DNA from: Treponema sp.
GTDB taxonomy: Bacteria > Spirochaetota > Spirochaetia > Treponematales > Treponemataceae
Length of the DNA: 49,826 nt
Direction of reading: 5' to 3'
NCBI GenBank assembly: GCA_017450845.1
Contig: JAFSSU010000303.1
Location: 1-49,826 of the forward strand
Shown: piece after piece, positions 1-49,826 of the stretch
How the letters are laid out: each line of letters begins with the position of its first letter
Position numbering within the stretch: position 1 is the stretch's first letter
Program-made: the position numbers and the translations under genes
The notes under the pieces: generated by a model
What the model saw: the letters and a program-made list of their open reading frames with translations, nothing else
The model's database searches: none
Told to the model about the DNA's origin: nothing

Positions 1-287
1 ACGCTCGTGATGTTCAGCGCCCAGTCGCCTTCTTTCTTAAAGCCCTGGTCCATCACGCAGAAGGAAGCCTTGTCACATTTTTCAATCGCGTCAATCTTGT
101 GGCCTTCCTTCGCGCAGTGAAAATATATTTTGCCGTCGTCCTCGTCATAGAAAAAATCCATGGGAACGGTATAGGGATAGCCGTCATCGCCGAGCAGGGC
201 AAGCACCCCCCGCCACTCGTTTTTCAGAATCTCAACGCACTTTTCGCTGGCGACCTGCTGCCCGAACCTTCGCATTTGCCTAAACAT
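1..287 (-). CDS. Pyridoxamine 5'-phosphate oxidase-like / NimA-family flavin-binding protein (runs off the left edge; not in ORF track)
   Basis: Manual minus-strand translation from ATG at 287 (GGAGG RBS upstream): MFRQMRRFGQQVASEKCVEILKNEWRGVLALLGDDGYPYTVPMDFFYDEDDGKIYFHCAKEGHKIDAIEKCDKASFCV. The GYPY.VP and IYFHCA.EGHK motifs are typical of this family. Confidence 0.85.
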   Translation of the reverse strand, partial: MFRQMRRFGQQVASEKCVEILKNEWRGVLALLGDDGYPYTVPMDFFYDEDDGKIYFHCAKEGHKIDAIEKCDKASFCVMDQGFKKEGDWALNITS

Positions 288-323
288 GCTGCACCTCCAT
301 CATCAAAATCCATGTCTCTGTGC

Positions 324-352
324 ATGATAGCACAAGCCGGGGAAAGAATCCA
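324..352 (-). promoter_or_regulatory. Sigma70-type promoter for the Nim-like gene
   Basis: Minus strand TGGATT (352-347), 17 bp, then TATCAT (329-324) with an extended -10 TGn. The -10 is flanked by the inverted repeat TGTGC-N6-GCACA. Confidence 0.5.
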
Positions 353-416
353 GCTGCGCGCGAGGACCGCTTTATTCGTATAAGCGACGATTTGTTATTA
401 AAATCGTATTTTGGTA

Positions 417-445
417 TTGACAAGTTGTCAAAAATAGCGTAAGCT
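417..445 (+). promoter_or_regulatory. Sigma70-type promoter for the flavodoxin gene; -35 lies inside the palindrome TTGACAA-G-TTGTCAA
   Basis: TTGACA 417-422, 17-bp spacer, TAAGCT 440-445; GGAGG RBS before ATG 489. Confidence 0.65.
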
Positions 446-488
446 CTAGATAAGCAACGGGTTGTTGCTTAATAAACGGAGGAACCTT

Positions 489-1034
489 ATGAAGAAACTT
501 ATCTCAGCACTTTTGCTCGGAGGACTTGTTATGACAGGAACTTTGACTGCACAGACCGGCAAGGCAAGGACGGCGGTCGTCTATTTCAGCGCGACGGGGA
601 CGACCGAGCGCATGGCCAAGGACGCGGCGGACGCGATGGGAGCGGACATCTTTGAGATAGAGCCTGTCCACAAGTACACGAGCGCGGACCTGAACTGGCA
701 CGACAAGAAATCTCTTTCTTCCATTGAGTGCAACGATCCCAAGAGCCGCCCCGCAATCGCCAACAAGATTGACATATCGGGTTACGACGCGGTAGTCCTG
801 TGCTACCCCATCTGGTGGGCCTATGCACCCAAGATCGTCTACACATTCACGGAGAGCCAGGACTGGAAGGGCAAGAAGCTTGTCACCCTCTGCACGAGCG
901 GCGGGAGCGGGCTTGGACGGAGCGGCAAGGATCTGGCAAAATTCGCCAAGGGCGCGGACTTCAAGGGAGGGAAGGACTTCACCGGGAAGAGCGGTTCCGA
1001 CGTGAAGAACTATGTGGACGGCCTTTTAAAATAG
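489..1034 (+). CDS. Flavodoxin (flavodoxin_4 type) with N-terminal signal peptide
   Basis: VVYFSATGTT FMN-phosphate loop, YPIWW and CTSGGSG motifs. Signal-like N-terminus MKKLISALLLGGLVMTGTLTA. Start moved to 489 because of the RBS. Confidence 0.9.
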   Translation: MKKLISALLLGGLVMTGTLTAQTGKARTAVVYFSATGTTERMAKDAADAMGADIFEIEPVHKYTSADLNWHDKKSLSSIECNDPKSRPAIANKIDISGYDAVVLCYPIWWAYAPKIVYTFTESQDWKGKKLVTLCTSGGSGLGRSGKDLAKFAKGADFKGGKDFTGKSGSDVKNYVDGLLK

Positions 1035-1050
1035 GACGGGGACAAAGGAA

Positions 1051-1093
1051 TGACTCAGGCGGGGGCGGCCACTTCAGGCTTCCGCCTGGGTCA
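1051..1093. terminator. GC-rich hairpin between convergent genes (possible bidirectional terminator)
   Basis: TGACTCAGGCGG (1051-1062) pairs with CCGCCTGGGTCA (1082-1093). No clear U-tract. Confidence 0.5.
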
Positions 1094-1113
1094 AGTTGCC
1101 CCAATAACCCTTC

Positions 1114-1521
1114 TTACAGGCCCTGCTTCTTGGCTTCCTGCCAGAGCGCGTTTTCCTCGGCCTCATGGCTCACGTCGAGCGAAAGGCCCCTTTCCCGCAT
1201 TTTTTCTTCTATATAATTGAACCTTCCGGCGAACTTCCTGTTTGCCCTGTCCAGCGCCGCTGCTGGGTCAACTCCGAGCGAACAGACATAGGATATGGCG
1301 GAGAAGAGCACGTCCCCGCATTCCTCGATCAGGTGCTCCCTGTCATCCTGCCCGGCGGCCTCCTCGGCCTCGTCCAGCTCCTCCCGAACCTTTCCGGCTG
1401 CATCCGCATGGGAGTGCCAGACCCATCCCAGGAGGGAGGCCTTGTCCAGGAGGCGGCGGGCTTTTTCCAGTGGGGTCAGTTCCGGGGGAATGTCGTCGAG
1501 GGAGTGTCCTTTCATGCACAT
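1114..1521 (-). CDS. MazG nucleoside triphosphate pyrophosphohydrolase, single (C-terminal-type) domain
   Basis: KVREELDE, EECGDVLF and ALDRANRKFAGRFNYIE motifs, ending W..AK. Start may be 1515. Confidence 0.85.
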   Translation of the reverse strand: MCMKGHSLDDIPPELTPLEKARRLLDKASLLGWVWHSHADAAGKVREELDEAEEAAGQDDREHLIEECGDVLFSAISYVCSLGVDPAAALDRANRKFAGRFNYIEEKMRERGLSLDVSHEAEENALWQEAKKQGL

Positions 1522-1551
1522 AGCTTTTTCTCATTTTCGGCATCTTTTCGG

Positions 1552-1580
1552 TTGACAGTGAGGGGAAAAGGGGGTAGAAT
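1552..1580 (+). promoter_or_regulatory. dcw operon promoter
   Basis: TTGACA 1552-1557, 17 bp, TAGAAT 1575-1580. Confidence 0.85.
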
Positions 1581-1587
1581 GTCATCA

Positions 1588-1614
1588 AGTGGGAAATAGT
1601 GGGGAAAAGTGGTG
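1588..1614 (+). promoter_or_regulatory. MraZ-binding direct repeats (autoregulatory operator)
   Basis: GTGGGA-AATA-GTGGGG-AAAA-GTGGTG at 10-bp period just upstream of mraZ, matching the known GTGG/TGGG MraZ boxes. Confidence 0.8.
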
Positions 1615-1624
1615 AGATAATGGT

Positions 1625-2068
1625 ATGGACTTGCTGATCGGTGAGTACCGGAACACCTTGGACGAGAAGGGGAGAATCCTCTTTCCTGCCAAGCTCCGGG
1701 GCATTTTGCAAAAAAATGAGCTCATCGTGACGAAAGGTCTGGACCATTGTCTCATGCTTTTTACAAGCGAGGAATGGGCTTCTCTGAGTGAAAAAATCAT
1801 GAAGAAGTCCTCTCCTTTCAATGATCAGACCAATAAAGTCATCAGGCGTTTCATCGCACCGGCACAACAGCTGGAATTTGACCGTTCTGGCCGCCTCTCT
1901 ATCCCCCAGTGCTTAAGGGAATACGCTTCCCTCTCGGGTGAGTCCGTGATTCTGGGCCTGAACAGGTATATGGAGTTGTGGGATTCCAAGTGCTACGATG
2001 AGTATCTGTCTTCGACCGAGGCAGACTTCAAGGACGCAGCCGGGAGCATGAGCGATATTTTCCTGTAA
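1625..2068 (+). CDS. mraZ: Division/cell wall cluster transcriptional repressor MraZ
   Basis: LDEKGRI and FDRSGRLSIP duplicated motifs, ELWD; first gene of the dcw cluster. Confidence 0.97.
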   Translation: MDLLIGEYRNTLDEKGRILFPAKLRGILQKNELIVTKGLDHCLMLFTSEEWASLSEKIMKKSSPFNDQTNKVIRRFIAPAQQLEFDRSGRLSIPQCLREYASLSGESVILGLNRYMELWDSKCYDEYLSSTEADFKDAAGSMSDIFL

Positions 2069-2086
2069 TCTCAGGTAGTTAAGGAA

Positions 2087-3073
2087 ATGGAAGTCGTACA
2101 TACTCCTGTCCTGCTTCAGGAATGTCTTTCTCTGCTTTCGCCGGTAGGCGAGCCTTATGAGGCGGATGCCTTCATGGTGGACTCCACCTTGGGCGAGGGC
2201 GGGCACTCCTACAATTTCCTGAAAAGCTACCCGGGACTCAGGCTGCTGGGGCTGGACGCTGATCCGGTCATTCAGGCCCGCGCCAGGGAGCGGCTGGCCC
2301 CCTTCGGGGACCGTATGTCATTCTGGTCGGGCTGGTTCGATGATTTCTATGCGAATTATCCAAAGGACACCAGGAGGCCCAATCTTATCCTCTTTGACCT
2401 GGGGATAAGCGTCTTCCATTACGAGAGGAGCGGGAGGGGTTTCTCTTTCCGCCATGACGAGGAGCTTGACATGCGGCTGAACCCGGCATCGCCCGAGAGC
2501 GCGGCGGATGTCGTCAACGGCATGGAAGAGAAAAAGCTCGCGGACCTTATTTATTTGTATTCGGACGAGAAGTATTCGCGGCGCATTGCCTCGGCAATAA
2601 CCACGGCCAGACAGGCAGGCCGCATTGCTTCTACCAAAGCTCTTGCCGATATAGTTGCCGGCGCGGTTCCCCCCAAGTACCGCCACGGCAGCATTCACCC
2701 GGCGACGAGGACATTCCAAGCCTTGAGGATTTACGTCAACAAAGAGTTGAGACGACTTCCGGATGCCCTCCACGCCGCGTTCAATGCCCTTTTACCACAG
2801 GGGAAACTGGGGGTAATTACGTTCCATTCTCTGGAGGACAGAATAGTAAAGCGCTATTTCCGCAACCTTGCGAAAGAGTGCGTCTGTCCTCCGGAGCAGA
2901 GCGTTTGCTCGTGCGGAGGCTCTCCCTGCGCGGTCCTGCTCACTCACAAGGGGGTGGAGCCGACGGCTGAGGAGGTCGCGGCAAACTCACCGTCCCGGAG
3001 CGCGAGGCTCCGCGTGTTGCGGAAGCTGCGTGACGCAGGAAAGGAACGCCTCGCCGGGGTGGAGGCCGTATGA
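2087..3073 (+). CDS. rsmH: 16S rRNA m4C1402 methyltransferase RsmH (MraW)
   Basis: HTPVLL, DSTLGEGGHS, FDLGIS, LDMR, TRTFQALRI, ITFHSLEDR, SRSARLR. Confidence 0.97.
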   Translation: MEVVHTPVLLQECLSLLSPVGEPYEADAFMVDSTLGEGGHSYNFLKSYPGLRLLGLDADPVIQARARERLAPFGDRMSFWSGWFDDFYANYPKDTRRPNLILFDLGISVFHYERSGRGFSFRHDEELDMRLNPASPESAADVVNGMEEKKLADLIYLYSDEKYSRRIASAITTARQAGRIASTKALADIVAGAVPPKYRHGSIHPATRTFQALRIYVNKELRRLPDALHAAFNALLPQGKLGVITFHSLEDRIVKRYFRNLAKECVCPPEQSVCSCGGSPCAVLLTHKGVEPTAEEVAANSPSRSARLRVLRKLRDAGKERLAGVEAV

Positions 3074-3387
3074 AGCTGGATTTCTCTCGGATTTTCAAGA
3101 CCGCGCTGGTCTGCATTTTTGCCCTCACAATCCCGGCCCTTCTGGTCATAGACGGGATTCATGCCCGGAAGTACACGGACCTGGAGAAGCAGGTGGAGGA
3201 GCTGGAGAAGCGGCAGAAGCAATTAATAGAAGAAAACAAGAAGCTCATAACCGACATCAGCCTCCTGTCGTCCTCGGAGAGGATTGAGGAGATTGCCTGC
3301 GACTCGCTCGGTATGCGCGAGGCGGAGAGCGACGAGATTGTCCGCGTGGAGATGTCTGGCAGCTCCGCCAAGAAGGCCGGTGACTGA
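3070..3387 (+). CDS. ftsL: Cell division protein FtsL
   Basis: One TM helix, coiled coil, LSSSERIEEIA...LGM; follows rsmH. Confidence 0.85.
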   Translation: MKLDFSRIFKTALVCIFALTIPALLVIDGIHARKYTDLEKQVEELEKRQKQLIEENKKLITDISLLSSSERIEEIACDSLGMREAESDEIVRVEMSGSSAKKAGD

Positions 3388-3388
3388 T

Positions 3389-4825
3389 ATGACCGGCACG
3401 CTCCTTTCTCTTGATGAATTGTTGTCCGCCACGGGCGGCAGTCTCCTTTCTTCCGCCGCGGACTTTTCGTTCGGCTCCGTCGCGACGGACAGCCGCAAGG
3501 TCACGGCAGGCAGCCTTTTTGTCCCCCTCATCGGGGAGAAGCAGGACGGGCACAGCTACATTCCCCAGGCCTTGGAGAAGGGGGCCTCGGTCGTCCTTGT
3601 CTCCAAGCAGAGCTACGGCAGGAATCCGGGCTTTTTTGCGCCCTTTTTTACTGGGAAGCCTTCGGCGACCTTCATCGGCGTGGACAATACCCTTCATGCC
3701 CTGCAGGCTGCCGCCGCCCGCTACGTGGAGAAGTTCCCGGGTCTCATAAAAATAGGCATAACCGGCTCGAGCGGCAAGACGACGACCAAGGAGATTGCCC
3801 TTGCCCTCCTGTCGCGGAAGTACAAGGTCATAGCCAACGAGGGCAACCTGAACAGCGAGACGGGCCTGCCCCTTTCGGTGTTCAACATCCGGGAAGGGCA
3901 CGAGGTCGGCCTTTTTGAGATGGGGATGAACCGCAGGGACGAGATGAAGGAGATTTCCGCCGTCCTGAAGCCCCGCTACGCCGTCATAACCAACATCGGG
4001 ACCGCCCACATCGGAATCCTTGGCAGCCGCCAGGCGATTGCCGAGGAGAAGTCCCGTGTCTTTGACCATTTCACGGCCTCCTCCGTTGCCTTTATACCCA
4101 AGGATGATGACTTCGCCGTTTTTCTCTCGGAGACGGCAGGCAGGAAGGGGGGCAAAAGCTGCTTCTACGGGGAGGACTCCGTGGAGGGGGTCCGCTTTGT
4201 CAGGAACAGGGGGCTTTTGGGGACGGACTTCACGATAGACGGAAAGGCCGTCACCCTGAGCCTGCCGGGAAGCTACAACTACCGGAACGCCCTCGCCGCG
4301 ATATGCCTGGCCCGTGAGCTTGGTCTGTCCGCGGATGATATAATAGAAGGTTTTTCAAATCTCAGGCCCCTTTTCGGCAGGTGTGAGCTTATCAGCGATG
4401 ACAGGCGGGGAATCCGCATCCTGCAGGACTGCTACAACGCCAACCCGGATTCCATGGAGAAGGCCGTTGACCTCATTTCCTCCGATGATTCCGGCTCCCA
4501 TTTCCTTGTCCTTGGCGACATGCTGGAGCTGGGGGAGGCCTCTTCTGACTCCCACCGCGCCGTCATATCGCAGGCTGTCGCTTCCGGTGCCACGGTGATT
4601 CTGGTCGGTCAGGAGATGTCCGCCGCCCTTGAGGGAATGCGGGGGCAGGCGGGGATGCAGGATGTCCTATGCTTCCCCGACAAGTCCGACGGGTCCATCC
4701 TGAAGATAGCCGGCCTGCTCAAGGCCCGTATGTCCCCCGGTGATGCCGTCCTCATAAAGGGCTCGCGGGGCATGGCCCTTGAGCGGCTGACGAAGTGCCT
4801 TACTGACGGAGGGGAGGATGAGTGA
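3389..4825 (+). CDS. murF: UDP-N-acetylmuramoyl-tripeptide--D-Ala-D-Ala ligase MurF
   Basis: TDSR, GITGSSGKTTTKE, GNLN, EMGM, DCYNANPDSM, LGDMLELG, KGSRG. Start set to ATG 3389. Confidence 0.96.
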   Translation: MTGTLLSLDELLSATGGSLLSSAADFSFGSVATDSRKVTAGSLFVPLIGEKQDGHSYIPQALEKGASVVLVSKQSYGRNPGFFAPFFTGKPSATFIGVDNTLHALQAAAARYVEKFPGLIKIGITGSSGKTTTKEIALALLSRKYKVIANEGNLNSETGLPLSVFNIREGHEVGLFEMGMNRRDEMKEISAVLKPRYAVITNIGTAHIGILGSRQAIAEEKSRVFDHFTASSVAFIPKDDDFAVFLSETAGRKGGKSCFYGEDSVEGVRFVRNRGLLGTDFTIDGKAVTLSLPGSYNYRNALAAICLARELGLSADDIIEGFSNLRPLFGRCELISDDRRGIRILQDCYNANPDSMEKAVDLISSDDSGSHFLVLGDMLELGEASSDSHRAVISQAVASGATVILVGQEMSAALEGMRGQAGMQDVLCFPDKSDGSILKIAGLLKARMSPGDAVLIKGSRGMALERLTKCLTDGGEDE

Positions 4826-5975
4826 GTTCTCCTTCAAGGCTGACCGCCCGGTAGGCTCCTACGGCAGGAGCGACATCTTCTTCATCATCTCCGTCCTTCT
4901 TCTCTGGGGCCTGGGGATATTCACGCTGTATGTCTGCACCCCCTATACGGCGGAGCGTCTCTTCGGCGACCGCTACTACTTCGTCACCAGGCAGCTGGTC
5001 TGGTCGGGCATAGGGTTTGCCCTGATGGTGTTCTTCGCCGTCGTCAAGATGAGCGTGATACAGAAGATGCTTCCGTTCATCGTGATGGGGACGCTCTTCC
5101 TCTGCCTGCTCGCTTTCATACCCGGCATAGGGAGCAACAGGAAGGGGGCTTCCCGCTGGATTTACATCGCCGGCCTCTTTACATTGCAGCCCTCGGAGTT
5201 CGCCAAGTTCGCCGTCGTCCTCTTCCTCGCGAACCTCTTCCAGAAGCAGAGGCGGGAGGGAAGGAGCGACTTCTACTATCCGCTGGCGGGCCTCTTTGTC
5301 TTTGTCGCCATCATCTTCGTGCAGAGGGATTTTTCCACCGGGGTCTTCATCTTCCTGGTCGGCTGCATGATGTTCTTTGTCTGCGGGGCACGGATGACCT
5401 GGTTCCTGCCCCTGCTCCTGCTGGCCCTTCCGGCGATTGCCCTGATGGTCAGCATTGAGCCTTACCGCCTGAACCGTGTCATAGCGTTCCTGCACCCGGA
5501 GGAGTTCGCCATGACGAGCGGCTATCAGGAGATGGCCTCCAAGCGGGCGATAACGGCGGGCGGATTCTGGGGGAACGGGGTCGGCGAGGGGCTTACCGAG
5601 GTGTTCAAGATTCCCGAGCTCCACGCGGACTATATCTTTGCTGGCTGGGCGGATTCCATGGGGCTTTTCGGCGTGACGGCCTATTTTGCCCTTCTCCTGT
5701 TCTTCGCCTGGCGGGGGACGCTGATTTCCCTCAATTGCGGTAACGCTTTTGCCGCCTATGCGTCTTTCGGATGCGTGTGCATGGTGTTCATGCAGTCGCT
5801 CTTGAACTGCGCCGTCGTGTGCGGCGCGGCTCCGACGACCGGAATGCCCCTGCCATTCTTCTCTTCCGGCGGCTCCTCGCTGGTCGTCAGCTTCTGCATG
5901 TGCGGCTTTGTGATAAACGCCTCCCACGCTCCTCCCGATGATGAAGGAGGGGGCATGAGCGTCCTGGGCATCTAG
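4818..5975 (+). CDS. ftsW: SEDS peptidoglycan glycosyltransferase FtsW
   Basis: Multiple TM helices; GASRW, QPSEFAK, GYQ, PELHADYIF, PTTGMPLPFFSSGGSSL. Confidence 0.95.
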   Translation: MSEFSFKADRPVGSYGRSDIFFIISVLLLWGLGIFTLYVCTPYTAERLFGDRYYFVTRQLVWSGIGFALMVFFAVVKMSVIQKMLPFIVMGTLFLCLLAFIPGIGSNRKGASRWIYIAGLFTLQPSEFAKFAVVLFLANLFQKQRREGRSDFYYPLAGLFVFVAIIFVQRDFSTGVFIFLVGCMMFFVCGARMTWFLPLLLLALPAIALMVSIEPYRLNRVIAFLHPEEFAMTSGYQEMASKRAITAGGFWGNGVGEGLTEVFKIPELHADYIFAGWADSMGLFGVTAYFALLLFFAWRGTLISLNCGNAFAAYASFGCVCMVFMQSLLNCAVVCGAAPTTGMPLPFFSSGGSSLVVSFCMCGFVINASHAPPDDEGGGMSVLGI

Positions 5976-6016
5976 CGAGATATTTTGCAGTAAAAAGCTT
6001 TGAGGGGAATAAAAAA

Positions 6017-6880
6017 ATGAGCGGAGCGGCCAGCGTGAAAAGGGATTTGGGGGGCATGGACTTCCTGATGAAATCTGCCCCGGCGGGGGAGAGAAAGAAG
6101 GATCCACGGATAACGATCGCTAAGATTGTCGTCCTCATCCTCATTGTCCTGCTTGCCTTGGAGGCGGTTTTCTATACGATGGTCATCCCCTGCCTTGCCC
6201 CGGTGAAGGTTCAGTTCTCCGGGCTCAAGACGATTCCGTCCTCCCTCCTGATGCAGAAGCTCGAGGACATGGGGACCGTCACCTGGATTGAGTTCGACTC
6301 CGGCAGGGCGGTGGATGCCCTCTCCTCTTTCTCCTGCATCGAGAGCGTCGGTGTGGACAAGATTTTCCCCGACAAGGTCGTCATAACGATAAAGGAGCGG
6401 CAGGCGGTCGCGAAGACGATCATGAACATAAATGGCCGCTCCACAACTGTTCAAATCTCCGAAAATGGTGTATTATTCACGAACACGGCATCGGTTTCCG
6501 CGGATTCGGATATTCCCCTCATATCGGGGCTGCCGGTGGAGGGGATGCAGCTCGGGATGCGCTTCCCGTCGAAGTTCAGGCCGCTGATGGCCCAGGTGGC
6601 TGCGATTGGGGCGCTCCCGCAGAAGTATTTTTCTGCCATATCCGAGATCCAGGTCATGCAGAAGGAGTACGGCAACTATGAGCTCGTCCTCTATCCCGTC
6701 CAGGGGCAGCGCAATCATGTCAAGGTCCTCGCCGACCGGTCGCTGAACGAGGAGGCCTTGAAGCGCATGCTGGTCATCCTTGATGTCGTGAACTCCATCG
6801 AGCTGAACGTAAGCGAGATAGACCTCCGTTACGGGTCCATCTCCTACAAGGCCGAGGGAGAAGGTGCTTTGGCCCGCTGA
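6017..6880 (+). CDS. ftsQ: Cell division protein FtsQ/DivIB
   Basis: Single TM, POTRA-like KIFPDKVVITIKER, C-terminal IDLRY; lies between ftsW and ftsA. Confidence 0.88.
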   Translation: MSGAASVKRDLGGMDFLMKSAPAGERKKDPRITIAKIVVLILIVLLALEAVFYTMVIPCLAPVKVQFSGLKTIPSSLLMQKLEDMGTVTWIEFDSGRAVDALSSFSCIESVGVDKIFPDKVVITIKERQAVAKTIMNINGRSTTVQISENGVLFTNTASVSADSDIPLISGLPVEGMQLGMRFPSKFRPLMAQVAAIGALPQKYFSAISEIQVMQKEYGNYELVLYPVQGQRNHVKVLADRSLNEEALKRMLVILDVVNSIELNVSEIDLRYGSISYKAEGEGALAR

Positions 6881-6903
6881 GGCCGGCTTTCTGGGGGATT
6901 TAC

Positions 6904-8160
6904 TTGAGCAACATCATCGTGGGGCTGGATATAGGTACCACTTTCATAAAAGCCGTCATCGGGGAGCTGGACGAGGATGACAATGTTTCCGTCATCGGCT
7001 TCGCCAAGAAGCCCTCTCAGGGACTCCGCAACGGCGTGATCGTCAACATAGATGCGGCCGTCGCCGCCATAAACGCCACTGTCGATGCGGCCGAGCAGGT
7101 CGCGGGGGTGGACGTGGACTCCGTCTTCACGGCAATCGGCGGGGCCCAGGTGGAGAGCCTGAACTCCGAGGGGAATACCGTCGTGGATGACAGGAGCGAC
7201 AACTACAGGACCCTTGAGATCACGGATGCGGCAAAGGGCCGGGCGCTCGGGGCCTCCACGGCGATAAGCATCCCGATGGGCATGGGGATGCTGCATACCA
7301 TACCGCAGGAATACTTCGTGGACGACCTGCCCGGGGTCAAGGACCCCCTTGGCATGATGGGCAAGAGGCTCAAGGTCAAGGTCCACATCATACTGGCGAA
7401 CGAGACTGCCCTGGACAACCTCAAGCAGTGCATCGTCCGGGCCGGATACGAGTGGAACGGCATCGCCTCCAAGACTTTGGTGGCGGCCTTCGCGACGATA
7501 CACGAGGACGAGATGGATCTGGGATCCATCCTCATTGACATGGGGGGCGGCACGACGGATGTCATCGTGATGAACAAGGGGACGCCCGTCTTCATGGCTT
7601 CTATCCCCGTCGGCGGCAACCTCGTGACGAACGACATATCCAGGGTCAAGGACATTCACGTCTCCATCGCGGAGAAGATAAAGGTGGAGAGCGGCTGCTG
7701 CTGGATAAGCGGCGGCGATGAGGGCGAGGAGGTCATAATCCCCGGTGTCGGCGCGAGGCCCCCGGAGGTGACCAGCCAGCGTGAGCTCTGCCAGATAATC
7801 CAGCCCAGGGTCGAGGAAATATTCAAGATGGTGCGGTCGGAGATTGTCCACCATGCCAACCTGACCAAGCTGAACGGCAGCATAGTGCTGACCGGGGGCG
7901 GGTCCAAGATGCCAGGGGTGGTGGAGCTTGCGCAGTGCGTCTGGGGGACGACGTCCGTCAGGGTCGGGGAGGTCTCCGATATGGGCGGCCTGGACAAGGG
8001 CTACCGGGAACCTGACTTTGCGACTGCCGTCGGGCTTCTGGACGACAGGTGGAAGAGCAGGCAGTCTTCCTCTTCCAGGAAGAGCTCCGCCCCGAATTCG
8101 GAAAAAGGAGAGAATTTCTTGAAGAAAATCGGGAATAAATTCTGGAATAATTTCTTTTAA
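6904..8160 (+). CDS. ftsA: Cell division protein FtsA
   Basis: GLDIGT, IDMGGGTT, LTGGG, PDFATAVGL, C-terminal amphipathic helix; TTG start. Confidence 0.97.
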   Translation: MSNIIVGLDIGTTFIKAVIGELDEDDNVSVIGFAKKPSQGLRNGVIVNIDAAVAAINATVDAAEQVAGVDVDSVFTAIGGAQVESLNSEGNTVVDDRSDNYRTLEITDAAKGRALGASTAISIPMGMGMLHTIPQEYFVDDLPGVKDPLGMMGKRLKVKVHIILANETALDNLKQCIVRAGYEWNGIASKTLVAAFATIHEDEMDLGSILIDMGGGTTDVIVMNKGTPVFMASIPVGGNLVTNDISRVKDIHVSIAEKIKVESGCCWISGGDEGEEVIIPGVGARPPEVTSQRELCQIIQPRVEEIFKMVRSEIVHHANLTKLNGSIVLTGGGSKMPGVVELAQCVWGTTSVRVGEVSDMGGLDKGYREPDFATAVGLLDDRWKSRQSSSSRKSSAPNSEKGENFLKKIGNKFWNNFF

Positions 8161-8258
8161 TAGTATATGATTGAGGTTACTTGCGCCGATAAGGCGCATC
8201 CTTCCCTGGAAAGGGGATAATTTCAGGAAGGGGCTGAAAGTGGGTGGGAGGAAAAAGT

Positions 8259-9728
8259 ATGATAGAGCTGTCCGTGGATGATACTGTATCGGCGGTTAAC
8301 CCTACTGTAATCAAGATAATAGGTTGCGGGGGCGGCGGGTCCAATGCCGTCAACAGGATGATTGAGGCGGGCGTGAACGACGTTGAGTTCGTCGTCATGA
8401 ACACCGACCTGCAGGCTTTGGGTGTGTCCAAGGCCCAGAAGAGGCTCTCGATCGGCCAGAAGCTGACCGGCGGCCTTGGTGCGGGCGGAAACCCGGAGGT
8501 CGGTGAGAATGCCGCCAAAGAGGACGCGGAAAGAATCAGCAACATTGTAAAGGGCGCGGATATGGTCGTCATAACTGCCGGAATGGGCGGCGGTACGGGT
8601 ACCGGCTCAGCACCGGTCGTCGCCGAGCTTGCCAAGAAAGAAGGGGCTCTGACGATTGCCGTCGTCACGACCCCCTTCGGATTCGAGGGGCCTGTCAGGA
8701 TGCGGAATGCTCAGGACGGGCTCAAGAAGCTCCGTGGCAACGTGGACAGCCTGATCGTGGTCCCAAACCAGCAGATAATGAAAATCGTTGACAAGAAGGT
8801 GAACTTCAAGCAGGCCTTCCGCCTGGCGGACGATGTTCTCTGTCAGGGCGTGCAGGGGATTTCCGAGATCATAACCCTGCCCGGCGACATAAACGTGGAC
8901 TTCGCGGACGTGAAGTCCGTCATGCAGGGACAGGGCGACGCGATTCTCGGCGTGGGCTTCGGCGAGGGAGAGAACCGTGCCGTCGATGCCGCCCAGGCCG
9001 CCATATCCAATCCCCTTCTGGAGGACTGCCAGATTGACGGCGCGTCCAACATACTGGTCAACGTCGTCGGCGATGACGATGAGGCGAGCATGCCGACGAT
9101 GATGGAGCTGGAGGAGATTACCAAGACGATTTCCGCCTCCGCGTCCAAGAACGTCAACATCATAAGCGGTATCTGCACCAAGCATGGTATGGGTGACAAG
9201 CTCTCCGTCACGGTCATCGCGACCGGCTTCGCAGGCAAGGGCGGGAATTCCGCCCAGGCTGAGGACGGCTCCGAGGCCGAGAAGTTCGAGAAGAGGGGCA
9301 GCGAGAACGTCCTGGACTATGGCATCTTCGAGAACATCCTGCACGGAGGCCCGTCACAGGCGGCTCCTTCCGTGAAGCTTGACCCGTCCAAGATAAAGGT
9401 CAGTACCATTCCCCTTAAGCCTTCCTCATTGGAGACTCTGGATTCGCAGGCTTCCCCGAAGCCCGCCGCCGTCACGCCGTCCCCCGCGCTCGCAGCATCC
9501 TCGGCGGCCAAGCTCCGCGAGCCTGCCGCTGCGGGAAGCCAGGCCCGGCCCAATATCCTTTCCGCCTCTGTCCAGCAGGAGGGTGAGCCGGTCCGCCGCA
9601 GCTCCCAGGGGGGGATACGCCCGCCTGCCGGCTATACCATAAACCAGGATGACTTGTCCCAGCCTGCCTGTTGGAGGCACAACCTGGACGGCCTTTCCAA
9701 GAGCATAAACCTGGTTGATGTCAAGTAG
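8259..9728 (+). CDS. ftsZ: Cell division protein FtsZ with long C-terminal linker
   Basis: GCGGGGSNAV, GMGGGTGTG tubulin signature, INVDFAD. ATG 8259 follows GGGAGG. Confidence 0.98.
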   Translation: MIELSVDDTVSAVNPTVIKIIGCGGGGSNAVNRMIEAGVNDVEFVVMNTDLQALGVSKAQKRLSIGQKLTGGLGAGGNPEVGENAAKEDAERISNIVKGADMVVITAGMGGGTGTGSAPVVAELAKKEGALTIAVVTTPFGFEGPVRMRNAQDGLKKLRGNVDSLIVVPNQQIMKIVDKKVNFKQAFRLADDVLCQGVQGISEIITLPGDINVDFADVKSVMQGQGDAILGVGFGEGENRAVDAAQAAISNPLLEDCQIDGASNILVNVVGDDDEASMPTMMELEEITKTISASASKNVNIISGICTKHGMGDKLSVTVIATGFAGKGGNSAQAEDGSEAEKFEKRGSENVLDYGIFENILHGGPSQAAPSVKLDPSKIKVSTIPLKPSSLETLDSQASPKPAAVTPSPALAASSAAKLREPAAAGSQARPNILSASVQQEGEPVRRSSQGGIRPPAGYTINQDDLSQPACWRHNLDGLSKSINLVDVK

Positions 9729-10650
9729 CATACCTGCCGACCAGCTGGAGAAGTCCTTCCGTGATGACCTCCTCCTCGTGGAGGGAAAGGCGAGGCTGTC
9801 TGCCGAGGCCTACGGTCAGTGCGCGAAGGACTTCCTTGCATATCTGGACAAGAAGGGGCTCGCGCTGGAGTCCGTGACCCCCTTGGACCTGACCTACTAC
9901 ATCAGCTTTCTCCGCCTGGAGAAGAATGACGGCGACATGACCGTCGCCAAGACTGTCTCTGCCCTCCGTTCCTTCGGTTTTTTTTTGAAACGGGAGGGAA
10001 TATGGGCAGAGAACGTCGCGATGGAGCTGGACAGGCCCGGCGCATCACGGAAGCTCCCCCGCGTGCTCAGCGTGAACCAGGTGGACTCCCTGCTCGATGC
10101 CATAGACACCAAGAAGCCCCTCGGGGTCCGGGACCGGGCCTTGTTCGAGCTCATATACAGCTGCGGCCTCAGGATAAGCGAGGCATGTTCCCTGCTCCTG
10201 TCCAACCTCCACTTCAAGGAGCGTTTCATCATCGTCAGGGGCAAGGGCAGCAAGGAGCGGAGCGTCCCGTTCGGAGATGCGGCGTATGACTGGCTCTACA
10301 AGTGGGTCTACGAGTGCAGGCCCCGGCTTGTCCGCTCTGACAGCATGGACTTCGTGTTCGTCAACAGCCGGGGGGGCAGCCTGTCCCGCAAAGGCGTGTG
10401 GAAGAATTTCCAGACGCTGGAGGCTAAGAGCGGGGTCACGGCCAAGGTCCACACGCTCCGCCACTCCTTCGCGACCCATCTCCTGCAAGGCGGGGCCGAC
10501 CTGCGTTCCGTGCAGGAGCTTCTGGGCCATGCGGACCTTTCCACAACGCAGATTTACACCCATGTAGACAACGAGCTCCTGAGGGAATACCACAGGGGCT
10601 TTTTTCCCGGCCACAAAAACGCCGGTCCGGAGGTTAATGATGAAAATTGA
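9718..10650 (+). CDS. xerD: Tyrosine recombinase XerD
   Basis: RDRALFELIYSCGLRISE, GKGSKER, HTLRHSFATHLL, LGH, TTQIYTHV; all catalytic R-K-H-R-H-Y residues present. Confidence 0.9.
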   Translation: MSSSIPADQLEKSFRDDLLLVEGKARLSAEAYGQCAKDFLAYLDKKGLALESVTPLDLTYYISFLRLEKNDGDMTVAKTVSALRSFGFFLKREGIWAENVAMELDRPGASRKLPRVLSVNQVDSLLDAIDTKKPLGVRDRALFELIYSCGLRISEACSLLLSNLHFKERFIIVRGKGSKERSVPFGDAAYDWLYKWVYECRPRLVRSDSMDFVFVNSRGGSLSRKGVWKNFQTLEAKSGVTAKVHTLRHSFATHLLQGGADLRSVQELLGHADLSTTQIYTHVDNELLREYHRGFFPGHKNAGPEVNDEN

Positions 10651-11386
10651 ATCCGTTCTTGCCGTCGTGCTCGCGTCAGCCGTGCTTTTTGCCTCGTGCT
10701 CTCCTTCCTATAACAGCGTGAAGAGGATGCAGCGGCTGGAGGAGGGGGTCGCCAATCCGACCACCAAGGAGGAGCTGGAGGAGGCGATCAAGAAATATGA
10801 GGCCCGCGCCATGGACCTGGTGCTTACCGAGGCCCAGACCGGTATGTGGTACAAGCTCCTCGGAACCCGCTACCTGGACGAGAGGATGTACCGCAAGGCA
10901 TACGAGGCTTTCCGCAAGGCCCTCCTGTATTATCCCGATAATGCCCATCTCTACTATTATATAGCGATTTGCGCTGGCTACATAGCCAACAGCGCGATCG
11001 ATTACAGCTTCAGCGTGACGGGACAGGAAATCCTGGTCTCTGCATCCGAGAGGGACATGCTTCTGGAGCTCTCCGAGTCCTCCTACAAGCAGGCTCTGGA
11101 GATAGACCCCAAGTATTACCGGGCTATGTATGGAATCGGGGTCCTCTATGTCTTTGAGCTGGATCAGCCTGCCGATGCCATCCCCTACCTGGAGCGTTTC
11201 CTGGACACCCAGAAGAGGGACTCCGACGCGATGTTCGTCCTGGCCCGCGCCTACTACCAGACTTACCAGTTCGACAAGGCCGTCGTCCTCTATGACAAGA
11301 TAATCGCCCTGAACCCGAACGCGGAGAAAACTGCCGAGGCGAAGGCCAACAAGAAAGTTGTCCTTGACGCGCAGTATGCGAATTAA
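10640..11386 (+). CDS. Tetratricopeptide-repeat lipoprotein
   Basis: Lipobox-like LFASC and several TPR helices (AYEAFRKALLYYPDN, YKQALEIDP). Start 10637 or 10640. Confidence 0.85.
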   Translation: MKIESVLAVVLASAVLFASCSPSYNSVKRMQRLEEGVANPTTKEELEEAIKKYEARAMDLVLTEAQTGMWYKLLGTRYLDERMYRKAYEAFRKALLYYPDNAHLYYYIAICAGYIANSAIDYSFSVTGQEILVSASERDMLLELSESSYKQALEIDPKYYRAMYGIGVLYVFELDQPADAIPYLERFLDTQKRDSDAMFVLARAYYQTYQFDKAVVLYDKIIALNPNAEKTAEAKANKKVVLDAQYAN

Positions 11387-11400
11387 ATACATTTGAAAGG

Positions 11401-12381
11401 GTGGAACTTATAGACATTGCCGTCTCCTCCCTCTATTTCCTCACCCTTAAGGAGAAAATTCTTTTAAGGAAGAATATTGACAGAATTGAGCGACTTGCTG
11501 TACTGTCTATAGAAGACATTTCCTTCCTTATAAAGCGGTCCTTGGGCAGCAGGATTGCCTGGGACGGGAAGGAACTTCTGAGGCAGTCTAACCTTGCCAT
11601 GTCCATAATAGGAGGGCAGGGGATTTCGGCAGTCTTCTACGGGCAGGCCGGCTACCCGCCCCTGCTGAAGGAGATAACAGACCCGCCCTTCTGCATCTAT
11701 TACAGGGGGGACATCTCCTGCCTGCTCAGGGACTGTGTCTCCGTCGTAGGGACCAGGAAGCCTTGCCGCGAGGCTGCGGAGGCGACGATGGCTTTTGCGA
11801 GGGATGCGGCATCGGACGGGATTACTGTCGTGAGCGGCAATGCCAACGGGATAGACAGCTTTGCCCACAGGGGGGCTCTCTCTTCCGGTAAGGAGAGGGC
11901 GACGGCGGCCGTCCTGCCCTGCGGAATCGATATAATCGTCCCGGCGGGGAACAAGGGCTTGGTCGCCCAGATAATCCGTTCGGGCGGCGCGGTGCTGAGC
12001 GAGTACATTCCCGGCTGCCCCGCCGACAAATGGCGGTTCGTTCAGAGAAACCGCCTCATAGCGGCCCTGTCATCGGCGACGGTCGTCATGCAGGCACCGT
12101 CCGGCAGCGGGGCTCTGATAACGGCGGAGTTTGCCCTGAGCTACGACCGGGAAGTGATGTTCTCCTCCTCGGCATTCTGCGAGGAGGCTCGGATTATAGA
12201 AGGAAGGGCTGCCGAGAGGCTCAAGTCCTCCCGCTCCGGAAAGGCCGTGCGTAATTGCGCGGTCTACATTGAGTCCGGGGCACCCGTAATCTCTGGTTAC
12301 GGCGAATACAAAAATGCATTGAGGGATGCCCCGGGCGCGCACTCCGTGCCGGACGGCGGGCAGCTTTCCCTCTTTGAATAA
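11401..12381 (+). CDS. dprA: DNA-processing protein DprA (Smf)
   Basis: YPPLLKEI.DPP, VVGTR, VSG.A.GID..AH, F..RNRLIA, SGALITA. Confidence 0.95.
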   Translation: MELIDIAVSSLYFLTLKEKILLRKNIDRIERLAVLSIEDISFLIKRSLGSRIAWDGKELLRQSNLAMSIIGGQGISAVFYGQAGYPPLLKEITDPPFCIYYRGDISCLLRDCVSVVGTRKPCREAAEATMAFARDAASDGITVVSGNANGIDSFAHRGALSSGKERATAAVLPCGIDIIVPAGNKGLVAQIIRSGGAVLSEYIPGCPADKWRFVQRNRLIAALSSATVVMQAPSGSGALITAEFALSYDREVMFSSSAFCEEARIIEGRAAERLKSSRSGKAVRNCAVYIESGAPVISGYGEYKNALRDAPGAHSVPDGGQLSLFE

Positions 12382-12393
12382 AGGTGGTGTGCG

Positions 12394-14511
12394 ATGAAGA
12401 AGGCTGAGGCCGGCAGGACCAAGAAGAAAACCCTTGTCATAGTGGAGTCTCCTGCGAAGGCGAAGACCATAGAGCATTATCTGGGATCGGGCTATACGGT
12501 GAAGGCCTCAATGGGGCACCTGATAGACCTGCCCAAGAGCCGGCTCGCGATAAACGTGGAGGACGGCTTTCAGCCCGAGTATATCACGGTGCGGGGCAGG
12601 GCCAAGCTCCTGCAGGAGCTTCAGAAGGATGCGAAGGCAAGCGATGTCGTCCTGCTCGCGTCTGATAACGACCGCGAGGGGGAGGCCATTTCCTGGCACC
12701 TGAACAATGCCCTCAAAGGCAAGACCAATGCCGCCATCAACAGGATTACGTTCAACGAGATAACCCCGGTCGCCATAAAGGAGGCGATAAAGCACCCGAG
12801 GGAGATTGACGAGGGCAAGGTCAACGCCCAGAAGGCCCGCCGCGTCCTGGACAGGCTCGTGGGCTACAACCTGAGCCCCCTCCTCTGGAAGAAGGTCAAG
12901 AACGGCCTGAGCGCGGGCCGCGTGCAGTCGGTCGCCCTCCGCCTTATCTGTGACCGCGAGAAGGAGGTCGAGGACTTCATCCCCGAGGAGTACTGGACGC
13001 TTGAGGCTGACTTTGCCAAGGGCAAGGTCAAGTTCGGGGCGGAGCTGACTCAGTACTGCGGCAAGAAGCCCGAGCTCAAGAAGGAGGCCGACGTTCAGGC
13101 GATAATGGACAAAATCGCCTCCTCGGACTGCATCGTCAAGGACATAAAGGAGAGCGAGAAGACCGTCCGCCCCAAGCCTCCCTTCACCACGTCCAAGCTG
13201 CAGCAGGCCGCCGCGAACAAGCTGGGCTTCACTTCCCGCAAGACCATGCAGATAGCCCAGCAGCTCTACGAGGGAATCCAGATCGGCTCGAGCCGGGTCG
13301 GTCTTATCACCTACATGCGTACAGACTCCGTCCGCATCTCCCAGACTGCCCTCGATGACGTGCGGGACTGGCTTTCCAAGAACTACCCGGAAGACCTGCC
13401 CGAGCAGCAGATAGAGTATTCCGTCGGCAAGGGTGCGCAGGATGCCCATGAGGGAATCCGCCCGACCTATACCAAGTACACGCCGGACTACGTGAAGGAG
13501 TACCTGTCCCGCGACCAGCTCCGCCTTTATTCGATAATCTGGGAGAGATTCGTCTCCAGCCAGATGAAGAATGCCCGGACGGTGACGACCTCCGTTGACA
13601 TAGAGGCAGGGGAGGCCCTCTTCCATGCGAGCGCGAGCAAGCTGAGCTACAAGGGCTTCTACAATGTCATCAAGACCTTGTCCTCCAAGGAGGACAGCAG
13701 CGGCAGGCTCCCTGCCCTCAGCATAGGGGAGAAGCTGTCCGCCGGGAAATTCTACCCCGAGCAGCACTTTACCTCAGGTCCTACCCGCTATACCGATGCC
13801 TCCATCGTCAAGACTCTGGAGGAGAAGGGGATAGGCCGGCCTTCCACATACGCCCCGATTATTTCCGTCCTGCTTGACCGCTACTACGTGACCCGCAACA
13901 ACAAGCAGCTGGTCCCGACCCTGCTCGGCAGGATGATATGCAAGATTCTGGTGGAGGCGTTCCCGTCCCTGATAAACGAGCAGTTCACCTCGGACGTTGA
14001 GAACGACCTGGACAAGGTGGAGAAGAACGAGCTGGTCTGGAATTCCATGATAGGCGACTTCTACGGGCCTTTCAAGGAGCGGGTGGACAGCGTCATGGAC
14101 ACCCAGGAGAGCATGAAGGGAGTTCTGGACGAGAGCACCGACGAGGTCTGCGAGAAGTGCGGCCGGCCTATGGTCAAGAAACTCGGGCGCTTCGGCTACT
14201 TCCTTGCCTGCTCTGGCTTCCCGGAGTGCCGCAACACCAAGAGCATCCCCCTCGCGAAGTGCCCGGTCGAGGGCTGCGACGGGGACATCGTTGCCCGCAA
14301 GACCAAGGGGCGGGGCAAGGAGTTCTACGGCTGCACGAACTATCCCAAGTGCTCCTTCCTGTCCCACTTCAAGCCGATCAACGCGACCTGTCCCAAGTGC
14401 GGATGGTTCATGGTGGAGAAGTACGACAAGAAGAACGGCAGCTACAAGAGCTGCATCAACCCGGCATGTGATTACCTGCACTCCCCGGACGGCATGGAGG
14501 GGCAGGAATAG
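12394..14511 (+). CDS. topA: Type I DNA topoisomerase TopA
   Basis: IVESPAKAKTI, D.DREGE, SAGRVQS, ITYMRTDS, AHEGIRPT, GIGRPSTYA, C-terminal Cys zinc ribbons. Confidence 0.98.
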   Translation: MKKAEAGRTKKKTLVIVESPAKAKTIEHYLGSGYTVKASMGHLIDLPKSRLAINVEDGFQPEYITVRGRAKLLQELQKDAKASDVVLLASDNDREGEAISWHLNNALKGKTNAAINRITFNEITPVAIKEAIKHPREIDEGKVNAQKARRVLDRLVGYNLSPLLWKKVKNGLSAGRVQSVALRLICDREKEVEDFIPEEYWTLEADFAKGKVKFGAELTQYCGKKPELKKEADVQAIMDKIASSDCIVKDIKESEKTVRPKPPFTTSKLQQAAANKLGFTSRKTMQIAQQLYEGIQIGSSRVGLITYMRTDSVRISQTALDDVRDWLSKNYPEDLPEQQIEYSVGKGAQDAHEGIRPTYTKYTPDYVKEYLSRDQLRLYSIIWERFVSSQMKNARTVTTSVDIEAGEALFHASASKLSYKGFYNVIKTLSSKEDSSGRLPALSIGEKLSAGKFYPEQHFTSGPTRYTDASIVKTLEEKGIGRPSTYAPIISVLLDRYYVTRNNKQLVPTLLGRMICKILVEAFPSLINEQFTSDVENDLDKVEKNELVWNSMIGDFYGPFKERVDSVMDTQESMKGVLDESTDEVCEKCGRPMVKKLGRFGYFLACSGFPECRNTKSIPLAKCPVEGCDGDIVARKTKGRGKEFYGCTNYPKCSFLSHFKPINATCPKCGWFMVEKYDKKNGSYKSCINPACDYLHSPDGMEGQE

Positions 14512-14519
14512 CCGGGCAT

Positions 14520-15446
14520 ATGGAAGAAAGAAGCCTGGGGGACTGCATAGACGAATTTCTCCTGTACATTGCCAACGTCAAGGGGCGGTCGGCCAACACC
14601 GTGAAGGCCTATACCGAGGACTTCAAGCACTTTGACGGGCATTTGGAGCGGGAAACGGGCATTTCGTCCGTGACCTTGGGGCAGCTGAGGGCGGTCGTAG
14701 GGGACTTGAGCCGGGAGGGCTATAACGTCACATCCATAGACCGCTTCATCTCCGCCGTCCGTGGACTCTTTGCGTATTGCAGGAAAAATCAGTATATTCA
14801 GGTAAACGTCGCGCTGGAGCTCAAGATGCTCAAGAAGCCCAAGGTCCTGCCCCGCTTCATGACCCAGGCCGAGGTGGACACCCTTTGCTCTCAGCCTGAC
14901 AGGAAGCCCCTGTTGTGGCCTGCGAGGGACAAGGCGATTTTTGAGATGCTCTATTCGTCGGGCTGCCGTGTCAGCGAGCTCGCCTCCCTGAAATTCTCGG
15001 ATTTCACGGAGGGCTACGGGAGTGCGGTCGTGGAAGGCAAAGGCAGCAAGGACCGCTACGTTTACTTTGAGCAGGATGCCCTCAATGCCTTTCATGCCTA
15101 TCTGGCCGAGCGCAGGCAACGCTTTCCGGCTTCGATGGAGGATGGCGGCTCTTTCGTCGCGGAGATTTTCCTGAACCAGAAGGGAAGGGCCTTGTCCGCG
15201 TCGGGGATAGAGATGATTGTCCGGGAGTACAGCGGGTTGCGGGGAACCAACAAGCCGATGACCCCGCACTCGTTCCGTCATACTTTCGCGACGGCGATGC
15301 TTTTGAACGGGGCGGACGTGCGGGAGGTCCAGTCCATGCTGGGGCATTCCAGCATAAACGCGACGCAGAGATATACGCACGTGACGGCGGAGAGGCTCAG
15401 GGCCGTGTACGACCAGGCCTTCCCTCACAGCGGGAAGAAAGACTGA
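14520..15446 (+). CDS. xerC: Tyrosine recombinase XerC (CodV-like)
   Basis: RDKAIFEMLYSSGCRVSE, GKGSKDR, TPHSFRHTFAT, LGH, TQRYTHV; topA-xerC-hslVU context. Confidence 0.88.
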   Translation: MEERSLGDCIDEFLLYIANVKGRSANTVKAYTEDFKHFDGHLERETGISSVTLGQLRAVVGDLSREGYNVTSIDRFISAVRGLFAYCRKNQYIQVNVALELKMLKKPKVLPRFMTQAEVDTLCSQPDRKPLLWPARDKAIFEMLYSSGCRVSELASLKFSDFTEGYGSAVVEGKGSKDRYVYFEQDALNAFHAYLAERRQRFPASMEDGGSFVAEIFLNQKGRALSASGIEMIVREYSGLRGTNKPMTPHSFRHTFATAMLLNGADVREVQSMLGHSSINATQRYTHVTAERLRAVYDQAFPHSGKKD

Positions 15447-15474
15447 GAGTGAATTATGATGTCAGGAGAGATGT

Positions 15475-16026
15475 ATGGGAAAGCATGACGAGAACAGGAT
15501 ACGGAGCACGACGGTCATAGCCGTCAAGAGGAACGGCACCGTCGCGATGGCGGGTGACGGTCAGGTGACTGCGGGGAACACCGTGGTCAAGGGCAATGCC
15601 CGCAAGGTCCGCAAGATATACGACGGCAAGGTGCTGACGGGATTCGCGGGCTCGGTCGCCGATGCCTTCACCTTGTTCGACAAGTTCGAGGAGAAGCTTA
15701 AGGAATACAATGGCGACCTCACCCGGTCCGCCGTGGAGCTCGCCAAGCTCTGGAGGACGGAGCGGTCGATGAGCAAGCTGGAGGCCATGCTCCTTGTCGC
15801 CGACAAGGGCAAAATCCTGCTTGTATCCGGGGACGGGAATGTCATAGAGCCCGAGAACGATGTCATCGCGATCGGCTCGGGAGGGAACTACGCCTATTCC
15901 GCTGCCCTCGCCTACATGGAGACGAGCGAACTGAGTGCCAAGGAGATTGCCGAGCGTTCGGTCAGGATTGCGGGCAAGATTTGTGTGTACACCAATGAGA
16001 ATATAACCGTGGAGTCTTTGGACTAG
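15475..16026 (+). CDS. hslV: ATP-dependent protease peptidase subunit HslV
   Basis: [37 protein letters not shown]. Confidence 0.97.
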
Positions 16027-16044
16027 CAGAGAAGGAGGTCGTTT

Positions 16045-17604
16045 GTGGCAGAGGAGATTGTGGAGAAGAAGGACGTGTCCGGCGGCCCCGAGGGGCTTAC
16101 GCCGTCAGAAGTCGTCGAGCGGCTTGACAGCTACATCATCGGGCAGAACAAGGCCAAACGCTTTGTCGCCGTTGCCCTGCGCAACAGGCAGCGGAGGATA
16201 AAGCTCCCCGAGGAAATCCGCGAGGAGGTCGCTCCCAAGAACATATTGATGATTGGTCCCACCGGGGTCGGCAAGACCGAGATAGCCCGCCGCCTTGCCA
16301 AGCTCTGCGGTGCGCCCTTCCTCAAGATTGAGGCGACCAAGTACACCGAGGTCGGATACGTGGGACGTGACGTTGAGAGCATGATCCGCGACCTGATGGC
16401 CGTGGGCTACAACATGGTCAAGGCCGAGATGCAGGAGACCCTCAAGGAGAAGGCAGGACCTTTGGTCGAGGACAGGCTCCTTGATCTGCTCCTGCCCGGC
16501 AGCTCAGCTAAGAAGGAGGAGGGTGACGGCGGCAAGAAGAAGCAGCCTGTCCGCATCCTGAGCAATCTCTTCGGCGGTGGCGAGAGCCCCGTCTCCGGCG
16601 GCATCATACAGATAAGCAAGTCGAGCCCGGCCCAGGAGGAGGCATCCGGGGCGGACGGAAGTCAGGAGGCGCAGCAGGAGGCAGAATCCTCCGGGGCTGC
16701 GCAGGATAGCGGCGAGATGTCCGAGACCCGCGAGAAGTTCCGCAAGATGCTCCGCGACGGCAAGCTGGAGGATCGCATGGTCGATGTCACCATCCACCAG
16801 CAGCCCCGGATCAGCGGCATGGAGGTCTTCAGCACGGGTTCCATGGAGGACCTGGAGTCCAGCATAAACGGCCTGCAGGAGATGCTCGCGGGGGGCAGGA
16901 ACCGCCGCAAGACGGTCAGCGTCCGTGAGGCCCGGCAGATTCTCATGGAGGAGACGCTCGACAGCCTGACCGACCGGGACAAGGTCGCCGATGAGGCCAA
17001 GCAGCGCGTGGAGCAGTCAGGCATCATCTTCATTGACGAGATTGACAAGATTGCGACCAAGGGCGGGGAGGGGAGCCGCCAGGACGTGAGCCGCGAGGGA
17101 GTCCAGCGCGACATCCTCCCGATTGTAGAGGGGAGCGACGTGAACACCAAGTGGGGTGTGGTCAACACTACCCACATCCTCTTCATCGGTGCGGGCGCGT
17201 TCAGCGTCTCTGCGCCGAGCGACCTGATCCCTGAGCTTCAGGGGCGCTTTCCCCTCCGTGTGGAGCTTGACGCGCTCAAGAAGGAGGACTTCCGCCGCAT
17301 CCTCACCGAGCCCAAGAACGCCCTCATCAAACAGTACGAGGCCTTGATGGGAACCGAGGGTGTCACCCTCAGCTTCACCGACGAGGCTATTGACCGGATG
17401 GCGTTCATAGCCGAGGACGTGAATTCCCATGCGGAGAACATCGGGGCCCGTCGCCTGCATACGATTATGGAGACTGTCCTTGAGGACCTGAGCTTTGAGG
17501 CCGACAAGCACAAGGGCGAGACCATAACGATAGATGAGGCCTTCGTCAACGACAAGCTCAAGGGGATAATGCAGAACCAGGATCTGGAGCGCTATATCCT
17601 GTAG
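16045..17604 (+). CDS. hslU: ATP-dependent protease ATPase subunit HslU
   Basis: GPTGVGKTE, GYVGRDVE, FIDEIDK, ELQGRFP, NIGARRLHT, C-terminal RYIL. Confidence 0.97.
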   Translation: MAEEIVEKKDVSGGPEGLTPSEVVERLDSYIIGQNKAKRFVAVALRNRQRRIKLPEEIREEVAPKNILMIGPTGVGKTEIARRLAKLCGAPFLKIEATKYTEVGYVGRDVESMIRDLMAVGYNMVKAEMQETLKEKAGPLVEDRLLDLLLPGSSAKKEEGDGGKKKQPVRILSNLFGGGESPVSGGIIQISKSSPAQEEASGADGSQEAQQEAESSGAAQDSGEMSETREKFRKMLRDGKLEDRMVDVTIHQQPRISGMEVFSTGSMEDLESSINGLQEMLAGGRNRRKTVSVREARQILMEETLDSLTDRDKVADEAKQRVEQSGIIFIDEIDKIATKGGEGSRQDVSREGVQRDILPIVEGSDVNTKWGVVNTTHILFIGAGAFSVSAPSDLIPELQGRFPLRVELDALKKEDFRRILTEPKNALIKQYEALMGTEGVTLSFTDEAIDRMAFIAEDVNSHAENIGARRLHTIMETVLEDLSFEADKHKGETITIDEAFVNDKLKGIMQNQDLERYIL

Positions 17605-17683
17605 CGGGCGGCGGGCACTTGGAGCGGCGCATTGTGTTTTCTCGCAGAATCCTGTGCGTTCGCTCACAAAAGCCCGCAGCCGG
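17605..17683. terminator. Long imperfect hairpin at the hslU/tmk convergence
   Basis: GCGGGC (17611-17616) pairs with GCCCGC (17672-17677); inner GAGCGGCGCA with TGCGTTCGCTC. No U-tract. Confidence 0.35.
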
Positions 17684-18305
17684 TGATTTCTTTCCAAATC
17701 TCCTCTGACAGCTCGCTGACGCTCCTTGTCGCATCGAGCCAGACTACTTTCATCCCCGGTTCCCGTGCATCCAGATCCGATATAGCTTTCCGGTATCCTT
17801 CCGTGACTTGCCGGAGAAAATTCTCTTCCTCGTAGATTTCCTTTGTCTCCCTTCCCGTGATTCTGGCAAGCGAGTCAGACGGGTCTATGTCAAAGTAGAA
17901 GAGCAGGCGGGGGAGGGGGAAACCCTCGTTGAGCTTATAGGGAAGCCCGTCCGGGCAGGATATTCCCTGATAGGCAAGGCTTGAGAAGAGGTATCGGTCG
18001 CTGACCACGACCCTGCCGGATCCGCATGCTTCCTTGATGCCGCTCTCAAGCAGCCCTCCTTCGCTGCGGATTCTTCCATATATATGCTCGTTCCTGTCTG
18101 CCGCGAAGAGGTATGCCGCCGTGGAAGCTTCCAGCTTCACGTCCCCCTTGAGCATCCTGCGGAGGAATTTGCCGGTCTCGCCTCCGGTCGGTTCTGCTGT
18201 GAAGAGGAAGCTCCCTGCTTCCGGCCTTTTCCTGAGCTGTCCGATTTGGGTCGAGGTTCCGGCCCCGTCTATTCCCTCGAACACGATAAATTTGCTTAAA
18301 ATCAT
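17664..18305 (-). CDS. tmk: Thymidylate kinase
   Basis: FIVFEGIDGAGTSTQ, EPT, LFAADR.EH, SDRY..SS.AYQG. Confidence 0.95.
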   Translation of the reverse strand: MILSKFIVFEGIDGAGTSTQIGQLRKRPEAGSFLFTAEPTGGETGKFLRRMLKGDVKLEASTAAYLFAADRNEHIYGRIRSEGGLLESGIKEACGSGRVVVSDRYLFSSLAYQGISCPDGLPYKLNEGFPLPRLLFYFDIDPSDSLARITGRETKEIYEEENFLRQVTEGYRKAISDLDAREPGMKVVWLDATRSVSELSEEIWKEITGCGLL

Positions 18306-18399
18306 GAAACCCTTCTATTTCTGATGGTTTTATATTAAGGTAGTATTCATTGCGGAGGCGTTTTTCCGCCTCATGCGATTATTAGTAAACACCGGGGAA

Positions 18400-21300
18400 A
18401 TGAAAAAGTCAAGGTTCATAAAAACAGCGGTGGCGCTACTTGTATTCCTCTTGATTTTTCTGGCCAGCCTGTATTTCCTGAGGCCCGCCTACCGGGAGAT
18501 AGACGGCAGGATGAGGCGGGCCGAGGGCCTGTTCCTTGCGGAGCTCTCGGAGACCACGGGCCTGGGGCTGGCTTACGGTTCCCTGTCCCCCTCCATACTG
18601 ACCGGCATAACGATAAGCGATATCCGTGTCTATGATTCGCGGACGGACGAGGACATCCTGACCATAAAGAAAGCCGTCTTCCGCTACAGTCTCTGGAGCC
18701 TTCTGACCCGGGACTTTGACCATGCGTTCTCCCTTCTGTCCGTCTCCGAGGTGAAGGGCGATTTTTCATCCGAGAAGATTGCCGGCATCCGCAAGTGCCT
18801 TGCCGAGAGCAGGGAGCGGAAAAAGAAAGGAAAAGAACTTGTCCTGGGGGAGTCGGGAGGTGAAGCTCCTGCCCCGGAGCCCGATGCCGGGCCGGAACCG
18901 GAACCCCAGGCCGGGAATCCAGCGGTCAGCCTGGAAGTGGACGGTGTGGACAAAGGTGAGTTCCTGAGTGCGGAGCAAAAGGCCTTCATAAACAAAATCC
19001 TCTCGATACTGCCCGGCAAGATTGTCTTCAAGGATGTCGCGGCAAGCTACTCCATGAAGGGCAAGAACCTGGATTTCAAGCTGGGCAAGCTCTCCTTCAG
19101 CAAGAAGAAGGACAAGAACGTCAGGGCCGTGGCCGATTCCGGCTCCGTCATTCTGCGCCTGTACGGTGGCAGCAGCGCCGCGACCCGCTTCAACCTGAAC
19201 GGGAACGTTGTCCCCGGTTTTTCCGGCTCCTCTGCCATCCTGACCCTTTCCCCCTATCTTGCGGCCGACTATACCTTGCAGAAGACCCAGTTTCTGGTCC
19301 GTTACGCCGACAACACCATCGTTGCACGTTCCACCCAGAGGGCCCTGCCCTACAGCCTGTCGGCGGAATACGATATCCCGAGGAAAACGGGCTTGCTCGA
19401 CGTGGATTTGAATGGAATCAGCATTCTTTCTCTCGTCAAGCTGCCGCTTAAAAGTCCCCGGGTCAAGGCTCTCGCGGACAGTCCTCTCACGATCAAGGCG
19501 GAAGCCAGGTTGAGCCTTGCGGACAAGAGTTTCTCTTGGGCAGGGGAAGGGAGCTTTGACCTGCCGCCGGACCTGCTGAAGGCGGAGGAGAAGCTTGCCT
19601 TCAAGGCTTCTGGAAACGAGAAACTCCTGACGGTGGATTCCCTGACCGTGACGGGCAAGGCCCTCCGCGCAAGCCTTTCCGGGAAACTCGACCTGGTGAC
19701 CAAGGTGCCGGACTGCTCGCTCAGGGTGGACTCCTTCTTGCTGCCTAACGGTAACAGGCTTGCTTTCTCTGCCTCCGTCAGGGCGGACGGCCGGACGGTG
19801 CATGCCCAGATCCCCAGACTTGACCTGGGGAATGTCTCCTTCAGCTCCGTTTCCGCCGTGGTCAGGGTGGAGGACGACTTTGCCCCGTTCAGCCTTTCTC
19901 TTTCTTCCGCCGCTTCTTCCGTCACGGGCAAAGGTTCCTTCTACTGGTCGGGTGGCAGGAAGCTTTCCGCCAGCGTCTCCTTGGGCTCCCTCCGTGCGGC
20001 GACAGTGGCCGAGGCGGCATGCTTCTTCCTGGACAGCAAGAAGGCCGGGACTCTGGGGCGCTATATGGACCGCCTGTCCCCTGTCGTGGCGGACGGGGAG
20101 ATGTCGTTCTCGACTGATTTCCATGACATAAGCTATGAGCTTTCCTCGTTCACCGTGACTGACAGCAGCAAGGAGGGCAGGCGCCTTTCCCTGACGCTTT
20201 CCGGAAGCAAGAGTTCCTTGTCCGTCAGGAGCCTGAACCTGGATTGGGGGCCTGTCCGCCTGAAGGCAGGGGCCGAGGCCCTGATGTCGCTTGAGGACAA
20301 GGAAGTCACTTTTACCACGTCCATGGACCTGAACGGGATTCCCTATGACTTCACCGGCTCATTCGCCAAGGGACGCTGGTTCAACCTTTCTGGTTCCTAT
20401 GGGATAGACATAATCGCGAACCTGGAGAAGGGGGCCTCCGGTTCCGCAAAAATCCTCTCCTTCCCGGTTTCCCTGAAGAACAGTGAGTTTGCCCTCTCGC
20501 TCGACGGGGAGTTCAACGTCAAATCCCTTCAGGACTTCCTTGTCGGCATAAAATCCTTCCAGCTGGCGGAGACGAAGGGAAAGCTGGGCAGGTCGCCCAA
20601 AATCTCCCTGACAGGGAAGCTTGACCCGATGGGATTCATCATCGACAACATCTCCTATTCCGACATAAACACATCCAACGGGGGGAAGGGCTATATCCTG
20701 TGGAACCTGCATGACGGGATACTGGAGTCGGCGAACCTCTCGATAGCCATGTCCAACGAGTTCTCCAGGGAGACGATAAGCATCGTGGGCGACTTTACGA
20801 ACCCCCTGCATGCGAAGCTGACCAAGGAGACCCTGCTGCATGACTGCTATTTCTCCCTGCTGAGCGATATCCGGGCCTTCCCCCTGATGCGCTTCATCCC
20901 CAACCAGTATGCGGACGATACCTTCAACGGTTCCATCGTTGCGAGCGGGACCATCGAAAACCCCTATGTATCCGTCAATCTGGAGAATTTTTCCCTGCAG
21001 CTGGGAACCAAGCCCGTTATCGTGAACGGGACTGCCGAGCTCCTTGAGGGAGACCTGTTCATCCCCGACCTTGACGTCGTGTGGGGAGGAATGAGGCTGA
21101 CAGACTTCACGACCGACCTGGACCTGACGACTTTCAACGGGACCGCCTCCGGCGAGTATTCCATGCGCGTGCTGGGCAGCCACTATATAAAGCTTCCCCT
21201 GAAGCTTTCCATAAAGAACGGGGACGAGAAGCAGGAGCGGCACAGCCTCCTGGAGCGCTTTGTCCCGGCGAAGTTCACCGTGGACGTGGACTCCTCCGTC

Positions 21301-23034
21301 AGCTGCGAGGGCATTATCAAGGGGACGATTCCGCTCAAGGCGGACGTGATCCGCGAGGGCCGGGACATACACTTCGCCACGGACAAGAACCTAGGGGTGA
21401 GCGGGAGCTTCCTGACGGGGACAGGGAATCTCAGCGTGAAAGTCAGCGACGACAAGCCCCTCCACGGGCGGGCGGACGGCACCATAAAGAAGTCCATGAT
21501 AGACCTGTCCATAAGGGACATAAAGGGTGACTTCTCCAAATTCCAGGACATACTCAGCACCGAGGCCTTCGGTTTGTACGGGGGCCTTGCCTCAGGATAC
21601 GTCGCCATAAGGGGTATGACGAGCGACCCCAGCCTGGACGGGACCCTGCTTGTAAGGAACCTGGAGGTCGGAGTCCCTGCGGTGACCGAGGACCACCTGT
21701 ATGCCAAGAACATGCTCCTGACGATGTTCGGGCAGAGAATCGAGATGCCCAGCTGCCGGGTTATTGCCGGTGGAACCAGGCTGGACCTTACGGCCCTTAT
21801 GCGCAAGGAGAGGTGGAAGATAGCTTCTGTGGACGTGACTGCCAGGACCGTGGAGGAAGACAGGCTTGCCGTGAAGATGGCTATTCCGAGGGCGGATGTC
21901 AAGGGACGGGTCGCTCTCGATGCCTCCATGCACTATGAGGATTATACGCTGAAGACCGACATAAATGCCTCCATCGAGCAGGGGGAGGTCGGAATCGTCA
22001 CCGCCCTGACGAATATCCGCCCTATCGGCACCCTTGTGACCCTCTCCGGCGGCACGGTCAGGGAGGCAAAGAAGGACACGGGCAAGCCGAGCGCGTGGCA
22101 GTCCCTTACGCGGTCGAACGATGTTATCATAAACGTGAATGCTACCGTGGGACGTAAGGTTGACCTCGTGATAAACCCGCTGATACAGGCGATGGTGAAT
22201 CCAGGGACCAAATTCGAATTCTCCTTGGACACCTCCCAGTCGTCATGGAGCATGAAGAGCGACGTGGGGCTGAGGGGCGGCCATCTGACATACCTGAGCC
22301 GTAACTTCTATCTTAAGGAAGGTCAGGTGACCCTGAACGAGAGCGAGAAGTCCTTCAATCCCCTCATAACTGCCAGGGCCGAGACCAAGGAGAGGGACAC
22401 GGACGGTGTCGTCGTCACCCTGATTCTGGAGGCCGTCAAGCAGAGCTTCTCGGCTTTCTCGCCCCACGTGTATTCCAATCCTCCCCGGTCCGAGGCCGAG
22501 ATCATGACGATGCTGGGGCAGGTCGTGACCGCCGACTCGGAGAATGCGGGCAGTTTCCTGCTTTCGGGGCTTGATTACGGGGTTCAGTTCACGGTCGTTA
22601 AAAAAATGGAAAACGCATTGCGTGATTTGCTGAATTTTGATATATTCTCTGTGCGTATGAACATCTTGCAGAATGCCCTCAACTACGGGCTTTCCGCCTC
22701 GAGGGATTCCTATAACGGAAGTTTTAACGGTTATAGCAACCCATTGGGTAACTTTTTGGATAATGCGAGTGTTTATATGGGTAAGTATTTCGGCGATTCG
22801 ATTTATGCCGATGCCCTGCTGCAATTCACGTATGACGAGTACTCCGGCATGAAGGGGTCCGGTATGCTGGGCAGCGGGATTGTTTTCCGGCCCGAGCTTG
22901 GTCTCGAGCTGGCGGCTCCGTTCGCGAACATAAGGTGGAATTTTGCCCCTGACCTTGAGCCTTTGCGGTACGGGAACGTGCCGGACATAGTGGCGGGCAA
23001 TTCCATAACTTTGTCATGGAGATTTACGTTTTGA
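18400..23034 (+). CDS. tamB: TamB/AsmA-like large periplasmic beta-taco protein
   Basis: About 1540 aa, N-terminal TM anchor, long amphipathic beta-strand content, DUF490-like C-terminus (FNPLITARAE, YSNPPRSEAEI, YMGKY); directly upstream of bamA. Confidence 0.8.
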   Translation: MKKSRFIKTAVALLVFLLIFLASLYFLRPAYREIDGRMRRAEGLFLAELSETTGLGLAYGSLSPSILTGITISDIRVYDSRTDEDILTIKKAVFRYSLWSLLTRDFDHAFSLLSVSEVKGDFSSEKIAGIRKCLAESRERKKKGKELVLGESGGEAPAPEPDAGPEPEPQAGNPAVSLEVDGVDKGEFLSAEQKAFINKILSILPGKIVFKDVAASYSMKGKNLDFKLGKLSFSKKKDKNVRAVADSGSVILRLYGGSSAATRFNLNGNVVPGFSGSSAILTLSPYLAADYTLQKTQFLVRYADNTIVARSTQRALPYSLSAEYDIPRKTGLLDVDLNGISILSLVKLPLKSPRVKALADSPLTIKAEARLSLADKSFSWAGEGSFDLPPDLLKAEEKLAFKASGNEKLLTVDSLTVTGKALRASLSGKLDLVTKVPDCSLRVDSFLLPNGNRLAFSASVRADGRTVHAQIPRLDLGNVSFSSVSAVVRVEDDFAPFSLSLSSAASSVTGKGSFYWSGGRKLSASVSLGSLRAATVAEAACFFLDSKKAGTLGRYMDRLSPVVADGEMSFSTDFHDISYELSSFTVTDSSKEGRRLSLTLSGSKSSLSVRSLNLDWGPVRLKAGAEALMSLEDKEVTFTTSMDLNGIPYDFTGSFAKGRWFNLSGSYGIDIIANLEKGASGSAKILSFPVSLKNSEFALSLDGEFNVKSLQDFLVGIKSFQLAETKGKLGRSPKISLTGKLDPMGFIIDNISYSDINTSNGGKGYILWNLHDGILESANLSIAMSNEFSRETISIVGDFTNPLHAKLTKETLLHDCYFSLLSDIRAFPLMRFIPNQYADDTFNGSIVASGTIENPYVSVNLENFSLQLGTKPVIVNGTAELLEGDLFIPDLDVVWGGMRLTDFTTDLDLTTFNGTASGEYSMRVLGSHYIKLPLKLSIKNGDEKQERHSLLERFVPAKFTVDVDSSVSCEGIIKGTIPLKADVIREGRDIHFATDKNLGVSGSFLTGTGNLSVKVSDDKPLHGRADGTIKKSMIDLSIRDIKGDFSKFQDILSTEAFGLYGGLASGYVAIRGMTSDPSLDGTLLVRNLEVGVPAVTEDHLYAKNMLLTMFGQRIEMPSCRVIAGGTRLDLTALMRKERWKIASVDVTARTVEEDRLAVKMAIPRADVKGRVALDASMHYEDYTLKTDINASIEQGEVGIVTALTNIRPIGTLVTLSGGTVREAKKDTGKPSAWQSLTRSNDVIINVNATVGRKVDLVINPLIQAMVNPGTKFEFSLDTSQSSWSMKSDVGLRGGHLTYLSRNFYLKEGQVTLNESEKSFNPLITARAETKERDTDGVVVTLILEAVKQSFSAFSPHVYSNPPRSEAEIMTMLGQVVTADSENAGSFLLSGLDYGVQFTVVKKMENALRDLLNFDIFSVRMNILQNALNYGLSASRDSYNGSFNGYSNPLGNFLDNASVYMGKYFGDSIYADALLQFTYDEYSGMKGSGMLGSGIVFRPELGLELAAPFANIRWNFAPDLEPLRYGNVPDIVAGNSITLSWRFTF

Positions 23035-23048
23035 CGATGAGGACTTTT

Positions 23049-25508
23049 ATGCATATAAAGAGGCTGCTTTCAGTTTTCCTTCTCGCTCTTTTTGCTGGAA
23101 TCGTGCAGCTTCCGGCCCAAGAGTCGGAGGACTGGTACTACGGCAAGCCCATCCGCGATATAAAATTCAACGGGCTGGACAATGTTAACGAGGGTGACCT
23201 CAGGGGCATAACCGAGCGTTTCGTGGGGGAAACCTTCTCCGATGAGCTTTTCGCCGACCTCATAAACAGGCTTTTTGCCCTGGACTTCTTTGAGGATATA
23301 GAGCCGAGCGCTGTTCCTGTCGATAAAAACTTTCAGACTGTCAGAATCGTCATAGATGTCGTGGAGAAGCCCGTCGTCCAGAAAGTCCGCTTCCTGGGGG
23401 CCTACAAGGTTAAGTCCGATGACCTGAAGGAGCAGATTTCAACAAAGGACAAGGCTGTCTTCGATGAGAGCAAGATTGCCTCTGATGTGACCGCCATACG
23501 GAACGTCTATTACTCCAAGGGTTACAGCGAGGTCCAGGTTACGTCCGAGACCGAGCAGGGGAGTGACGGCATCATCGTCACCTTCCGTATAAAGGAAGGA
23601 AGTCAGGTCGTCGTCAAGGACATCGTGTTCACCGGCAACCGCATGGTTTCGTCAAGGACTTTGCGGAGCAAGCTCACCTCCAAGAAGGCATCCATCATGA
23701 ACCGTGACGGCTTCAGCGATGCCTCCATCGAGCAGGACAAAAAGGCGATAATGCAATACTACGCCGAGAACGGCTACATCGATGTGAACGTCATAAACGT
23801 CGAGCAGACGGCTGAGCGCAATGAGAAGAAGGACCGGCAGGAGATAACCCTCACTTTTAATATAGAGGAGGGATCCCAGTACACATTCAGCGGGATCAAG
23901 ATAGAGGGTGCCGAGATTTTTAAGGCTGAGGAGCTTGTCTCCTTGGTCAGGCTCAAACCAGGCGATGTTTTCAATATAACAAAATTCCAGGAGGGCATGA
24001 CCGCGATTCAGAGCAAGTATACCGACTCGGGTTATTGGTCTAACCAGTATCAGCCGCAGGTGGACAGGAATCCGGATGCCAAGACCATTGGTTATACTGT
24101 TTATATACATGAGGGTGAGCGAAGTCACATAGAGAGCATACATCTTCAGGGAAACACGAGGACCAAGGATGAGGTCATACTCCGGGAACTGCCCCTTCAG
24201 GAGGGTGACGTATTCTCAAACGAGAAGGTGACCACTGGTCTTCGGAGCCTCTATAACCTCCGCTATTTCTCGAGCATTGTCCCCGAGATTACTCCTGGTT
24301 CGGAAGAGGACCTCGTTGACCTTACATTGAAGCTTGCCGAGCAGAGCACGAGGTCCGTGCAGTTCGGCATGACTTTCAGCGGCTCCTCTAATGCTGATGA
24401 TTTCCCGATATCCCTGTCCTTGGGCCTTGCGGACTCCAACCTGTTCGGCCTTGGAAAGAGTGCTAGCCTGTCAGCCTCCGTTGCGACAAACAACCAGTCT
24501 GTATCGGCGAGCTACGGGGTTCCCTACCTGTTCGGGAAGCCTATCTCCAACACTGTCTCCCTGTCATATGCCCGTGCAAAGATTTTCACGCCAAGGAATG
24601 TGTTCCTTCCTGACGGGGGCGTGGACAACCTGACCAACTACTTTGACTTCATACAGCACAAGATTTCCCTTTCGGATTCTATGGCGAGACGCTGGCAGTT
24701 GCGCTGGGGTGACTTCACCCTCGCCGGCGGAGGTTCGATTTCTCTGATGACGAACATCTATGACGGGGATTCATATATACCGACATTCTCGTCCATCGAG
24801 GAATATCACAACAGGTGGAATCCGAAGAATACCGTGTATGGTCAGGTTTCCTTTGACGGGCGTGACTTTTATTTCAACCCGAGTAAAGGCTGGTTTGCGA
24901 GCCAGAGGCTTACATGGATAGGACTTATCCCGAAAGATGTGATTTTTGAGAATTTCGGCGAGACAGAATTCATCCTCCGGTCCACTACGACGGGCGAAGC
25001 GTACTTCCAGCTTGTGAACAAGCCTATCACGGAAAAATTCGCTTTCCAGCTCATACTCGCCGGTATAACTCAGTTCACTTACCAGAAAGCTTTCTTTGGA
25101 AGCGCGATATCTTCTATGAACAAGCTTTCCGTGGACGGGATGGTGTTCGGCCGCGGATGGGAGATATCCGACAAGGGCTTTGGTAACGGGGACATCCTGT
25201 GGAACAGCTCTGTTGAGCTTCGCTACCCGGTTCTCAAGAATGCTCTGTCTGTCGATTTGTTCTTCGATGCCTCCATGGTCAAGGACACGAGCTTCAGCAA
25301 CATGGATATAAGCGACACGAACAACTGGTTCTTCAGCTTCGGTCCGGGCTTGCGCCTCCTCATGCAGCAGTTGCCGATACGCGTGTATCTGGCTAACAAC
25401 TTCATGCTGAACGATGGTTTTTCATGGCGCAAGGCCAACGGTGACCTTGCGGACAGTTTCTTGTCGGGATGGCACTTCGTCCTGTCCTTCTCTTCGCCGA
25501 ACAGATAA
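23049..25508 (+). CDS. bamA: Outer membrane protein assembly factor BamA
   Basis: Signal peptide, POTRA repeats (GNTRTKDEVILRE, YFS), NLFGLG, PSKG, GRGW loop-6 motif, C-terminal beta-barrel. ATG 23049 follows GAGGA. Confidence 0.95.
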   Translation: MHIKRLLSVFLLALFAGIVQLPAQESEDWYYGKPIRDIKFNGLDNVNEGDLRGITERFVGETFSDELFADLINRLFALDFFEDIEPSAVPVDKNFQTVRIVIDVVEKPVVQKVRFLGAYKVKSDDLKEQISTKDKAVFDESKIASDVTAIRNVYYSKGYSEVQVTSETEQGSDGIIVTFRIKEGSQVVVKDIVFTGNRMVSSRTLRSKLTSKKASIMNRDGFSDASIEQDKKAIMQYYAENGYIDVNVINVEQTAERNEKKDRQEITLTFNIEEGSQYTFSGIKIEGAEIFKAEELVSLVRLKPGDVFNITKFQEGMTAIQSKYTDSGYWSNQYQPQVDRNPDAKTIGYTVYIHEGERSHIESIHLQGNTRTKDEVILRELPLQEGDVFSNEKVTTGLRSLYNLRYFSSIVPEITPGSEEDLVDLTLKLAEQSTRSVQFGMTFSGSSNADDFPISLSLGLADSNLFGLGKSASLSASVATNNQSVSASYGVPYLFGKPISNTVSLSYARAKIFTPRNVFLPDGGVDNLTNYFDFIQHKISLSDSMARRWQLRWGDFTLAGGGSISLMTNIYDGDSYIPTFSSIEEYHNRWNPKNTVYGQVSFDGRDFYFNPSKGWFASQRLTWIGLIPKDVIFENFGETEFILRSTTTGEAYFQLVNKPITEKFAFQLILAGITQFTYQKAFFGSAISSMNKLSVDGMVFGRGWEISDKGFGNGDILWNSSVELRYPVLKNALSVDLFFDASMVKDTSFSNMDISDTNNWFFSFGPGLRLLMQQLPIRVYLANNFMLNDGFSWRKANGDLADSFLSGWHFVLSFSSPNR

Positions 25509-25533
25509 GCTGGGTTACAAGGAGCTTTTGTAT

Positions 25534-26061
25534 ATGAGATGCAGTAATATAATCCGGGGGCTTTTTGCCGCTTTCCTCTTGCTTTTGCCGCAGCTGGCCT
25601 TTTCCCAGCAGATTACCCGTTTCGCCGTCATAGACACGGCGAGGGTTTATCAGGCTTATTTCCGTAATTCCTCACCTGTCCGCAACTATGAGAACAGGCG
25701 GGGCGACTACCAGAGCGAGATAGACAGCTTGACCAAGGAGCTGGAGACCCTTCATGACCAGAAGCTTGAGTACGAGCGGAACGGGGATTCTGCGTCCGCC
25801 TCTAAGCTTGCGGCTGAGATTTCCCAGAAGAGCGACTATATCAAGGAGTATGCGGCTGCGAAAAATGCGGAGCTGGAGGCTCTCAAGTCCTCGCTGGAGA
25901 ACAATGACGAGTTCTATGAGAGCTTGTATGCGACGATAGAGAAAATAGCAGAGAGCGGAGGTTATAGCGTCGTCATGAGCCTTCAGCAGGCCAACGCAAT
26001 CCTGTGGTACAGTCCTTCAGTCGATATTACCGATGACGTCATAAGACAGCTGGGACTATAG
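25534..26061 (+). CDS. skp: OmpH/Skp periplasmic chaperone
   Basis: Signal peptide, FAVID, coiled coil, IAESGGYSVV, VDITDDVI; follows bamA. Confidence 0.9.
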   Translation: MRCSNIIRGLFAAFLLLLPQLAFSQQITRFAVIDTARVYQAYFRNSSPVRNYENRRGDYQSEIDSLTKELETLHDQKLEYERNGDSASASKLAAEISQKSDYIKEYAAAKNAELEALKSSLENNDEFYESLYATIEKIAESGGYSVVMSLQQANAILWYSPSVDITDDVIRQLGL

Positions 26062-28658
26062 TGGCAGACGAAACACCTCTTTTCCTTCAATATCAGGGCT
26101 TGAAATCCCAGCACCCAGGCGAGATACTGTTCTTCCGCTTGGGTGATTTTTATGAGATGTTCGATGAGCAGGCGGAAGAAGTCTCCAAGCTTCTGAACCT
26201 GACGCTCACTCATCGGGGCGAGCACATGATGTGCGGCATCCCCTATCACGCTTACAAAATATACCTGGCCCGCCTGCTCAGGTTGGGTAGGAAAGTGACC
26301 ATCGCCGAACAGGTCGGTCCGATTGCCCCTCACGGACAGCTGACGGAAAGGAAAGTCGTGGAGACGATAACTCCTGGTACCGTACTTGACAGCGAATTCC
26401 TTGACGGAGGGGCCAATAATTTCCTTGCTTCCTTCTACATAGCAAAAACGAAGGCCTCGTTTGCATACTTGGACGTGACGACCGGTGAGTTCAAGGCGAC
26501 GAGCTTTCCGCTTGAATGTCTGACCGAGAGTTTTCAGAAAGAGATAGGGCGATGCAAGCCCCGGGAACTTCTTCTTCCGGAGAGTACCAGGAAGCTTGAT
26601 TTCATATCCAGGCTTGTCGCTGACTCGGGGCGGATTGCCATATCGTTCTATCCTGACTGGCATTTCAATGCCGGACAATGTTACGATAAGCTGCTCTCGC
26701 ATTTCAGGACAACATCCCTGTCGGCTTTTTCTCTTTCTGAGGAGTCCCCGGAAGTTCCTCCCGCAGGTTTCTTGCTCGACTACATGGAGAAAGCTACAAA
26801 CTCTCCCTCTCCCCACGTGGAGGGGATTACTGTCTACAAGGACAGTGACTATGTCGTGATTGACGAGTCGTCCCGGAAGAACCTGGAGATAACGGAAAAC
26901 CTTCGGGACGGCAGCTTTGCCTTCTCTCTCCTGGAGTGTCTGAATCAGACCAAAACCTCGATGGGACTCCGGATGCTCCGCCGCTTCCTGATGTTTCCCC
27001 TCAAGGACGCGGACGCAATAAGGATGCGGCAGGAACATATTACTCTCTTCGTCAATGACGGCAGCCTGCAGCGGAATTTCCGGACCCAGATGGACGGGAT
27101 ACTGGACATAGAACGGCTTGCCGGCCGCATAGCGATGGACAGGGCTCATGCCAAGGATTTGAAGGCCCTTGAGCGGAGCCTGAAGCTCTGGCTTGATGCG
27201 CAGGGGCTTTTGGGCAGCCTGAACTTCGCGTCCCTTTCCACTGATACTGCCCGGGAGATAGTCAGCCAGATAGAAGCCGCCATAATGGACGATCCTTCCA
27301 CAGTGTTCACCGAGGGCAGGATGATAAAAGCCGGTTGGTCTGAGGAGCTTGACCGCTGGCGGGAAGTCCGTGATAATTTTAACAAGGTGCTGGAGGAATA
27401 CGCCGAGGAGGAGAGGCAGGCGACTGGCATCCAGAGCCTCCGCATAAAGAACACCGCGAGCCTGGGCTATTACATAGAGATTACGAAAGCCAAGCTTTCC
27501 TTGGTCCCGGATTATTTCATAAAGAAGCGGACCCTCGTGAATATGGACCGCTTTACGACGGCGCGGCTCAAGGAACTTGAGGACAAGTTGAATGAGTCAG
27601 GTGAGCGGATTTTGCAGCTGGAGCATGATCTCTTCATTGAATTCCGTTCCTCCCTCAAGCAGCACATCGGTTATCTCAGGCAGATGGCGGGAGAGATAGC
27701 TTATGCCGATTGTATTTCCGCCCTGGCCGAGTCAGCCACCCGGAATTCCTGGTCCTGCCCGGTCGTGGAGGACAGCATGGTCTTTGAGGTGCGGGATGGC
27801 CGTCATCCGGTCGTCGAGAGGCATCTGCCCTCCGGGGAGTTTGTTCCCAATGACCTGGAGCTTTGTGAGGAGGGGGCAAGCTTTGCCCTCATAACCGGAC
27901 CGAACATGGCGGGAAAGAGCACTTTCCTCAGGCAGAATGCGCTGATTGCCCTGCTTGCACAGATAGGGAGTTTCGTGCCTGCTTCCAGCGCGCGGCTGGG
28001 GATGGTGGACAGAATTTTCTGCAGGGTAGGGGCGAGCGACAACCTTGCCCGGGGGGAGTCCACCTTCCTGGTCGAGATGTCCGAGACTGCCCGCATTCTG
28101 CGGTCTGCCTCGGAGCGCTCTCTTGTCATAATGGACGAAGTGGGACGAGGAACCAGCACTGAGGACGGGCTTTCCATCGCCTGGGCTGTCAGCGAGCATC
28201 TTCTGAACAGCATCCGGTGCAAGACACTCTTTGCAACGCACTACCATGAGCTTACCCGCCTTGAGAACCCGCACATAAAGAAACTGTGCATGGCTGTCAG
28301 TGAGGAGGGGACAGACATCGTGTTCTTGCGTAAGGTCATCCCCGGGTCCAGCGAGAACAGCTATGGTATCCATGTTGCCCGCCTTGCCGGAATTCCGGCT
28401 CCGGTGCTGGAAAGGGCGGAGGCAATCCTTTCTCATATACAGTCTGAGGCCGAGGACAGGCCCGTCCTCCAGGAGAGTCCTGTTCCGGGGGCAGAGCCGG
28501 CCGAAAAAAGAGAATCTCCCCAGTCGCTTCCCGGTCTGTTCAGCGATGAGGAGATTGTTCTTGATGAGATTTTGTCATCAGATCCCGACAACCTTACCCC
28601 GCTTAAGGCTCTGGAGCTGGTTGCCAGGTGGAAACATGCCCTCCTGCCCCAAGGCTAG
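26061..28658 (+). CDS. mutS: DNA mismatch repair protein MutS
   Basis: FFRLGDFYEMF, ITPGT, GRHPVVE, ITGPNMAGKST, STFLVEM, DEVGRGTS, FATHYHEL, SYGIHVA. Confidence 0.98.
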   Translation: MADETPLFLQYQGLKSQHPGEILFFRLGDFYEMFDEQAEEVSKLLNLTLTHRGEHMMCGIPYHAYKIYLARLLRLGRKVTIAEQVGPIAPHGQLTERKVVETITPGTVLDSEFLDGGANNFLASFYIAKTKASFAYLDVTTGEFKATSFPLECLTESFQKEIGRCKPRELLLPESTRKLDFISRLVADSGRIAISFYPDWHFNAGQCYDKLLSHFRTTSLSAFSLSEESPEVPPAGFLLDYMEKATNSPSPHVEGITVYKDSDYVVIDESSRKNLEITENLRDGSFAFSLLECLNQTKTSMGLRMLRRFLMFPLKDADAIRMRQEHITLFVNDGSLQRNFRTQMDGILDIERLAGRIAMDRAHAKDLKALERSLKLWLDAQGLLGSLNFASLSTDTAREIVSQIEAAIMDDPSTVFTEGRMIKAGWSEELDRWREVRDNFNKVLEEYAEEERQATGIQSLRIKNTASLGYYIEITKAKLSLVPDYFIKKRTLVNMDRFTTARLKELEDKLNESGERILQLEHDLFIEFRSSLKQHIGYLRQMAGEIAYADCISALAESATRNSWSCPVVEDSMVFEVRDGRHPVVERHLPSGEFVPNDLELCEEGASFALITGPNMAGKSTFLRQNALIALLAQIGSFVPASSARLGMVDRIFCRVGASDNLARGESTFLVEMSETARILRSASERSLVIMDEVGRGTSTEDGLSIAWAVSEHLLNSIRCKTLFATHYHELTRLENPHIKKLCMAVSEEGTDIVFLRKVIPGSSENSYGIHVARLAGIPAPVLERAEAILSHIQSEAEDRPVLQESPVPGAEPAEKRESPQSLPGLFSDEEIVLDEILSSDPDNLTPLKALELVARWKHALLPQG

Positions 28659-28673
28659 GGCAGGGGGATATCC

Positions 28674-29600
28674 TTACAATGAGCTTTTGATGGACGCGAA
28701 CCGTGCGCTCCGCTTGTCCTCTCCCCAGTCCTTCGTCCCGTAGGCTGCATTCCTTATGTAGCCCCGGGCCTGGAACAGGCGGGTGGACGCGGACGGGTGG
28801 GTTTTTACCATCCCGCTTTTCTCAGTCTTTTCCCTTTCTTTCAGGGCTTCGAGCATGGAACGCAAGGCTTCGGGGTTGTAGCCCGCATCTCCCATAAGGG
28901 ATGCAGCCTTAGCGTCGGCCTCGAATTCCTGATTCTTGGAGTATCCGGTCGTGCTGAGCGTCGTCATAAGCTCATCCGCCGCATCGCCAAGCCCCTTCTG
29001 ATAGGCACTGCCCGTCACGATGGAACTTGCCGCGTCTACGACGCTGAGAGCTGCCTCGTTCAGGCGGCTTGTCTTTATGGACTTGACCGCATGCTTTAGC
29101 TGGATATGCCCGACCTCATGGGCAATGACCGCAGCCAGCTCATCCTCGGAGCTCGCGCATTTCAGAAGCCCCCTCGTGACAAAAATATGTCCGCCGGGTG
29201 TTGAAATGGCATTAATCTCCGTGCTGTCCAGTATGCCGACGTGGTAACCGTTATAGATGTCCGGCATATCGGATGACGAGGTGATCGCGGTGCATATCTC
29301 GTTGACATATTCCGTGGCCTTCGTGTTCTGATAGAGCTTGTAGTTGCCCAGTATCTTAGCGGCCACTTCCCGTCCGATATAGTACTCCTGCTCGGGAGAT
29401 ATCTCTTCCTTTGACTTTGCTATGGCGGCCCGGCTCTCGTCAATCTTGACACGGTTTTTGTCGGACATTTCCTGCCCTTTTTCCGTAATCTTGTCGGAGG
29501 CCTTCTGCATGCTGGCGGTCATCTTGTCCGTTGTCTCGCAGGAGACAAACAGGCAGGCGGCCATAAAAAGCGTGGTCGCCCATATCGTGCAGTTTTTCAT
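28674..29600 (-). CDS. M48-family zinc metalloprotease, lipoprotein
   Basis: Lipobox FVSC, INA..PGG, AAVIAHEVGH (HExxH), QEFEAD, THP. Confidence 0.9.
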   Translation of the reverse strand: MKNCTIWATTLFMAACLFVSCETTDKMTASMQKASDKITEKGQEMSDKNRVKIDESRAAIAKSKEEISPEQEYYIGREVAAKILGNYKLYQNTKATEYVNEICTAITSSSDMPDIYNGYHVGILDSTEINAISTPGGHIFVTRGLLKCASSEDELAAVIAHEVGHIQLKHAVKSIKTSRLNEAALSVVDAASSIVTGSAYQKGLGDAADELMTTLSTTGYSKNQEFEADAKAASLMGDAGYNPEALRSMLEALKEREKTEKSGMVKTHPSASTRLFQARGYIRNAAYGTKDWGEDKRSARFASIKSSL

Positions 29601-30043
29601 TACTCAGCTACCTTGAGTCCGCCCTTGGCCTTGAAGGATTCGTTCGTGCTGTCGCTGACTGAATTCCTCTCCACGGCATTCACCGCGGTGTAGTTTCCGC
29701 CATCGTTCTCCGTGTCGATTCCATCCCCGAATCCCTTTCCTGCAAGCGCGATTTCCTTTGCGTCGGTCGTCACTTTGCTGCCTGAGACAACTTTTCTCTT
29801 CGTGATTGCGTTGTTGCTTATCCAACCCTCGACATTCCCTTTCTTTACAAGGGTCCAGTTTCCGTCTGTCTTGACCCAAGTGACTGCATCGCCGTAACTG
29901 ACATTCGTGACGTTCTTGGATGAACCTGCGGGCTTCGCTTTCAGGTGGGAGCTCTTCACCGAGACGTAATAGGTTTCGGCGAAGGCTACCGCTGAAATCA
30001 GCATGGCGACTGCGGCCGCCAGGATTTTCTTGTTGAATTTCAT
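29600..30043 (-). CDS. Secreted bacterial SH3 (SH3b) domain protein
   Basis: Signal peptide ending AFA; SH3b pattern (LKAKP...VSYGDAV...GNWTLV...EGWI); C-terminal ALAGKGF segment. Confidence 0.8.
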   Translation of the reverse strand: MKFNKKILAAAVAMLISAVAFAETYYVSVKSSHLKAKPAGSSKNVTNVSYGDAVTWVKTDGNWTLVKKGNVEGWISNNAITKRKVVSGSKVTTDAKEIALAGKGFGDGIDTENDGGNYTAVNAVERNSVSDSTNESFKAKGGLKVAE

Positions 30044-30091
30044 AAAACCCTCCGTTAATTACACTAAGGATAAAAACTGATAGCCTCTAAA

Positions 30092-30120
30092 ATCCTAGAA
30101 GATTTTCCCCCGTTTGTCAA
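30092..30120 (-). promoter_or_regulatory. Promoter of the SH3-M48 operon
   Basis: Minus strand TTGACA (30120-30115), 17 bp, TAGGAT (30097-30092). Confidence 0.7.
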
Positions 30121-30187
30121 GGAAACAGGGAGGCTGGATATATCATAAACAAGTGAAGCGCATATAGATTACAAACAGATTTCCGTT

Positions 30188-30233
30188 CAATGAAAAAGCC
30201 CGCCCAGGTTTCCCCGGACGGGCCTTTTCATTG
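30188..30233 (-). terminator. Intrinsic terminator of pckG
   Basis: Minus strand CAATGAAAAGGCCCGTCCGGGG-AAA-CCTGGGCGGGCTTTTTCATTG: GC stem followed by a U-tract. Confidence 0.9.
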
Positions 30234-30244
30234 CCTAAGAAGAA

Positions 30245-32104
30245 CTAAGCGTTCAAGCGCTTTTCGAGATCATCCAAGCAGGCGGACAGCTCCTTGGGGA
30301 GGTGCTTGCCGAACTTGGGATAGTGGTTCTCGCGGATGTCCTTGACTTCCTTGAGCCAGCCTTCCTTGTCAACGGAGGTGATGGCAGGAATCTGCTGCTT
30401 GTAGATTTCGTCCAGGCCGTCCAGGTTGAGCGCGCCTTCCTTGGGCATGAAGCCGATGGGGGTGTCAACGCAGTTGTCCTTTCCGTCGCAGCGGTCAAAG
30501 ATCCACGCGAGGACGCGGCTGTTGTCGCCGTATCCGGGCCACATGAATCCGCCGGGCAGCTTGTCGTTCTTCTCGTCCTTGCGGAACCAGTTGACGTAGA
30601 AGATCTTCGGCAGCTTGTCCTGGTCGGCCTTGGCACCGATGTCAACCCAGTGCTGGAAGTAGTCGCCCATATTGTATCCGCAGAAGGGCAGGATGGCGAA
30701 GGGGTCGCGGCGAATCTTTCCGACTTCCGCGGCATTGATCGTGGAAGCGGCCGTAATCTCCGAACCGACGATGGAGCCGAGGAAGACTCCGTGGTTCCAG
30801 TTGCGGGCCTGGTGCACGAGCGGAACCGTCGAGGGGCGGCGGCCTCCGAAGAGGATGGCGCTGATCGGCACTCCCTTGGGATCCTCCCACTCAGGGGCGA
30901 TGCAGGGGCACTGGCAGGCGGGCGCGGTGAAGCGGGCGTTCGGGTGAGCCATCTCCTCTCCCTTGGGAGCCTTGTCCTTGGGGAGCGCGTCGCGGGTGTT
31001 GCCCTTCCAGTCAACCAGCTTGCCCTTGGCCGGGTAGCCGATTCCTTCCCACCAGACATCTCCGTCCTCGGTGAGGGCGCAGTTGGTGTAGATCGTGTTC
31101 TTCTCGGCGGAAACGAGGGCATTCTTGTTGGACTCGGCGGAAGTTCCGGGAGCAACGCCGAAGAAGCCTGCCTCAGGGTTGATGGCATAGAGCCTTCCGT
31201 CCTCGCCGAACTTCCTCCAGGCGATGTCGTCACCGATCGTCTCGACCTTCCAGCCGGGGATGGTCGGGATAAGCATGGCCAGGTTGGTCTTGCCGCAGGC
31301 TGACGGGAAGGCACCGGTCACGTACTTGACCTTGCCCTCGGGGTTGGTCAGCTTGAGGATGAGCATGTGCTCGGCAAGCCAGCCCTCATCGCGGGCCAGG
31401 ACGGTCGCAATGCGGAGGGCGAAGCACTTCTTTCCGAGCAGGGCGTTTCCGCCGTATCCTGAGCCGTAGGACCAGATGAGGCGCTCCTCAGGGAACTGGG
31501 TGATGTACTTGTGCTCGACGTCGGCGCAGGGCCAGATGCCGTTGTCGCTCTCGCCGTTGTTCAGCGGCTTTCCGACTGAATGGAGGCAGGGGACGAACTC
31601 GGCGTTGGCATCGGCATTGAAGATGTCCAGGACTTTCTTTCCGGCGCGGGTCATGATGTCCATGTTCAGGACGACGTACTCAGAGTCGGTAAGCTCGATT
31701 CCGTTCTTGGAGATGGGGCTGCCAAGGGGGCCCATGCAGAAGGGGATGACGTACATCGTGCGGCCGTGCATGCAGCCCTTGTACAGGCCCTTCATCGTGA
31801 CCTTGAGCTCTTTGGGGTCAATCCAGTGGTTGGTGGGACCGGCATCCTCTTCCTTGACGGATGAGATGAACGTGCGTGACTCGACGCGGGCAACATCGGA
31901 AGGCAGTGAGCGGAAAAGGAAGCTGTTCTCCTTCTTCTTGAGCGGGGTCGCGAGGCCTTTCTTCACGCACTCCTGCATCAGGCGGTCGTACTCTTCTTTT
32001 GAGCCATCGACGACAACGACGTTGTCAGGCTCACACATCTTAACACATTCGTCAACCCAAGCCTTGATCTTCGGGTGCTTGATGTCATTAAGTGTCAAAC
32101 TCAT
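30245..32104 (-). CDS. pckG: Phosphoenolpyruvate carboxykinase (GTP)
   Basis: [61 protein letters not shown]; strongly biased codon usage. Confidence 0.98.
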
Positions 32105-32221
32105 ACAGCAACTCCTATATAATAGAAGAAAACAGAGAAACAGCGGTTTTTACAACGTAACGCACTGTTTTCAAAGCCCCTTCCTGTGTCGGGGAAAGGG
32201 GGTTTTTCTTCCATATAGCAA

Positions 32222-32250
32222 AATATAAAGTAAATTTCCTCTTTGTTCAA
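32222..32250 (-). promoter_or_regulatory. pckG promoter
   Basis: Minus strand TTGAAC (32250-32245), 17 bp, TATATT (32227-32222); implies a leader of about 110 nt. Confidence 0.65.
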
Positions 32251-32272
32251 GGGCGGGAACAGGCCGGCCTCC

Positions 32273-32860
32273 TTACCGCAGGGCCTTGAAAGCTCTGGTC
32301 AGGTCAGCCATAAGTTTTTCCCTCAGATCGTCGGGGATTGTTTCCTTTGGCGCATCGTATTCCGGAGCAAAGACTGCCTCCTGAATCTTGCCGTTCTTGA
32401 CGAAGTACACTGTCGGCGCGTCCAGGTGCTTTATGTTGTTCTCGTCATAGGGCAGGTAGTCGAACGCCATATCCACCAGAAGCTCGTAGTCGTCCATATC
32501 GATGTTGGACTTCCAGTCCTTGTTTGCCCTTGTGTCCGCATAATAGACCGTCTTGTTCCCTGTCTTTCTGGCGGCCTGGTTCAGGACGGGCATGAGGTCT
32601 CGGCACCAGGGGCAGCGTGAGAAGCCGAAGTAGATGACGAAGGTTTCCTTGTTGTCGGCCCGCCTTTTCATATCCTTTATGTCGGACTTGACGAACACGT
32701 AATCCTCAGACTCGTCATACGTGGTATACGAGGACATGTCAGCCTTGTCACCGGCTGTGCTCCCGCTGTCCGCCACGGCCTTCGCCGTGCTGCAGGAATT
32801 GAGTGCGCTGAGCGAAAGGGCGATGGTTGCCGCCAGCAAAACCTTCAAAAGCTTTTTCAT
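32273..32860 (-). CDS. Thioredoxin-fold lipoprotein (CPWC)
   Basis: Lipobox LNSC; IYFGFSRCPWC, VYYAD, APTVYFVKNG. Confidence 0.8.
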   Translation of the reverse strand: MKKLLKVLLAATIALSLSALNSCSTAKAVADSGSTAGDKADMSSYTTYDESEDYVFVKSDIKDMKRRADNKETFVIYFGFSRCPWCRDLMPVLNQAARKTGNKTVYYADTRANKDWKSNIDMDDYELLVDMAFDYLPYDENNIKHLDAPTVYFVKNGKIQEAVFAPEYDAPKETIPDDLREKLMADLTRAFKALR

Positions 32861-32972
32861 CTTGTGTCTCCTGGGTATGTTTTTTGCTTAACTCCAGCCA
32901 ATCTATCACATCGGGGCCTTTTTATAAAGCCTTTTCCTTGCGTTTTTGCGGAAAATCTTGCCTTTTGCCCCC

Positions 32973-33001
32973 TTGAACAATCTTATTCTGTGTGCTATGC
33001 T
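32973..33001 (+). promoter_or_regulatory. rpsD promoter
   Basis: TTGAAC 32973-32978, 17 bp, TATGCT 32996-33001 with an extended -10 TGn. Confidence 0.7.
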
Positions 33002-33062
33002 AGATTTTACTTAGATAAGGGGCGGCTTTGAGGGTCGCCCAAGCGACTAGTAGGAGTTCATA

Positions 33063-33656
33063 ATGGCGACAAGAAGGAATCCCAGGTTCAAAGAGTGCAG
33101 GAGACTTGGAGTTAATGTTTGTGGGCATCCGAAGGCAATGAAGAGGGCCGATGCCCCTGCCTTTAGGAAGACGCACAAGGTTTCAGAATATGGCAGGCAG
33201 CTGATTGAGAAGCAGAAAGTCAAGGCCTATTACGGCATTTTGGAAAAGCAGCTGAGAAACTACTATGCCAAGGCACAGAAAAAAGAAGGAAAGACGGGTG
33301 AGGTTCTCCTCTCCACTCTGGAGTGCCGTCTGGATAATCTGGTCTACAGGCTCGGAATCGCAAATTCCATCAGGATGGCCCGTCAGCTCGTTACTCATCG
33401 TCACATCACTGTTGACGGCGATGTCGTCAACTTCCCGTCAACCCATATCAAGGTCGGTCAGGTTATTGCCCTCAAGGAGAAGGACAGGAAGAACGTCCAG
33501 TTCAAGAAGTGCTTCCTTGAGATGAACAAGTCTCCGCTTCCCTATCTGGAGCGCGATGACGATAACTTCTCCGGCAAGCTGATTTCCTATCCCCAGAGGA
33601 AGGACATCCCGGTTGAGATAAACGATCAGATGGTCGTTGAGTTCTACTCCAAGTAA
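33063..33656 (+). CDS. rpsD: 30S ribosomal protein S4
   Basis: SEYG.QL.EKQK, YGILEKQ, LE.RLDNLVYRLG, ARQLVTH.H, VEFYSK; AGGAG RBS. Confidence 0.98.
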   Translation: MATRRNPRFKECRRLGVNVCGHPKAMKRADAPAFRKTHKVSEYGRQLIEKQKVKAYYGILEKQLRNYYAKAQKKEGKTGEVLLSTLECRLDNLVYRLGIANSIRMARQLVTHRHITVDGDVVNFPSTHIKVGQVIALKEKDRKNVQFKKCFLEMNKSPLPYLERDDDNFSGKLISYPQRKDIPVEINDQMVVEFYSK

Positions 33657-33687
33657 TTCACTGCAAAGAGCTTAAGCTCAGCGTTTG

Positions 33688-33740
33688 AAGGGGCGAGAGG
33701 TCCGGTACTGAATGGTCTGGGCTTCCCGCCCTTGTTTTTC
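33688..33740 (+). terminator. Probable intrinsic terminator of rpsD
   Basis: AAGGGGCG with CGCCCTT and GAGGTCCGG with CTGGGCTTC form an imperfect stem, followed by GTTTTTC; preceded by the perfect palindrome GAGCTTAAGCTC (33668-33679). Confidence 0.6.
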
Positions 33741-33748
33741 CCTTTTGG

Positions 33749-35677
33749 CTAGATGTTCTTTTCCTGCAGGAATCTGATGAATTCATCCCGCTTCATGGGC
33801 CGGGCAAAGTAGAATCCCTGTATGAAGTCGCAGTCCAGCTCCTCCAGTATGTGGTATTGCTTTTCTGTCTCCACGCCCTCGCAGACGATTTTGAATCCGA
33901 CATCGTGCATCATTGCGATAGTGTTCCGTATGATTGACCTGCCGGAGGGCGTCTCCACGATGTCCACGATGCTCTTGTCGATTTTGACCAGGCTGAGAGG
34001 CAGGTCGATAGCCCGCTTGATGTTTGAGTAGCCGGTGCCGTAGTCGTCCAGGGAGAACGAATAGTTTTTCTTGAGCAGGGTCTCGACGTTGTTGTATCCG
34101 GTCATGGAGTGCATCCCCGCCATCGATTCCGTAATCTCCATGTTGATTCTTTCGGAGGGCGTGCCGTACTTCTCCTGCAGCTGGTTTATCTTGCTGACGA
34201 GGTCTTTCTGCAGGAGCTGCTCCACCGACAGGTTCAGCTCGATGTAGTGCAGCCCGAGGTCCATGAAGTCAGGAATCGTCACGAATTTGAAGATGCTCTC
34301 CAGGACGAAGTTTCCGACCGGGATGATCAGCCCGGTGCTCTCCGCGGTGGGGATGAACATGTCGGGCGGTATGAAGCCGTGCTGGGGGTCGTTCAGCCGG
34401 ATCAGGGCCTCGGCGGAGGAGAATCGCTTCTGCTTGAGGTCGAATATCGGCTGGTAGTACATCTCGAAGTTTCCTTCCTCAATGCCCTTGGTTATGATGT
34501 CCGAGATGTTTTCCAGAAGGCGGAAGTTCTTGTCCTTGATGACTTCGTCCGCCTTGAGCATCATCTGCCCGGGCTTGAGGTAGCGCTGGAAGAAGCGGCA
34601 GAACTGCAGCAAGCTGTCGATGTTGGAGAAGTCCTGGGGGTACTCCAGCAGGCAGAGCTTGGGGTCCAGTATGGAGGCGTAGCTGTCGTCCGTGAGGTTC
34701 CGCCACATGTCGATCATCTCCGGGTGCTCCTTCTCCATATCCACTCCGCCCTGGCTGAAGACGACCTGGATGCTTCCCGCCGAATTGTAGTAGAGCTTGT
34801 ACCCGTTCAGCTCGCTGATGATTTCGGCAATCTTCTGCTCGGTCTGCTTGATGAAGTTGAAGAACTTCTCGTCTCCGAAGTAGTTCCTCGCCTCCTGCGC
34901 GTTTGCGAAGTTTATGACGAGGAGCGTCGCGCTCCTGTTTGACAGCTTGAGGTTGGTCAGCTGCTTCCTGAGGGCCTCCTTGGTGTACAGGCCGGTGTCG
35001 GGGTCGAACATCTCCTCGGGGCGGTAGACGATCAGGTGTACAAGGAGCAGCGTGATGGCGGAGGAAATCATCTCCAGCAGGTAGTCGGCGTTCAGGGACT
35101 GGTAGAGCGCGCAAAGGAAGTCCACGATGTAGGTCGAGGTCATCGTCAGCCATTTGACCTCTCCCAGGTAGCGGCGCATCCTGCACAGGCAGACGAAGCC
35201 GAAGATGCTGTAGCCCATCCCGATGCCGTACAGGATGAACATGTGCGGTCCCCGCTGGTAGTAGTCTTCCGGGGTTATCGTGAACAGCTGGTGGGTGAAG
35301 AGGTTCGACAGTATGACCAGGTGGAGGGTGACCAGCGGGGCTATGAGGGCAATCCTGTATGCCTTTTTCTGCAGCTTGAAGATGCTGTCTGTCTGGACGA
35401 AAATCAGGATGATGTAGGTGAGCATGATGAACTGCCGGACAAACAGGTAGCTGTAGGTGGCGATGTGCGCGACGGCGAGACCGAAGGAAAAGCGGTGTAT
35501 CAGGGCGAACGACCAGTACATGGAGATGTCCAGCATGGTGGAGACGAGGCAGAACCAGATGACGCGCAGGAAGGCCCTGTTCTCGATTCCCTTGAACATA
35601 TTCCGGTAGTATATGGAAAAGAGGATTGCCACATATACAAAAAAGGCTACGTAGTTGAATACGAGAATACTTTTCAC
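33749..35677 (-). CDS. Membrane-bound c-di-GMP phosphodiesterase (multi-TM sensor + degenerate GGDEF + EAL)
   Basis: About 7 N-terminal TM helices, DPDTGL, no GGDEF motif, then YQP, AEALIR, NLS, EITE, DDYGTGYS, KID, EGVET, QGFYF. GTG start. Confidence 0.92.
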   Translation of the reverse strand: MKSILVFNYVAFFVYVAILFSIYYRNMFKGIENRAFLRVIWFCLVSTMLDISMYWSFALIHRFSFGLAVAHIATYSYLFVRQFIMLTYIILIFVQTDSIFKLQKKAYRIALIAPLVTLHLVILSNLFTHQLFTITPEDYYQRGPHMFILYGIGMGYSIFGFVCLCRMRRYLGEVKWLTMTSTYIVDFLCALYQSLNADYLLEMISSAITLLLVHLIVYRPEEMFDPDTGLYTKEALRKQLTNLKLSNRSATLLVINFANAQEARNYFGDEKFFNFIKQTEQKIAEIISELNGYKLYYNSAGSIQVVFSQGGVDMEKEHPEMIDMWRNLTDDSYASILDPKLCLLEYPQDFSNIDSLLQFCRFFQRYLKPGQMMLKADEVIKDKNFRLLENISDIITKGIEEGNFEMYYQPIFDLKQKRFSSAEALIRLNDPQHGFIPPDMFIPTAESTGLIIPVGNFVLESIFKFVTIPDFMDLGLHYIELNLSVEQLLQKDLVSKINQLQEKYGTPSERINMEITESMAGMHSMTGYNNVETLLKKNYSFSLDDYGTGYSNIKRAIDLPLSLVKIDKSIVDIVETPSGRSIIRNTIAMMHDVGFKIVCEGVETEKQYHILEELDCDFIQGFYFARPMKRDEFIRFLQEKNI

Positions 35678-35705
35678 TTGTGGAGCTCCCCTGCCTGTTA
35701 CCCCC

Positions 35706-35734
35706 AGTTTAGCACAGGAATCGAGAAAGGTCTA
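35706..35734 (-). promoter_or_regulatory. Promoter of the EAL gene
   Basis: Minus strand TAGACC (35734-35729), 17 bp, TAAACT (35711-35706) with an extended -10 TGn. Confidence 0.5.
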
Positions 35735-35760
35735 TATTCAGGGCGGAAATGCTTTGGGGT

Positions 35761-35789
35761 TTGACAAGACCCCCTTTATAATGGATAAT
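35761..35789 (+). promoter_or_regulatory. Promoter of the hypothetical-ruvA-ruvB-queA unit
   Basis: TTGACA 35761-35766, 17 bp, GATAAT 35784-35789. Confidence 0.6.
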
Positions 35790-35798
35790 CAGTGTATT

Positions 35799-37367
35799 AT
35801 GGCAGATTTAGATACGAAGAACGAGGAGCGTCCTGCTTCAGGGGGCGGGAGCTTCCTGATGAGCCTTCTGGACTTCATCCTGGGGAGGGAAAGCGACCCC
35901 CAGCGGAGGGAGCTCCAGGCCGTCCAGAAACAGCTGAACAGGACAGGCTACAAGTTTTACAAGCTCAGTAAGGAACGGCTCCTTGCGCCTTTTGCCTCGT
36001 TCATCTATGAGATTTACGAGATCGTTGACCCCTTGCGGGAGTTTTTCCTGGAGAACACGACGGATAAGTATTATGCCCATGCGGTCATCGAATATTTCAA
36101 GACCGAAAAGATAAACCAGCTTGCCGAGACCGTCTCGGAGGAAAGCCTTGTTGAGAGCAGCAAGGGCATGGAATTCCCCGGGCTCGCGGAGGCTGCCCGC
36201 AAGAATTTTAACGCGCTGACCGCGACATTCGGCAAGGACCTGGCGGGCAAGGTCAACGCGATGTACAACTCCGTTATTGCGCTCAAGCAGTTCTGCCTGA
36301 TTGACTACTATATCATCCTGCGGCGTTTCAAGCCTGATCTGGAGGAGCATAAGTTCATCCCGCACCTGAGCTTCGGCCAGATTGCGAAGAAATCTGTCAT
36401 AGATATTGTCCCTGACTTCCTTGCTGCCGCCTTGAACCTCCTGTGCGTGGATGACTGGACAGCGCAGATGGAGTTCATCTCTACCTTGCCCGGCTTCAAG
36501 GGCTTTGAAGACAAGAAGCTGGAGGATTTGCACGACAAGCTCCTCAAGATGAACTCCCTTTCTGTTTTCGCGAATTTCGGTAAGCTGTTCCTGCATGATC
36601 CCTCGTATACCGCCAGCGCGAATTTTCCGGCGGAGGACATCGTGAAAGATTTCCTGGACGGGATTTCCCACGAGATGGAGGAGACCCTGCAGGAAATAGA
36701 CATCAGGAAGAAGAACGAGCTGCTTGAGATTCAGATGAAAGAGATTTTCGGCGGGGCAGAGATCATGGATCTGCAGAACTATACCGAGGATTCTTCTGAC
36801 ATACTGGAGGGCATTCCCGTGAAGCTGGAGGACGGGAAGCAGATTTCATACAACAAGTGCATGCAGGCGAAGTATTTCCATTCGCTGGTGAACACCTACC
36901 TGAGCAAAAAACTCCTTGAGTTCGTCGAGAACTTTGCTGTCAGGGCAGAGATCCGCGGAAGCGAATACACCGCAAAATTCTCGTCGGAGTATCACCAGAT
37001 GCTCGCGATTGACGATGAGATAAAGAAGCTGGACATGGAGCTGGGGCAGGGCTTCCCCAACGGCTACAAAATCGCTCTGCTGGCAGATGCGGCCGCACAC
37101 TCGTCCGATGCCGCCGAGAAGCTTTATACAGAAGTAAGCTCCGTGAACAAGGCGTTCGCAGACCAGCTGGGCGAAGGAATGGGCATACTCCACTCCGTGC
37201 TCAGGAAGCTCACGGAGCTGCTTGAGGACAAGAAGTCAATCAGTCCGGCCATCGTGAAAAACTGGAATAATATCGATGAATATCTCCGGGAGCCGGCGCT
37301 GAAAACCCTGACAGAATCTACGACCCGTCTGAAAACATTCGTCGCCCTTATGGACAGCTTCAAATAG
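35799..37367 (+). CDS. Alpha-helical cytoplasmic hypothetical protein (resembles the spirochaete DUF5312 family, from recall)
   Basis: Long open frame with host-like codon usage; acidic and helical, no catalytic motif seen. Start set to ATG 35799, just downstream of the promoter. Confidence 0.7.
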   Translation: MADLDTKNEERPASGGGSFLMSLLDFILGRESDPQRRELQAVQKQLNRTGYKFYKLSKERLLAPFASFIYEIYEIVDPLREFFLENTTDKYYAHAVIEYFKTEKINQLAETVSEESLVESSKGMEFPGLAEAARKNFNALTATFGKDLAGKVNAMYNSVIALKQFCLIDYYIILRRFKPDLEEHKFIPHLSFGQIAKKSVIDIVPDFLAAALNLLCVDDWTAQMEFISTLPGFKGFEDKKLEDLHDKLLKMNSLSVFANFGKLFLHDPSYTASANFPAEDIVKDFLDGISHEMEETLQEIDIRKKNELLEIQMKEIFGGAEIMDLQNYTEDSSDILEGIPVKLEDGKQISYNKCMQAKYFHSLVNTYLSKKLLEFVENFAVRAEIRGSEYTAKFSSEYHQMLAIDDEIKKLDMELGQGFPNGYKIALLADAAAHSSDAAEKLYTEVSSVNKAFADQLGEGMGILHSVLRKLTELLEDKKSISPAIVKNWNNIDEYLREPALKTLTESTTRLKTFVALMDSFK

Positions 37368-37377
37368 GCGGTATTCT

Positions 37378-38001
37378 ATGTTCAACAGCCTGACCGGCAT
37401 TATAACGGAAAAAGCAGTCCAGAAAATATGCCTGGACACTCACGGAATAGAGTGGGAAATCCTTTGTCCTGATAGCAGCATCCAGTCCCTGCCTCCCGTT
37501 GGCGAGACGGGGCGGGTTTATACCTGGCTTCAGCATACGGATGCCCTCATGAATCTCTATGGTTTTGTGAGCGCGGATGAACGGAATCTTTTCTTTGACC
37601 TGCTCAAGGTGGACGGCATAGGTCCTAAGGGTGCGCTCAAGATTATGGGGGCCGTCTCTTCTGCGCAGCTGGTGCGGATACTGGATGAAGGGAACCTGGA
37701 TGCCCTGCAGAAAGTGCCAGGTGTCGGCAAGAAGACTGCCGCCAAGATGCTCCTGCAGCTCAAAGGCAAGCTTACCCTTCCTGAGGGGGCGGGCGGGGCT
37801 TCCCCGGCCTCTGCCCCCAAGTCCCCGTACTCGGACGTAATCGGGGCCCTCGTTGACATGGGCCATGAGAAGCGCAGCGCGGAGCAGACTGTCGCCCGGC
37901 TCGTTGAGGAGCTTTCCAAGGACGAGTCGTTCTCCTCCCTGGGGCAGGCTCAGAAAGAAGACCTGCTTTTCCGTAAGGCCCTCGTGGAGATGGCCAGATG
38001 A
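37378..38001 (+). CDS. ruvA: Holliday junction branch migration protein RuvA
   Basis: LYGF...[13 protein letters not shown] and VPGVGKKTA HhH motifs, ALVDMG. Confidence 0.97.
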
Positions 38002-39149
38002 ACAAGAGCGTGACGGCAAAAAGCGCATATTCCCGTCCCAAGGGGCAGAAGGAGGCGGAGGCGGACGACATGAACATCGTCGCCCAGCTGTCTGCCCAGG
38101 CTTCCCGGAGCCTTTCTGAGGGGGCATCCCATATCGTCCGGGCCGATGTCGCAAGCGATGATGACTCGCAGGAAGGCAGCCTCCGTCCGAGGAGCCTGAG
38201 GGAGTTCCAGGGGCAGAGCGCGATAAAGGAGAACCTTTCGGTGTTTGTCAATGCTGCCCGCGACCGTAAAGAAGCCCTTGACCACCTCTTCCTGATAGGT
38301 CCGCCCGGCTTGGGCAAGACGACGCTCGCGCAGATTACCGCCGCCGAGCTTGGCGTGGAATTCAAGGTGACGAGCGCGCCCGCGCTGGACAAGCCCAAGG
38401 ATTTGGCGGGAATTCTTTCCACCATAACGGAGCGGACGGTTTTTTTCATAGACGAGATACACAGGCTCAAGCCTGCGATAGAAGAGATGCTCTACATAGC
38501 GATGGAGGACTTTGAGCTGGACTGGGTGATAGGGCAGGGAGCCGCCGCCCGCACGGTCAGGATACCCATACCCCGCTTCACGCTCGTGGGGGCGACGACC
38601 AAGGCGGGGATGGTGTCCTCACCGCTTATCAGCCGCTTCGGAATCGTGCAGAGATTCAACTTCTATACGACTGAGGAGCTTGCCTCGATTATCAGGCGGT
38701 CAGCGGGAATCCTTAGCGTGACTGCGGATGAAGATGCCTCCATGCTGATGGCCTCCTGCTCCCGCGGTACGCCCCGCATAGCGAACCGCATACTGCGCCG
38801 GATGAGGGATTTTGCCCAGGTGGCGGGCAGCCCGGTCATAACGCGGAAAATCGTAGAGGACGGACTTGCCAGGCTTGGCATAGACTCTCTCGGGCTGGAA
38901 CGCTACGACCGCGAGATACTTTCATCCATAATAAACAATTTTTCCGGCGGTCCGGTAGGGGCTGAGACCCTTGCGATTTCAATCGGGGAAAGCCAGGACA
39001 CGCTTGAGGACTATTACGAGCCGTACCTGATACAGTGCGGCCTGCTCCAGCGGACACCCCGGGGCAGGATTGTCACCGACCGTGCATACAAGCACCTGGG
39101 AATTGAAAAGAGGGGAGGGGGAGATGAAAACCAGCGACTTTTATTTTGA
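37998..39149 (+). CDS. ruvB: Holliday junction DNA helicase RuvB
   Basis: [48 protein letters not shown]. Start may be downstream (about 38070). Confidence 0.97.
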
Positions 39150-40176
39150 CTTGCCGGAAGAGCTTATCGCGCAGAAGCCCTGCACGGAACGGGGCAATGA
39201 CCGGCTGATGCTGCTCGGGAGGGAGAGCGGTGCCGTCGAGCACCACGTCATGGCCGACCTGCCTTCCCTGATAGACGACGGCACCCTGATGGTATTCAAC
39301 AACAGCCGCGTCCGCCGGAGCCGCTGCTACGGCATTCGGATTCTGGACGGCGGACAGGACGGGCGGGAACAGGAGTTCATGTTCCTGAACCAGACGGGGC
39401 CTGAAGGGGATTCCTGGAACACGATGGTCAAGGGGGCCAAGAAAGTCAAGCCGGGAGCCTGCTACCGCTTCCCGGACGGGTCGGAGGGAGAAATCCTGGA
39501 AGATGCCGGGAATGCCGGCACTGAGTTCCGTACCATACGCTTTCCATTCCGCCTGACGGAGGACTGGTTCGAGTGGAACGGCCATATACCCCTTCCTCCC
39601 TATATCAGGCGGGAGGACAGCGACATAGACAGCGAGCGTTACCAGACGGTCTATGCCAAGGAGACTGGGAGCGCGGCGTGCCCCACGGCGGGCCTGCACT
39701 TTACCGAGGAGATGCTCTCCTTGCTGAGGGCGAAGGGCGTGGAGCTGGAGTGGCTGACCCTGCACGTGGGGCTCGGAACCTTCCTGCCGGTCCGCGTGGA
39801 TGACATAGAGGAACACAAGATGCACGAGGAAGTTTATACCGTGCCCTACGATGTCGCAGACCGCATAAACAAGGCCAGGGCGGACGGGCGCAAAATCCTT
39901 GCGGTAGGAACGACGAGCGTCAGGACCCTGGAGAGCGCGAGCGATGAGAACGGCATTGTCCGTGGCGGGACGGGGCGGACAAGCATCTTCATGTACCCGG
40001 GATACCGCTTCAAGGTAGTGGACCAGATGTTCACGAATTTCCATACCCCCGAGTCCACGCTGATAATGCTGGTCAGCGCGTTCGCCGGGAGGGAGAACAT
40101 CCTGGGCGCATACAAAGCAGCCGTCCAGGAGCGTTACCGCTTCTTCTCTTATGGGGACGCGATGCTGATAAAGTGA
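39124..40176 (+). CDS. queA: S-adenosylmethionine:tRNA ribosyltransferase-isomerase QueA
   Basis: [64 protein letters not shown]. Confidence 0.97.
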
Positions 40177-40189
40177 TTTCGGAAAAAGC

Positions 40190-40996
40190 TCAGCTCAACT
40201 GCTTGAGGTTATATTCCAGGAGGCTCAGGAACTGGTCCTTGAGGATGGGGTGCGTTATGCTCCGGTTGAATTCCTCCTGGCTCAGTTCCTCGGCAGCGAC
40301 AAGGAAATCCGCGACGGCCCTGTCAGGAAGGGGAAGCTTGTAACCGGTGAGCTTGTTCTCCAGTTCCCTGGAACGGAACACCATTTCGCCCGTGAAAGCT
40401 ATCTTCATGTTGACGATGCGGTCATTCTCCGTGTCCACCAGAAAGACGAAGCTCGCGCCCAGCGGGGAGAGCTTGCTTTCCGGACCGATTTTCTTGAACA
40501 CGGAGACTTCCCAGTCGTTGACGGGAACCCGTATCTTGGTGATTACGAAAGACTTGGGAATCCCTGTGAACTCCCTGAATTTTATGCGCTTGGTGGAAGA
40601 CTGGCTTTTTACCTCCAGCTCCGCGTCCAGTGCGAGGAGCGGGGCATAGAGGGTTCCTTTCTGACCCTCCCTGCAAATATTCCCTGCCAGAGTCGCGATG
40701 TTCCTTATGGGTCCCGTCGCCGTTGCCTCGACGGCATCGTAGAGGACGGTGGGAATGTTCGTCCTGCCCATCGAGGCTATCTGGGCAAGCGTCACCGCAG
40801 GCCCGAAGTCCACGTACCGCTCCTTCTTGTCTATGGTCTGGAGCTCCGGGATTCCGTATGTGGACACGGCCTTGCAGTAGGGGTCTATGAATTCCGTGCA
40901 GCTGCCGACAATCCTCAGGTCGCTGACGGTCTTTATGTGATAAAAGATGTCGGCGAGATTCTTTGCGAGGAGGAACGTTCCCTTATTTTCTTCCAT
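40190..40996 (-). CDS. Xanthine dehydrogenase/CO dehydrogenase-family FAD-binding subunit (divergent)
   Basis: FGPAVTL, IRNIATLAGN, LLALDA; the first FAD motif reads VGSCTEF instead of AGGTDL. Confidence 0.85.
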   Translation of the reverse strand: MEENKGTFLLAKNLADIFYHIKTVSDLRIVGSCTEFIDPYCKAVSTYGIPELQTIDKKERYVDFGPAVTLAQIASMGRTNIPTVLYDAVEATATGPIRNIATLAGNICREGQKGTLYAPLLALDAELEVKSQSSTKRIKFREFTGIPKSFVITKIRVPVNDWEVSVFKKIGPESKLSPLGASFVFLVDTENDRIVNMKIAFTGEMVFRSRELENKLTGYKLPLPDRAVADFLVAAEELSQEEFNRSITHPILKDQFLSLLEYNLKQLS

Positions 40997-41471
40997 TTTT
41001 CTTTCCCTCCCTCTTGTGCTTGGTCGCGATCGCGAACAGGATGCCGTTTATGTAGCTGTTGCGGTCGGTGCAGCAGAAATCCAGGTCCTTTATCATCTCT
41101 ACGATTCTCTGTATGTCCGGCCTGCTGGAGGGGATGATCAGCTGGTATGCGGTCAGGATTTTGCCCGCATCGCAGTAGCCGCACAAGTTCACTCCGGCCT
41201 GCTTGAATCCCGCCATGATGTCGTTGTACTCGGGAAAACTCTTGAAGTGCTCCAGCGTGACTATGCTGGAATCCCTGATCGTCGCGACGGGGATTATGCA
41301 GGAGGGGACGGGCTTGCCGTCGATCAGGACCATGCAGTTGCCGCAGTGCCCTTCCATGCAGCCGCATTTGACCTTGTAGAGCTTCTTTTCCCTGAGCACC
41401 TGGAGCAGGGTCTCTTCCGGATCCGCGTCAAGAATCTGTGTCTCACCGTTGAGCGTCAGCGGGATTTGCAT
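40983..41471 (-). CDS. Xanthine dehydrogenase-family [2Fe-2S] subunit (CoxS-like)
   Basis: LNG, TLL.VLRE, GCMEGHCGNC...PSC, CGYC, FCCT. Confidence 0.92.
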   Translation of the reverse strand: MQIPLTLNGETQILDADPEETLLQVLREKKLYKVKCGCMEGHCGNCMVLIDGKPVPSCIIPVATIRDSSIVTLEHFKSFPEYNDIMAGFKQAGVNLCGYCDAGKILTAYQLIIPSSRPDIQRIVEMIKDLDFCCTDRNSYINGILFAIATKHKREGKKNGRK

Positions 41472-43623
41472 TCTCTGCCTCCAGTTTTTTTATCTGCTGG
41501 TATATGCTGTCATACTTCAACGGAAGAACCCCGAGCTGCGTCCCGAGGGCCTGTGACAGGGCCTGCAGGTATGCCGACGGGATGACCTGGTACACCAGCT
41601 CTCCTATTTGCTCCGGGTTCCCGTCCCCGTTCATGAACGAGATGTTTATCTCGTCACATTCCGTTTTCTTGCCCTCGGTCAGGGAGCTGAGGACTTTCTG
41701 AATTCCCAGCCGTATGGTTGCCTCCGCCGCCTGGGAATTCAGGATTTGCCCCCCGCTGATGCAGATGTGGATTTTTCGTATCCTGTCGGAGAATGTCTGT
41801 GGCTCCAGCTCCACTTCCACCGCCGCGGCCGCGAATGAGCAGGAATGGAAAGGCTCTCCCCGGAACTTCTCGCTGTCCCAGGCTTTTTTCTGCACGCTCC
41901 CGAGCTTATGCGTCACCGAGAGCGGAAGCTCTGCCTTGTCCCGCTTTTTCTTGATGCTCTCGCAGCATTTTTTGAGCAGCACGGTCATTATGCTGATGTT
42001 TGCGTACGCGCTCTCGGGTAGGAAGGGTTCGCTGCCGCTCTCAAAGTTGGAGTTTATCTTTATGCGCGATGCCTTTATGTCGAGGATGTCGGACGCAAGC
42101 CGGGTCCAGATGTCCTCTATGGAATCCGAAAGAGGGGGGCTGTGTATGACAAGGCTGCCGTCTTTTTCCAATGTCACCTCCAGCTCCTGGTCTGCCCCGT
42201 ATATCTTTGAGCCGTAATAAAACGAACCTTCATATCCTGCCGCGAAGCCTATACCCCGTATCGGAGGGACGAAGGGGGAGGGCGAGAACTTCTTGCTGGA
42301 GTCTGATTTCCTTGCGAGGCTCTCCCGGTTGTAGAAGATGTACTTGTTGTTGAAGTCGCTGGACTCGAACAGCTTGTCCATACATTCCTCTGCCTTTGGA
42401 AGCTGGAATCTGAATGGCATGCTGGCAGCCTGCCCCTCATCATCATGGCTGTTGAGGTTCAGCTTCCTTATCTCGTTGGGAAAGACGAGCGAGATGTCAG
42501 GCTTTGTGTTGAGCCGGCTTAGCAGGGCTGACATCGCGCTCTCCATGGCGAAGAACGAGGCGGAGTCGATCAGCTGCATGTCCATTGAGAGGGGAGGGGT
42601 ATTGGAAGGCGTTGCCTTCACCCGGATGCTGACGTTGTCCGCCTTGTAGCAGGATGTGGCCGCTATGGCGATGCGGTCAATTATTTCCCCGATAAAAACA
42701 TTCGTGCTGCCGGAGTCCATGGATGCCTCCAGCTTAAGGACCCTGAGCTTCCCGTTTTTGTCGGAGCCCAGCTCGGTGTGGAAGCGGATAGGCTTCATGC
42801 AGTCTATGTATTCTTCCTGCTCCTGCCTGCTGTAAGTGAGCTTTACCGGGACTTTGAGTTTGTAGGAGGCGACCGCGGCCTGGCAGGCGATAATCGAGTT
42901 GTACCAGATGCTGTTCGTTGAGCGGCCCCAGTCCTTTGTCCTGGTTACGTTGATTTTTCCCGGGGACAGGTTCAGCACCGAGGACAAATCCTCCCGCAGG
43001 TTGCTTATCCATTGCGAGGGTGAGCACACGCTCAGGCTTTCTCCGCTGAAGTTGCAGAGCACGCCGCATGTCTCGCGGTAGTTCCTGGGGCAGAGGGAGT
43101 AGGTCCAGTCATTCTGGACACGGACTTCTGCTTCCTCAAGCTCAGCGTCTATGCCTTTGCATCTGCCGCTTTCCATCGTAAAGCAGTCACCGTACTCAAT
43201 CAGCCGCTCCCATTCCCCGTTTCCGAATATTTCTTCACCGCCGGTCTCGCCGTCGTCTGTCTCTATGTAGCTTTCGATCGGGATGTCGTCATAGCTTATG
43301 CGCAGGCTGGCCATCGCCCTGTTGACGCTCTTCATGTCGGGCCCGACCAGAAGTCCGATCGGCTCACCGACGTATGAGACGTTGCCGTCGCAGAAGACCT
43401 TGATTTTCCCCTCCGCGCTGTCCAGCAGGTTGCTGCCCGGAACGTCCCGCGCCGTGATGAGCACGCAGCCTTCCACAACCTCGTCCTGGCTTATGGAGGT
43501 TATCATTCCCCTGTCCACGGGGCTCCGTACGGTGACGGCGTAGAACATGCCCTTCAGGGAGAGGTCGCTGCAAAAATCGTTCCTGAAGGTGATTGCCGCT
43601 GCCCCCTCCTTGTCCTTAGGCAT
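41443..43623 (-). CDS. Xanthine dehydrogenase-family large subunit with degenerate Moco-binding motifs
   Basis: Scaffold motifs retained: VRSP..RG.I, ITARDVPG.N, V.YVGEPI, PVKL...R.E, FAME, RGIG.A, EVEL, IGE. Gly-rich Moco loops are absent. Confidence 0.85.
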   Translation of the reverse strand: MPKDKEGAAAITFRNDFCSDLSLKGMFYAVTVRSPVDRGMITSISQDEVVEGCVLITARDVPGSNLLDSAEGKIKVFCDGNVSYVGEPIGLLVGPDMKSVNRAMASLRISYDDIPIESYIETDDGETGGEEIFGNGEWERLIEYGDCFTMESGRCKGIDAELEEAEVRVQNDWTYSLCPRNYRETCGVLCNFSGESLSVCSPSQWISNLREDLSSVLNLSPGKINVTRTKDWGRSTNSIWYNSIIACQAAVASYKLKVPVKLTYSRQEQEEYIDCMKPIRFHTELGSDKNGKLRVLKLEASMDSGSTNVFIGEIIDRIAIAATSCYKADNVSIRVKATPSNTPPLSMDMQLIDSASFFAMESAMSALLSRLNTKPDISLVFPNEIRKLNLNSHDDEGQAASMPFRFQLPKAEECMDKLFESSDFNNKYIFYNRESLARKSDSSKKFSPSPFVPPIRGIGFAAGYEGSFYYGSKIYGADQELEVTLEKDGSLVIHSPPLSDSIEDIWTRLASDILDIKASRIKINSNFESGSEPFLPESAYANISIMTVLLKKCCESIKKKRDKAELPLSVTHKLGSVQKKAWDSEKFRGEPFHSCSFAAAAVEVELEPQTFSDRIRKIHICISGGQILNSQAAEATIRLGIQKVLSSLTEGKKTECDEINISFMNGDGNPEQIGELVYQVIPSAYLQALSQALGTQLGVLPLKYDSIYQQIKKLEAENANPADAQR

Positions 43624-44803
43624 GGTAGCTCTCCCCTATCTGCTTTATCGTGCCAATCACGAACGAGATGTCCTCTTCCGTCATGTCGGGGAAGAGGGGA
43701 ATAGATATGGTCTCGTTGTAATGCTGCTCAGCGTTGGGGAAGTGCGCCGCATCGAATCCCTCGTAGAGCTTGTTCCAGTAGCTGAAGTGGAAAACCGGGA
43801 TGAAGTGGACGGATATGCCCACTCCCCGTTTCTGAAGCTCCTGCGCGAATGTGTTCCTGTCGCAGCGGAGCTTGGTCAGGTCCAGGCGCATCAGGAAGAG
43901 GTGCCATGAGTTGCCCTCGCCGTCCGGCGGCAGCTTGATGAAATCAAGCTTTCCCAGCTCGGCCTTATACTTCTCGACGTGCTCCTTGCGCTTCCTGTCA
44001 AACTCGTCCGCCTTCGCCAGCTGCACCCTTCCTATGGCCGCAAGGATGTCGGGGAGATTGTACTTGTAGCCGGGGGCGATGATGTCGTATTCCCACGAGG
44101 CTTTGGGCGAGGTGTAGCGGTCCCAGGTCGTCCTGTCCATCCCGTGCATCCGCATGACGGTCATGCGCCTGGCAAGCGCGTCGTCGTTCGTGGTGACCAT
44201 GCCGCCCTCGCCGGTCGTAATCGTCTTGGTCACATAGAAGGAGAACACGCCCGCGTCGCCTATGACTCCCGCGTAGCCCATGCTGGTCTTGCTGGGGAAG
44301 GAGTGGGCCGCGTCCTCTATGACCCTGACCCCGTATTTCCTGGCGAGCCTCATTATCGCGTCCATGTCGCAGACGTTCCCCGCTATGTGCACGGGGACAA
44401 TGGCGACGACATTCTTGCCGCGCGGGCTTTCCAGTATCTCCTCTATCTTTGCAGGATCAATCGAATAGCTGTCTTTCTCTATGTCGGCGAAGTACACGTC
44501 GGCACCGAGCAGGCGGGCACAGGCCGCCGTGGAGACGAAGGTGTAGGGGGTCGTTATGACGGCCTTGCCGGGGCCGACCCCGCATGCTTCCATCGCGAGC
44601 ACCATGCCGCTCGTGTTGCTGTTGACGGCAAGCGCGTGCTTTGCCTCTACTTTCGCGGCGAATTCTTTTTCGAACGAGAGTGCTTCCTTTCCTGTCGTGA
44701 GCCAGCCGCTCCTCAGGACCCTGAGCGCGGCCTCCTCTTCTTCTGTTCCTATCGAGGCCCTGAAGAATGGGACTTTCAGAGCGTTTCCTGTGTTGTCTGC
44801 CAT
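43616..44803 (-). CDS. DegT/DnrJ/EryC1/StrS-family PLP-dependent sugar aminotransferase
   Basis: SGWLTTG, TFVST, PVHIAG, IEDAAH, FSFYVTKTITTGEGG (catalytic Lys present), GYKYN, SIPLFP. Confidence 0.95.
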   Translation of the reverse strand: MADNTGNALKVPFFRASIGTEEEEAALRVLRSGWLTTGKEALSFEKEFAAKVEAKHALAVNSNTSGMVLAMEACGVGPGKAVITTPYTFVSTAACARLLGADVYFADIEKDSYSIDPAKIEEILESPRGKNVVAIVPVHIAGNVCDMDAIMRLARKYGVRVIEDAAHSFPSKTSMGYAGVIGDAGVFSFYVTKTITTGEGGMVTTNDDALARRMTVMRMHGMDRTTWDRYTSPKASWEYDIIAPGYKYNLPDILAAIGRVQLAKADEFDRKRKEHVEKYKAELGKLDFIKLPPDGEGNSWHLFLMRLDLTKLRCDRNTFAQELQKRGVGISVHFIPVFHFSYWNKLYEGFDAAHFPNAEQHYNETISIPLFPDMTEEDISFVIGTIKQIGESYHA

Positions 44804-46332
44804 TATAAAACCACCTTGACTGAATTTGACATGTTGACCACCTTGCCGTCCTGCTCCTGAGCCTTGTAAAAATCATCGAGCGTGGGGACGGCGGAGCGCA
44901 GGAGCCTCAATAGCTCGTCCTTGTTCCGGTACAGGTTTTCCTTGCCGGGGGTATACGTGCATATCGGGGCAAGGCTTTCCACGAGCCGGGAAAGGCCGAA
45001 GGTCCGGGGCGGTATGTTCGTCAGCCTGAGGATTTTCTGGTAGTCCGTCGGCTGGGGCTTCTCCTCGTCAAGCCAGAGGGGCTCCACGAGCCGCTCCCCG
45101 GGCCGGGTCCCGATGAACTTGATGTCTATGTCCTCGTATGGCTCGAAGCCCGCGAAGCGGATTATCTGCTCGGCGAGGTCGAGTATCTTTATGGGCTCTC
45201 CCATGTCCAGCAGGTATGACGCTCCGTTCACGCCGACCCCGCCCGTCTGAAGTACGAGCGAGCATGCCTCGGGAATAGTCATGAAGAAGCGCTCCATGTC
45301 GCGGTCAGTGACGGTGACGGGGCCTCCGTTCTGGATTTGCTCCATGAAAATCGGCAGGATGGACCCGCGCGAGCCCAGGACGTTGCCGAAGCGGACGAAC
45401 ATGAACGACTGGCCGTCTTTTACCCTGCCGGCCGCATCGTTGACGAGCTTCTCGCAGAGCATCTTGCTGACCCCGTAGACGCTCACGGGGTCCACCGCCT
45501 TGTCCGTGGAGATGAGGACGAAGCGGCTTGTCCCGGCCTCAAGGGCGGCATCCAGCAGGTTCTTTGTTCCGAAGACGTTGTTCTCGATCGAGGCGACCGG
45601 GTTCTCCTCCATCATCGGGACATGCTTGTAGGCCGCGCAGTGGAAGATGACGTCGGCATGGGTCTTGGAGACGATGTACTTCATGTATTCCCGGTCCTTC
45701 ATGTCGCCGATTATCGGGACGACCGAGGCCTTCTCGCCCACGCCCTCGTTCTGCAGGATGTGCAGCTCGCGGTAGATGCCGACTATCGAATTCTCCCCGT
45801 GGCCGAAGAGGTAAATGCGCTCGCAGCCGCCGGACAGGAGCTGGCGAGACAGCTCCGAGCCGATTGACCCGCCCGCCCCGGTGATGAGGACCCGCTTGCC
45901 CTTCAGGTATGCGAGGCTCTCGTGCAGGGGGATGATAATCGGCGTGCGGCCCAGGATGTCCAGGGGGTTGATGTCCCGGGCCTGGATCAGGTGGGCCTTG
46001 CCGTCTATGACCTGGCTTATGGACGGCAGGATTTTGATGCGGAAAAAGCCGCCTTCCTTGAGCGAGTTGTAGATGGACCGGATCCGCTCGCTGCTCGCGC
46101 TCGGAATGGCGATGATCGCCTTGTCTATCGCCGTCACCCTGAGCAGGGGGGCCACCTCGTCAATCGGCCCCAGAACCGGGATGCCGTCTATCTTTGTGCC
46201 GATGAGCTTCTTGTCGTCGTCCAGGAAGGCCGCGACATGGCCGAAAATTCCCTTGCGTATCAGGTCCTTGGCAATCATCTGCCCGGCAAAGCCTGCCCCG
46301 ATGATGTACAGGTGTGTCTCTACTTTGTCCAT
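44803..46332 (-). CDS. CapD/PglF-like nucleotide-sugar 4,6-dehydratase lacking N-terminal TM helices
   Basis: IIGAG, FLDDD, ITGAGGSIGSEL, HCAAYKHVP, ISTDKAV, YGVSK, VRFGNVLGSRGS, RPGE. Confidence 0.95.
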   Translation of the reverse strand: MDKVETHLYIIGAGFAGQMIAKDLIRKGIFGHVAAFLDDDKKLIGTKIDGIPVLGPIDEVAPLLRVTAIDKAIIAIPSASSERIRSIYNSLKEGGFFRIKILPSISQVIDGKAHLIQARDINPLDILGRTPIIIPLHESLAYLKGKRVLITGAGGSIGSELSRQLLSGGCERIYLFGHGENSIVGIYRELHILQNEGVGEKASVVPIIGDMKDREYMKYIVSKTHADVIFHCAAYKHVPMMEENPVASIENNVFGTKNLLDAALEAGTSRFVLISTDKAVDPVSVYGVSKMLCEKLVNDAAGRVKDGQSFMFVRFGNVLGSRGSILPIFMEQIQNGGPVTVTDRDMERFFMTIPEACSLVLQTGGVGVNGASYLLDMGEPIKILDLAEQIIRFAGFEPYEDIDIKFIGTRPGERLVEPLWLDEEKPQPTDYQKILRLTNIPPRTFGLSRLVESLAPICTYTPGKENLYRNKDELLRLLRSAVPTLDDFYKAQEQDGKVVNMSNSVKVVL

Positions 46333-46361
46333 TCTATCCCCGTTTTTCCCACGTTCCTACC

Positions 46362-46390
46362 ATAGTAGCACAGATTACGGGCGGTTGCAA
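46362..46390 (-). promoter_or_regulatory. Promoter of the capD-degT-xdh-like operon
   Basis: Minus strand TTGCAA (46390-46385), 17 bp, TACTAT (46367-46362) with an extended -10 TGn. Confidence 0.65.
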
Positions 46391-46437
46391 GCTGTCGCGA
46401 AGGCATGGCTTTGGGGCGTAGCCAGTCCCTCCCTTCG

Positions 46438-46544
46438 TTTTCACCCGGGCGGGTGCGACTTTTCACCCGGGCGGGTGAGTCCTTTCACCCGGGCGGGTGA
46501 GTCCTTTCACCCGGACAGGTGAGGCTTTTCACCCGGACGGGTGA
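46438..46544. repeat. Tandem array of five 22-bp units, each with a 16-bp palindrome TCACCCG-GR-CGGGTGA
   Basis: Palindromes start at 46441, 46463, 46485, 46507 and 46529; 6-bp linkers GACTTT, GTCCTT, GTCCTT, GGCTTT. Confidence 0.97.
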
Positions 46545-46565
46545 GGAGCGTGCGCAAGACCTCCC

Positions 46566-46594
46566 TTTAAACTTTTCCCGTTTTTCGCTATGAT
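46566..46594 (+). promoter_or_regulatory. Candidate promoter of the SH3 lipoprotein / ABC-F unit
   Basis: TTTAAA 46566-46571, 17 bp, TATGAT 46589-46594. Confidence 0.5.
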
Positions 46595-46602
46595 AGGGCG
46601 TT

Positions 46603-47979
46603 ATGAAGCTTTGCAAGGCAGTTTTTCTGGCCCTCTGCGCGGTGGCGGCGTTCCTGCTTGCCTCCTGCGAGGGCGTGATAGGATACAGCGTCGTTCTCTG
46701 GACGATCGCGGACCAGGGAATAGCTGACGGGACGATCGTCCCCGTCTACCTCAAGTCCAACATAATGCAGGAATACGTCATCGACAACCCGAACACCGAT
46801 ATTGTCGAGAAGATAGAGGTGCCTTTCAGCGCGCTCTCCACCCCCATGTCCAAGAAGAAGGCCCTGGAGAGGGCCGCCAAGTACAAGGACTTTGAGCACC
46901 AGTACGCCAAGTGCGTGCTGGACGGCCTTCCCATCCGCGAGGCCCCGGAGAACGGCAGCAAGCAGGTCTACCGGCTGCGTCAGGACGAGATAATCCGCGC
47001 CCTCTACAAGGGTGAGGGGGTCATCCCCACCAACGGCAAGGAGCTTCTTAAGGGCGAGTGGCTGCGCGTCATAACGAAGGGTGGCACGGCGGGCTGGTGC
47101 TTCTCGCAGAACCTCCGCCTTTTCACGATGAATTCCGACGGCTCATACGGCGAGGGGGCGGAGGAGGCCGAGGTGCAGGAGGCGGACGACGAGCTTGAGC
47201 AGATGCTGTCCTCCGTCTGGTACCCTGATTACTTCCAGAAGATGATCTCATCCAAGGAGCTTGATTTTGATTATTTCTCCGAGGACTACCGCTTTGACAC
47301 GGGAAGCTCCACCGGCGAGGTGGTCCTGCGCCTGTTCAACGTCGATGCGAGCTACCCCTACGCGGGAGTCACCAAGCTTCGCGGCGGTGTCTACCGCTTC
47401 AACGGGACGCAGATTCAGGTCACGGTAAAAAGCAAGTCTTCCATAGCATTGCAGTACACGGACTCAAGCGGCAAGCCCCGCTCGTTCGGCTTTGTCACCC
47501 TGGGCAAGGACACGGACATAGCGACGCTCATAAAGAACGAGAAGGAGCGGCGGCAGACCGTCATAAGCGACCTTGCCAAGTTCGGGCCTGAGTTCTTCAG
47601 CTCCGCCTACGGAACCCTTTCTGTCAGCGCAAGCTCGCTGGCTGACGGCGGGACGTTCAGCTGGGCGGACTACGACCTGGTGGTCCCGTCGCTCGTCAGC
47701 CGGAACTCCGGCAAGGACGGGACGGTTTCTATCCGCTACTTCCTGAGCAAGGCCCTCAAGGCAGAATGGGACGGGGTGCTCACGTTCAAGTTCGACAAGA
47801 ACGGCAGCGAGGTGAACCTGCTCTACAAGAAAGAACCGGGAGGGCTCCGCCTTGCCCCCGCACGTATACGGGAGGAGGAGGACAGCGTCACCGGGCGCAA
47901 GATACGCAGCGTGTCCTCCTCGTCCAGCCCGCTCGTCATGTTCTTCCAGACAGCGGCCGCTATGTCCGACGGCCAGTAG
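46603..47979 (+). CDS. SH3-domain-containing spirochaetal lipoprotein
   Basis: Lipobox LLASC; SH3b-like LPIREAP...VYRLR..E....GEWLRV....GTAGWCF. Confidence 0.8.
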   Translation: MKLCKAVFLALCAVAAFLLASCEGVIGYSVVLWTIADQGIADGTIVPVYLKSNIMQEYVIDNPNTDIVEKIEVPFSALSTPMSKKKALERAAKYKDFEHQYAKCVLDGLPIREAPENGSKQVYRLRQDEIIRALYKGEGVIPTNGKELLKGEWLRVITKGGTAGWCFSQNLRLFTMNSDGSYGEGAEEAEVQEADDELEQMLSSVWYPDYFQKMISSKELDFDYFSEDYRFDTGSSTGEVVLRLFNVDASYPYAGVTKLRGGVYRFNGTQIQVTVKSKSSIALQYTDSSGKPRSFGFVTLGKDTDIATLIKNEKERRQTVISDLAKFGPEFFSSAYGTLSVSASSLADGGTFSWADYDLVVPSLVSRNSGKDGTVSIRYFLSKALKAEWDGVLTFKFDKNGSEVNLLYKKEPGGLRLAPARIREEEDSVTGRKIRSVSSSSSPLVMFFQTAAAMSDGQ

Positions 47980-47990
47980 GGGAGGGCAGG

Positions 47991-49826
47991 ATGGCGTTCG
48001 TACAGTTTTCCAAGCTTTCCCTCGCGTTCGGCGACAGGGACATCCTCAAGGAAGCTTCCATAAACCTTCACAAGGGCAGCAAGGCCGCCCTGACAGGCGC
48101 GAACGGGGCGGGCAAGTCCACCCTGATCAAGCTGATGGCGGGCCTTATAAAAGGCGACTCCGGCGAGCGGATCGCGGAGAAGGGGGCGCGGATTTCTTAC
48201 CTGCCCCAGAGCGGGCTGGTGCATTCCGGCTGCACGTTGATGGAGGAGGCGGACAAGGCCTTCGAATACGGATACGAGTGGCAGAAGGAGATAGATGCCC
48301 TGGGCGACCGCATGAAGGCCGAGCCCGCCAAGGCAGACCAGCTTGCCGTCGAGCAGGCGGAGCTGCTTTCCAAGCTGGACGAGTCCGGCTGGTACAGGAG
48401 GGCATCCCTTGCCGAGCAGGTGCTTCTGGGACTGGGCTTCGGCAGGGAGGACTTCGCCAAGCGGACGGAGGAATTCTCCGGCGGCTGGCAGATGAGGATT
48501 GCCCTCGCCAAGTCCCTGATGGCGGAACCGGACATCCTGCTCCTTGACGAGCCGACGAACTACCTTGACATAGAGGCCCGCAACTGGCTGGAAGGCTTCC
48601 TTTCCGACTTCCAGGGAGGCTTCCTCCTGGTGAGCCACGACCGCTACTTCCTGGACCACACGGTGAACGAGGTCTACGAGCTTTTTGGCGGCCAGCTGCG
48701 CCGTTATCCGGGCAACTTCAGCCATTACGAGGAGGTCCGCGCCCAGGAGCTTGAGACCCTGACCGCCGAATACAAGAAGCAGCAGGAAGAGATCGCCCAC
48801 CTGGAGGAATTCATCAACCGCTTCGGATACAAGGCGACCAAGGCGGCGCAGGCCCAGGAGCGGCAGAAGATGCTGGACAAGCTCCTTGCCAACAAGATAG
48901 AGATACCCGAGAATCTCAAGAAGATACATTTCTCCTTCCCGGCCGCCCCGCATTCGGGCCAGCTGGTGCTGACCCTGCAGGGGCTGACCAAGAGCTACGG
49001 CGGGCCTGCGGTCATAAACGGCCTTGACATCGTGGTGGAGCGGGGCGAGAGGCTCGTCGTCGCGGGACGGAACGGTGCGGGAAAGTCCACGCTCCTCCGC
49101 ATTCTGGCCGGGGCGGATTCCGATTACACAGGCACGGTCAAGCTGGGCACGGACGTTTCGGTCGGTTACTTCTGCCAGGACAACGCGGAGAAGATAACCG
49201 GCAGCGAGACAATCCTTGAGCGGCTGGAGTCCAAGGCTCCGCTCGCCCTCGTGCCGAAGCTGCGCGACATGCTGGGGGCCTTCCTCTTCCGGGGCGACGA
49301 CGTGTTCAAGAGCATAGACGTGCTTTCCGGCGGGGAGAAGAGCAGGATTGCCCTGCTGGAGTTGCTCCTGCGCCCGGTGAACCTGCTCGTGCTGGACGAG
49401 CCTACGAACCATCTGGACATGCACTCCAAGGACGTGCTGCTGGACGCGCTCAGGGACTTCGGCGGGACGGTCGTCTTTGTAAGCCACGACAGGGGCTTCA
49501 TCGAGGGGCTTGCGACCCGCGTGCTGGAGCTGCATCCCGGCAGGCACCGCATTTTCCCCGGCGACTACAAGTATTACATGGAGCGTCTTGAGGCCGAGGC
49601 CTCGGGCGAGATTCCGCCGCCAGCTGCCGGTGCCTCCGCATCGTCTTCCGCAAAGGCTCCGGCCCGCCAGTCCGCGTCCGCATCCTCCTCCGATGACGGC
49701 AGTTCGGGCAAGGAGGCCTGGGAGAAGCGCAAGCAGGAGGAAGCCGGGCGGCGCAAGATAGAGAAAGAGGTCGCCCGCCTGGAAAAGCTCATAGCCGAGG
49801 CCGAGGCCAAGAAGACCGAGCTTGAG
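47991..49826 (+). CDS. ABC-F family ATP-binding protein (runs off the right edge; not in ORF track)
   Basis: Manual translation from ATG 47991: GANGAGKSTL, FSGGWQMR, LLDEPTNYLD, VSHDR, then GRNGAGKSTL, LSGGEKSR, LDEPTNHLD. No TM domain; C-terminal coiled coil. Confidence 0.95.
   Translation, partial: MAFVQFSKLSLAFGDRDILKEASINLHKGSKAALTGANGAGKSTLIKLMAGLIKGDSGERIAEKGARISYLPQSGLVHSGCTLMEEADKAFEYGYEWQKEIDALGDRMKAEPAKADQLAVEQAELLSKLDESGWYRRASLAEQVLLGLGFGREDFAKRTEEFSGGWQMRIALAKSLMAEPDILLLDEPTNYLDIEARNWLEGFLSDFQGGFLLVSHDRYFLDHTVNEVYELFGGQLRRYPGNFSHYEEVRAQELETLTAEYKKQQEEIAHLEEFINRFGYKATKAAQAQERQKMLDKLLANKIEIPENLKKIHFSFPAAPHSGQLVLTLQGLTKSYGGPAVINGLDIVVERGERLVVAGRNGAGKSTLLRILAGADSDYTGTVKLGTDVSVGYFCQDNAEKITGSETILERLESKAPLALVPKLRDMLGAFLFRGDDVFKSIDVLSGGEKSRIALLELLLRPVNLLVLDEPTNHLDMHSKDVLLDALRDFGGTVVFVSHDRGFIEGLATRVLELHPGRHRIFPGDYKYYMERLEAEASGEIPPPAAGASASSSAKAPARQSASASSSDDGSSGKEAWEKRKQEEAGRRKIEKEVARLEKLIAEAEAKKTELE

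What the first reader, a model, noticed from the sequence alone, without database searches (positions are those of the whole stretch)
40190..46332. Candidate new system: amino-sugar biosynthesis genes coupled to a molybdenum-less xanthine-dehydrogenase-like complex
Seen: five genes behind one promoter, every junction overlapping (1 bp at 44803; 43616-43623; 41443-41471; 40983-40996). Order: 4,6-dehydratase, DegT aminotransferase, XDH-like large, [2Fe-2S] and FAD subunits. No XdhC, MocA, Moco-synthesis or purine genes are in the window, and no acetyl- or glycosyltransferase. All frames are intact, yet Moco contacts are eroded in both the large and Fe-S subunits. Established: dehydratase plus aminotransferase yield a UDP-4-amino-4,6-dideoxy-HexNAc (bacillosamine/pseudaminic-type precursor). 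From recall (verify): the same order exists in T. pallidum (about TP0077-TP0081), a reduced genome not known to make Moco. Inference: an XDH scaffold repurposed as a Moco-independent flavin/Fe-S redox module, sensor or nucleotide-sugar-binding partner for glycan or glycolipid synthesis.
Basis: partly seen in the sequence, partly recalled or inferred. Interest (0 to 1): 0.85.

Follow-up and report, generated by a model that had tools for sequence, protein, structure and literature searches.

The report
Molybdenum-free xanthine-dehydrogenase relic of spirochaetes
These genes encode a three-part protein that keeps the shape of xanthine dehydrogenase but has lost the sequence motifs that hold its molybdenum cofactor; it is conserved across treponemes, Borrelia and most of their class, so it likely has a new, non-enzymatic redox-sensing or scaffolding job rather than the purine-oxidising role assumed in print.

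Summary
Confirmed and wider than reported. The five overlapping genes are real. The XDH-like trio is one clade (SH-aLRT 100, quick tree) with relatives across class Spirochaetia, including Borrelia, and is under purifying selection. The Moco-binding GGxFGxK loop is absent in 141 of 141 large subunits (canonical 26 of 26). The Moco-contacting Gln of the small subunit is absent in 145 of 145. Erosion is the same in 22 genomes with moaC and 31 without, so this is not decay after pathway loss. The order (nusG paralogue)-dehydratase-aminotransferase-L-S-M is found in 104 of 143 loci. It is not obligatory: Borrelia and others keep the trio without the dehydratase. Borrelia has also lost the FAD motifs and one Fe-S site; only one four-cysteine site is nearly universal (143 of 145). 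Best reading: a Moco-free pseudoenzyme heterotrimer, likely a redox-responsive scaffold for envelope upkeep, beside a probable flagellin-sugar precursor pathway but not part of it. The Borrelia counterpart (bb0554-0556) is published as a putative xanthine dehydrogenase needed in ticks and mice, without biochemical proof; these data argue against that label. Function is untested.

The parts
44803..46332 (-). Soluble PglF/CapD-like UDP-HexNAc 4,6-dehydratase (509 aa, STDK and YxxxK motifs, no transmembrane segment)
   Evidence: Pfam PF02719 E 8e-108; best PDB match C. jejuni WlaL/PglF E 1e-67; below PseB cut-off; max 19-residue hydropathy 1.29
43616..44803 (-). DegT-family sugar aminotransferase with the PLP lysine (K193)
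   Evidence: PF01041 E 1e-109; PseC model 363.9 bits, cut-off 423.5; best PDB match ArnB; Lys in 115 of 122 homologues, His in none matched
41443..43623 (-). XDH-fold large subunit without the Moco-binding motifs (726 aa)
   Evidence: AF2 pLDDT 89.6; XDH fold, Z 38, rmsd 3.3-3.7 A over about 640 residues; motif table
40983..41471 (-). Small subunit: eight Cys (C38, 43, 46, 58; C97, 100, 133, 134), Moco-contacting Gln replaced by L96, CxC contracted to CC
   Evidence: predicted to bind the large subunit
40190..40996 (-). Medium subunit of FAD-binding fold with partly eroded FAD motifs (GSCT for AGGT; RNIATLAGN kept; Asp lost)
   Evidence: PF00941 E 1e-21
46362..46390 (-). Possible sigma-70 promoter, TTGCAA-17-TACTAT with TG (8 of 12; untested)
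   Evidence: read from the sequence; below the threshold of the scan

Best explanation
The three downstream genes encode a xanthine-dehydrogenase-fold complex that has lost its molybdenum-cofactor motifs and likely works as a non-catalytic, redox-responsive scaffold for cell-envelope upkeep, inherited in one operon with a sugar-precursor pair that it likely does not serve directly. Shown: fold, motif loss, one clade including Borrelia, purifying selection, near-universal retention of the C-terminal four-Cys site, optional FAD and N-terminal Fe-S sites, and retention without the sugar genes. Predicted: L and S still assemble. Inferred: no Mo is bound (about 0.9); the kept four-Cys site ([2Fe-2S] or Zn) is the structural or sensing centre, with FAD and the second cluster an accessory NAD(P)H-linked input where kept; clade-specific motifs on L (W205, DFxR 423-426, RFxxPLPI 561-568) form a new partner-binding surface; the dehydratase and aminotransferase feed a nonulosonate (Pse/Leg) flagellin glycan.
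For: GGxFGxK 0 of 141 vs 26 of 26 canonical; Arg of FRGFG 4 of 141 vs 26 of 26; Gln of GQG 0 of 141 vs 23 of 26. Small-subunit Gln 0 of 145 vs 26 of 26; C-terminal four Cys in 143 of 145. Same erosion in 22 moaC-positive and 31 moaC-negative genomes. Fer2_2 match in 121 of 121 family genomes, MoaC in 11 of 121. One clade, SH-aLRT 100. dN/dS 0.02-0.14 for window pairs. L+S score 0.83, best control 0.01; mark reached by 116 of 157 solved and 2 of 215 mismatched pairs; contact agreement at least 85%, partner pLDDT at least 87; a textbook pair, so it may pass from memory. Borrelia mutants: sensitive to H2O2 and TBHP, no growth defect, fail in ticks and mice (PMC9993122); grouped with a proposed membrane-damage response (PMC5333916 passage). 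T. pallidum trio detected at about 30-50-fold lower LFQ than the dehydratase in one sample (PMC11077495 supplement).
Against: No partner, ligand or metal is shown. The window's large subunit keeps the equivalents of Gln767 (Q204), Arg880 (R317) and the catalytic Glu1261 (E675); these are kept in 91, 97 and 49 of 141 (bovine numbering recalled). Most lineages keep eight Cys and most FAD motifs, which suits a working electron carrier. Allopurinol phenocopied the Borrelia deletion and urate rescued it. Two genomes lost even the C-terminal Cys site (L140, L217). The Borrelia branch is very long and compositionally odd; FastTree support for the clade was 0.79.
Confidence: 0.45

Rival explanations
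1. A Moco-free flavin/[2Fe-2S] electron carrier: M oxidises NAD(P)H, S relays electrons, and L docks an acceptor such as a peroxide-repair or envelope enzyme. Borrelia-type forms are late degenerates.
For: Eight Cys and the G/T, R, T, G FAD-motif residues are kept in most of 145 small and 144 medium subunits; Mo-free XDH/CODH retain diaphorase activity (recalled); ROS phenotype in Borrelia.
Against: The ROS phenotype comes from the lineage that lacks the FAD motifs and N-terminal cluster. G017 lacks all four N-terminal Cys and G278 both sites. The FAD-binding Asp is in 0 of 91 family members.
Confidence: 0.27
2. The trio is a redox or nucleotide-sugar-binding partner of the dehydratase and aminotransferase and modifies or regulates the amino sugar.
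For: Dehydratase-aminotransferase directly upstream in 67 of 90 family and 37 of 53 class loci, with a NusG paralogue ahead in 56; overlapping frames.
Against: Trio kept without the dehydratase orthologue in 10 of 33 genomes queried. Dehydratase displaced in 16 family loci, in some by more than 100 kb. dS to L002 is 0.17-0.26 for the sugar genes but 1.3-1.6 for the trio. The aminotransferase has Lys, not the E1 His. Unequal abundance in T. pallidum.
Confidence: 0.12
3. A purine-binding sensor: the old substrate pocket binds xanthine, hypoxanthine or urate without turnover.
For: Arg880 equivalent in 97 of 141; Trp or Phe at the Phe914 position in 46 of 89 family rows; allopurinol epistasis in Borrelia.
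Against: Glu802 equivalent 0 of 141; pocket residues not recognisable in Borrelia; urate rescued a strain lacking the complex.
Confidence: 0.09
4. A true xanthine dehydrogenase using scavenged Moco, as proposed for bb0554-0556.
For: Urate rescue and allopurinol phenocopy; Q204, R317 and E675 kept in the window; three complete family genomes carry canonical XDH genes and XdhC with no MoaC match, so lack of synthesis alone does not exclude use.
Against: Moco motifs lost clade-wide; no XdhC in genomes that have only the trio; urate production was not detected or tested biochemically; Borrelia genomes have no MoaC (0 of 9).
Confidence: 0.04

Closest known systems
Xanthine oxidase family molybdenum hydroxylases (R. 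capsulatus XDH 1jro, nicotinate dehydrogenase 3hrd, CO dehydrogenase 1n61)
   Same: Three-subunit L/S/M layout, whole-length fold, predicted L-S interface, most Fe-S Cys. The nearest canonical relatives are intact XDH-type trios of other spirochaetes.
   Different: Moco-binding motifs and the small-subunit Gln are gone; no dependence on moaC or xdhC; single copy, vertically kept, in an envelope-type operon.
Borrelia burgdorferi BB0554-0556 ('xdhACB', PMC9993122)
   Same: Same L-S-M order and sizes; Borrelia trios fall in the clade, share the ligA neighbour, fold as XDH-L (model built with clade alignment); the 155-aa B. burgdorferi protein matches the small-subunit profile at 97.6%.
   Different: Borrelia has no dehydratase or aminotransferase next to it and has also lost the FAD motifs and N-terminal Cys; the paper treats it as a working Mo enzyme. 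Locus identity rests on size, order and species, not on a locus tag returned by a call.
'Orphan' XO-family proteins in genomes lacking Moco synthesis (PMC6147048)
   Same: XO homologues without a Moco pathway; a Mo-independent form was suggested there.
   Different: That study found no sequence features and its main text does not mention spirochaetes (supplements not read). Here the loss is explicit, clade-wide, and present even where Moco is made.
PglF/PglE and PseB/PseC amino-sugar pairs
   Same: 4,6-dehydratase plus PLP 4-aminotransferase.
   Different: PglF-like size without membrane segments, Tyr in the YxxxK position, aminotransferase nearer PseC/ArnB; both below the PseB and PseC cut-offs, so the product's stereochemistry is open.
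E1/E3 (AscC/AscD) 3,6-dideoxysugar system (recalled)
   Same: DegT-family protein beside a flavin/[2Fe-2S] module.
   Different: Lys instead of His at the PLP site; the redox module is XDH-fold and separable.

Membership tests
XO-family molybdenum hydroxylase | Large, small and medium subunits with XDH folds | tested here: met
XO-family molybdenum hydroxylase | Moco-binding motifs GGxFGxK, FRGFG, GQG, ASR | tested here: not met
   Window WGRSTNSI, MQLI, SDS, YA; 0 of 141 GGxFGxK vs 26 of 26
XO-family molybdenum hydroxylase | Moco-contacting Gln before CGxC and CRCTGY in the small subunit | tested here: not met
   L96; 0 of 145 vs 26 of 26
XO-family molybdenum hydroxylase | Catalytic Glu (GE motif) | tested here: inconclusive
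   E675 present in the window; 49 of 141 vs 26 of 26
XO-family molybdenum hydroxylase | Two four-Cys [2Fe-2S] sites | tested here: inconclusive
   Eight Cys in the window but CC for CxC; N-terminal pattern missed in 17 of 145 (some only by spacing), C-terminal in 2 of 145
XO-family molybdenum hydroxylase | FAD-binding motifs | tested here: inconclusive
   T34, R98, T102, G105, N106 kept; S32, A104, T115 replace Gly, Gly, Asp
XO-family molybdenum hydroxylase | Moco synthesis and XdhC in the genome | tested here: not met
   None found in G000, 89.9% complete; MoaC in 11 of 121 family genomes
XO-family molybdenum hydroxylase | Bound Mo and hydroxylase activity | not testable with these tools
   needs ICP-MS and assays
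E1/E3 deoxygenase | His replacing the PLP Lys | tested here: not met
   K193; Lys in 115 of 122, 7 unmatched
PseB/PseC | NCBIfam equivalog cut-offs | tested here: not met
   172.8 vs 407.75 and 363.9 vs 423.5 bits
PglF/PglE | N-terminal membrane segments of PglF | tested here: not met
   max hydropathy 1.29 over 19 residues
PglF/PglE or PseB/PseC | Product stereochemistry | not testable with these tools
   needs NMR or LC-MS of products
NusG-paralogue (LoaP-type) operon | Paralogue directly upstream | tested here: inconclusive
   Absent from the window, present on contig C339; directly upstream in 60 of 143 related loci; LoaP identity not tested

The most novel reading that the evidence does not exclude
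An ancestral spirochaete turned a molybdenum hydroxylase into a cofactor-free signalling or assembly machine while Moco was still being made. It is a core complex of most of the class, kept down to T. pallidum and Borrelia, that senses oxidation through its one kept four-Cys site and controls envelope repair, and it explains why bb0554-0556 is needed in ticks and mice.
Probability: 0.3. Interest if true: 0.9.

Novelty: new variant of a known kind. Interest (0 to 1): 0.74.

Why it matters
No Moco-independent XO-family complex turned up in my ten paper searches, and a 2018 survey could only suggest one. This one is a single-copy gene set kept by genomes as small as 1.0-1.1 Mb, so it does something they need. 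Its Borrelia counterpart is required in ticks and mice and has been renamed a xanthine dehydrogenase without biochemical proof; the motif loss makes that claim directly testable and probably wrong. Database labels ('molybdopterin-binding subunit', energy metabolism) for TP0079-0081 and relatives would need revising. The operon also points to candidate first steps for treponemal flagellin glycan precursors.

Tried and rejected
Paper searches for TP0077-81 in main texts, quinoline 2-oxidoreductase, Treponema plus Moco, and orphan molybdoenzymes in spirochaetes gave nothing relevant. The T. denticola flagellin-glycan paper is not held, so its content is recalled only. Earlier scan findings: none. 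MoeA_N is a poor marker here: 0 of 30 family genomes, including five with MoaC. The family large-subunit profile missed Borrelia; the medium-subunit profile found it. Yeast two-hybrid rows showed no pair among TP0077-81, but the expected TP0079-TP0080 pair is missing too and I saw 9 of 46 TP0080 rows, so this is uninformative. RNA-library contigs from three runs of one study cover parts of all five genes, and some bridge junctions; contigs cannot show transcription, strand or level. One SBP_bac_11 match in G000 was not identified as ModA. The ESM Atlas returned only spirochaete clusters. Neutral decay was rejected. E1/E3 membership was rejected. No complex prediction was run for sugar enzymes with the trio.
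Full report
Observation. The five minus-strand ORFs and their 1, 8, 29 and 14 bp overlaps are as described. Pfam gives a CapD/PglF-type dehydratase, a DegT aminotransferase, and XDH-family large, [2Fe-2S] and FAD subunits; all three score far below every NCBIfam XDH cut-off. Close relatives are named Treponema or Spirochaetaceae metagenome bins. The assembly (89.9% complete) has no MoaC, MoeA_N, XdhC or MoCF_biosynth match and one MoCoBD_1 gene. A promoter is not shown; an 8/12 site lies at 46390-46362.

Distribution. A Fer2_2 match was found in 121 of 121 family genomes, MoaC in 11 of the same 121. A medium-subunit profile matched 148 of 161 class genomes; this count includes canonical enzymes, and 13 genomes had no match. 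MoaC matched 66 of those 161. I read 90 family loci (85 of the 120 sampled genomes plus 5 public contigs) and 53 loci of other families (40 picked for long contigs and spread, 13). All carry the eroded form. The 14 loci I read from outside the class were canonical. In trees of the three subunits the eroded trios, Borrelia included, form one clade: SH-aLRT 100 in a quick IQ-TREE run of 32 rows with long branches and uneven composition, 0.79 in FastTree with 66 rows. The sister group is intact spirochaete XDH-type trios.

Moco site. Against 26 canonical large subunits from the same genome set: GGxFGxK 0 of 141 vs 26 of 26; Arg of FRGFG 4 of 141 vs 26; Gln of GQG 0 vs 23; Glu802 position 0 vs 18; Arg of ASR 0 of 89 in the family and 34 of 52 elsewhere vs 24 (bovine numbering recalled). 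The small-subunit Gln that contacts the pterin is in 0 of 145 vs 26 of 26. Erosion is the same in 22 genomes with moaC and 31 without, so it likely preceded loss of the pathway. Against this reading, the window keeps Q204, R317 and E675 (Gln767, Arg880, Glu1261 positions; 91, 97 and 49 of 141). Three complete genomes hold canonical XDH genes and XdhC with no MoaC match, so missing synthesis alone proves little; the motif loss carries the argument.

Fold and selection. The model of L (pLDDT 89.6) matches XDH over about 640 residues (Z 38). L and S are predicted to bind (0.83, best control 0.01; the mark was reached by 116 of 157 solved and 2 of 215 mismatched pairs; agreement at least 85%, partner pLDDT at least 87). 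This is a textbook pair and may pass from memory. The interface includes W232 and D500, which replace Moco-lining Gly and Gln. Pairwise dN/dS is 0.02-0.14 for the trio against four relatives (dS above 1 for three of them) and 0.08-0.32 among Borrelia.

Other cofactors. The C-terminal four-Cys site is kept in 143 of 145 small subunits; the N-terminal pattern is missed in 17 of 145, some only by spacing. G017 (1.14 Mb; its protein lengths equal those listed for TP0077, 79, 80 and 81) has none of the N-terminal Cys, and G278 has lost both sites. FAD motifs are mostly kept, but the Asp is in 0 of 91 family members. Family f5, Borrelia by the names, has L-S-M of 621/153/287 aa with no Pfam match, no FAD motifs and only CxxC...CxC; the B. 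burgdorferi 155-aa protein is the same. Its L model also matches XDH-L, though built with a clade alignment. A complete FAD-to-Fe-S chain is therefore not the shared function. Clade-specific conserved residues on L are W205, D423/F424/R426, R561-I568 and Q691.

Linkage. Dehydratase-aminotransferase lies directly upstream in 67 of 90 family loci (68 with L007, whose L is split) and 37 of 53 others; a NusG paralogue heads the operon in 56 of these and directly precedes L in 4 more; ligA lies divergently upstream in many. Loci were 11-15 kb, so distant neighbours can be missed; L146 starts at a contig end, and in G105 and G116 L lies on another contig. LoaP-type paralogues are reported near polysaccharide operons and in Spirochaetota (PMC12691694, passages). 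The link is not obligatory. Ten of 33 trio-bearing genomes, chosen for lacking the neighbour, have no dehydratase orthologue (4 Borrelia, 2 of f6, 4 family members with only 34-41% matches). Against L002 the sugar genes have dS 0.17-0.26 and the trio 1.3-1.6, a sign of separate exchange. The aminotransferase keeps the PLP Lys, so it is no E1-type deoxygenase. A strong NeuB/PseI match is in 41 of 48 genomes; the 7 without one all lack the sugar pair beside the trio, though six others lack the pair there and keep NeuB. A phosphoglycosyl transferase was not found in 17 of 48, G017 included. I infer that the pair feeds a nonulosonate flagellin glycan; Maf proteins in T. denticola are mentioned in a preprint passage, and the T. 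denticola glycan itself is recalled.

Literature. T. pallidum TP0077-81 are annotated in this order (PMC2386257 supplements), modelled as XDH subunits with function taken as annotated (PMC13749626 supplements, 12 of 15 files searched; nothing in the main text) and detected by MS, the trio in 2 of 3 samples at about 30-50-fold lower intensity than the dehydratase in sample 2 (PMC11077495 supplements, 12 of 14 files). PMC9993122 (parts 1-4 of 5 read) shows bb0554-0556 is an operon needed for H2O2 resistance and for ticks and mice, with no growth or motility defect; urate rescued and allopurinol phenocopied the deletion, but urate could not be measured, and Moco synthesis is not discussed in what I read. 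PMC5333916 (passages) groups the genes with a proposed membrane-damage response. PMC6147048 (passages) notes orphan XO proteins without sequence features; its supplements, unread, may list spirochaetes. Ten searches found no statement that this clade lacks Moco motifs; subscription journals are mostly not covered.

Mechanism and verdict. Best reading (0.45): a Moco-free XDH-fold heterotrimer acting as a redox-responsive scaffold for envelope upkeep, built on the one kept four-Cys site. Rivals: NAD(P)H-linked electron carrier (0.27), partner of the sugar enzymes (0.12), purine sensor (0.09), true XDH (0.04). That it binds no Mo is about 0.9. It fails membership of the molybdenum hydroxylases on the defining motifs while keeping their architecture: a new variant of a known kind, interest 0.74.

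Noticed in passing
window 46439-46548: Five tandem 22-bp units, each an imperfect palindrome TCACCCG-nn-CGGGTGA, between the dehydratase start and the divergent SH3-domain gene, where relatives carry a NusG paralogue. A strict pattern found 4 units here and single units on 5 other contigs; REP-like.
   Followed up: partly
L168:11120-11641 (-), L058:8228-9082 (-); G000:C339:2316-2813: A NusG paralogue heads the operon in 60 of 143 related loci; in this genome it lies on another contig.
   Followed up: partly
window 40983-41471, residues 132-134: The last CxC of the small subunit is contracted to CC in this lineage (Cys at the middle position in 27 of 92 family rows).
   Followed up: no
L079, L080 (G067, G013) and G026: Complete genomes with canonical XDH-type genes and XdhC but no MoaC or MoeA match; the large subunit in L080 is split in two ORFs. 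Moco scavenging or a recent import in decay.
   Followed up: partly
G037, G054, G062, G086, G102: MoaC, XdhC and canonical XDH genes but no MoeA_N match: possibly a different Mo insertase.
   Followed up: no
window 43616-46332 vs L002: Sugar genes far less diverged (dS 0.17-0.26) than the trio (1.3-1.6): recent exchange of the dehydratase-aminotransferase pair.
   Followed up: partly
G002:C1:1104889, G208:C21:16243, G009:C16:10680, G075:C1:2402495: A NeuB/PseI-type gene lies 5-7 kb downstream of the operon in these genomes.
   Followed up: no
PMC2386257 supplement 1: TP0079 and TP0080 both hit ThiI (TP0559) in two-hybrid screens; the prey is sticky (26 baits).
   Followed up: no
L007:5743-8026: The large subunit is split into two ORFs in this bin; frameshift or assembly error not resolved.
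   Followed up: no
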